This document shows, one piece after another, positions 1 through 64,000 of a stretch of 64,000 bases of DNA. Origin of the DNA: Trichoplax adhaerens (lineage: Eukaryota; Animalia; Placozoa). The notes beneath the pieces were generated by a model. That model saw nothing but the letters and a program-made list of their open reading frames with translations. It did not search any database and had not been told where the DNA came from. The stretch is from NCBI RefSeq assembly GCF_000150275.1, contig NW_002060961.1, positions 1,082,172-1,146,171 of the forward strand, written 5' to 3'. A program made the translations under genes and the position numbers. Numbering within the stretch: position 1 is the stretch's first letter; each line of letters begins with the position of its first letter.

Positions 1-1033
1 ATTAAGATAAATTGATGATCGAACGAACAATTCTTATAACTACTCTTCTTTTACAAGGCGAATAACTACAGCAATGGCTGTTCACATTATCAAAATCCTG
101 CTTTCATTTAAAATACAGTACTTTAAATTATCCTAAGCTTATAAGCCAATGTAGACAATATATAATTTTCTTGGCTAATAAAAAGAGTATTGTTAGCGAC
201 TTCAGGCGGTATCCATAAATACGAAAGATTAAACTGTAGATACTTCGTAATAACCATGGGATGATTATCAGATGCTAGTAAAGAAAGTTAAAAAGTTGAA
301 CTTTTTTGTTGATACTATCCCTTCATTATTGTTTAAAATTAAAATGCTTTTGAATAGCAATTTAATTCACTAAATTTTAGATTATTATTACTCGACTTTA
401 CCAATGAAAAGGAAATCAATTTGTTCATTAAGCTGAATCAAACAACACAATTAATTCATTATAATTCAGTGCAATAATGAATTGACGTTAAAGTGGACTA
501 TTATTGCTAACACCTACACAATTTTAAAATAGATGAATTTCCTTTATATATATATATATTATTTTCCCTCTTCACCTATTATAGAACATCTTAACCCTTA
601 CGCTTCCTATAGTCCGTAAAAATTGAATGTATTCAGATCAATTTTATGTCATCGTTTACAATTATAGTTCATATTTTCTTTCATATTAACAACGTAAAAG
701 GAGTTATTTTTCAATGCCTAAACGATGAAAGTCAAATTGCTGGAATATACAAATTACAAATCCTCAATAAATGATATAGCAAGAAGCTTATAAGTAAAAT
801 AATAAAAATTTTAAAGCAATAATGAATCATTATAAATGACTAAAGAATGGTAGAATCAAATAATACATTATAATCAATGTGGCTTTTATGAATTCTTTAT
901 TAAAAGAGTTCAAACCGTTGTCGGTAATTTGCAATAGCTTTAGGAATGCAAATTTGCTACTCGTATTGATATCATTGATGTCATCATTGAATGCAAATAT
1001 TTTCTCTTCACTTTGACCAAAGACCATGATATT
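1..1033 (-). pseudogene. Possible degraded receptor guanylyl cyclase (kinase-homology/catalytic domain) fragments, truncated by window edge
   Basis: AG-preceded minus-strand segments translate to LLQITDNGLNSF (cf. VLKITDYGLESF), IIVNDDIKL (602-717, ends at a GTAAGG donor; cf. ILENDDIKLD), YLWIPPEV (~122-274; cf. LWTAPEL) and DFDNV (1-97; cf. FDSVT). Stops and frameshifts are present and the motif order is imperfect. Confidence 0.3.
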
Positions 1034-3966
1034 CTAAAAACAAAATTAAAATACTGCATCTATTGATCTGGTATAGGAATAACACCCCTTTTCCATTCAA
1101 GTTGTTTTGATCTTAAATGGCTGTAGACAATACCGAAATTATTTGATAAAAATCCAAATAGTATTTGCTTTACTTTGTTTCAAGCTGATATTGCAGCCGT
1201 TAAAACTGTCAAAACTACCTCTATCTTAATCATTTCTATGATCAACTTCTCAGAATTACACTTCACTCTTTAAATCGTACAGCGAATTTTGAAAGAGACT
1301 TAAATCATATTCTCTGTATTGCTCAACTATCTTCAGAAAACAGCGTTATTCCAAGAAATAATTGTAATAACATTATTAATATCAATATAGCAAAAATATA
1401 GAATTATTGATCAGATTTTAATCCCTCATTCTAATTAATATCAACTCATTGGACAATTAGAAGTCGCTTTTTACACAAATATTCTCAAGATCTGCCTCAA
1501 AGTAAGTTAACTTCATACTATTCATGTCTGAATTGTTTTTGATTAGAAGGATTTCAACATCCAAAATATCAACTTTATTTTATCAGTTCTTTACCTTTCA
1601 ACATCATGATGCAATTTATAACTAAAATAGCAATACTCTATATAGTAGATGTCTTTAATGTTGGATTTAGTGGTAGCGATTAAGGCTAGACAAATCTGAC
1701 ATACCGCAGCACCTAGTTCAATTTAGCGTATAGCTCAATAAGGTGTAATTATTAACAACTTCTGTCTAGCTAAAATTTTAGATTGTATAATGTGGTCCGA
1801 GAAATCATTTTCAGAAAATATTTGTTCAAAATTTTTGATAGGAATAGTTGATAAAATACGGCTAATAGTCTACAAACAGAAAATAAATTACTTTGCTGGC
1901 TTAAAATAATTCAAGATTTTCTGATATTATACGAGTATTGTCACGAAATTTGATATTTCTCATATTCTCCAAGTATCTGTTGTATTGCTTGGTTACTACA
2001 GTAAGAAAGATCAAAATTGCCAGTAAATTGATAATATTACCATAAAATATGAATGAAAATTTTACTAATCGTATGCAATTAACTGTTTTGCTCAGAACTA
2101 GATGAATGATATATACTATAACAGTTATGAGTGAGAAATTAGCGTAACATCTTTTTTCACTAAATCTATTAAACCGGACATTTAAGGCGCTACTATTGTG
2201 CTACTTGAAGAAGTAATTTACCCAATGCTGACTATTTTATCTTGCTTAATAGAAATAGTTTCATCGCAATTACTGTGATGCTATACAATGTTTAATAATA
2301 GGTCAGAATAAAACGGATTTTCATGTCTAATAAAGGTATTTTATAAAGGACTAAAGAAAGAAAATACTTTCGAGTTAAGTGCTTATCAGTTCATAAAGTT
2401 TGATTGAAGATCAGTACTGTCCACATCGTAATGTCGAGTTTTGAGTGTAGATAGGCTGAAATGGCGTTACTCTTCGATTTTAGTCACGAACTGAGAAACA
2501 TTAACGACATGGAAAGGATGCTAGTGCCTCATTTTGTAGATGATCCATACTATCCAATATTAATTACTACAAGTGCAACATCTTATTGCGTAGAATGCTA
2601 GCTCATGAAGGTGTGAGAGTTTTAATAAAACTCAGATCATCTCAAACCGAATCTTATTTTAATTTTACTATCTTCGGAAGATTGATGGTAATATAGGCAA
2701 ATATTTATTGTTATCACCGGTGAAATAATACAATCAGTGCAATATCAACATTATATTGCTAAGCATGAATAATTTTTATTTGCTTCTTACTAATAAACTC
2801 ATTTCGGTAAAAATAATTTATAAACACCTTATGAAGTTAATTATCATCTTTAAGGCTTGCTTAAAAATTTAGTTCCAATTTTAATTCATCTCTTCCAACA
2901 TTTACAATTGAAATTATTAGAGTTTTTTTGGCTATAACATGAGTGTTCCTACGATAATTCATTAGTAATTACCAAAATTGAAACGATGTATAGCTGTTTA
3001 AGCATGAATAATGATACGCAAAAGATGATTCTTGAATGACTCTTTCTTATTAAAAAATTTCATAATATAATTGTATCAATTTGGCCTACATACGGGATCA
3101 CAGATGCTCAAACAAAGTACACTATTTTTTATTTATTACTTCTTTGCGCTGATTAATTATCGATAGAAACTAAAGATTAGTTGTCTAGATAGCAATTCAG
3201 AACTGAATTTGGACTTCTGTAAACTTACAAACTCACCCAATACCGAGATAAAGGAATCTTAAAATTTTAAATTACATAGGTGTGATTTCATTGGTAGTTA
3301 TAGCGAAACTGTAATTTTATTGGGCCACCTTTAAAAATCTTCCTGAAGTGCAATATTGACAATCGCTTCACTAACATTCACGTTCCTTCTTTCATGATGA
3401 TCTTGCAGCCTCTATTATTAAAACAATCTGGGTTACGTTATCTAATCTAAATAGGATGCTATTATGAAATGAATAAATTATCTTTCCTTTTACAATCGCT
3501 AATTGCAATTTCATTTTACTATGTATAGGTGAATGATTCTAATCGTAAACAATGGAAGATAAAAAAATGTTTTTCTAATAGCTATTGGTCCCATTTAGCT
3601 TGATTATCAACATCCGTCATCCTTTAATTTCAATCTTCCATCGGATAAAAATCATTATAGAAGTATGCTTTTGTTATTATATTCAAAGTGGCAAAACAAG
3701 ATCGAAAAATACTGATCATAAATTTATAGATTTAGGAGCTGGTTCAATAATAATAATCTATTATCACATAGGCTTTATCAATACTTTTAGCCATAATGCA
3801 TTCATGTATAATATTGTATTATAGATCAATTTTCAAATGCAAAGCTCTATATTCTATTACAATAGGTATATAGGATTTATTTTCTGTTGTATGCAATTAT
3901 TAATCTTCTATTTTTATTTAAAATAGATCATTTTTCAAGACATCGCCTGTTGACAGCACGTACACG

Positions 3967-5361
3967 ATGAACGAAATACCTAGTCAAGAAAGCCAACTTA
4001 TTCGAACTGTTATTATGTCTGTTAGTTATTTAATTGTCGTGCTGATCGCTATACCTGGCAATATTTTTATTATTTACGCAATCGTAATTAATCGGAATAC
4101 ATCGATGTCCTCATCGACATTTCGACTGATATTAAATTCCGCGATAGCTGATTTGGCTTTTGCTGTATGTGCATTACCATGCACATACATGGAGGACACA
4201 TATGATAACTGGTATTTAGGTGAATTTATGTGCCTAGTCATGCGCTCAACAGCAATTATCTTAATTACTGCGTCTATTCTCTCCATGACATTTATTGCAA
4301 TCGATCGATGCATTACTATGATTTACAGTAGCAGCTGGTTACAATCGCGTTGTCGTCTTACTAATAACGCACTAACAATTATTTATGTGATCATCATTTG
4401 GTTGATATCGATTGCCACAGCGGTACCACAATATACAATTATCGAATATCGCGGCCTAACATCGATTGGAGGACCATTTTGTTACTTTGGTTTAAGCAAT
4501 TTACGGCGCTTTCGTTACTATTTCCTCCTCTTTCCGATCATTTGCTTTTTAATTCCAGTAATAGTTATGATATCATGCTATGCTGCCATCGCTTATTACT
4601 TATTACGACGTAATCATCAATCATCTTTAGGCAGTCAACAAAAATGCAATAATAACAGAATTAAATATTCAAATTCAGCACTATCAGCAAATCGTTCAGT
4701 TTCTACATCCAAAAAATCGAAAGTCCATCAGCGCGATATCAATGTCATCCGAATGTTAATTGCCACAGTAGTAACATTTCTAATCTTTTGGCTGCCCTAT
4801 AACATCTTCGTTGTCTATTTTAATGCTTTACCAGAACTCATTGACCAGGCCAGATTTAATAATAAGTATCAATTCATATTAATACCTGTCATGAAATTCT
4901 TAGGGTGTTGCCACTGTTGTCATAATCCTATCATCTATTTAATATTCAATAAAAATTTTCAAGCCACATTTTTCAAGATTCGATGGATTAATTATATGAC
5001 ACGATGTTGCATATCAGCTAGAGTTTGCAGATCTGTTAACGTACTGCAACCAGGAACGACAACAGCAACTACATCTAATCAGAAATTTAACGTAACTGAC
5101 GATCGCGATCGACGTTTAACATCGATGGAAAATATCTGGCGAGATATATGTACATCACATCGTTCAGAGCCTAAAGTATCAAATGCCTACGCTAGTCAAT
5201 ATCATCAAGAATTGCGTAATCAAAATGGGCTGAAAATGTTGAGCAGCCACGGACAAATGAAATACCAAGTAACAGAATATAATGGAATGCAAGACGAGGA
5301 GCTTCATGGCGCATTGCTGAGGGATAATTTGGCGAATAGCCAAGATCAAACCGTAGTTTAA
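3967..5361 (+). CDS. Rhodopsin-like (class A) GPCR, neuropeptide-receptor-like (tachykinin/RYamide/RFamide-type motifs)
   Basis: 464-aa ORF with 7 hydrophobic segments and the motifs GN (TM1), SAIAD (TM2), WYLGEFMC (ECL1/C3.25), DRC, FLIFWLPY and HCCHNPIIY. A splice acceptor (tttattta-aaatag) ends at 3926, just upstream. Confidence 0.93.
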   Translation: MNEIPSQESQLIRTVIMSVSYLIVVLIAIPGNIFIIYAIVINRNTSMSSSTFRLILNSAIADLAFAVCALPCTYMEDTYDNWYLGEFMCLVMRSTAIILITASILSMTFIAIDRCITMIYSSSWLQSRCRLTNNALTIIYVIIIWLISIATAVPQYTIIEYRGLTSIGGPFCYFGLSNLRRFRYYFLLFPIICFLIPVIVMISCYAAIAYYLLRRNHQSSLGSQQKCNNNRIKYSNSALSANRSVSTSKKSKVHQRDINVIRMLIATVVTFLIFWLPYNIFVVYFNALPELIDQARFNNKYQFILIPVMKFLGCCHCCHNPIIYLIFNKNFQATFFKIRWINYMTRCCISARVCRSVNVLQPGTTTATTSNQKFNVTDDRDRRLTSMENIWRDICTSHRSEPKVSNAYASQYHQELRNQNGLKMLSSHGQMKYQVTEYNGMQDEELHGALLRDNLANSQDQTVV

Positions 5362-8300
5362 GCAAATCTTTTATAATTGCTATAATTCATTAAATCGAGT
5401 TGCATTCCACTGAAGCTAAAATTCTATAAAGTTAATTAAAAGCTGAAGCTGAGCAAAGTTGAACTCTTACGCAAAATCAAAGAATGAAGAATACATATAT
5501 CAGTAACTAAGGTGGCAACTCTTTCCAAGAAATACTGTACGTGCAAGAAGCAAAATACATATGATTTCCTGAAAGTGAATTTTGATTAATGATAAATTAT
5601 TTATAGAAAATCAAAGAGTATTATTAATAGCGATGATTTAGCAAGATTAGATTTCTTTCTTTTTCTTAATTCTAAAGTCTGATAAATAAGCTTTCCATTA
5701 GTTATATTTGAACTTTTATTTCAGTAATATACTGTACGCGAACACAGAAGTGAAGTCCTTACTTAAGAAAATAGTAACTAAGAATGAATTTTCTCTTATA
5801 GCAATAATCTTCTCCCTTGCTAAAGCACTATTCCTTTTAATTATTTGTACAATAAATAATCATGATGGATTAATAATTCAGGCGTGATCATCAAAGCTAA
5901 AGAAGAGAATGGCACCTTAGAGGAATATAATATCCTGATATTTATTGATGAGCATGGTTGAAGAATCAGAACCATAATGGTGTATTGCAAAATTTTCGTT
6001 CATTATTATTTCTCACTAATAACTACGAGACCAGAATCGTCTATTATCACCATAGAGATTCTTTTATATAAATTCTAAACGCACGTGTGTATTTTTCCTA
6101 AATAGACATCATATATTGTACCGTACAAGTAGAAAATTTTCTACGAGTTATTATAGTATAAATTATTGGGCTGCTACAGGTAAAGCAGTATAACAAATTG
6201 TAAGTGAAAAGAATGTTTTAGTATAATTAATTACGAGTAAGACATTTTCTGTATTAGATATTTAAAATTATTGATGAGCAGCTAGAGTAGAGTAAAGAGC
6301 ACCAAAATAAACTGCATACATTAATAATAATTTAACCATCTTTCATAGTTACTTCAACTTCATGAATTCTGTAGTATCCAGTACAGTAGAAATAAAATAT
6401 CAAGTGTTAATTTAACTTTAAATTTTTATCGTCAATATTATAAATTTCTGTCTTGTATATATCTAAATGAATGATATCAAATTAATAAAATATCAAAGGT
6501 ATTCGTGTGATATAAAAAAAGAAACTGTAAATGTAATTCTGAAGACTCTCATGGCCAAAACTATGTTATAGCCATACTGACTTTGAATAATTAAGCTTTG
6601 TATAACCGTATTTAGACTTTATTAAAATTTAATCCCGAGTTCAAGCCACGTCAGTATCTTGGATTCTACAGTGCGGAATGGATACGAAAATTTATGGGGC
6701 AGTTCATACATGGGGCTCTTAGACATCGTACTTTTTATACTTATTGTAAGGCTTATAAACTTGAAATATCAGCAGTCTTTCTAGCCAATGATCATTGTGA
6801 AAATATTAGTGCATCTCCTGCAATTGTTAATAAATTTATCCAAATACCAAACGCACTAAATAGAGCTTTGCTTACGAGTTATTTAAAGCTAATAAATCAA
6901 TATATCCCAATATTCTACCATTCTATGAAGAGAATTATGACTAGTCAATGTATGTTTGATGCTTCTTCCTTACTAGAATATCATAACTAAATGAAAGAAT
7001 ATAATTTTCCTGAACTAATCGTATTATTGCCATAGGACAATACCTTAACAGCATATTATACTTGCGCTGATTGCCAAGAAACGTTTAAAAATTAATATAG
7101 AGAAATTAATTTTTTGGCATAAATGATCTCGTCTTGCTAGAGTTGAATAACATTTTTTGAAGGAGCGAAATTATCATTAATTATCAGTACATAATCAAGA
7201 TCTTTCTGTAACAGAAGCTTAGGTAAAATTGCCTGAGTTACGGAGTGCTGCTGATTTACTGTAATAGAAGAGATGGATATTGGCTGTCGATCTAATAACT
7301 AAATGACTGAGATTTATAAAGTAAATTTTTATTTACATTTGACATTAAAAAGTCCGTTTAAATAATATAGAAGCTATGTTAGCGGAGCTTAATCAAAACC
7401 AGTTACTCACGGCAACTCCATTAAGTCGAGATTAGTATGACAGTGAAGGCTCCTTTGATGAGCCAAAGTTTCTTAAATTTAAATTGAGACAGTTGTCCCT
7501 TTAAATGAGAAGCACAGCATGGCTATTAATGTGTAGTTATCTCGAAAACTGAAGCTTAGGAATGTTTCGCTTTGAATTATAGTAGAGAATATGTTTTGTA
7601 AATCGAAATTGCTCGTAAGAACAAAGGGTTATTTTAGCATTATTCCATATTTCATTATTGGAGGATCATTTTGAAGGGTAAGCTCTTGAAATTTGCACTA
7701 ATCCTCCACTAATATTCTAGTAGCACAAAGTGACAGAAAATCACAACCGGAGATTAATGGGGAGGTCTAACTAGCAAGTTAGTTTAAATTTACTGACAAA
7801 GACAAAGCCAAAGTGTTCAGTAATACAATGGATGATTTATTTAGAATACCTCAAAGTGCTATAGATAATCGATTAATAAGCCACTAAAGTAAATTTCAGG
7901 AGGTTATTTTTGGAATCTGAATTTTTAATTCGTGCGACAATAATTATAATTAGAAATTGGTATCGGCAAATAATACAATATTGAAGTTTAGGCGATGTAA
8001 TACTGAATATAAGAAAGTCATTAGAATTGGTCATTTAAGCTATATCGATTCTATTAAGATATCATTGGTGGCTAGAAATTATTGAGTGGAAACATCGTAA
8101 CGCTTTTTTAATATTAAAGGGTTTGATTATTGTACAGAAGGCTTCCTAAAATTGAACAACCATTTCTACTGTAGATATGCTTGATTTGTTATTTGCTCAT
8201 ATATGGCCTTTTTTTTCTTACATTCTAATATACCATTTCCAGGCATTGTGAATCCCATATTGTTGAGTTCTCAGCTAAACTGATCTCGAGATTGTCTTTT

Positions 8301-11300
8301 TTTATTTGGTTCGGTATTAGTGAAATTTAAGCAGTTTCACTTCAAAATATATCTACAAGGCTACTTTAAGAATAGAAAGACACGTGAATTAATTTGGTTG
8401 AGTTATTGTGATGTAAGTATAAGAAAATTTTTAAATTCCTTAGGCTTTACCGTGATTAGCTGCTTATTTAAAAATTATTCTTAGTCAATTAACATGTAAA
8501 TTTCGTGATAATTAATATAATTACCAGTATTGACAGTGATAACATCTATAAAAACTATTATTACTGAAAGTAAAAATTATTAATTAACCAAAGTAAATAG
8601 TAACATAAATCATAACTACTATCTCCAATCTAAAGCTAAATCTAGCGAAGGACTTGATTACATTGCAGATTTATCTATTGATAACAACTTTTCTCCATAT
8701 TAAGATTTTTAACAAGGCTAAAATCCAATTGCAACACAATACATTTTTAAAGATGACTTTTATGTATTATGTTATATGTACACCATAAATAGCAATAAAT
8801 TTATTGACAACATTCCGAATATTTAACATGGGCAAGTTATATGAAACCTCAAATTTTATCTATTTTACTAGTAATAACAACTATTACTTCAACAAAACTG
8901 TGTCTAATACCTTTAAAGTAACTAACAATATCAGCTACCGAACTTTCATGTTATATTTAGGATGAAAGGTATACAGGTGTATTTCCTTAATAGAAAATTA
9001 ATTACTGGCATTCCTTTTCATTGTTATCTTATTTGAATTTCATGCTCACGTATATTTTAAAATAACAAGGCTAAGATATTGTTTAGTTCTTGCTTACGTG
9101 CAATCTACAATCTATCGATTTCATTATATGGCTCTTAGAGTCATATTTTCAAAGTCAATAGCTGTTGGACAATGATAATTTCATTATTGCGAACAGGTAT
9201 AAAGTGATTGATTTATCTACAATGTGTAGAATAAAATATTTTTCATACTATAGATTACCGTATTATATCATCAACTTAAACCTTGATACTTTAACTAGTG
9301 TGGAAAATAATACTTGAAACTTTTCACGTGAACATCTATATTGTAACTAGGCTAGAGATTAAGGCTGCCTGATGCTGTTCCTGATAATCCTTGTCGATAT
9401 ATCGGATCTAGTAAGGTATTTCTAGCGATGCAGTTTTTGCTACCGGCGGAAATTTAAGTTCTTTGAAGAGATACCGCACCGTAAGTAGTAAAATACGTGA
9501 ACATATTGATAATTTACTTTCTTATTCAAAGCCCGCTACGGAAAATTTTCAATGTCTGGTATTTTAAGTGTAATTGCTGCAGTTATCCTTTTCTATAAGT
9601 AGTTACTGCAAATTTAAAATTGTACAAAAGAAGGTTAGTTGTCACTCTCTTGATTCGATAACTAAGGGCTACTATTGAGTACCTAATACTACAGTATTAT
9701 ACAGAGAAATTAATACTAATAAGTTTATGTCAGCATGCTTTAACAAAGGACATCGCACTTATAGTCTGTTGAATCATGGCTTTAGAAATTTAATACTTTA
9801 TAGATATCTTGACAAAAAAGAATCTAAATTTTGCTATTAGTTAGCAAAATTTATAGAGTCAGTATTCTCTTTGATAAACATGTCTAAATTTAGATCCCTT
9901 TGTTAATAATCCTTTATAATTACAAGGTCATTTTTAATAATTATGATGTCGATATATTAGTACTGGCCCTAAGTGGAACAGTGGGATAGTCTGTTCGTCG
10001 AATGTTCGATAGGAATGCTTTGATGGATAAAAAAAGTAAAGGAAGAAATTATTACTTACCCATTGTAGATATGCTTTCAGTAATTAATCATAAAAGATCT
10101 TAATCTCTGAAAGGCAACGTAACGACAGCTATATTTTCTGTTTCAAACCTGGAAATGAATTTTATTGATATGGAGGCTAAGATTTTGCTGTTTATAGAAT
10201 TGGCAGCAAAATTTTTAGCAGGATTGAACACTCAAAGATATTTACTCGTTACTATGTCATCATGTTTATTTATGAAGACTTACCTCGCCTATTTGTTTGT
10301 ATTCGAGGGTTCTGACATTAATGTTAATTGGACGTCGATGGTTACCTTTGACAATGTAAGCATTTTAATCTATCGCACTATATGTGTTTTATTCTAAATA
10401 AACTTCAACTTGAATGACTGATGTACGATATTGCGATATTGTAGGTAAAGCTTTTCTTTTAGCAATTAAACAAATCAGAAATTAGTATGCTTGAAAATAA
10501 AATCAAGACTATTTCTAATCGGTTTATATATATATGAAGTAGCCTAATGAAAGCCGATAGTAATAATGTATCCGTTTAGGCTATTTTATTTCGGAGTGAT
10601 TCTAATGAGGATGATTTTATTACTGATTGTCAACTATATTTCGTGTGCTAGTCTTTAATAATGCCTATATACGGCTTGTATTTTCTATAGAAGCTTTAAA
10701 GGTCAGTATATGCACCAGCAAGACGAAAATATCATTTGGGTAAGGACAGTTTTTGATTGACCATATCGAATGGAGGATTATTAAGTGAAAACTGGAAACT
10801 ATGGATATCTAATATCAATATGTAAATTATTTTGTATCGTATTCTTAGTATCGATATGATAATGTGAAAAATAGCGTTAGTCTTATTAATATTAAGCAAA
10901 TTTATTACGTCAATAAATATTGATAGCTTGTGCTTTTGTTTCCGGTATGTAGGTTTAGTAATTGAAATACTGGAATAAAAATGGCATTACACACGTTAAA
11001 TGAAATAATTTTTTACTAATGCGCTTGTATATATATACCTTGTCTATAGTTTTGCAATACCTAATATGGTTTGAAGTTTTTCCTGTTAATTTTGATTCGA
11101 CTAAATATATAGATGATAGATTCCAGTAAATAAGTTCTTTTCACTCTATGTTTAAGACTATACACTGTATAGTATACAGTACCGTATCTATCTATCTTTG
11201 GTGTTTTTACATGGTATAATTGTGACTTAACATTTGCCAATACTCTGAATTTAACGCATTGAATGTCTAAACGATCAGGTGGTTGATACCCACATGGTGA

Positions 11301-14300
11301 TATATAGTATTTGAACTAAACTAATAAAAATTGTAGGCTGAAAAAGTATGTACTTATTTTATTCTCGCGGTTTTCATATTGTTACCTAAGATAGATAATA
11401 AGTTTCAATCGAATTTTACCGTATGAGTTAGAACAGTGTTGGTATTTGTATCAACATAAATATAGAAATGCACATGTATTAAAATACGATAGCGTTAAAA
11501 TTGGGCCATAAAAATTCACAGTGGCAATTTTAACTTTTAATTCGAGTGTATCATCACGTTTTCACTATCCTGTTTAGTTTTATTTCAGGTAAAATAAGTA
11601 TTTAAAAGATATCAAGTAATAATATCGATTGAAATAATAAGGATACTGTTCTCGATCAAGTTATTGTTTCACATATGGCTATATGTATGAAAGGTATCTT
11701 AGCAGCACTCTTTCTCAGTAGACATACAAATTTATGACCTTATGTATTTGTTATAATATTGCCTGAGAATACTGAATGACTAATTTCAACTTTGTTCAAA
11801 AAAATAATTACGTTTCCAGGCAGTGGTATACCAATGACATTGGAAAAGGGTTCTATTGCATTATCCTAGGTTTTAGAAGCAACAGAACGTTATTGAACAG
11901 AACTAGCTTTGTTTTAGCTTCACTGTTTCCGTTGTGCAAGCTACGTCTTTGCTGCTGGTCAATGTCTGATGTTAAGATCATTATGCACGTATTTAGCCGA
12001 TGGCGGTTAACTGTCTACACGTTGAACTGTTGCTTGTTACAATAACGCTGGAATTAGCGGCTATTCTGATCTCATTTGCCAACAGCATGCGATGTACTTG
12101 TCCCTTTTATGAATCTGATCCCTAATAGCGAACACTGTGCTGTATATGAGTCTTATAAAATTTTACACCAATCTACTAACGAAAGCGATAACGTTAGTTT
12201 TCGTACCATATCCATTACTTTTGATTAAAGATTTCCAAACTGTGTTACTGTACTAACCTATACTCATTCATCAATTTTATGAGCTTAGTTGTATTTAAAA
12301 CATAAAAAATTCACGTTTGTATGTATTCGTTCCTGGAGCAACATGGAGACCGCATTGTTGTATACTTACATTGAAAGTAATGTAAGTGCTACAATAGTTC
12401 ATTGATCGCCGCATAAATAATCATATTAGTAGATCCTTTTGGAGTAATTGGATGTTTACGGCAGATTAATTATTGATAATTTTTAGGAAATTTTTATACG
12501 TAAGTATTCTTTCTTTTTGCATGCTACGTGCATACAGTATGTATTGCTGTTATGCTTGATTATGAAATGAACAGCAAATTAGATTGTCGCAACTGAGACT
12601 ATTTACGACTACAAAAGTGAATTGAAAATTCCATTTATAATTATATTAGACAGGGTACAAGGACAATTTCTGCCTAGGGTCTATTCGGTATTGTTCAATA
12701 TCCTCTCGGTAATATTATTACAGTCATTGACTTTATTTATGTCGATATTATACTTTCTAGACAGTATTGTGCTAGGCTTGCAGTTGCAAGCATTGGATGC
12801 GTACTGGATAATTATTCCTTTCCTAAAAGTAAGCTTCTTCCATACACAGTCGGTTTAGTAAGGGAGGGTGTGGGGGGGGGGAAATCATTGCTTGCATATG
12901 AGTTCTACGCGTACAGTAAAAATTCTAGAATGTCTATCCATTATTACATTCGTGAAGAGGGGTAATACTGTGAAATTCTCTATTTTTCACAAACTATCTA
13001 GGTTTTACGTCCAATGTATACAGATTTGATTGCTATTGAGGTTAAGAATGATCAAATAGAAAATGTTATAGTGTTGCTATTAAAAATTGATCATTTTGTT
13101 TACGTCAAATGGAATATTGATCGATTTGATAGCCAAATGTAATGAAATAATTCCAATCAACTTTAAGGAGTTTGGGATTTCACAGATTTGATCTCTTCCA
13201 TACAATACAATCCTACTGTATTTGGTAGAAATAAATAGGATTTGCCCTGTAATAAAGCAACGTGATTACAAATTTGTAATATTTATTAATTAATGTAGGA
13301 GTTAAGGGGAATTTTCCATCGATTGTGTTTCACTTCAAACTAATTGTTACGGAAGTATTGTATATTATTCTATTGGGATTACTTGTTATTGACCATATTT
13401 TTGACTTTCAATTGCTCGAAAATCTAGACCTGGCGTCAACAGTGGCCATCATGGCTGTAATCATAAAGAGTAGTTACTTTCTTGTTTGATGACGTACCTT
13501 AGCACCATTTATTCGACGAAATTAACAAAAGTAGGCCATGTTATTTTCTTCATAATTAATTATTCATATTGGAAGGGAGTGATTAATTAATATGAGTAGA
13601 AGACAAGCACATTAGGTCAACAAGATTTTGTTGACAAAAGCTTATCGCTCTATCATCGATACGAGTACATCATGAATTCATAAATAGAAGAATCTCCTAT
13701 TGAACGAGGGTGAATAGAAATAAAAAAAATTGAAAAAATATTTTTATCATTGCATTCTCTAGGATTTACTGAGCATCTTAATCTAGTCAATTCATTACAC
13801 TACTGTAAGCACATTATACTTTAATGATTTATACCAGTTCAAGAAAATGAATTTATGATTAATCATGTTGAATAACTTAAAATGGTGCACTTTCAAAATT
13901 TTCTAGTATCATGAAGAACAAAAAAGTATGACTAACTTTAGATAATATACAGCAACGACTAAAACAACAATAAAAATCTAATTATGAAGTCAAAGCAATA
14001 CGATTGATTCCATTCTATAAATACAGTTGGGATATTTTGGTAGTTGGTTGATGAATGTGAACAATATTTTATGCAATTTCTTATATCTTGGACATAATCT
14101 TAACCATACGACAATAACTGAAAAAAGAAATTAAATTCAAAGCCTTGCTTTCCAACAGACAAATATGTAGAATTTTAGGACGATACCTTTCGTTGAGATT
14201 GATATTTAATCCATATTACGTATAACGAAAGTGATTTTATAGAGATGTGATATGATACATTATGCGATTATAACCAACATGAGAGAGTTGTTGACATACC

Positions 14301-15216
14301 CTATACAGTAATTGTAATTAGTTTTACGTTGTCCTTTACACTACCAATGGAATTATCAATATGTAGACATCAATTTGACATAGGGTCCAAAATATTATGT
14401 GGAATATTTCAGAAAAAGATTAATTATCATCTGACATGCAAATGTTTAAAATAAAAACAAAGGCATTTGTTTGTTCAAAATGAGAATGATCTTACTAGCA
14501 GTATTTTTAAAGCCATGTTTTCTAATTGAAGACGTCCTATGCCTCCTTGCAAATTACCATCTAACCGATGAAAAGTTGTCTTTTCTACCTAAAAGATAGG
14601 CTGACTAGTTGTCGTTTTCTTTTGGATATTATTCTTTAACGTTTACTTCGTCGTTCGTGATTGCATAGCCAATCTTGAAATGTTGTAAAATAGGGGTATG
14701 TACGGTTGCTGTATACGCCAATGGCACATAGATTGCTTAGTCATTGAATTGGTCGAATCCAAATTTTCGAACGCTGTTTTGCGAGTATCGGACTATGCTG
14801 TAATAGTCCGAAAGGAAATGGTAATGATGTAGTCGATTGGATATCATTACAGTGGATAGATCCACAGCATAGAAAGAAAGGGAATGAAATGTAAGGTATA
14901 AAAAAAAGTGGATCAAGATTGCGATGCAAGATGATAGGCGATTTTCAAGCAGTTCGATTGACATACTGATACAGCATCGATACATTAAGGCGATTTTGAG
15001 ACTTTAGGTATGGAAATGAAGTTGGTGACGCATGGATTGGAAGGTAAAGCAAATTTTCATTTCAACTCAGTTGGCCATCATTTATCGTTTCAACACTGTC
15101 CTGATACATGTAGTGGATGTGTTTATCACTGATAAGTATTGGAATACGGATTGGCAGTAGTGGCATCTAGAAAGTAATGAGCAAATCAAGACAGAGATTG
15201 ATTAATGTTGACTAGG

Positions 15217-16365
15217 TTATTTAATGCTTTTTTTGTTGATTGTGACTGACATGTTAAGGTTCAAATCAGAATAACGTCGAAGTGTACTATCGAGTGTTAT
15301 ACAATGCTCACGTTTGATATCACCAAAACGGAAATATTTTAAAACATGGCTTCGCAGATCGGCAGTAAAGAATACGTAAATAAGCGGGCAAACCGCTGGA
15401 TAGGAAAAGGCGAAATATTGACTGATGCGTACAACGGTAGCTTGTAAATGTGTAATACGAGTGGATAAATAGAGGGATAGGAAGGTGATTACATAAGGCA
15501 TCCAAAAGAGGATAAATACACCAACAATGATGGCCATACTTCGTAATGCTTTAATATTGCGTATGATGGCATGCGTTGGGGTGGACGAAGGGCCATTCTG
15601 AAAGTATTGCTGGCGCCGCGTGTGATCATTGACAATAATTAAGATACGTCCATAGACAAAAACTAATACTATAAGGGGAATAAAAAATAATACAGTAAAT
15701 AATAATATTAAATAGACACGATGTTCGACAACGTCAGTTGGTCTTAACTGGACACATCGATGGCTAGAAAATTTCAAAAATGAGACTAAGGGTATAAAAA
15801 TAGCCAAAATGGGCAAGAACCATACGATAGCAATGAAGATCGCCGCTAGTCGTGGAGTAGCACGACGATTGTAACTAAATGGATGCGTTACTGAAACATA
15901 ACGATCGAAACTGACTAAACAAATGTGAGAATTTAAAATTAAAATAAACAAGATTCCGTTCATGGGAAGTAGTGTACAAGCAGCAGCATTTCGGCGCAAG
16001 TTGAGAATTTCATACAATGCCCATCGTGGCATTAAATAAGTGAGCGAATAACAAATTGCTGCCACCGCCATACTTGCAATCATCGCATTGGAGACATGAT
16101 GCAACGAACGATGCAGTGCAATGAGTAGAATTAACAGGCCATTGGTAGTGATGGTTAAAGCAGAAATAATGGAATAAGTGATTAATTTTTCCACAATGGC
16201 CGGTGGTATCGTGGCGGCGATCGTTGGCGTTGCATTTAGCGTGTTATTGCAAGTTGTCACCATGTTGGCCATACTGTGATTGCTTGTTGATGGAAGATGG
16301 GTATCATTGGACCAAGAAGAAATGGTAGTATTGCTATTCCAATTATTCATCCTGTCGTCATGCAT
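15217..16365 (-). CDS. Orphan class A GPCR (YLxPRW / FSYPA family)
   Basis: ORF with N-glycosylation-rich N-terminus, 7 TM segments, VSFDRY, FILFWMPY and AFSYPAVCPLIY. The track start (16368) is TTG; the first ATG is at 16365. Confidence 0.92.
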   Translation of the reverse strand: MHDDRMNNWNSNTTISSWSNDTHLPSTSNHSMANMVTTCNNTLNATPTIAATIPPAIVEKLITYSIISALTITTNGLLILLIALHRSLHHVSNAMIASMAVAAICYSLTYLMPRWALYEILNLRRNAAACTLLPMNGILFILILNSHICLVSFDRYVSVTHPFSYNRRATPRLAAIFIAIVWFLPILAIFIPLVSFLKFSSHRCVQLRPTDVVEHRVYLILLFTVLFFIPLIVLVFVYGRILIIVNDHTRRQQYFQNGPSSTPTHAIIRNIKALRSMAIIVGVFILFWMPYVITFLSLYLSTRITHLQATVVRISQYFAFSYPAVCPLIYVFFTADLRSHVLKYFRFGDIKREHCITLDSTLRRYSDLNLNMSVTINKKSIK

Positions 16366-16909
16366 CAACGTTATCCAGTGGAGATTGAATGGAGATTTTC
16401 AACCGGCACCCAAGGTTGAACAAGAAGCCAAATTTTTGAAATGATAAGAAGAAGAAATTGCACCCTACATCAATAATATGCAGAATGGCTTATTTACATA
16501 TTGCAATCGATGCTTATCTAGTCAACAATGTTGTCAAGCATTACAAATGGATCAGCAAACAGTATCAAGGATGGCCCACTTATCATGTATCATGCATGAC
16601 TGATGGCTTCATGGTTGGAATTAGAATGGAATTGCACCCATCCAACACGGCCAATTAAAAGGACAAACCCGATTGCAAGCAAACTCGACAAGAATAACAA
16701 CAGATTTGATTAAGCTGCAATCGACGATTGGATTAGCGATAGTTGGCCACCCCCAAAAAATTTCTACCTCCGATCAGCCGACGATGAAGATGGGCGGGTT
16801 CGATTAGACTATGACCAATGGGCGGTTGAGGTTGGCTTTGAATGAGTGTCGTGCGTCTTGATCGATCGTGTTTCCACGCGAAGTGGTATCGCACCGGCAT
16901 TGAAGCGAT

Positions 16910-17582
16910 ATTGTCCTGTCAGTCGACCTGAGACCGGTTGGGTCCGGGCCGAGTTGGATCGGTCGTCTCAGCTACAGTACACAGTACCCTAGCACGGTAG
17001 ACTCTACAGTGTACAGTACTGTCATGACTGCAGTCAGGTTTTGGCAGCCAACATACCGATACTGTGCGTATCGGTACGCGCTGGACTGACTACAGTCTCT
17101 GTCGACATGCAGGTTTGCTGTACTGTACACTGTACACTGTACGCGGTAGTGTCCACAGTGTCCAGGACCAACGCCAGTCAGTCTACAGTACATACTAGCC
17201 GTACAGTGTACAGTCTACAGTATCCGCCATGAACGACAGTACCGTACTGTAGAGGAAATTGTCCTGGAGCAATGTCGGTCGACCTGAGACCGATTAGGTC
17301 CAGGCCGAGTCGGATCGGTCGTCTGGACTACAGTACACAGTACTGTAGCCTAGCACGGTAGACTCTGTACTGTACAGTACTGTACTGTCCGTTTGGCAGC
17401 CAACATACCGGTCCGTATCGGTACGCGCTAGACTGAGCACAGTCGCTGTCGACATCCAGGTTTGCTGTACTGTACTGTACTGTACTGTCCTGTACCAACG
17501 CCAGTCAGTCTACTGTACTGTACTGTACAGTACTAGCCGTACAGTGTACAGTCTACAGTACACCACCGCACTGTAGTGGAAA
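16910..17582. repeat. Two diverged tandem GC-rich units (~348 and ~325 bp) interleaved with ACAGT/ACTGT pentamer tracts
   Basis: Unit A starts ATTGTCCTG at 16910 and unit B at 17258. Shared blocks include GTCGACCTGAGACCG, GGATCGGTCGTCT, TTGGCAGCCAACATACCG and ACCAACGCCAGTCAGTCTAC. Confidence 0.85.
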
Positions 17583-17698
17583 TGGCCACTCCTATCCAAT
17601 GCACCTGTCACTTCAATCATTCACGTCACAAAGTCGAGTGACGCATGTCCAAATGGACTGCGGTTAGACCTGAGAAAGGTTCGGTGCGGTTCCAAACC

Positions 17699-18379
17699 GT
17701 GATGATCTATATGTCTGGGTAAAATGAACGACCTGACTATTGGAGGACGCGATTGCAATTTTTTTTTCGCCTTGCAATGTGGTCGAGTGTGGAAGGAGGA
17801 GAAGAAGTTGCAATTGCTTCTAGACTTTTAGTGTCCAGTAATGATCTATGTCTGGGTAAAATGAACGACCTGACTATTGGAGGACGCGATTGCAATTTTT
17901 TTTTCGCCTTGCAATGTGGTCGAGTGTGGAAGGAGAAGAAGAAGTTGCAATTGCTTCTAGACTTTTAGTGTCCAGTAATGATCTATGTCTGGGTAAAATG
18001 AACGACCTGACTATTGGAGGACGCGATTGCAATTTTTTTTTCGCCTTGCAATGTGGTAGAGTGTGGAAGGAGGAGAAGAAGTTGCAATTGCTTCTAGTGT
18101 CCAGTAATGATCGATGTCTGGATTAAATGAACGACCTGACTATTAGCGGACGCGATTGCAATTTCTTTTTTTTTTCGCCTTGCAATGTGGTAGAGTGTGG
18201 AAGGAGGAGAAGAAGTTGCAATTGCTTCTAGACTTTTAGTGTCCAGTAATGATCTATGTCTGGGTTAAATGAACGACCTGACTATTGGCGGACGCGATTG
18301 CAATTTCTTTTTTTCGCCTTGCAATGTGGTCGAGTGTAGAAGGAGAAGAAGAAGTTGCAATTGCTTCTAGTGTCCAGTA
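17699..18379 (+). repeat. Tandem array of five 129-142-bp units, each containing a long imperfect hairpin
   Basis: Units start at 17699, 17838, 17975, 18104 and 18246. They are near-identical, with the arm GCGATTGCAAT9CGCCTT pairing to AAGGAGGAGAAGAAGTTGCAATTGC. Confidence 0.95.
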
Positions 18380-21300
18380 GATTAAACCGACACACCATGC
18401 CGTGCCAATCAGACTTTTTTGACACTATTTTTATCAGTAATGGATGACTTCTGCACAAACACAAATAGAGTAAATACAGTTCAAGACTGAAATCGTTTTC
18501 AAGCTTGCGATAGTTGGCTCAAGTGCGACACCAGTACAAGACGCGTATTTTACAAGAAATTTCCAACAGTCCCATGCCCCAATCTACCAACTGCGACTTC
18601 TTTCCCTCAAAAGTTCCTGTAACTAGCATACTATATTGTCGATTCTACATTTCCAAAAAACGTCAATGGCCTTGCATTTCTCTTTGTAGCTTGGTCACTA
18701 CAGTATTACTAGTGCAATCATAATATGCAATCAATACAGTAAATGCGTTCTGTAAAACAATCAAAATCATAATCACGTCGATGGTGTGGTGAACCTCGGC
18801 AATGGCTTACTCCCGATAGCAAGGCAATATCCGGCCAATTTGAAAGAACAAATGGACAATGTTACCCTATGCAAATAAAAAGTCATGACCGTGGATCACT
18901 GCTTACGAGCATATCGACATGACTACCGACTCGCCATGACGTCAAGCTGGATCGTAGGAGAAAACATAGACTTATCAAGTAATTGCTGAAGTAGTTCTAG
19001 CAGTAGTGACTGCAGCACAAATGCAATAACAGTCAATAAAGAATATTGTATCGACGTCATCTTAGCGCTAATCCAAACTCCAACGGAAATCATTGATGCT
19101 ACAGTATGATTCCAAGTCAGGCAGTGAGATTGTACATCAATGATCCTTGGCAATTTAGTGGGCAAATGAACGAATGGAATAAAATCAAATTGGCAGGAAA
19201 TTGAGTTTCTTGTCCTATTTTCAGATACTTTATATTAATTAAGCAAAGAATCAATCATTTGTATTCTTTGCATTTCTTTGTTCAACAGTTGCATAGGCAT
19301 TCTCTTACTGTACGCATGGAGATTTTACTTACTATAGATGTTATATAATATAGTCCTTCGACATAAAATAGCATTGGTAGAACTACACGAATGGTAACAG
19401 TAGCACACGAACAATCCAAATCCCTTTTCTTCACGCTAACTCAGTCACGAAAACCTTTTTCAGAACACTATTGACGAGTAACTTCTACTTGCAAGAATAG
19501 CAATGGCGCTCGCTTTACTTCGCATACTGCGTGGACTTGCATTTTCTACTCGCTAATTGATCCATTGGTATTGACACTACGAGAATGACATTGACTAATT
19601 TTCAGTTGTATCATCAGTAGCCTGGTTTTAAACTTGAATGATTTGAACTTATCTATCCTCTTTTGTAGTGGAGCTACTTTTAACTGGTTAAAAGTAGCTT
19701 TACACGAGCAGTGTATATTACAAAGATAAGCCAAAATTGGACGTTTACATCTTATGAATTAGTTAATGATACTCATGTAGTCAATAAAATAGGTGAGATC
19801 TGCGGCAAATGGAAAATAAATTAAAAAGAAATGGACGTCTAAAAATTGTCTGTTATGCTATTACCAGTATATCCTTAGCTAGTGGCGAAGGATTTTTGAT
19901 CTTGTAATGAAATACTCGATCGGCATATTGGGACAGTCGATACTAATAGCCAATACGAAGAACGACGCGAAAAAGGATATCAAAAATGAGCGTTATGATT
20001 GCCACTTGCATCCTTAGCCATACTGAGTAGATCTATCGTCTTGATGATCAAGGAGTTACATCATGAAATTGTGATTTTTTTACTGTATTTAAACTTTGTG
20101 GTTGCAAAGGATAGCTCAAATGACATCGGCAATGTTTATTGTGGCATACTCGCACTCGATGCGGTCAATAATAGCATTCATTAGTCCACAGCACGGTCAA
20201 TAAGGACGAGAATAGAATCACAGCGATCCATTTTCTCATACGTCATCAGCCGGTAAATTGTTGGCGACATTAATGTCAAGTTTTCATTTTCTTATTAGAG
20301 TTAGAAATTCACACGGATATTCTCCATAGTTGTAGCCCGAAACAAATTGTTACTATGTAGGCATACAACGTCAAGGGAATGGGCAATTGTACAGCAATTA
20401 TCCCTTGTGCTTTCATCTAGTAACCTAATAGCAACTCATAAAGGATAATAGTATATTTTCCATACCGTAGGTTAGAAAAATATCGAGAATTCTATTACTG
20501 CGCGCGATATGCCATACATTGGTATGGCATGTGTTGTGGTAATAGAATTCTTTCATAAAATCTTCACAGTCATTAGATTGGAGAAACCTTGTCGATAATA
20601 TAGTTAAGAAAAAATTGATTACGCTATAGCGACTGCCTACTAATGAAGAACCTAAATGAGGAAATTTTCCACAGCGCAATGACGGTATTATTGCTTTAGT
20701 CGAAGTAGTAACCCATTTTTTCGTTTTTAAAATTGATTTCTAGTATGGCAAAATTAAGCCTTTCATACAGACTGCTTTGTATTCAGCTATGAAAGACTCC
20801 AACAACAATGAACAACTATAGATTCCCAGAAAAGTAGATTAATGTATACCCCATTCATTTTTAGGTATTAACAATAATTGACTATACGTACTAATCATGA
20901 ATTCAATAAAAGACAAAATTACTTAATGACACAGTAACTGTGGCGTTGGACAGGATCGTTAGAAATCTGAAGGCCTAATAAAAACTAAAAACGAACACAA
21001 TCTATCTTTCTTACGCCTATCTCTTGTGCAAGCAATCTATACGGGGAGACAATTTCTTGCCTTAAGCTGTGCATTGATCATGAATAGTTACAAACACGAT
21101 GTTAGTATACTCGGATAGAAAGTATCGATGCTTTAGTAGAAAGAAAGTTCTAATCGTCATACCATGTAGTCTTCGAGTGTTACTATCTACATAATGACGT
21201 TATAACTAGCAAAATTACAGGATCAAATCTTATTCTACTCGCGGGATAAGAATATATCTCCTTCATTTAGCATTAGCAATAATTTTATGATCAAGATCGA

Positions 21301-24300
21301 ACGGTAAATAAGATACCATTATATACAACCATCAAAAAATTCAATCAAAATTCATTAGCATGAAAAATGTCTGCATAATTAATGACTTTTGGAGTCAAAT
21401 TGGGATGCCGAATTTGACCATATTAATCAAGTAAAATGGGTTTATTTTGTAACGTAGTTCAGGAAAAACTGCATGAGTACACAATTCTCAAGTGTTTATA
21501 ACATAAATATAAATGTATCCAAAATACTACATATTATTCCTTTAGTTCTACAGTATTTGTCCTCCTTTTCTTACAAAATATGTAAATATGTAAATATTGT
21601 TGAGTATGATTATTGATACTATTCATTAACGTTATTGTCATAGATGGATATATTTGGGAGCAAAAAGAGAAACGATGAAAAAGAAAAGACATCGAAGGTC
21701 TTTCTTGAGATACTTGATAATTTTTTTACGGTTTATTTTAGCTAGAACGGTAAACACGACAGACTATCTGCATTGATGTATTCTCATGGCAACTGTAAAT
21801 ATAATCACTAATTTACAACTAATTTAACACTATGACTACCATGCATGATTGCTCTATTTTCAGTTATAGATATTCTATTCTATTATGTACCAAGTTTTTC
21901 TTATGATTTTAGAACCAAAAGTAAAAAGATTAAAGGAGTTCGCAGTAAGAGTCGAAAGATGTAGGATAAAAATTGTCATAAGTAATCCAAACTGTTTATG
22001 TAGATAATTTCTAGTGTTACGTTAGTATTTCGTGCGATTGATATCAACAAAACTTGATCAACTCACAAAGCATAAAAATACCTTGATTATCAGTATTCAA
22101 TATCTAATGAATAAATTATATATATATATTAAAAATCATACAGTCGTCCCCAATTGAACTAAAGAATCGCCCCACGCGCTAAATTTATAGCACATTTGTC
22201 AGAAAGGAATGCTAACACCCTTATAAGACCTATCTCATGATCTTTCTATCGTAGAATAATATCCTCTTTATTCAGATAGCTTACCTTGGTTAGGCTCAGT
22301 CCTGTTTTCACGATCAAATTGGATGGAATATCTAAAACTCTTTCAAAATTGAGTTTTATGCCACCAATTAATCTAGATAAGCAAAAATAAAATTGAGTGG
22401 GTAGCTGTCCGAGTTTTTTTCCATCAATAGGCATGTCGAACGCAAATATCCATTACTGCTAATGTTGCCATTCACATCCGGTTTGTGCCGATATGACTAG
22501 AATACCGTTATTAGCCTAACCTATCCACAGCTACTACTCGAGAAAGTAATAATTGAGCTAGTGTACTGTTCTATACGATCAATTATTTTATGCAACTTAG
22601 GTATGGGAAAAGCAAGAAGAAAATAAATGTGGTCTTACTTTCATGGTTCAAATTTCAAAAAAAGTTATAATAAATTATGCGGTTAATAGCTGCTAAAAGA
22701 GACTAGACTGTTTTAACTTCTTTGGCTGTCATTTTTCATTAATCAGCTAAAGTTGATAGAATAATCTATAGTTTCATTGATGTAAATTCTAAATTAGTCA
22801 TCAAATTTATTTGATACCTCTTTATTTTGCAAGTTAAACTAGAAGCTTAATATTTTTGTCTAGAATTATTTGGTAAACGATTGTTTAAGTTCTAGAATAA
22901 ATAGGCAATCAAAAGATAAATCGCTCGTTTATTTTTAATATGAAAGTTTCCCGGTTTTTCTGCTATGGTTATAATTGAACTATGTGAATCTATTAAATAT
23001 TTATTTGTATCTTGCCTAAAATTCATAACTGTCATAATATTGATCTAGTTAAGCATTTGGAATAATTAAGATCCTTTTACATTTATCTTTATCGTCCAGC
23101 GATATGAATAGGGATAATAAAAATATTTCAGATGACAAATAGTAGTGAAAAGCGATATCGAAATTCTTAATTCGACCGATAATCTGGATACAAATTGCGG
23201 AATATCAAGCCATGATTTACAATAAAATCGCATTTTTCGTAATAAATCAACTTCTGGAAATACGTTAGTCAATTAATGAGGCAGCATTAAACTTGATTTA
23301 TTATTAATTCTGATAATGAGGTAAAATAAATGTAAATTTCAGGGGTGTAAACTTATTAAACTATAGTTTAATATAATTTTAGTTAAAATGGAATGGTATG
23401 AATCAAAAATTAATATTGCATTTAATGATTAATTATAGATCATGGTAACTAAATGCTGTATCTATTCGATTTTGGTGAACGACTACTTTACTTCTGATGA
23501 TTCTAGATTAATCTTAATCTTTTGCTAAAACAACCGCATACGGAAGTATTAATCCTTTTCCGATGTTAAAGTAAATTATTAAATGATTTAACCGATAATC
23601 GTCACTAGTAAAGTTTACTAAACTATTAGGAAGCATTTTTATGTGAACGAAAATGGAAAATTGATTAACTTAATTTTAGTAACAGAGCTGAAAATTCTGC
23701 AAATAAGTCCAAGTGAGAAAACAAGTATTTGTTAAAACATTTTTTCGAAAGCAAAAAAAAATTGGGGAATCCGTCATTTATGGAGCCATAAGACGGTAGA
23801 TATTGCTTTCATTGTCATTATATTTAATATCCAATATATTCTCATAGATTCATGGATAAGTTTCCAAATAACTAAGCCAATGTAATCAGTTCATTGCCCT
23901 TTTACAAATTCTGAGCTGCAAGCAAAATCGACATCTTTCAAATGCTAGCGTATTTTATCGTAAGATGAATCTGCTGATCGTTTATATCGGAAGTTAAATC
24001 TGAATTTAGAACAGCTAATATTATTTTGTAACACAGCTACATTGACAATACTACCCTTGAAGCAATTGCTCAATTAGATATAGCATAAATCTGTTAATTT
24101 AGAGCTTACCTAATGCTGCTTAATTAATCTTGCTGGCGTGTTCTGAAATAATACCTTATATCGATTAAGGACCAGGAATGTAATATTTCGGTGAAAATAT
24201 AAAAGTTACAATTTAAACAAATTCATGATAAGGAAGAACGCTAATATAGATGTCCCTCAAGATACTGCTTCAAAATTCGATGAAGATTGAATTTTACAGA

Positions 24301-24320
24301 GTAAAAACTATTCATTCCAG

Positions 24321-25765
24321 ATTTTCTTTGTTGGTATTTATGGATACAAGGCAAGATCAAGGTTGAATAATAAACTAAAACATCAACGTGTTTATGAATA
24401 TCAGCCATTAAATATCCAAAGTATACTTTCTATACAAATTTTATTATCCAGAAATTAATGAAGTAAAATTGATTGGAATTAAATTTTTTTTCAACAAAGT
24501 ATAGACCAGCTGATCTTGGTAAACAATAAACGTGATGGTATATATCTGTAGGCACTTTGTAACTCTTTTCTTTCTATTTTATTTCTTATCAGCTTGATTT
24601 TTGACTTATTTATTGCATTGATGATGCTATAAGCCAATCAAAGTTTATCATTTGTATAAAACAATGTTTTGTTTAAGAAGCTATTTTAGAAATCGGAGTT
24701 GCCATTGATTAACATAGAATTGATTCATCCTCAATCAATGCTATAGTCAAAATATTTTTCAAGTAAGTTCGATTGTTATAAATTATTGATACTACTATCT
24801 CACTCACCAGTTAGTCTGATACAATCATAGATAGACAATTTTAGGAGTGAAATATAACCAATTATGTATATGCCCAGTTCAATGAACGCTTAATAGAATT
24901 AAATGGTAAATTAAACGGGAAAAAATAAAATGTTAAATTTTTGATAGCAAATAGTGCGGGATAAATTTGCATAAAAGTTTCATGATTGAATGATTTCTTG
25001 ATTGATTAATAAATTAATTTCATATAAAAGACGACGGCAATTTCTATCTGTAAACAGTAATCATCTTTTTTAAATTATTATAGGTATTGGGTAAATAGCT
25101 TTCGTTTCATAAAGTGAGGAAACTTTACAACTTCAATACAACTCTTGATATCAACGACATCGAATAATTTATCAACGAATGAATGAATCAACAAAAGATC
25201 TAACTTATAGTATGTCCATATATACATCAATTTATCGTTAATATTAATAGATAGGATTGTATATCTATGGCTTAAACAGGATCAAATAGTATAAATTTTA
25301 TGTAATTGGTTTGAAGCTTTAGCATAATAATATGAAATATACCATATCTGTAATTCAAAACCAGAATGTGGAGTGAGATACAAAACAAATTCCTTGAAAG
25401 AAATCAAAATCTTAATAGTATTATCGTTTCATGATTACCATCAATGACTTATTACAACGATGATGTAGATGATATGAAAAGATTGAAAACAACAATTAAA
25501 TCAAATAATAGATTGAACTATTGATAAAATGAAAATGTCATTCTTTTAGGTTATGTAAATAAATCTATTTCTTGCAATTAAATTAAATTGTTCTATATAT
25601 CAAAAATTCTTCTTTATAAACAATATTCGCTAAAGACGAAGAATAAATTAGATAATATGAACGGCTACATTGAACAATTTATATTGCGTCAATTGATGAG
25701 TACTTATTAGTATTTATCCTTTAGGTTAGTTTGACTCACCCATTCAAGGAATGTGTTGTTAAGAA
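24321..25765 (+). pseudogene. Possible degraded multi-exon 7TM gene of cAMP-receptor-like/TMEM116/GPR157 type
   Basis: AG-preceded segments at 24321, 24552, 25084, 25365 and 25725 give IFFVGIYGYKARSRL, ALCNSFLSILFLISLIFDLFIALMML, SFHKVRKLY, IIVS*LPS (TM6 'xxWLP' with TGG>TGA) and SPIQG (TM7 'PxQG'). Multiple stops. Confidence 0.3.
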
Positions 25766-28700
25766 TATCTAACCATTTTATTAATTGGCTAACTGACAAT
25801 TTTCTTACCTTTCATCATTAACTTTTTCATTTATGTTCCTGATATCACATTGAATCAATTCTCTATCGTTTTCTCTATTCCTATTATTAATAGCCATTTA
25901 TTTTCTAGTCAACGTAAATCATTCAGATTAAAATTATCCATTAGTGTCAGCTGCTATGATATTATTAATGAAAAGTTTGCGTTCTGATTGATGCATCATC
26001 TACAGTAGATTTTCATGATAGGATTAGTTTCTAGCACTAATGCTTGACCGCAAGAAATTCTCTCTAACATTTTTTAATTAAGATCATTAATCACGCAATT
26101 TTTATTCTGAAATCCCAATAATAAAATATTCAAATCATAGAGATCTTTCACTCAATGTACATAACTTAATTTGTCTATCAATCATAAAACAGTTAGAACT
26201 TTCGAATTGCATAAACTATCTAACCTTCGGTAAGAATAACAAATTGTTGTAGTATTATCAACACTGGTTGAAATATATAGGTTTATATTTTTTCTTATCT
26301 TCATTTTAAACCATAGCATTTCATTCTGCAATTTTATGAATATGGAATATAGTTTGTATATTTTTTAAAAATTTCTTGCAAAAATATCTTAAATAAAATA
26401 TATCTACAAAGGATTAAATAACATTTTCATCAATCTTTCAGATGAAATTCCTTTTGCATAAATAAAAAATTTCATCAACGTTTAAGTAGATTCGGTTAGA
26501 TTTTCTTTTCTCTTCTTGACATAACGTCATTATTATAAATTTCCAAAACTGATCGTCAAAAATCAATCTAACGTCGTCAATCTTTTTATTATAGATAAGG
26601 AAAAAAATTTGTAGATCTACCGGTTACATTTTATTGACACATAAGATTATGTTATCGTGTACTTGTGCAATTATGATTTGTCTTGTCAACCTGCGTTAGG
26701 GCTACTTTTCTATGAAGTTTAATTGATATTTCAATCTACAAATCAACTAAGTCTAGGGCAGATTATAACTAGTCAACTATGTATAGCATATAAGATGATT
26801 GTTTAGCAATAGATTATATCGAATCGATGGAACAATATGAATAACGATCACGTACTTGATTCCTTTATCCCTCAATGGTATATAAAATTGATTATAATTA
26901 CAGCATGCTTCACTTTCTTGACATCTCTAATATTAATCTATTGAACTAGTTGAATTTTTTTAATAAATTGCAATTAATAGAATGTCTGGCTGGATGAAAT
27001 AGTATAAAAATTTTCTAAGATAACAAATCTTATTCGGTCAAAATGGATTTGGCTGATTTTAATTAGTTTTAAATCATACCGGAAAATTCTCTTGATATTG
27101 ATAACGAAAGTTGATAAAATCTTTATTTAGAAAAAGAATGATAAACGGATTTTTATGACATAATTAAAGACAATTGCATTATATTTACTGTAATCGATAA
27201 ATTATAACGATAAAATATCCAGTTTATTTAAAGAAAGCGATAACCAATCCTTCCGGATACACATTGTTTTAATTTTAAGTTAAACTAATATTAAAATTAA
27301 AGTAGACCCTCCTCTCGTTAACTTTTTTCCAAATGACCAGTTTAGGTTGATAGTTTAGTATGCTATAAAATGAATGCGTGTTTTCTTCTCAACATTAACA
27401 CCTAATTTTAATTCTTACCTTCATTTCTATCTATCATTATATTATAGTTTTTGCGCAATACATGCTAGAGAAATTTTGATGTTAAATATTGATGATAATA
27501 AGTTATAACTTCTTTTTCTGCAATCGGAAAAATACCTGCACTACCAGAGAAAATTTATAATACTTAACAGCTCTACAAAACGTCGCCAATCAAATCACAA
27601 ATAGTTGATGACCTTTCAATATCATGATATATTCATACTGTTTTATAAATTTTTTGATCTCAAATGTTAACATACGCCGATTTTGCTACCTGCTTATTGC
27701 AATTTTTGATCAGTATTCAAGTTTGTTATCCGGTAGATCAATATTGATGTGGGTCATTGCCGATTTATATATTTAACGCCAGATAATTCTTATAATGAAT
27801 TCAAACTGGCATCTTTAGTTTTCTATCTATGACGTAGACTTTAGCTTGCTACATGTATTCAGTTTATAGGAAATGATGTTTCTACTAAAACTTTATCATT
27901 ACGTCAACTAATTTATATCCTATTATAACGATGAGTAAATAAAAATAACCTAATGTTATTCTTTCAAAAGTATTATGACTGTTTTATTGGATTTTGTGAA
28001 CGACGCTAGTGCAGTAGTAGTTAACTTTAATTGTTTTAAACTAAAGGTAAAATTTATGTAATGAACACTGGCAAAAGGTTATGTATTTTTAATAGTATAT
28101 TCATGAAAGCCGTTATATTATCGAGGAAAAACAATGTTGAAAATTTTAGGAGCGTTAAATTAAAAACTTTTTATCGACTGTGTAGTTGCTAGCATTTCTA
28201 CATAATTAATGAACTTTATAGCATATATTTCTGATTTGTAATGAGTTATTTCGATCAATTAATATAACGCTGTTCTTAAGTTATTGGAGCTTGGCCTCAT
28301 GCTCAAATGTTGTGGGCTAAAAATTTCCGTTTTTTTCTAATTAATTACAGGAATTAACAGCACTAAATATATGGAAATATTAATTATCATGCTTAGAATG
28401 CTATCAAATTGTCGCTAAATTTGTTAATCGGTGGTTCCGATAGCGTGATTTAAGATTAAAGTAATAGTTTATTACTGAGTTTCGTCAACATCTATGTTAT
28501 ACTGAGTCAGGAAAATCTCATTCTATAATTTTAAATCTTCCTTCAAATTTTTGGCTATTATGTATATCGCTCTTCATGCAATCAAATGTGACACTTTCGG
28601 TTTTAACTATTAAGTAAATAAATTAATAATTTATTAAATGTAGGCTAAAATAGTTTTACGGGTAAAGCATAGAATTTATAGCATAACTCATCGCTTAAAG

Positions 28701-31700
28701 CGATAGTAATCTCAATTGATAACAACAAGAGCATAGTCCGCCAAGTACCTCTTAACCTGAAGCAATCATAAGATTTAGCTGCTTAAGCTAAATGATAGCT
28801 TGCTTGTTCGATAGTAAAATAAGAAAATATAGATTAGCATTGTTCATTATATTTTTACTCAACTCAACAATATAGAATTGAGCATGATGGTTTTAATGTA
28901 CCTTAATTTCACAATATTAATGATTACGAATCCAGCAGTGTCATAATACAATAGTTTGGTATTTGTTATATTATGCAAAGTTTCGTGATGATTTCAGATT
29001 ATACCAGGTAATATTACTTACTTACGCTAGTTTAAAATCATAATATCCAAAATTGTGTACTATAAGAGTTTATTTTTGTAATGAAGGAAAGCCTATGGTG
29101 AAAACTAATTGCAGAAAGCTTATGATAAGTTCCAATATCATAGTTCCGACTAAATTGAAATATTTAATTGTTTGATATATTGTCAATACGACAACATAAC
29201 ATATCGAACCTTTGAATCACATAACAGCTGTTTCGATCAATATTAGTGAATGATAGTTATTTGATGACATAATTAAAACCAGCCCAATAAGATTATTGAT
29301 AACATATTCTAGTTTAGGTTTTGGACTTAAATACGGAAAAAGGGTCATTTTTTAAGACATTATAATGTATCTAGCCTCGAATATTAATTCCGTTCTGGTA
29401 AAAATTATAACGCATTAATGCTTATTTTAAATTTTATTGCAATTTTTCTTACATATCATTCGATTAGCGCTATAATTTGTGTGAGAAGTTTAAAAATGTA
29501 GTTCATCAGCGTACTTAACATCACAAACTATTGCAAATTAAACGACTAGTTTCGCTTTTAATCATGGTTTGAAGGATTATACTATATTGCCAGTTCATAT
29601 GAAAGTAGAACACTGACTGGTTCAACAAATCCAAAATCATTTATCTAAAGCTTTGTATAGTTATTGACGATAAGATGATACTTATACTCCTTGATTAATG
29701 CAAAATTTGTGTCATCTCAGACCTTGAATGATGTTCTTATCTCTTTTATTTAAGGAAATAAACTTGAGCTTTAACCAGATATGTTTCTGGAAACTCTACT
29801 AGTCTTTGTGTCCTCTAGATAATAGGCTGCTTCGGAAGAGATAATCTTAATAGTAACGGAAAGAGATACATGCTGAATAGCATTAAAATTATTCATTGTT
29901 GGTGCACCATTGACTATAAAGACATCATGATAATTAATGCTAAATAACAGAATTCGCAACTTGTGACTGTTATTAAAATGGTATTGACGTCAATTTTTAA
30001 AATGTACCGATTCTATATTCATCATAGAGTTCATGAATTAAGGTATAAAATCGAAATAGCAGTTTCTATTGAAACATTAGAATATAGCATTATATAAATG
30101 TAATTCATTGGAATAAGTTTAATGACAGATAAGGCCAATGCTGTTAATATTTTCATTTTTAAATTGCTTGGAGGTTGTCTGTTTTTCTATGATATGAACC
30201 ATTTAAAGTTTTTGCTAGGATGCAAGCTTTTCATGTAATTATACAACTTCATTTCAATAGCCTATCTGTCCATCATATCTAGTTCAATATTCTAGTATTA
30301 CAACTTTTTTAAATGACGAAATTGAAAGAATATAAAGTAACTAGAGCCATTAATTATGATGCTAGCAAAAATACTCTCTTGTTTGATGTAGCTTATAGAT
30401 ATAATGAAACTAAAGTGTTGATGATCAGCAGATGCTACTGATGACTCTAGATTATAAGAACATTTCGTAATTTAAAGATATTGTTTAAAATATCTCGCGT
30501 CTGGTATTTAAAAGTATTTTATTAACTAATGATTAATAAATTCTAGATCGATTTAGAAAAGAATGTTCTTTGTATTACCATTTTCGGAATTTTCATTCTT
30601 ATATATTCTGAACTTAGCTCCTTTTAAATGAAAGAAAATTATTCTATCACGTTACAATAAATTGTAAACAATATATAGGAAGGGTTTAGCTTTAATGTCG
30701 GTCACATGAATTTTGTAAAGTGATTTAATACTTATAGTTTTTACTTATATAATGATCGAAAGTTTTTACTAGGGCTATTGGCAAAAAATTATTGATAATG
30801 AATATTCTGCTTTGTTATGAGTAGACAGGCAATATATTTGATATACTTCCATTTTGTGCTATATAATTCAAATTCTATTTCAGTAGAGTAAAATTATTTT
30901 ATAAATCAGAAGTTTCGTAAATTTTTCATAAAACGAAACATTTTTTAGGTAAGGTTTCAAGAAATACCTCGAATTAAACCTAAATGTCAATAATAATCCA
31001 AGTGCTGTAAAATATTGGAACGAAATGAACTACGAATAGTGCGAATAATATCAAGCAATTTATATTTAAATTTGAGCGATAATTTAAAGATTAAGTTGCT
31101 AGTAGTAAATGATTTTGCTATTAATTGTCGTAAATAGATATAATGCACGAACCATTGTTGTCTGTATTTCTAAAATACATTTTAAATACTTCCAAACTAA
31201 ATTTTGATGGGCAGTATTATAAATAAATCGTAGAACAATTAAGATTTATTTGGTTGCAATAGCATCAGTAACGTAGTATTAATTAGTAGTATCACAGAAG
31301 ATTAGATTACAGTTCCCCTCTGAAAGTTATTATTAGTTAAATATCAGCACTATACTTGTATTCTTAATCGATTTACAGTTAAATTTTAAACAATGGGTCG
31401 ATTTCTAGCTATGCTATGAGGATGCAGTTATGTAACCCAGGATTTCATGTTTAGGAGCAGCCTTTACAATAGATAAAGAGTCCGTTGTGGTCAACATAAG
31501 ATGTATTTGTTAGATAGTTCTAATCGCAGGAATAGACAAGATTTATGAAACAATGCTAGCTAATGAAAATTTTGAATTTACGAGAAAATGTTTACAATTG
31601 TCTCATTATAGTATCATAATTCTAATACATAGCGTATGCTCTGAGAAATTTTTGGAGTAATGCTTTAGCGTAGAAATGGTATTTTTGGCCTATAGGGTCA

Positions 31701-34700
31701 TACGTCATATATAAGCCACGAAATTAGCAGAATTAAATTTATTAGACTATTAACCGTAGCAGTACATAGGGTCTTTGTATTTTAATTTATAAATATCAAG
31801 TGAAAAAATGCACGTATAAAAGTGATTTCCGTTATTCATTTTGATGATTGATTATTTCAAGCTATAAATAGATAAGGAATAGTTAGAAATCATTGTCTAA
31901 AAGACTTCAAAAGTAATAGTTCAAAAAATTGAATACGTTCGCTAATATTTACCGTAAACTAAGAAACTTACTCAAACAATTGATTTCTGTAACATTGAAA
32001 AATTCGTCTCAAACCTCCCTACTAGTCATGTTATAATATAGTCAAGTAGTGCCATACTACACTGATAACAATTTTTATGATAAATTTTCAAATTCTCTCG
32101 ATTAATAAATACTACTTGTGACTCCGAAACTTTATACTCGAAAGAGATTAGCGAATAAATTATAATTATAAAAAATTTATTTCCTTTCACTCATCTGTAC
32201 TTTGAAATATAATTTCTATTTCAGTTATGAATCTCACACCGTATTGTTCATTACAAGCGGGAAAGGTAAAAGACCACGTTTTATATGGCTAATCAAGACA
32301 CTAGATATTTTGTTTATCTAGTATTTAATTATAGAGCGCTGATAAATGTCCTATCTATACAAAGCAAAAGGGTCAGAAATTTTAGCTCTTTATTATAGTT
32401 GACAAAATATAAAGTATCTACTGTTAATTTTGAACGAATATAGGTACAGCTATCTCTACCTTAGCTATCTGTTCTGACTCACAGATTAGTATGTTACTTA
32501 ATAGAAACAAAAAAAACGTTATGCCTAATTAAATTTTCTGTTGGAAGATATTTCATAGAAAAATTGTACATTGGAATGGCGTTGCTGTAGTTAGGATTCT
32601 TAGCGTTTGACTTGAAATAATCAGCGAAATGAAACTAAACATTATCAACATTTTTGCAAGCAGATTTTCTTGAAGAATCGTATAATCAATCATTGATGTA
32701 ATGCTCGATATTTTCTTGTTGCTAGCAATCCTCATACATAATCGCAAGCTAATAATGGCTAAGGGTTGCATATCTTTAGCTTTCAACGTCAAAAATTAAA
32801 ATTAATTCCCATTGGTAACGCTACACCATTATAGAGGAAACAAGATGGCATAAAATATTATTTTGAATTCTGTTGCTATACAAAAGAGATGTTCAAAACT
32901 ATTAAGACAGCAAAGCCTTTGTCTTAGATTTTTAAAATGGAAAAGTTCTTTATGATCACGTCTCGTAATTTCATTTATGCTGCATCATAATATGTCACTA
33001 GTTGCACAATTATGCCATGAAAAATTATGCAGTACTATATTGATTACATAATGATAAATACAAGAATTTGTGGCAAGTAAATTATTATTCTATGAAGAAA
33101 GGATCGTAAAATTTAGACTAAAATGGGAGTAGTAGGTACTTATTTAGTAATGCTTGCAATGTAAGCTGGAATTTGTTTTAATTTACTGCTGTCATGAAAT
33201 TTTTTATTTCTTTCTTGTAAATAGTGCGAAACTAGGGTCCTTTATAGTTTTATTTAGTCAAATTTATAAGGTTGCTAGAGTAATTAATTAAAATGGACGA
33301 GGGCGAGTCATCATCTGGAAAGGTTGTTTATTCATTAAAATAGAAAATAGAAAAGCTGCCATATATCATAGACTGACGAATTATTCATTTATTATCAGGT
33401 AGCAAAGCTAATTGAACACACTGTACATAGCAGTTCATTGCTTAAATGACCCACAAATGAATGGTAATACCGTGGAAAAATTTCTCCTATAGATTGTACC
33501 AAAATTCCAATAGATCAGAATAACTGTGTTATGTATAATTATAATTATCCGGCTTTATATGTGGAAAATATATGAATTATATGATACAGTACTGCATCAC
33601 AAACTTTATATTTGGAAAAGATTTCAGAATATCTGGTTATAAAAGTGTTTGTTTACGGTATTTAATTTTTTAATAAAGTTTATTCGCAATTCCATGATAA
33701 ATTACGCTGAGAGAATGTTCACACTGAATCAAGCTTACAACAATAAAATTTCTAACTGCATACTTAAGTACAATACGGTTAGAATAAATATTTTAAAAAT
33801 AGATTGCAGATGGCAAATAACGATATCAGATGGCCAATCAGGCAAATTTTTATATCTGATGTCAGATTGCTAATAGATACTCTCAATTTAAATAAGAGGA
33901 TGCATGCCGTCTGAAATCTGCCATTTAAATTCTTAATAGATATGTTTTATCCTAGGCTTGACTTCCTATTATAATAGGATATTGAATCTAAAGCAATTTA
34001 TTGAAGCCTAAAAGCTTAATAAATTATTTCGATAGCAGCTACAATCCAATATGATCTTAATTTATTTCATTGACTTTAATGTTTTAAAGTTCTAGTAATA
34101 GTAAATGCTTTATTATAATTTTAAATTATTCTTTATTGACGCCAATATAGCAGGATAAATTTATTAGCTGTTGTAGCAGACATGTGGGTATCTTCGTCTG
34201 TGACTGATTTTTTTCACTTACGCAATTATAAAACTGGATAATATATCTGATATATGAGTAACTCGTCTTATTACAATTTAAGTATTATATTAATTATTAG
34301 CAGCCAAAACATAAGTAGAAACTGATATCATGGTCATTATAATGAAGTTGCATGAATCTTGCAATTTGATATTATAGTGCTAACATCATTTTTTGTTAGA
34401 GGTATATACATCTTTATTAATCCCTCTTTGAATTTTAGATAGAGATATTTAGCCGTAAAATCTTATATTTGCTTATAGATTCCTATTGAGATTAGATTTT
34501 CGATATCAAATTCTTATTTGGAATGTGTATTTTGATTTACTCAAAACGTACATCATATTGGTTATTGAATTATTATTCCTTCTTTATAAGCATCAAAATC
34601 AGCAGGAAGCATCTTGTCTAAGAATTTGCGGTGCAACATGATTTAATTCTTAAATTTGAACTAAATAGGCCATTTAATTATCTTATGTGATAAGGTAATA

Positions 34701-35717
34701 TCATACATTGAAAACACGAAATTTGTAAATGACTGAATTTTTCGATTTGAAATTTTGAATTTACACAACTGACTGGTATATATTCGCGATTAGGGGTTTT
34801 TATTTTCTTTTAAATTGGTAATATGGTAATCTTATTAATCGATGGTCACGGTAAATATGTAAATATGAAGAAATAGTTAAAATCAGAGGTGTCGATGGAA
34901 ACTTGTAATAATTACTAGATAGTATTGAATATACCAGGTAGCGGCGTTGAATTTTGAAGTAATTCATGATTCTCAATCGAATGTTTGCAAGCAACGGTTA
35001 ACTTTATTCGAAGGCTGTTGAATTCAACTTGATACTGCTCAAAAATTATAATCAAAATCTATGGTAAGCTAACCTATCTACGAACAGCGCTGCTAATTTG
35101 ATAAAGTAATGGATTTGCAAGTAATAATCGCTATTTTCAGATTCTCATCTCGATGTAATCAAACGAGATATTAGCATTTTAGTTAAATTATAAATATGTT
35201 GTTACCCTTATAAGCAAGCAATCTACAAAATCATGACAAAATCAAAATATAGGTTCATGAGTTCTGCTTATATGTACGAGGTATCATGCTTTTCAGATTA
35301 ATGTTTAAAATATTACAGCACTACGAAAATTGTGAAATTTTTACCGTCGATTTAATCAAAACAGATAGCCAAAATAATATTTGATTCTAAGTCTTGATTT
35401 TAGAGATGAAATGGTTATGAAAACAGAAAGAAAGTGTAATTTATTTTGCTACAGTTGCAATTGAACAAGTATATTATCAAACCTTTTGAGTATTTGCTTT
35501 CATCCTGGCAAACTTAGATTGGCTTTAATTTTTCTTTAACTTCTGTAATGGTTATTATAGTATTGATGAATTTCGCGCGTAGTAGAATTAATTCTGACCT
35601 CAGCTTTGCCAAATAAGTGATTGTTTGCCAATAGTCTATTCTCCTATTTTATCATATACTTTCGGAAACAGTTTAATTAACATTATGCTCTTATTCCAAA
35701 GAAAAATGAAAATAATC

Positions 35718-36712
35718 ATGGTGGCTTCTTTCTTGAAACAGACCGAGAATGACAGCCTGACACTTTCTTCTAAATTTACTTCTGATTTCACATACCAATT
35801 ATGCTTAAATGCTAGCGTAGATCCCTTTATAGTACAAAATAGCATCGCTTATGCTATCATAGCTATGATAATTCTATTAGTCAATGCCAATGTGTTGATG
35901 CAATACACATACGAAAGGTGGCATGCTTCAAGAGATCCTATAACTGCGTGTTCACTGAGCATATTTATATCCGGTACATTGTTCGCTCTCCTGTATTTAT
36001 TGCCTTATTTTTTTTTGGTACTTCTTGGATAAGTTTTGATGCTGCAACTTGCAAGATTATTCATCTAACTGGTAATGGTCTCATTATGTCCATTCATCTT
36101 ACTCTATTTTTACAATGGATTATTACTTACTTTTACCGAGATCATCCAATAGGCTGACAAGATATTGTTGCTAAAAAGCGGGTAGCCTTTACCTTATTTA
36201 CTATTTGGTTAATTTGCTTTAGTACATACTTTCCAATATTGAACATGAGTACTTCAGTACTAGAACAGAGCTTCTTCATGCAGTTAAATCACCCAATTTT
36301 GACTGATCTTTCTATCATTGTATCATTCATTTGCTCTCTGATAATTTTGGTATCTTATCGGCTTGCTGAATATCTTCGTCATTCTGGTCTTGGTTGCGTG
36401 AACTTATATGGAAGAGATAGTATTTGGAATACATTACTAAGGATTACCTTAAGAGCTCTTTTCAGACGTCCTGGTTTGGCTATCAGCAATTACATTTTGC
36501 TTTGGTTACCGTACATAATGATGATATTGGTAACATTCAGCTATCCTACGAGAAATACTCGTACGTTGGCAATAAAAAGTTTTTGTAGATATTTGGCGTT
36601 TTCTTATCCTATAGCTTATTCAATAACTTATCCTGCTTGTCATATAAGGGTTTTCAAAAAGATTTATAGATTTTTAATGAGTGATGCCCATAATAGTCTA
36701 CCACAAGAGTAA
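35718..36712 (+). pseudogene. Frameshifted paralogue of the YLxPRW/FSYPA orphan GPCR family
   Basis: Collinear pieces in different frames: SIFISGTLFALLYLLP (TM2), then a shift at the T9 run 36008-36016, TCKIIHLTGNGLIMSIHLTL (TM3), a shift to MDYY (DRY position), then a shift to IWLICFSTYFPI (TM4), LLWLPY (TM6) and RYLAFSYPIAY (TM7, NPxxY decayed). Confidence 0.85.
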
Positions 36713-39700
36713 ATTTATAACTGAAGATTGCAATTGGTAGACTACAATTTGAAATGTCGAAATATTTTAGTTACAGAAGTATTGGTTGAAATTTTACAGC
36801 TGAAATTAGTTTAGATTAATTATTTGACATGTTTTTGGAAACAACAGTTTTAACAGCTGACTGTGGTCTTAGACTGTTGCTGATATTGGGTGAAGCATGA
36901 CTTAGAGAAAGACTACAAACCAGTTTTGATTAAGGCTATCAGGGTTATAAAAACCGTAAATTCTTTTTTCAACAATGATGTTGTCATGGTAGTATGTTAC
37001 TAATCAACTGATTGTATTTACTGATTAGTTAATGATGCATACTTGTTGAATGGTCCAGATAAGATTATACACTATGTTTGATGTATCGTTTTGCTGGGCT
37101 TATAGTTAATACTACGCTAGTAGATTTGTGATATAAAATGCAAACTATCGCCGGTTAATTTACTGTAAATTGAAAGGTATGCTAAGCTCTTATAATTAAT
37201 TGAGCTGCATATGGTCGGAATTCACTTCAGGATTCTATTTGATTGCGTGTATTATAAAATAAAAGTTGCAATTGCTTAATTTAAGAAGTGTACAGGAATC
37301 GTAGTGCGAGAAAAATTATCTGTGGATTACAGCCGAGAAATTGAGTTCTCATGCATCGCTCACTTATTAGCGACTGAAAATACTAGTATACCGAATTATT
37401 ATACTTCCACCAGAGTTTCTTGCAAATCTATGCCATAAATGACAAGAGCGAGAAACGCTATCGCGTATAATATGTAGCTCAAGCTATGAAAATGCCAGCG
37501 AATTGTACATCTATTTGGAATCTGATGATGGACTAAAGGTACAGTACTGTATGAATTCCTTGATGGAATCTGTTCCAATATGAAATCTTAAGAGTTATAA
37601 AATAAGTCGATATAGCACAGGAAATGTTCTGGCTCTTAGGAATAAATCATACTATTATGACTTATGTACTATAATCTACGATTATCATTAAAAGCTAGCA
37701 AAAAGCTTTAAATTTATGGATTTCTACTTGATCCGAAGGATAACGGTCTCAGAATTACAGATACCCGATATCAACTAGAAGAACAACATGCGCGTAGTTA
37801 TGATTACTAACTTACGGTGCAGCATCTATGTGCGGATTTAGTTTCTAATTTAAGAATATCTGCTATCAACATCAAAGACTGTAACAAAGTAATGGTTACA
37901 AAATGTAAGTAAAGCATTGTGCACGGATTCATTAGTTTTAATATAGTGGTATTTCCAGGACTTAAAGCTGACACCGCCGACTTTCGAGATCTTGGATTAA
38001 CAGTAGTAAATGCTTGAAGCCCAACACGACAGCATGATTGCATGTCAATTGTGATTAAATTTTTAGAAATGTCAGCTTTTGTAACTGCAAACTTTAAGCA
38101 TTAAGTATTAAAATCGAGTGGTGAAACTAAGAGAAAATAGCGATTAATCAATAATCCATATGTAAAGTAGCAATTTCTGCTATGTTATTTAATATAATTA
38201 TTTGCATTTTGATCAGCCTTCAGAAAGTAGTAAAGTTAGCTGCTAAGTTTTATGAAACGGTGTATGGCCGAGCAAAATTTGTTAATAATCGAAATAAAAT
38301 TACAAATTTCCCCTAGAAAGTATTCTATGCGCAGATCAAAGTAAAAATAGTATAGCAAATATTTTATTAAATATTTATAATCTTCCAAGGTTAGATTTAC
38401 GATAGGCAGTTAATGAAAGTTAAATAGAAAGCATTTGATTCTATCTATAATGCTCGCTTAACGGATCCGATAAGGAGATTTTAGCTTTTAAAATTATGAT
38501 TAGTACACAAAAGCTTGCTAAAAGCTTTAAAAGAGATAGGGTGGGCACTATCAAAGGGTTAATCATGGTAAATCATGCAATTATATCATGAGTAGAAAAT
38601 GATTCGACTCGATATTTTCACATCATTACTTAGACCATGATATTTCAATAGTCTGACTGGATTAACTGTAAAGTACAAATTCTAAAATCTTAATAGATTG
38701 ATAGGTTATACTGTATTCCAAGATTTATAATTGTGCAAATCATTTCTAATTTAAAGACACGATCGTTGATTTTGCCATATTCTTTCCGCGATTTGATTGA
38801 TGAAATATTAAGAAATAATTCTTAGTTTATTTCTATTACTAGTACGTAAAATCCGGCAATAAGCTGTAAAGAGGTCAAGAAAATTTATGGACAGCATTGA
38901 AGGAGATTTAATTGTCCTCTAGTCTTGCTGATCTTTTTAGATCATGTTGAAATCACATGATCAATACGTAAATTGAAAATAATATGAACTTTTTCACATT
39001 GACCGAAATTCTTTAGACTATGACACATTGATAGCTTATAGGTTAATTTAATATCGAAAAAAGTATATCTCCTATCATTGTTTTAAGTAGCTTGGAAAAT
39101 AATTCTACTCTACGAGCATGTACATCATTACCATTATTACCATTTAATGTGGCAGATTAAATTATTGAATTATATATTCTTATTACTTTCAGACCTTATT
39201 CATCATAGTTATGCTATCTGTTATAGTTAAACTTTACAGATCCTTTCGATTATAAACAGTGACGATTTGCCAATATATAATTATATGTCTATCTCACCCT
39301 CTACCTGAACGGCTTTTACTAGCCGTAAGAAAACAATATCTTTTAGCAGTTGATATCAAAGGTAATTAAATCATTAAAAAGTTTAAAAAAAGAGAATTCT
39401 AAAAGTCAATCTTCAGCTTTATGACTTATCTTTTAACAACCTTTGCAATCTAATAATGATGCTGTATGATATTTCTTTTCTAATCTCAATCTTATGCTAG
39501 ATTATATTTATCGTGAAAGATAATTTTCGATCACATACTAACATTGTACATACTTATGAAGCTTAATCTCATTAATTCTGCTTTATTACTATATTTTATT
39601 TCGTGGAATTTTATTATATGACTTAGTTAGGCCTAGTACAAAATTAGATCAGAGAAAACCTTTTCGCCAGATCTCTCACCAATTTAGTAGAAGGGGCTAA

Positions 39701-40616
39701 GTTATATTGTTATCATCGTACAAAAAATTAAGGTATATTTCTGAGTTAAATCAACTTTAAATATTTCTTTAATGTCTACGGTATATTATAATAAGAAAAC
39801 GTTACCAATTCGATGGGACTGCCTTAGGTAATACAATTATTTAATTCTACTCTGTCAACCCAGACGACTTTTTGTAAACCTAATGATATCAGAAAATCGG
39901 CCAGCAATTTTTGATGCATGAATTAATTTTTACGGATATTTTGTTATAGCAGTAGATTTTCACTATCATTTTAATGTAGCTCATAAAATATTTGATTTCT
40001 ACGTTATATTTATGCTTACGTATGCATTAAAGTTTGTTTTACCGTATATATTAGATATTATCGAAGAGGAGTATTAGTTTCTAGTGCAGGAAATTTAACA
40101 TTTTTACTCTATCTTTAGGAATTGCCACAGTATCAATTAATAAATAAACTGTCTGCAGTTTATTTGAGAAAATTATTGAATCAAATAGTAGATCAAACTT
40201 AATATTTATACGAAGTATTAATGTAGTAAATAAGGTGTTTCTAGTCCTGACAGTCTTTGCATTGTTTCCTAAGATTCAATATACCTGTAATGGTTATGAT
40301 TACTTTAGATTTTGCTAAGCTTGCATTATTTTTAAGAAAGAGTGCTACGGGTACTGAATTGGTCGTAGTTGCAGAATATTTCGAATTTGAGTTAATGTTG
40401 GAGCTTCAAGTGATTGCGCATAAAAGTTTCAAATTTTTTCTACAGTAGCACAGATTTTTCAGTTGCAAATATCGCTGTTCAGTCTTTACTAAGCAACCTC
40501 TAGATATTATTACATTAATAATAAACGATTTCTGCATTTTATTTATGATATACATATATAGGAAAGCTGAAGAAAGCTGTCAAAATCAGATAGCGTATCG
40601 ACTATAAATTACCGCC

Positions 40617-41702
40617 ATGGATAAATCAGTAACCACCCAACAAACAGAAAGTTTAACCGCGGACTATTTATCCAATCTCATCAACATTTATTTAAAATTG
40701 AATGTAGTTATTTATGTATTCATTTTTTGCCTTACGATAGCAACGAACTTATGTATGTTGTCGCTAATTATCTTTAAAAAAAAATTTCATTGTAAATCCG
40801 GTTGGATGAAGGCTAGCATGTTCTTTACTGGTATTTTGTTTGCTCTGCTGTACTTGCTGCCTTGCAGAGTCCTTGGAACTTATTGGGTTAACAATGCTTT
40901 TATCTGCACAATCCTGAGACTAGCTGGTCCTGCCTTAATTATCTCATTTAATTTTCATTGGACTATCATTAACGTTGATCGTTACTTTTATTATTTCTAT
41001 CCGCAATATTATTATGGATATCGTGCTAATATTATAGTAGTTTTATCCGTTGCTGCTATTTGGCTAATTAGTTTACTTTGCGTCGTTATCCCACTTTACA
41101 CTTTTATGTATCCATTAAATGAAGAATGCATCAACCTATATCCTTCTCGCTTTTTATCCCATTTTGTGTATATTCTTATTGTATTTGGTTTATTCTTTTT
41201 GGTTCCCCTAATCATTGTACTGCTCCTTTTTTCTTATATCTTATGTAAAATAAATCACCGCAACCTAAGACAACAAATGATTCCATCGGGTGATGCACAG
41301 ACTGCCATTTTTATGAGAAGAATCAATACTAAGGTTGTTAAACATATGGCCATCATGGTTGGCTTATTTATTATCTTCTGGTTGCCATATATTATTTTAT
41401 CACTAATGAATACCTCAGGATCTTCATTTTCTATGACAGTAGCAGCTATTTTAAGCCAATACTTTGCATTTTCTTATCCAGCAGTGAATCCAATACTTTA
41501 TGCTTGTTTAACGGCGCATTATCGCGGTGAAATTCATCGATTATTATTAAAAAGAACTGCTTTATTTATCGTAAAGCCTAGGTATCTGCCTAAATGGAAT
41601 CAAATACATTTAGTATCTATCCGTAGGAGGCAAACGGTACGTAATAAAAGAATATTAAAGGGTAAATTCGCTTATAATATTCGTCGATATGCCTGGTCAT
41701 AA
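40617..41702 (+). CDS. Orphan class A GPCR (YLxP / FSYPA family)
   Basis: 361-aa ORF with strong Kozak context ACCGCCATGG and an upstream acceptor at 40561. 7 TM segments, NVDRY, FIIFWLPY and QYFAFSYPAVNPILY. Confidence 0.92.
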   Translation: MDKSVTTQQTESLTADYLSNLINIYLKLNVVIYVFIFCLTIATNLCMLSLIIFKKKFHCKSGWMKASMFFTGILFALLYLLPCRVLGTYWVNNAFICTILRLAGPALIISFNFHWTIINVDRYFYYFYPQYYYGYRANIIVVLSVAAIWLISLLCVVIPLYTFMYPLNEECINLYPSRFLSHFVYILIVFGLFFLVPLIIVLLLFSYILCKINHRNLRQQMIPSGDAQTAIFMRRINTKVVKHMAIMVGLFIIFWLPYIILSLMNTSGSSFSMTVAAILSQYFAFSYPAVNPILYACLTAHYRGEIHRLLLKRTALFIVKPRYLPKWNQIHLVSIRRRQTVRNKRILKGKFAYNIRRYAWS

Positions 41703-44700
41703 TATTTCCTAGTTATACATAGATATTACTCCGAATATAACGATAATATTACGCGCTATTTCTTAATTTCTTCGCCTGTTTTATGGATTATAGAAGGCAG
41801 TACATTAATGTCACGGTACGAAATACCGTGAAGAAATAGATATCTAAATTTGGTTAAAATATAATATAGTGATATTATATTACAACTAGTTACTTACAAT
41901 AGGAATTACTCTAATTATAAATATGTTTCAGTAAATTTAATGCTGTGCTGTAATGTGCACTGAAATGATTCTGTGGATGGACATATTGTAGTCCGACTGT
42001 GAAAAATAAGTTAGATAGATGTTCTCACCTAAGTATTTTTAAAGATAACTCGTGAATGTTAGCTGCTGTAGAAGGGTATATAAGCCCGTCAGATAGTTGA
42101 ATAAAGTAGTTCTCAATTGTCTAGTTGAGTTTAACGTAGAAGCAAAGGCGTCTAAATTCTTGTGAGGCAGTAAAGGGATATTTAATCCCGGAGACTATAG
42201 TAATTTAGAGATTTGTTTTACGTTATCCTTGTCACGAAGCTGGTTTGTGACAATTAATAAAAACTCATTCGGTTGAGTTATAATTTTTAGCTATATCATA
42301 TTGGTATCATAGCTAACTTTGTAAAAAGTAACATAATAGTTTTAACTCTTACATTATAGTATCACTACTCTACATTGGAATATGGTCATGAATGATATTA
42401 CCTACTTAAAATATATTGCCTATTTTAATACGATTAGTTTATCCAATTTGCCGTAACAAAAGCTAACGGAAATACGCGACCGTAATCGTACAGATAGTCA
42501 GCTGTTTTGTAAATCTGTTTATAAAATGATTAAAATGAAATTGAATTTTACACCTTTGTTAAAAATTTGATTTTTGCACTTGCTAACAAATTGGCAATAA
42601 ATAATTAATTATGAATAAAATATATCAATCGCCATTCTTGTGCTCTTCATTCTCATCTTTTATTCGGTAGTTCTATTTAATGCACGGATTAGAATTATTT
42701 AAATTATGAAATACAGTGCTAATTCGTGATTTGTGATAAACATTTCGTAATACTATAAAATAATAGAGATCTATTATCGACTAACTCTTCAATACGTGGA
42801 AAATATCATTGCTATTGTTTTCCGTAGTACGTTTCCGAGAATTCATAGAGCACTTAGTGTGCTATAATACTTGCACATTTTCTTGATTGATTTTAGAAAA
42901 CAGTCATTAAGACAAATCTTTATGTAATATCTAGTACAGTACATAATCAATGTATATCGCATGCATTATAATTTGCTGACATGAATACAAAATCTTTTGA
43001 CACGAATAGCTGCATATCAAGGCAAAGTTACAAATTCAAATTTTTATTCAAAAAGAGCTATGTGATATTATCAAAGTTAAAATAGTGGTCATATCGTTGC
43101 TAATAACTGGGATTACATAGAGAGAAAATTGTATTTTGTTTATGAAAAACAAGTTAAAAAATTAAACGTCTTCCTAATGAATATTATTGACAAAGAGAAC
43201 TTATTATATACTTGTTATTGTGCTAATAACCGTTAATAGTGATGCTTTTTATGAGAATCAATATAGCCCAATTCCTTATGTCCTGTATAGAATTTAAATT
43301 GACATGAAATATGTATATTCGCTTCCGGTATACCTGAAAATCATATTACTTTCGTTAACTTCTGAAATAATCATGGAAATCCTGCTAGTTTAAGCTAGTA
43401 AGAAGCAATATGGGTGCTGCTTTAGCACACATCTAAAATATAGTAGAAGTGTCAGATTAAAATATCGTTATTAGTTATATCTTAATATCAAAGGTATTTC
43501 TGAATTTTCGGCTTCATTCTTTTAATTGGCTGATTAATGACTGAATGATATCATTTCAATGTAATTATTGGTAAGAGCGGACAACAGGAATTGGTGATAA
43601 TACTTATTTATCAAACACCAATCCTGACTACATATACTCGGAGTATACCTTTAAGAGATTGGGCAACTAGCATAAATTAGCATAGCAGCCTAATGTAAGC
43701 ATGATTTAGCACTTTCGAATGTTTCATAATTAAATCTTGCAGTAATGATCTCTATGTATGCCTTTACTATTTATAATTCAGCAAAAAAAATAAATATTTA
43801 ACTTCATAGGATCTTAAAATTATTTAATTCATTTGCCTAAAAAGGATTTTTGCTAGCTGAATGAAAACTATAGAAAGCATCGAGTTTTAATTAATGATAT
43901 ATTATTTAATACATTATTCTGGTATAAAATTATTAATAATCATGTTGATAGCTATAATCATCTGCAAGTTTGCACCGTTAATCCTGATTTGAAATAACAT
44001 TAGTAAGATAATTACTTAGCATTGGATCATCAATTTATAATTACAAATTAGATATTCAATTTATCTACCGTTTATGTACATTAAATTAGGGAAGTCAAAT
44101 GTGAAAATATTTGTTCTTTTTAAACGTTTAATTTATATATTTCATTTTTTCTGCAATCTTTTATTCCAAAAGTGGAGATATTGGACTAGCCATAAATTTT
44201 ACTAGTCTAAGCAAGATTAAGATTTGTATATTAAATTCCAATATAATTGCAGTTAAGCAATTATGAAACAGTACTATTGCCATTAAGAAATATCTGTAAG
44301 ACAATTGAGATTTACATACTATTATTAGCCAAGTAATACCTTAACTTTTTCGATAAGGGACTTTTATCCCATAACCAATAGCTAGCGACATACAGTAGAA
44401 TCGGTTGTATAATTTACATTCCAATACACTAACATCATCACATACTAAATATGTTGCATTGCTTGCTAAAAATGATTAAAACGAAATTAGTAATACATCC
44501 AACAATAAATAGCAAATAAAATATTTTTCGCTTGATTGGCCTTAGATGAGAGAGTGTAAATCCTTTCAATTTGGTAAATACACCACAACTATAATCAAGT
44601 AATACATAATCATGTATGGTACGTATACATTACTAACTACAATTCCTGACAAATATGGCCACTGAAAAATGTAAAAGTTAATTTAGATCCTCTTGAGCAT

Positions 44701-47257
44701 TCCCTAAAAATCTTTTAAGTTATTTGCATACGACACAACCCTTACTACAAGATAACTCTGCTCGTTTATAATTCTAATGTCAAAACACTAAAGCTAAACT
44801 GTCTTTCTAAATATTTTATTATATAGACAATTTTATATTTTACTCAACAATAACTGACCTTCTTTTCAGTTTAAGTAAATGCATTTAGTTTTTTAATTCT
44901 ATCCAAATGCGTCAACTTATTCTATCAATATCTTAACAGCTGAAGGGGAATAGCGAAAGTCATTATATTCTTAGAAATTGACCTTGATGAATTCTTAATG
45001 AAGCCAAGTAAGTAATGTAACGAAATTGCTATTAGATAAAATTAGCAAGATCGATCAACGCAAGAACTACGAGTACATCCTAAAAAATTGTAATTCAGAT
45101 AAAGGTAATAACTGAGTTATTATAGCCCTTATCTGCAGTAAGACGTAAAATTTAAATGTGGTAATTTAATTTTAATGGTATAGTATGACTTACATTATTT
45201 TTTATATGTAAATTATTATTCCAAGTTAAGTACAGTAAATGGAAGTAAATTTAGAAATGTATAAGTTTACATAGACTGCTACTGTATTTTACACCTACAT
45301 CAATCTTTCTTTCCAATCGATAAATATTAATCCATAATTTTTTAACTGCTGTTATGCTGAAAACGTTATTTTTGAAGAGGATTTGTAGCTGGTACAATAA
45401 AATATACAATAAACAAATCCCAAAAATGAAATTTGAAATTAAATTTAGTATTTATAGAGCAGCTTTCTTGCATTATATATGCTAAAAAAGTTCAAATAGT
45501 TTCATAGATGCAAAAGATATCACCCATAATGTAACCTATGTCATTAAGCTTACTCGTAAAGTAATGATAAAATTAAATAATTCGCGTATATTCTAGTTAA
45601 CGAACGAATGATAAAAGAGTAATCTGTCTTGGCCAAACTGAAATAAATTTGACTAATTTATAAGGAAACTGAGTAACTTTCCTATAATAGCTAAGAATAC
45701 TTTCGGAGATATCAATTGAAAGTTCAATTTTTCTATTAAAATAAAATTTTAGACATTCTAATACAGTCTGTGAAAATATTCTAAAACAGCAATATAACGA
45801 ATAAATATATGAGATTTTTAACAGCATAGAGAAAAAGCCGTTTATTTCAATACATATTATAACAACTTTCTACTAAGCATTACAATTTGCTGGCTAGCAA
45901 TGAAATTCTTAGTGTAAAATCTATTGTGGGAATCCAAGCTTATTATATCTATTGAAACAGGTTCGGAATAATTAGATCAAAATTGATCGGAGATTTGATT
46001 ATATCGTAAAATAACTGTTGTTTAGACCAATTTCGAATGATACGATTAAATAAAGTTCTTGTTTCTTTGTAAAGGAAAACATAAATTCTGGTAAATTTTA
46101 AAATTTATACATTAATTAACTTCTAAAAGTATCGTTATTGCCATCGCAATCGTTTATAATAGAGTATCAAATAAATATTACTTCTTTAAGTGGGTTTAAG
46201 ACATTTTCGAATAATCAATTGAAAGCCAGACTTTCTTTCTAACATCTTTCGCCATTATTATATATATACCGTTGTTGGTAATAAAATATCGTTAATAACG
46301 TGCTAGAATGCATGAACTACTTAGTTTAAAGTTGCATGCGATGAATTCTTATTACCTAAATATGGAAGAATCTTTAATACGTCCTAATATCACGACGTGA
46401 GTACCGGTAACAGTCGCGAAAGTGTTTAATTATTAGATTAAATTTATATCTTACACTTATAAATTTACGAATAGCGCAGTGAATTTCTTTAAATATATGG
46501 GTATTGATTTAACACAATTAATAAATCATCTCAGGTCCTCGCTATTAATAACACCTTTACTTATATCATATTTGTATTCTATTTTCATACATGTAAATTA
46601 AAGCAAAATTTCTTCATTGCCCTCTAATGAAGTTACTATACTTAGGAAAACGCTAAATATGCTGAACTTGATCCAGCCACCGACTCTTTCGACGTAGAAG
46701 AAAATTTGACTTTATAACATTTTGCAAATTATATTTAAACTCATGGCAACAAATTATTTGATTCAATTGCTATTTGTCTCCTTCGAGACTTAAATATATT
46801 CGAAAGAAAACGTTTTCCTTACGGCTAATTCTAAATAATTTACACCATTTTAATTCAGTATTATGCTAGTACTATACATCCGAAGCCAGTTCCATATATG
46901 TAAGAAACGTTGATAACTGAAGAAATTCTCACGGTATTTATTACCTGAAAAACTGCAGCATTTGGCTTTCTGTCCTATCAGAATAAAATGCAAATATGAG
47001 TAAAGAAAGACAGATAAAAGTTAATGAATAGCATAAAAAGCTCTTGATATAAAATTTTACTATAGATAAGAAAGTAGACTGAGAATTGCGATTCAATTTA
47101 ATTAATTAAGAATAGCCTTTATGTAAATTAAGTAACTTGATAAGCAAAGGAATTTAAAGTCATGATAAATTAACCTGAAGAAAATTTCAGGAGTAATGTT
47201 GTTTCTATTCTGCAAGAAATTGTTTTTATGTTTTTGTAAGCCTTAGCGATATTGAAG

Positions 47258-47492
47258 TAATTTTCGCCATTTTTTCGCTTTAATTACAAGCTCAAGTTGA
47301 ATTCTTAACTATTTAGGGGGCAAATAATGCCAATACGGGCCCGTATAAGTGAGTTAATATGCAAGTATATAATATAATTAGGGCTTTTGTTTATTATTAT
47401 TATCGCTATTTTTCGTTTTGACTGCAAGCTCAAATTGAATTCTTAAATCATTTAGAGAGTAAACAACGCCAATATCGGCCGTTATATGTGTG
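47258..47492. repeat. Degenerate ~140-bp-period tandem duplication
   Basis: TTTTTCGCTTTAATTACAAGCTCAAGTTGAATTCTTAA...GCCAATA (from 47271) versus TTTTTCGTTTTGACTGCAAGCTCAAATTGAATTCTTAA...GCCAATA (from 47409). Confidence 0.7.
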
Positions 47493-49319
47493 TTTCATGT
47501 ATACTTAATATAAATTATCGCGAATTTGGCTACAGAAATATACAATATATTACTATGTAGTAACTCGTTTTATTATGTCATGCGAAAGTGTTGGTGATCA
47601 TGAACCTTCATGACTTTAAAATATTGAAAATTTTAATTTATATTATCATCACAGATTACAATAGCTATGACTATCTATATTGCTTAAGAATAATAAAGAG
47701 CTACTGCTTTTCATTTCTTAGATCGATACCGTAACTTACTAAAACCTACGTATTCAGTTAAGAATTAAGAAAGAGTGCATCACCTGTTATACTTGATTTG
47801 CTTTTAATTTTCAGCTCTTATCTACACATTCTTATTTCATACCGGTAGTAAATGATCTAAATTGACTAATAATTCTCAATCGGTCTCAAAAACAAGGTAG
47901 AATTACATTCAGTAAACCTAAATTAGCTACGCTATGCCAAATTGCTTTACATCATGAACATTGCAATTGTTTCCATTGATTGCACCATGAAGTATTTCCG
48001 ATTTGCATAACAATTAGAAATTAAGTCGTGATAATAGTTGCAATAGAACTCCACTTTGCTATCGATTGATTATACGCATAACAGAGCGAGACAATTGCAA
48101 TTTGATTGTATATTAGCATAGAATAAGGGTTTAAGGTAAAAAATGTCAATCAGGCTTGTAACAATTACATAATTCACCACAATATAGCATAAACTATCTA
48201 TCATGTCCGTTTATACATACACTATTTTCATTTTGCTTTGCATACCGCTTTTTTAATTGTTGTTTAGCCAATACTTTCAAAATCATTGGTTGATATACTG
48301 TACTTCATTAGCATCAATTATTTATATTTTTATCACATCAAACTAAAATATGTGCAAAACTGAAAACCTGGAGGTGAAAATTAAACCTAGAGAATGTAAG
48401 TATCGAATATAGTGTTGGGCTGACTCAGTGACGAAAATAGCATAATTTACAGAGTTTCAGAAATTCTCTTCTTGCTTATAGCATATAGTAATGAAAAAAT
48501 TGTAATCATGCATGCCGTTTGCTTCATGATTATTAACTTTTCAGGAAAATATATCTAATCCTAGCCCAATTTTTTCTTCTAGGATACTAGATAAATTAAT
48601 CTTTAGCATCTGCTCTGCAAAAATATCTAGAAATTAATAATTAATAATAATACTTATCCCCAATTGAATATGCTATTATATTAAATTAATTTCGACTATC
48701 TATACGTACATAGTTTGATTTATATGTAGTGAAGTAAATTCATAAATTTCTCCTTCATTTCTTTTTAGATCAGCATTGTAATAGACCGATTTATAGATAG
48801 ATCAACACCTATTAGAGTAGTCAAATACTGTACTGTTTCTATTGAGTTTTGAAACCTAAAAATAATTTAATGGAACAGATGAGGGTGAGTGTTTTTCAAG
48901 ATATGTGAGAAATTAAATTAGAGCATAGTTAGGTATACGATTAATAATAATTTCGAGTGACTGCGAATAAATTGTGAGTTGAGATTGTTAATTTATATCT
49001 AGGTAAATTATCTGTCTTAAAAAATAAAGGAAATAACCTTCAACGTTCGCTGTTCGAAAATATTAGTTGAACATACCAACTCTAGTCTTTATCTTAGAGA
49101 AATCTTGATAGTAAATAGCATGCATGAATCCAAAAGTTCAGAAATATAATTCGCTAGATGTAGCTTAGCCTAAAAGTGTTAATTGCTTTTATTTCAGCTT
49201 ACATTACTACAGAGATTTCTATTCGTATTTGATTAATATGGTATTGGGAGGTTATCAATTTCAATAATTAAGCTCAATATATCATTAATCAGGATAGAAA
49301 TAAATTTGCTCTATCAATG

Positions 49320-49950
49320 TGTTACAGTGTTATATACTGTATTACAGTAGAAATATCTATGTTAGGATAATTCTATTAGACTATCCTTATTTAGTTAACT
49401 TCTAATTTGGATATACTGTATTTTAATATAGCACTGACTTTTTATGACAGTGACACTTATACACATACTGAAATTAATAGTTATAATAGGGAATGCAAAT
49501 CATCTGCTTACAGTTCGAATCATTGTGATTGTAATTTACTTATGGTAGATTGTAAATTATCATGGAAATGTTCCGTGATAGGACATATCGTAATCTGACT
49601 ATTCTGTATTAGTCATTACATGTCTATGTTCGTAAATACTGTTGTCTGCATTAAGGGAGCAGTAGCTAAAATTAATATCTAATTCAGTAAATGATTCTAA
49701 TGTTAATTGTATTAGCTATGACTCATGAACTATTGAGGAATAGTATATAAATGCAGTATGTCGTGAAATAAAGAAGAATTGTCCAACTTAGTGTTTAACG
49801 TAAAATACGAGGCGTTTAAGTCTTTATGTAGTCTGCTAGTAGAGCAAAAGTGTTTGTGATAGTGCAGATATCGTTCCTTGATACGCGGTTCAAGGAATTG
49901 ACTTATTGATCGTATATTGCGTTATCTTGTTGCAAAGCTGTTTTGTGACA
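49320..49950 (+). mobile_element. Solo LTR, copy 1 (631 bp)
   Basis: Termini TGTTACA...TGTGACA (TG...CA, imperfect inverted ends). Flanks CAATG/CGATG form a 5-bp TSD with 1 mismatch. Internal TATATAAA (~49744) is followed by AATAAA (49767). About 13 substitutions versus copy 2. Confidence 0.85.
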
Positions 49951-50738
49951 CGATGTATTAATTGTTATGATTAAATATAACGCAATAAAAGTCATCAAAT
50001 TTTTCATAGAAACGAGGACAATCAGTAAATTAATTATTTATTGCAATCAGTTGAAGATATTGAGAATGCCTAATTAACCTTCTATGGTGCGTTTCCTCGT
50101 AAACAATTTTTAATGCACCTTGATCACTAGCTGAACAAGACACTTCATTACTAGCTACCCAACAATACATTACTCGTAACAACATTAATAAAACTAAGAT
50201 TTTGATTTAAAAATTTTTTTTTAATTAATAGATTCCTATTGTATTTACTCTAGGCATTATTTCAATCTTAAAATCAAATCAGTTAACGGTGCATTAATTG
50301 TTATTACCGCTTATTGAATTACAGTTTTAAATTAATATCTCCTCAATTAAGTTATTTCATATATGCATAGAGCAGTTACGATTATGTCAGCTCTAAATTG
50401 ACAACAATTACATTATGAATAAGGTTGTCATGCTTGAATAATCTACCATTTTCCTGAAATTAAAATCATTCAGTATTGTCTTAATAGTTATTCCGGATTC
50501 GGTTAACATTTGAATTATCGTAACCATGATCAGTCCAATTAATAGTGATCTTGTATTTGAGAAGAGTATATGGATATCATTATTATGTACTGTTTGATAA
50601 ATTCAATTATCACTATTATTATTTCACAATCTTGCTAGTTATTTTATGATGTGATTTACTGACAATATTTTAGTAAGATCAAACTATCTGTAATTAAGAT
50701 AGGGTAATTCGATCTTGCATACGCTGATGAAGACTATA

Positions 50739-51083
50739 TTAACAATTGATTAAAATAATATCTGATTTCCGTGAGTAAGACATCATTTCCATTTCTCCAA
50801 ATCCAATTATAGTTATAATCATAAACCATAATGATACTGTAAATTCATTAAAATTATAAACATAATGTAAGGATATCTTATGGAATATATGACCTAGACA
50901 ACTATGGTGGATATAATAAGTTATGCTATTGATTACTTGTATCAATCTCAGACTAAAGCTATATCTAGTAAAGATATTTAGGATGGTGCTGAAGTGCTCA
51001 GTATCTATTTTGTCAAAATAGAGAAAGTAATTAGTTTGCCAATATTTTAAATTATGGTTTGATACAATGTTAACAGATAGCAA
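50739..51083 (-). pseudogene. Possible relic of an SK/KCNN-like potassium channel (pore region)
   Basis: FNEFTVSLWFMIITIIGFGEMEMMSYSRK resembles the K+ pore helix/selectivity filter (e.g. MWLISITFLSIGYGDMVPxTYCGK) with two residues missing. A stop follows immediately. Confidence 0.4.
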
Positions 51084-52893
51084 TTACAGATTAGCAATAA
51101 GTATCTTGATGATAAATTATCTCAGTTAGAAGATATTAAATAATTCTACGCTTATATTGATTTCATTGAAAGCTTTTGATGATTGCAAGCTATCAATCCA
51201 ATCAAATATTTTCAGTAATTATAATTATTATTATTATTGATAAGTAGAACAATCCAGGCTTTTACTCCAATTATATCAGCGCGTTATTGCAGTCTAGTTA
51301 TAGTTGCTTATCAGAGTTTTTTATTTCATATTGCAGTAGGAATCATTAAATTCAATTAAATCAATAATAACATAAGCATGGATCTAAATTGCGTTACCAA
51401 AATGTGATTAATCCTAAATGGAATCAATGATACGTTGAATAATAACCTTTACTGATACTTTATCGATGGCTTCGAATGTTACCTTTAAGATAGAAGGAAA
51501 GGCATCGGTTATTTAGTCATACAATTCGATAGAAATCAGTTTTCTTGCTAGATTAAAGGGATGTTATACCAGTAAAATTTTATCCTTAGACTGTAAATCA
51601 TGTTTGCAGTTAAATTGTGAATTATAATTATTGAAACGGTGCGGCTGAAATAGATGTCGGTTTTTATTAGGTTAATTGACCAATTCTAATTTCCGTTCTT
51701 TATCCATTAGTATACAAAATATGAATAGATTATCGATACAGTGATGATTCCATATAGAATTAAATTCAGAATTAAAAGCGAGGAGATATCATCACGCTCT
51801 TTTAGCTTGATGAAGATGACAAGTAAGTGCAGTAGTATTGTTTACATTAGAATTGGACATCGAATTCAGTATTCAAAGTAGGCAAGAAGTTCTTCTGTGT
51901 ATAATTCTTTTAAACAAGTCAACCAGCAGAATTTGATTTTATTGCAGAAGTACAGAAACATATACTCATTTAGTAATTCTTGATATAGGTGCACTCATTT
52001 CCATCGATGTCTAGTATCAAGACTGATTCGACGGTCTTGGATAACATTGATTATGACCAGATTATAATATCAGTTGTTCTTTAATTTATACTTATTAAGG
52101 TTAGTGCCTTGATTGCTTGAAAAGCATGTAAAGGACTAATAAAATGTAGTATTAATATTAAATATTAAGATATAAAGGCTATAATTGTAATGATGTTTGT
52201 GAGTAGAGAAATCAAACTAGCAATGCTAAGATCACTATTGATCGCAATTTACTGTTTCATAAATAGTTATCATCATTCGATGATCCAAAAGCTTAGTATG
52301 GATATTATGGTATTACAGCTAGAGTCATTTTAAAAGGTATCAACGGCTAATGCTATTGCAAAGGCGTGAGGTAAAATAGTTCCCCATGTCTAATCTAATA
52401 ATAACAAGAAGTCCCATTTACAGGAAGTTCACTTAGTGACACTATTATAAAGTCAAGCGTTATGAAGAAAAACTTGGATAAAAGTTGTTTGATATCCTAA
52501 TAATCGATTGTCGCTGGTCGATTTTTCCGATTGACGAAAAATCCACTCCTATGTATTGCTTATATTTCATCTCCGCAACAAAAATAGCAAAAGAAGGATT
52601 TCGATGTTGGAGATGATGATTACTGTACTTTGAGCTTTGCATTGAACTTGAATAATAGTGACGCAGAAGGCAAATTAACTACAGTAAAACGATAACCTTT
52701 AGGGAATAGAGTAAACTAGAGGATGGCGCTAAAGGATAGGTAGAATAGGAAAATATTGTTACAAACTACGAATTTTGTTACAATACATAGAACTAAGAAG
52801 CAATCGATGCCATTAGATTGCGTCGGACATGATCGACGTATCGATAGTCATTTTTTCATGACTAAAATAGCGCTTGACTTTTAACATTGCCAG

Positions 52894-53961
52894 TCATTTA
52901 ACACAATTTGCTTGTTCGACATTGAAAGCGGTAATAGTATGAGCAGATGATTTTCGCTTCCAATCTTGTGCAACAATACTGTCCACAGTTGGATTGTGCA
53001 CAGTATTAGCGCGATTATTGCTTGCCAATCGACTACACAGAAGATTGCCAAGCCATGTAGCACGAACTCGTTTCTCAATTTCCCTACGTAAACTAGCTGT
53101 AAAATAGCCATAAAGGAGTGGATTCATAGCTGGATAGGAAAAAGCTAAATACTGCAAGCTGCGTATCACTTGTGCTGTCGTAGGTGTAACAAATTTGGAG
53201 GAATATAACATTAAAAAGACAACAACGTAAGGCAGCCAAAATAGGATAAAGATACCAATCATGATGGCCATATGTTTGATTGCTCGGATATTACGCTTAA
53301 TGACTGAGATTGGCGTACTAGCACGTCGAGAGATGATTTTATCACGTTGTGTGTGACTGTTAACAATGAACAAGATTTGTGTATAAGTCACAATTAACAC
53401 CAGCAATGGAAAGAAAAATAAAACACTGAAAATAGTGATTAAATAAGCGTGATGGACTGGGTTAGCAGGCCTGAATTTAACACAGGTATTGGGTGGGGGC
53501 ATTAATATTGTAAATAGCGGCAAATATGCACTAAAAATACTCAATAACCAGACAGCGGCTACGGATGACATAGCAATTAAACGCGTTTTCCTCATTTCAT
53601 ATTTAAAGGGAAATATTACGCAAAAGTAGCGATCCAAACTGACTAAGGTTAAATGTAAATTTAAGTTCACAATTAATCCAATACCAGTTAATGGTAGAAC
53701 AGTGCATGCGATTGGATCCTGTTTAACCCACTGATAATAGAGTACCCATCGAGGTAATAAATAAAGTAGGCCAAAGATGATTCCAGCACAAAACATGCTA
53801 GCCATGATCCAGTTGGACATCGTATGAAGTTTACGCTCCGATACAATTAATGCTAACATAAAAATATTAGTCAGGATAGTTAGTCCTGTAATAACGCCGT
53901 AAACGATCGTTGATTGAACTGTTTCGAATGGAATTTCCGTTTGATTGGTTATATTGGACAT
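52894..53961 (-). CDS. Orphan class A GPCR (YLLPRW / FSYPA family)
   Basis: 355-aa ORF with N-terminal NIT/NQT sequons, 7 TM segments, VSLDRY, FILFWLPY and QYLAFSYPAMNPLLY. A probable 5'-UTR acceptor lies at 54127-54128. Confidence 0.93.
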   Translation of the reverse strand: MSNITNQTEIPFETVQSTIVYGVITGLTILTNIFMLALIVSERKLHTMSNWIMASMFCAGIIFGLLYLLPRWVLYYQWVKQDPIACTVLPLTGIGLIVNLNLHLTLVSLDRYFCVIFPFKYEMRKTRLIAMSSVAAVWLLSIFSAYLPLFTILMPPPNTCVKFRPANPVHHAYLITIFSVLFFFPLLVLIVTYTQILFIVNSHTQRDKIISRRASTPISVIKRNIRAIKHMAIMIGIFILFWLPYVVVFLMLYSSKFVTPTTAQVIRSLQYLAFSYPAMNPLLYGYFTASLRREIEKRVRATWLGNLLCSRLASNNRANTVHNPTVDSIVAQDWKRKSSAHTITAFNVEQANCVK

Positions 53962-56900
53962 GATGAATTGATCTTGTTGGCTAGACTTGTTATTAAATGA
54001 GCGATGGCAATTTCTTGTGACGAAATGAAATTAGATTAAGGATGCCAACTAGAAGAATAGTCGCCTAACTCTTCAATATTCAAGTTATCAATTGGCTACT
54101 GAAGTACGTCAAATTCTCTTGTACACCTAATAATTAAGGGAAAAATTGCAAGATAGAATTGGTCCGGTTAGTCATGATGACACAGAAAGATGAATTGATC
54201 TTCAGTCTTGAATAAGATGACAGCAATTTACAGACAAATACGAATCATAGTCGCCATTAGCATATTACTTATGGCAATCGTATAATAATAAACAACCATC
54301 TCTCCCAACAGTAAGCGAACATCAATCAATACGGCAGTTTTCAATTCATCGTTATCAACTAATCAGAATACATTGGTCGCCTCAATAAAAAAGTTTTGAC
54401 TTAAGCGATGAAATGAAAGTACGTATAGGCTTCCTATTTCTATTTTTTATTTGTCATATCAATGGAAAATACAAATATTATTCTTTCCCAACTCCAGCTA
54501 ATGAAGAATGGAACGGTACCTACGTCTAGTCTTCTCTATCCTCGATCATTATGCGACTAATGATAGTTTAGTGCCTATTTTGGCATCATTGAATACTATC
54601 GAGTAGACTAGATCAATTCCTCTTTCATCACTTATCAATCAATAACAAAAAAAAATATGTAACAATCAACTTCTATTCAATAGTCATGTAGAACAAATAA
54701 ATGCAAGTATTATCTCGGTTATCATTTTTTCCATTTTTTTATCTATCAATTCAATAGATAAGGAGCGACATGATGTGATCGAACTGTCAGAATCCCAATA
54801 GCCTGCAGTGATGATCATGCATATTATTGTTGACGATAGAATGAATCATTGACCGATTTGATGTCTTATAACGGATCTTTTCTCGATATACAGAGACTCA
54901 ATTAGTCTATATTGACTTAATTATTGTCTTGGCTGATATAATAATATTGACTTGGTTACAAGAAAAATAAATAACTTGATCATTAAATTGACTCAAATCG
55001 ATCGAAGTCGATTAGATAACCTCTTGAATAATTAATAAGTTATACAGATTTAGATGGGATGAAATCAAAATTAAAAACAAAAAAGAATGATGCTAAAATC
55101 TGTAAAATTGCCAATTTGATCATCTTAAAAAAAATTGACATAATGCTAGAAATGATGTGTTTCCATTTTTTTTTTAAGGGGGGGGGGCTATTTTTTGATC
55201 TAATGACTTCTTCAACAAGAACAGAGAGTAATCTAGTTGAACTTGTGATTCTCCCGGCTAAGCTAAGCGACTGTCAAGGCAATAATAGCTAATAAATGAA
55301 TTACAACAATGTCGAACTATAATTTAAATTGAATGCAAGACTGATTGAATATCGTCGTTGACGTCTAAATTGAAATTATTATTCTTACCTTCGTCATACC
55401 TTTTATTCAGTATTATAGCTACCCAATATTGCCATTGGCAAAACGAGTTAGGGATATTATGAAATGCACGATAGTTATACAGTGTCAAAAAGGACTAAAA
55501 TTTTCACCTTCTTTCCCTTCGTAAATACTGAACATTTGTCCTGTTGACTTTCATCAATGCAATTGTTTCAAATCAATATCGTATTTTTATTCTATGTGTA
55601 AACCATATTTTAATATCATGACAAGGTATTTTATAGCCATTCGTATGTATTTTACTTTTCTTTTCTTTTTCGTTCTATTATCACACAGTCATTGACTTTT
55701 TCATTTATTTATTTAATGGTTGAAATAGGATCGTAATATTGATACGGATAAGATATGTTCCGATAAATAATCGTTTTTAACTTTCGTCATCGTGATCTTA
55801 AAGATCGATTCATAAAATTCTTTAAATGAAAAACACTACATTTTTATGAAGGCTATACTTACAGTTTGGATAGCAACAATATCTACTATCGGACTGCCTT
55901 AATAGGAACTTGAAATATTAGATCAATCAATAACATTAATGAGAACTTTTATTTCTCCTCAGTTCAATTTTAAATTGAATGATGTAGATATTTTCTATTT
56001 TGCTTTCCATCATCACCTACTGGAATTTTCTTCCAATGTATCACTAAGAATGACGTCGATAGGGCAGATTCACTAATTAAGGCTAAATTATCATTAATTT
56101 ACCTTGACTATAGAAAATTGAAAGGCATTGATTACGAGCAGCGGTAGAATAATACCGTTTAGGGTAATCTTGTTCATGGCGATCAAGACTGAAATGAGTT
56201 CCTATTGCTATCAATCGGCTACCATCACTGATTAGATTTTCAACTGTTGATACTTGTAAATTAGGATGATGATTTTATAATTGCTGATTTTTTTTATCTG
56301 TTCGTAAGAACATGACTAATAAAAACAACAACAACAACAAAAAATTACTTGGAAAACTACAATAACTCAAATCATTGAGTATTATGACGTGATGATTATT
56401 GAAAATGTTTATCGGACAGCAGCGTCAAAGACAGTTGATATTGCTATTAAAAGGCGACAGTAGCTGATTATAGTAGCCTAAATTGATTTGATGTCTTTTA
56501 ATGTTAACCAAGAACAGTCATTAGATAATCTACCAAAGCTATCTGACTGATAATTGAATAGTAATTCTATTCAATTGAACATGATAAATTAGCGTTCCAA
56601 ACGATATTGCGAAGCTATCGACATCTACTCTGGCTGACATTATACTTTGATGTTAATGGACACTCTATAGAGGAATACTTTCCTAATAATAATTAACATC
56701 ATTATGCTGGAGTACCAATATCATCGCTGTCATCATCATTAAATTAAGTGATTGCTATGATCCTATCATGAACAACTCGCTACTTTGACAAATTTGATAT
56801 TGAAAATGTTGTTGCTATCACATTAAGTTAACACTATAACTGTCAATCGATTTTGACAGAAGCGCTGCGACTGCGATGACTAATTCTATTAATATGATCG

Positions 56901-59900
56901 TAAGATAATTAGGCCTATTAAATAACATGTTGTGATTCATGATTAATATAACATATAGATACAGTGAACTATTATAGGAAATGATGAGATTAAATAAAAA
57001 AAACCCAGATAATCAAATACTGCTGATTGTATTGGTCAATTTTAAGATCGAGTAGAATAAAGATGAATAATTGATAGAAAAAATACATCGCGTATCATTG
57101 CCCATTTTTCATCGTTAAATAGTATTTAGAAACGTTTTGAGTTCAGTACGGCCGCTTACACGGGGTATTTAATGTAGACAATGATGATCTAGCAGTTCTA
57201 TCAAGTATTCTCTAGTTAGATATATTAATAAAATTAGATGCGATCTGTTAACTATCATGGGAACTGCTGTATTAAATTAGACACAACCAATAAACTAGAT
57301 AAAAATTTAAACGGATTCTAATCCGATACCGACACGATAGTTTTTCTCATCGCTAAATGTCATCATGGCAAGATGATGGCTTTACTTTAAATATGGGTCT
57401 AACTAATAAGTAGGATAATTACCCAAAATTATATTCTTAAATTATTTTGACCCTACAACCCACCATATGAGAACTTTTGCTGTTTGACGAAAAATTACAT
57501 GTTCTCTATCCATTATTTTCAATTGTAACGACTAAGTTCGCATATGACAGGATGATACCAAAGATATTAAGCTAGACTTACTTTAATATAGATGATGATC
57601 AAAAGAAATAAGATGCTTGATATAAAGGATAGTTTTAGTCCGATTCCCCGTTCTCAATGTTAATCTTCCAACAGGATTGATTTTGATCTTTTTGTTTAAT
57701 GAATTCAATTCAATCAACGGTCGTATTAGTCCAGCTGTAATTCAAATAGTGCAATAGCCCAAATTAATATAGCTGATCTCTTCAACTGGTCATTCAGCTA
57801 GATGTTTTCCCTTCATAGTTAAGAATGGAATTAAATGATAATTCTAAAAAATATAAATTACAGTTGAATTAGATGATAATAAATAATAGCAAGTTTTTCT
57901 AGCTGATAGCCAATTATTTGTTAATTGATCAGAAACAATCAGGTCGCTTTATAGGTAGTTAGGCTTTAGTATTTTTTTAGCAGTCTTTTTTACCTACGAT
58001 AATTGTAGCTCTGCTTGTAAATGATCTTTAGATGTCTAGAAGATTTCAAATCACTTGGAAAAGATACAAAGTGAATATTTTTAAAATCATTCTAATCCCA
58101 ATTATCGAGCTACGTATTACTCCAACTTGATTACCGTACTTGCTACAAAACAAATTAGTTCAATTGCATTACCTATTCGTTTCTTTCTTCGATCTATATA
58201 TCCGAATTACAAATATTAGGCGTTGACCAATAGATATTGTAGCTGGAAGTCAATTCCTTCAATCGTACAATGTCAGAATTATTTGTCGAATGGTGTTATT
58301 TGGTTGATTAATGGTGTAAAAAGCATCGAATCAAGCTAAATTAGAATGATCAGAGTAATGTAAGTGCTGATTTTTTTCTTTCTCTTTCCTAAGATAACGT
58401 TCAATAAGAGGTTAACCATGAGTTTCAGAAATGGCTGATAGCTATTTTGACAATCGAGGCTGGTTGTCCTGCTGTTTTCATGACACTGTCTTACTCAACG
58501 GTATGTTAACAAATGACAGGAGTGTCTAAAGGGAGAAGAAAATAAGCTAGAGGGTGGAGGAAAATAGTATTCTGATCATTGTTTACCAGGTTATGACCAA
58601 CTGTGCAAGCATTGTAAAAATAGACAAAGAAATGACAATAGTTAAAGCTAACAAGATCATCCATCTTATTTGGATTCAATATCTCCAAGCTTGATTAGAC
58701 AACAGCAAGAAAGGATAGTATACAACTAAAGAGAGGAAAACAGTCAAAAAATAAAAAATACCATCTGTATCAATAGTAAACCAAAGTAATAACAGCTTGA
58801 AACAATAACTAAATCGAATTTCAAGTCTAGTTCAAACTAAAGATGTTGATAGTTAATAAATTTTGAAAGTATATGAGACGCCATCGTTTATAACGATCAG
58901 CGTATGCGTCTATATCTTAATGTATTCATATAGATAATATTATTTTTGGTAAAAATAGAAGCAAAATTTTGATTCTGTTATCTTTGTCACTAATTCCGAT
59001 CGGCTATGAAAAATGAAAATATTGTTTGATTATCATGCAGTCAGTATGGCATATTGACTACCATCGTAATAACAATCTTTATTACTCTAATAAAGGTTGT
59101 CGATATAATAGCACTATAATAATAAGTATAATTACTGATAATGACAAACATAAATTGCACCACACTTAACCAACTGAAATTATTCGTATTTAACCTTATG
59201 CAAAATTGATATAGATTGACAAAGATTGAAGATAAAATTATAAAAATTTTATCCGACTGAATTGTAGGGGAAGAGGTGGATTAAATATTTGCAATTATAT
59301 TACTGCTATATCATTTCTATTAATTGAAGTAGATAGAACAAAACTTTATATCAATCGAATAGAGATATACAGTGCATATACGTATATCATATGGATTGAA
59401 GTTATTCGACTGAATGAGTTAGATACGATGTTATACAATTTGTTGAAATTAAGTAACTCATTTATCAATTTATTGCATAGAAATGAAATCATTACCAAGA
59501 CGAGGCAAGCTGAACATATAGGTTTAACTAGTGAAGAATAATATCATCATTCGAGGATAGGTCTTTCAACAATAATAGAGATTTAATTATTTTTTATGCA
59601 GGGATAGGTTGTGATAGATTTTTGATGAATGATAATGTTATACTGTAAATTAGCCAATTTGAATAGATTATTTGAACTCATTTAGTTATTATGAGCATCG
59701 CATTTTTTTCTCCAATTGATGTATTATATTTTCCACCCCCTCATTTTTTGGTTATTTTACTGAAAAAGTGGATTCAATGAGCCGTATTGTCTCATCTGAT
59801 GATGATATAAAAATAACAATCAAAAGTAACTTGTTAGAAAGACAATGATTGAATTTGAATAATTTTCATCTCGTAAAAATAACTCTTATTCATTCCAATA

Positions 59901-61809
59901 ATTCTATCATTGTAAATATCATTTCTTCTTAGTGGCTATTGACTAACCAATCCTATTTAATGTACGCAGGAAGGAGCTTATTAGTCATAAAATAGTTTAC
60001 AATTAATTTTCTAAATTAATTTCAATTATTGTCATTTTCATCTTTATCATGCCATATCATAAATGTATTTTATTAATTTTTTGAATTAACATACAGCAAT
60101 TTTATAAGAGCTGTTAATTTTACCTTATGCCTTTGATCAGTACTTCTATTTGCTTTTAATTCAAACCATTGGAATCTAACAGTACACTATAATATACTGG
60201 ACATTTTTACTATTTGAGCCGGATTTATTTCAGAATAGATACAAATAGAAATCAATCCAAACCAATGTGATAATGGGCAAAATTATTTAAATTTGCATTG
60301 TTTTCGAGTATCACCTTTTCTTGAATTAGAATAAATCATGTAGCTGATTTATATTTAAAAGTTGCTAGTATTTATAAAATATAGCTAGGTATGAATAACG
60401 TTGCAGTCATAATAAATATTTTATTATTATGAATGTGATATGTCATCTGACTGAGAGAAAAGATTAATGCTATACCGCCAATTATATTTTGTTGTAATAT
60501 CTTGGTATCCTTATAGCAAGTTCAAAGTTTAAATTAAACACCTTTTCTTGAATAGAGAAACGAATAACTTTTTTTAGAAATTATCAAATAGCCCTTTACT
60601 AGCTTTAATTCTTTATTTTGTAATAAAAAATCTTCATCATCTTTTAAGTAAAAAAATAGTTTATTAGATGTGGTTTTTCTAAAACTTTCACTTCCTTATA
60701 CGATTTTATTGTATTACATATATTTGTTATGGGATTATCGATTTTTACTACCGGCTAAATTTCTATATTTTGATTATTCATTCTGGAAATGTTAGCGAGA
60801 GTTTTAAAATTTAACGCCTGCTGTTTCAATGATAAATAATGGAGTAATGGCTTTTATTAATTTTTGTGGCCTTAATTGATAATATTATTGAGCTAGTATA
60901 GTCAATAAACTCTTATTACAACTTGGAATTTCTAAATGAAGGCAAATAGAAATCAATTTTATAGCTGGAATATTTCGATAAACGCTGAAATGGGAAATTT
61001 ATTTTTTATTAGAAATATCTGCCGTAGTCTTAAAACTCTCTTGCAAGGTCTCTCAGATCCATGTCTTTAATTTTTATCGGATATTAAAACACTTTCCCGG
61101 AAAGCACACCCTAAAAGATTGCTTCATGATACTCCAAACAATGGTACCATGATTATTGGTTCAACAGATTCAAAATTACTTCTTTTAATTGGAATAGTGA
61201 AATTATTTACCGTAATGTAGTGCAGGTGCTTCGAATAGGCTATTAATTAGCCTAGGCGGAATAAAATTTCAGTTTCAGACTTATTTATAAAAAACCGACT
61301 CATAGATAATAAAGTGGCGATTTGTGTCAATATTGAAGGTTTTATGTTATAGCTGTCGACTAGACAATAAAAATCTAAAGAATAACTAGGCAATCATTTT
61401 CTTAATGAAATTAGTTATGATTTACCGGTGTAGCTGGACTGAATTTGTGGCAATATCACTTAGGTTTATGTTACCTAACTACGATTACGATTACGATTAC
61501 TATCTTGAGCCGAATATGGTTGTTTTCTTCATATTTTCTCTTATTTAGATTGCCTAGACAGCGAGTAGATCATGGTACTGTATAATTAGATCACCGCCTA
61601 TCCAAATCGTATTAACATCTCTGTAGCAATTCTAAATGTTTTATCGAAATTTATTATAAAGAAGTGCGATAGTACTGATATAAGCAGTAGTTTGAGCTGT
61701 GATATTTTTTAAAAGCCGAAACTGAAGCATGCATTATTCTCAACTCGCCTAGGAATAATATTATTCTAGATTAAGTTTGACGCTACTATTTTATTTAATT
61801 TTCAGTGAT

Positions 61810-62440
61810 TGTTACAGTGTTATATACTGTATTACAGTAGAAATATCTATGTTAGGATAATTCTATTAGACTATCCTTATTTAGTTAACTTCTAATTTGG
61901 ATATACTGTGTTTTAATATAGCACTGACTTTTTATGACAGTGACACTTATACACATACTGAAATTAATAGTTATAATAGGGAATGCAAATCATCTACTTA
62001 CAGCTCGAATCATTGTGATTGTAATTTACTTATGGTAGATTGTAAATTATCATGGAAATGTTCCGTGATAGGACATATCGTAATCTGACTATTCTGTATT
62101 AGTCATTATATGTCTATGTTCGTAAATACTGTTGTCTGCATTAAGGGAGCAGTAGCTAAAATTAATATCTAATTCAGTAAATGATTCTAATGTTAATTGT
62201 ATTAACTATGACTCATGAACTATTGAGGAATAGTATATAAATGCAGTATATCGTGAAATAAAGAAGAATTGTCCAACTTAGTGTTTAACGTAAAATACAA
62301 AGCGTTTAAGTCTTTGTGTAGTCTGCTAGTAGAGCAAAAGTGTTTGTGATAGTGCAGATATCGTTCCTTGATACGTGGTTCAAGGAATTGACTTATTGAT
62401 CATAGATTGCGTTATCTTGTTGAAAAGCTGTTTTGTGACA
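61810..62440 (+). mobile_element. Solo LTR, copy 2 (631 bp)
   Basis: Same TGTTACA...TGTGACA termini, a perfect 5-bp TSD GTGAT (61805-61809 and 62441-62445), and ~98% identity to 49320-49950. Confidence 0.88.
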
Positions 62441-62897
62441 GTGATATTTCTAGTAATTAAAAAATGCACTTAAAATAGCGGTAGCTTTAGCTATCTGCGT
62501 GAACTGTGATCGCCAATCAGCCTTGAAAAGCCGCATTATTTTCTATCTGTTTGAAAATATAAACATTAACGTTCGTATAAGTAGTGAGTACATGATTTAA
62601 ATATTATCTGTAATCAGTTGCTAAATAAGGAGAAATGTTCAAATTTAAAATTTCAATAAGTTATGAAACAATAACTAACTCCAATGCAGGCTCGTTATGG
62701 TCACCTTTCAATTACTACAATAACACAAGGAACTCAATATTAGTCATTTCTCATTCGGTGCTGTGGATTAATTAAACAGCGACAATTAGTCAGTTAATCT
62801 CTATTTATAGCAGTGAATGTTTTAAAAATAATATTTACAATTAGTATAGATTGAAATTAGACTGTTATGACTACGTGTCCGGCATCAGACATAATAC

Positions 62898-62947
62898 NNN
62901 NNNNNNNNNNNNNNNNNNNNNNNNNNNNNNNNNNNNNNNNNNNNNNN
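62898..62947. other. Assembly gap (50 N)
   Basis: Run of N adjacent to a repeat. Confidence 0.99.
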
Positions 62948-63400
62948 TCAAAGCTATTTTTAGTACAGTGTACTGTACTGTACTGTACTGTACTGTACTG
63001 TATGTACTGTACCGTAGCCTACGAAACTTCATACTGTACACTGTACAGGACAGTACCATACAGGATGATGCAGCAAGCTGTATCATGACCAAGTCTAGCT
63101 ATTATACTGTACTGTACAGTACTGTACGGTGTAGACATACAGTACTTAGAACAGTCATGGTACCCTAGCGTACAGTACTGTACAGTATTGTACTGTACAG
63201 TACTGTACAGTGTACAGTACAGTGTACAGTGCGTAGTAGTACTGTAATCAAAGCTATTTTTAGTACAGTGTACAGTACTGTACTGTACTGTACCGTAGCC
63301 TACGAAACTTCATACTGTACACTGTACAGGACAGTACCATACAGGATGATGCAGCAAGCTGTATCATGACCAAGTCTAGCTGCTATACTGTACGGTGTAG
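62948..63400. repeat. ACTGT/ACAGT-rich tandem repeat, 300-bp period (one full plus one partial unit visible)
   Basis: TCAAAGCTATTTTTAGTACAGTG at 62948 and 63248. The block CCGTAGCCTACGAAAC...CAAGTCTAGCT is repeated, with (TACTG)n tracts of variable length. Confidence 0.9.
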
Positions 63401-64000
63401 GCGTTCAACACCCCACCGTACGGTAGTCAGAATTGTGTTGATGTCGCTGAAAGTGTTTCGTCATCATGTAGCTTCAATCACAACAAATCGAATCCTGGCA
63501 ACCGGCCGCGATAGGCTACAGCAGCAGCTTGAATGGTGATGGAGTTCCCTCAATTAGGCCAAAATTGCTCCAATCCTCAATGCTCAAGATTAGGTAGATG
63601 GCCACCATTGACATCAGTGATAGTACAAGTAGAGTAGAGAGTACTGATACCTATTTTTCAAATGCAGTTGCTACTTGCTTGCTACAATCTTACTGTCAGG
63701 GATGATGTTGATGACATTGTTTTGCGGATAGGATAGGGATGGCATGATCAATGAATAGGCTCAATTTGCTTTGCAGTTGCTAATCGATCTTATTAGAGAG
63801 GAAAAGATGTGGGAAATGCCACAATTTGTACTAGACTCATTCTATTAGTAAATAAAAGCTGGAGTCAGCATGCTGTAGTTGAAGAATATCCCATCTCATA
63901 AATCGCCATGACGCCAGTTGATAGTCTTGCCCTAGTATGACTTACCTTCCATTCGAGGTGCTGTAAAATGGTGTGTAGAAAGTACTACTGACGTAGCCTA

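Follow-up and report, generated by a model that had tools for sequence, protein, structure and literature searches.

[quoted passage not shown] It comprises a gene for a rhodopsin-type GPCR, a GC-rich island, a solo copy of a dispersed element and, directly behind this copy, a tandem array whose units form hairpins on the + strand. In its source, the orthologue of the GPCR in Trichoplax sp. H2 is labelled a D(5)-like dopamine receptor. The gene and the array are 1342 nt apart and on opposite strands, in agreement with the 1.3 kb given in an earlier description made from the letters of the DNA (the sequence-only reading), which had taken the array for a possible precursor of small or structured RNAs.

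Table 1. Features of the window and loci at other copies of the ~47-nt element. MFE is in kcal/mol; z-scores are relative to dinucleotide shuffles.
Feature	Position	Strand	Repeat unit	MFE	z (+)	z (-)	Remarks
Rhodopsin-type GPCR gene	15217..16368	-					383-aa ORF; relatives carry Pfam 7tm_1; divergent from the + strand of the array
GC-rich island, two ~350-bp repeats	16913..17620	.					GC 0.49-0.53 against 0.27-0.40 nearby
Solo ~47-nt dispersed TIR-like element	17664..17712	+					starts TAGACCTGAGAAAGG; sharply bounded; directly before the array
Tandem array	17710-18379
Hairpin 1	17738..17840	+	17710-17846	-44.9	-3.99	-0.67	~36 bp; 20-bp core 17749-17817
Hairpin 2	17875..17977	+	17847-17983	-45.4	-4.42	-2.10	U:G>U:A in core stem
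Hairpin 3	18012..18106	+	17984-18112	-46.4	-5.30	-0.83	8-nt deletion in basal bulge; C>A in loop
Hairpin 4	18141..18248	+	18113-18254	-45.6	-3.86		T-tract expanded, with one C; pair-breaking G>A and A>C in basal stem
Hairpin 5	18283..18379	+	18255-18379	-44.8	-4.60		T-tract with C; U:G>U:A; 8-nt deletion; G>A breaking apical pair
Mini-element with two facing element copies (L027)	1491-1628						114 bp
Array near inner end of element (L031)	1104-1497
Array near inner end of element (L035)	1550-2346
Array near inner end of element (L044)	1582-2360
Further element-adjacent minisatellite loci							L019, L020, L033, L038

The array and the element beside it

The array has a period of 137 bp and 4.8 copies with 92-93% matches (score 1119-1121; TRF places its end at 18370 or 18379), and contains five complete hairpin-forming units on the + strand, whose alignment has a mean column identity of 93%. 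It is the only sizeable tandem repeat within the 64-kb window. The array is non-coding: its period cannot be divided by 3, the longest ORF is at most 78 aa, and a word search with this ORF, which runs across the array, in public assemblies including transcript-derived ones found no protein relative, although this negative is weak. The + strand of this region is rich in G+T, with a GC skew of +0.22 to +0.29 and an AT skew of -0.07 to -0.12.

The array forms the 3' part of an island of ~50% GC in DNA that otherwise has ~30-38% GC. Further upstream in the island, each of the two ~350-bp repeats is headed by a degenerate copy of the ~47-nt element (one at 16925), which is followed by palindromic microsatellites of the ACTGTAC type. 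This ACTGTAC-rich part has many dispersed matches in the genome, and the similarity of the 137-bp unit to the upstream island is limited to a low-complexity 16-mer. GC-rich stretches of ACTGTAC/GTACAGT microsatellites, of which the window holds 16913-17620 and 62969-63430 and further examples are L008, L009, L010 and L022, fold strongly on both strands, recur genome-wide and often lie near the ~47-nt element.

The first 25 nt of the element have 86 genomic matches at up to 2 mismatches (0 for the reversed control), and the flanks of its copies are unrelated on both sides. At one locus (L027) two facing copies are the ends of a mini-element that is flanked by a 9-bp direct repeat, and at another (L028) a copy is followed by an inverted fragment. 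Duplications of 9 bp typically accompany Mutator-type elements. The element thus appears to behave as a terminal inverted repeat (TIR); a right-hand partner was not found within 3 kb downstream of the copy studied here, where scores are at the null level. It resembles Mutator-type TIR remnants (PMC12221973) in being dispersed (~86 copies), sharply bounded, sometimes arranged in inverted pairs and in one case flanked by the direct repeat, although the hairpin unit itself lies outside the dispersed element and identity with the Mutator motif is putative. The anchors of placozoan promoter-hub loops, and promoters, carry a Mutator TIR motif (Kim et al., 2025; PMC12221973), which is printed in figures alone and which the ~47-nt element may match. 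Since the final ~10 nt of the element fall within the repeat period of the array, the tandem duplication would have begun at the element's inner end.

Twenty-seven other copies of the element were examined with their flanks, and at seven of these a locus-specific minisatellite with a period of 45-200 bp lies no more than 400 bp away. At three loci (L031, L035 and L044), as in the window, an array starts less than 40 nt from the same inner end of the element; at L035 each repeat unit holds an inverted fragment of the element's end. The sequences of these arrays are unrelated to the 137-bp unit. Fifteen such arrays were folded on both strands, and most are unremarkable. Four of the 15 reach z <= -3.8 on one strand or both, among them L044, whose layout matches that seen here; these z-scores were obtained with a different dinucleotide shuffle. 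A strongly folding unit is not rare among element-adjacent arrays, yet hairpins are not their general property. From these comparisons it looks as if the Mutator-like terminal repeat and locus-specific minisatellites are recurrently linked in this genome, with the inner end of the repeat possibly seeding duplication.

A one-stranded fold and the changes between copies

Folding against shuffled controls on both strands, a check suggested with the sequence-only reading, gave MFEs of -44.8 to -46.4 kcal/mol for the units on the + strand, with z-scores between -3.86 and -5.30, and none of the 200 dinucleotide shuffles was as stable; the five z-scores amount to one observation and not five, the units all being copies of one sequence. 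The minus strand folds poorly, with MFEs of -18.5 to -24.7 kcal/mol and z-scores of -0.67 to -2.10. Strand asymmetry is also found when the whole array is folded (z -5.97 on +, -2.0 on -) and when DNA folding parameters are used (z -3.4 against -0.8).

The hairpin spans 103 nt of the 137-nt unit and has ~36 pairs, a 13-nt loop and a 24-bp core. Five + strand-specific hairpins in tandem with a stem of ~35 bp had been proposed, and this description holds (~36 bp, with z down to -5.3 on the + strand and to -2.10 on the minus strand), as do all the details given for the core of unit 1, namely 20 uninterrupted pairs, five of them G:U, a G/A mismatch and CCUU/AAGG. The base of the stem was drawn differently. 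In place of an extension with TTCTAGTG, the MFE structure has the helices GGA/UCU and UAUUGGA/UCCAGUA, the latter formed across a bulge of 12 nt, which is reduced to 4 nt in units 3 and 5. The hairpins are indeed separated by spacers; these are, however, ~34 nt long rather than ~40, and hold a 7-bp mini-hairpin. The unit thus has the geometry of a pri-miRNA (a stem of ~35 bp, a terminal loop and single-stranded flanks), but with a 12-nt asymmetric bulge in its base.

Compared with the reverse complement of the 3' arm, the 5' arm differs by 7 transitions and 3 transversions, and all seven transitions give G:U on the + strand and A.C on the minus strand. This outcome has a two-sided probability of ~1/64, assuming symmetric decay of a perfect palindrome. 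The bias is the best argument for constraint at the RNA level, yet a weak one, the case coming from a scan that selects such loci. Five of the seven wobbles are due to a single T9 tract opposite a purine tract, which bears out the caveat, raised from the outset, that a U-tract gives wobbles easily. U can pair with A as well as with G, so that a T-tract facing a purine tract pairs only on the + strand; the fold is one-stranded for this reason.

Pairing was followed through an alignment of 11 units from two Trichoplax lineages (H1 and H2), with 7 distinct rows. The covariation that the sequence-only reading had looked to did not appear: compensatory (two-sided) changes number 0, and the covariation term of RNAalifold is +0.5. 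Seven of the 43 pairs vary, six being broken and one changing from U:G to U:A. All six substitutions at Watson-Crick pairs break pairing (five transitions giving A.C or C.A and one transversion, none giving a wobble), though the events are few and four of the six pair-breakers lie in peripheral helices outside the 24-bp core, which possibly are not real structure. Variable columns make up ~8% of the paired and ~7% of the unpaired positions. The changes that preserve pairing (U:G>U:A, and U>C in the T-tract of units 4-5) are all at G:U pairs, and they are uninformative because any transition at a wobble pair yields a Watson-Crick pair.

Several substitutions between copies had been said to preserve pairing. 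Those listed do exist (U:G>C:G, U:G>U:A and a C>A in the loop), but the six pair-breaking changes had been missed, and the U:G>C:G change of units 4-5 is accompanied by an expansion of the T-tract by 2 or 5 nt. Copies that mutate regardless of pairing had been named as an outcome that would speak against an RNA product, and this is the behaviour seen at the Watson-Crick pairs, few as the events are. The pattern of changes, on these few events, leans against selection on hairpin pairing in the array copies.

Occurrence in placozoans and the small-RNA context

In the genome (105.6 Mb, 1414 contigs) the unit has no match beyond its own five copies, so that the genome-wide search proposed earlier returned a single locus and no homologous copies elsewhere. 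A MITE-type element would be expected to have left many hairpin units with TIRs and target-site duplications scattered through the genome; these were likewise not found, only the adjacent ~47-nt element being dispersed.

The orthologous locus of Trichoplax sp. H2 was located through the neighbouring GPCR and is collinear, with ~99% identity. The array has 5.8 units there against 4.8 here, one extra in H2: units 2-5 of H1 are identical to units 3-6 of H2, and the two leading H2 units are each 1 base off unit 1 of H1. Among 18 kb aligned, the longest stretch free of differences between H1 and H2 is 16749-18435 (1686 nt, the runner-up having 842), which corresponds to the island and the array. 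Constraint was considered as a cause of this identity and rejected. The two assemblies are consensus sequences without phasing, and at ~80% of loci H1 and H2 have one identical allele in common (Kamm et al., 2018; PMC6057997), so that difference-free patches are expected; the extra H2 unit has changes of its own.

In a Logan contig of a more distant placozoan (L023), the 3.5 kb upstream of the orthologous GPCR gene (~78% identity) contain neither an array recognisable by BLAST, TRF or a covariance model nor a comparable hairpin; at ~78% nucleotide identity in the GPCR, intergenic DNA is not alignable, and the result means no recognisable array rather than proof of absence. A covariance model of the 11 units, run against the window, the H2 locus and two contigs of other placozoans, returned the known units and weak antisense echoes only. 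An exact-pattern scan of JGI metagenomes did not find the array, and an exact look-up of the Trichoplax GPCR protein among transcript contigs gave no record. A hairpin conserved in related taxa with compensatory change, as expected of a miRNA, was not found; the array was seen in H1 and H2 only.

Searches for known RNA families gave no match to Rfam for the array at E <= 1 (15-21 kb scanned) and no tRNA in the array with ARAGORN. A scan for bacterial-type promoters and terminators remained at chance level and is irrelevant for an animal genome. The 22-mers of both arms have no match in the genome at up to 2 mismatches, and at 3 mismatches only as many as the control. Arms complementary to a target gene, by which hpRNAs are recognised, were not found, the unit having no other genomic match and no near-complementary target. 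A C/D snoRNA was also considered, given GUGAUGA at 17699 and CUGA in each spacer, and was rejected: a proper C box is present at the first junction only, the boxes are ~27-32 nt apart, and no snoRNA model matches.

The small-RNA machinery of placozoans has been described in different ways. Argonaute, Dicer and Drosha were reported to be present in Trichoplax, and Pasha and miRNAs to be absent (Hertel et al., 2009; Maxwell et al., 2012); small-RNA sequencing of Trichoplax, which is cited in PMC2655684 and PMC3563456, reportedly yielded no miRNAs. DGCR8 was later found in Trichoplax sp. H2, on scaffolds missing from the reference assembly (Kamm et al., PMC6057997), a finding repeated by Bråte et al. 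(2018; PMC6206976), and the common statement that Trichoplax has no Pasha/DGCR8 thus goes back to a gap in the reference assembly. The genome analysed here has several loci with RNase III domains and one with a Piwi domain (Argonaute), and the placozoan Microprocessor and processing machinery is probably complete. In later papers, too, placozoans are regarded as animals without miRNAs and piRNAs. The premise of the sequence-only reading that placozoans lack canonical miRNAs accordingly stands in so far as none has been reported, but its background has changed with the finding of Pasha/DGCR8 in H2.

Interpretation of the array

We favour, with a probability of roughly 0.6, the reading of the array as a young, lineage-specific minisatellite whose unit incidentally holds an imperfect inverted repeat. 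In this model, a unique segment of ~137 bp that adjoined the inner end of a solo TIR-like remnant would have been duplicated head-to-tail, the repeat junction reusing the last ~10 nt of the element, and the copy number would then have drifted to five units here and six in Trichoplax sp. H2. By chance, the duplicated segment would have held an imperfect inverted repeat composed of palindromic GCAATTGC-type cores, the T9 tract facing the purine tract, and CCTT/AAGG, such that any + strand transcript would form five hairpins of ~36 bp. The hairpin would then be incidental, and the array would have no function as RNA. The array has the features of minisatellites, being a head-to-tail repeat with a unit in the ~10-200-bp range, confined to one locus, non-coding, and different in copy number between sister lineages; its units have diverged through point changes, slippage in homopolymers and small indels, as those of minisatellites do. 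It is unlike typical minisatellites in that the 137-bp unit holds a long imperfect inverted repeat, making a transcript unusually structured on one strand, and in that its start coincides exactly with the inner end of a terminal repeat of transposon type. Three observations count against the minisatellite reading: the strong one-stranded fold (z to -5.3 against -0.7), which covers 103 of the 137 nt; the formation of wobbles on the + strand by 7/7 transitions between the arms; and the presence of RNase III loci and one Argonaute in this genome and of DGCR8 in H2 (PMC6057997). The difference in copy number, for its part, is not evidence against function, because functional hpRNA arrays such as hp-CG4068 also vary (PMC10317233).

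An alternative, which we consider unlikely, is a polycistronic small-RNA precursor. A Pol II transcript of the + strand, divergent from the GPCR gene, would be cut by Drosha-DGCR8 and/or Dicer into RNAs of ~21-23 nt that enter the single Argonaute, making the array a young miRNA- or hpRNA-like cluster. The fold is significant and strand-specific; the stem length, 13-nt loop and single-stranded flanks are suitable; the seven transitions between the arms are all wobbles on the + strand; and RNase III and Piwi-domain genes are present here, and DGCR8 in H2 (PMC6057997, PMC6206976). A second hairpin with a + bias, present in a single copy, lies 2.1 kb downstream. Precedent comes from Drosophila hp-CG4068, a cluster of tandem hpRNA copies (20 in D. 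melanogaster, 9 in D. simulans) that derive from a single transcript and have a target gene (PMC10317233). The array is like such hpRNA clusters in its tandem hairpin units, possible single transcript, rapid change in copy number and restriction to a lineage. However, what defines an hpRNA is the production of Dicer-2-dependent siRNAs together with target-gene homology, whereas the array is known as a sequence and no target homology was found, matches of the arms at 3 mismatches being at chance level. With polycistronic animal miRNA clusters the array shares imperfect stems of ~35 bp, loops of more than 10 nt, single-stranded spacers and hairpins on the same strand. It departs from them in its conservation, which extends to two near-identical lineages and shows no compensatory evolution, the Watson-Crick substitutions all being disruptive, and in its large asymmetric basal bulge and its 5' arm, a low-complexity U-tract; and placozoans differ from miRNA-bearing animals in that no miRNA has been reported in them, nor did small-RNA sequencing of Trichoplax report any (cited in PMC2655684, PMC3563456). 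The T9-T10 runs exclude Pol III, and the lack of a transcript-derived match to the ORF in public assemblies is a further, weak negative. The sequence tests lean against the small-RNA reading. It seems quite improbable that the array is the first identified substrate of placozoan Drosha-DGCR8/Dicer, which would be a young cluster of 5-6 hairpins on the + strand of a transposon-seeded island.

Function may alternatively reside in the DNA. The island would then be a GC-rich regulatory or architectural region upstream of the GPCR gene, acting as a cluster of palindromic protein sites or as a promoter or loop anchor of the Mutator-TIR kind, with the RNA fold as a by-product. The array holds 20 of the 60 TTGCAAT sites of the window, three per unit, one of them ATTGCAAT, and it adjoins a TIR-like element, one copy of which is flanked by a 9-bp repeat typical of Mutator. 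Motifs of this type are found at placozoan loop anchors and promoters (PMC12221973), but the published motif is not given in the text and the identity of the element with it is only putative; moreover, GPCR genes belong to the cell-type-specific class, which is loop-less according to the same study. Palindromic sites leave the pairing of the T-tract with the purine tract unexplained, and beyond the array the sites are only weakly enriched: elsewhere in the window there are 10 occurrences of the palindrome ATTGCAAT, against 4.3 +/- 2.2 expected, a mild excess that might mark a transcription-factor site. A DNA-level role is, on balance, rather doubtful.

That the array belongs to a decayed non-autonomous Mutator-like element, as its internal or subterminal tandem repeat, and so is transposon cargo rather than host DNA duplicated in place, is very improbable: the array does lie directly against the TIR-like element's inner end, the L035 repeat unit includes an inverted fragment of the element's end and arrays recur beside other copies, but the unit is found nowhere else in the genome, no right-hand TIR scores above the null level within 3 kb, and the arrays at other copies are unrelated to the 137-bp unit.

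Placozoans are the textbook case of animals without miRNAs and piRNAs, and yet they keep several Dicers, Drosha, an Argonaute and, according to the H2 genome, DGCR8, with no known substrates. If the array were a hairpin small-RNA cluster, it would identify a substrate of Microprocessor or Dicer and represent a new small-RNA gene born by tandem duplication. If it is a minisatellite only, it warns that one-strand hairpins which beat shuffled controls arise easily from a T-tract facing a purine tract, and it provides one example of the recurrent link between Mutator-like terminal repeats and locus-specific minisatellites in this genome.

The single-copy hairpin downstream of the array (20485-20552, + strand) gave weak sub-threshold matches to Rfam models of an H/ACA snoRNA and of plant miRNAs, none of which is credible. 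It has 31 bp, a 4-nt loop and six G:U pairs, with an MFE of -47.1 and z-scores of -5.85 on the + and -4.4 on the minus strand, and one of its arms carries GCGCGCG where the other has GUGUUGUG.
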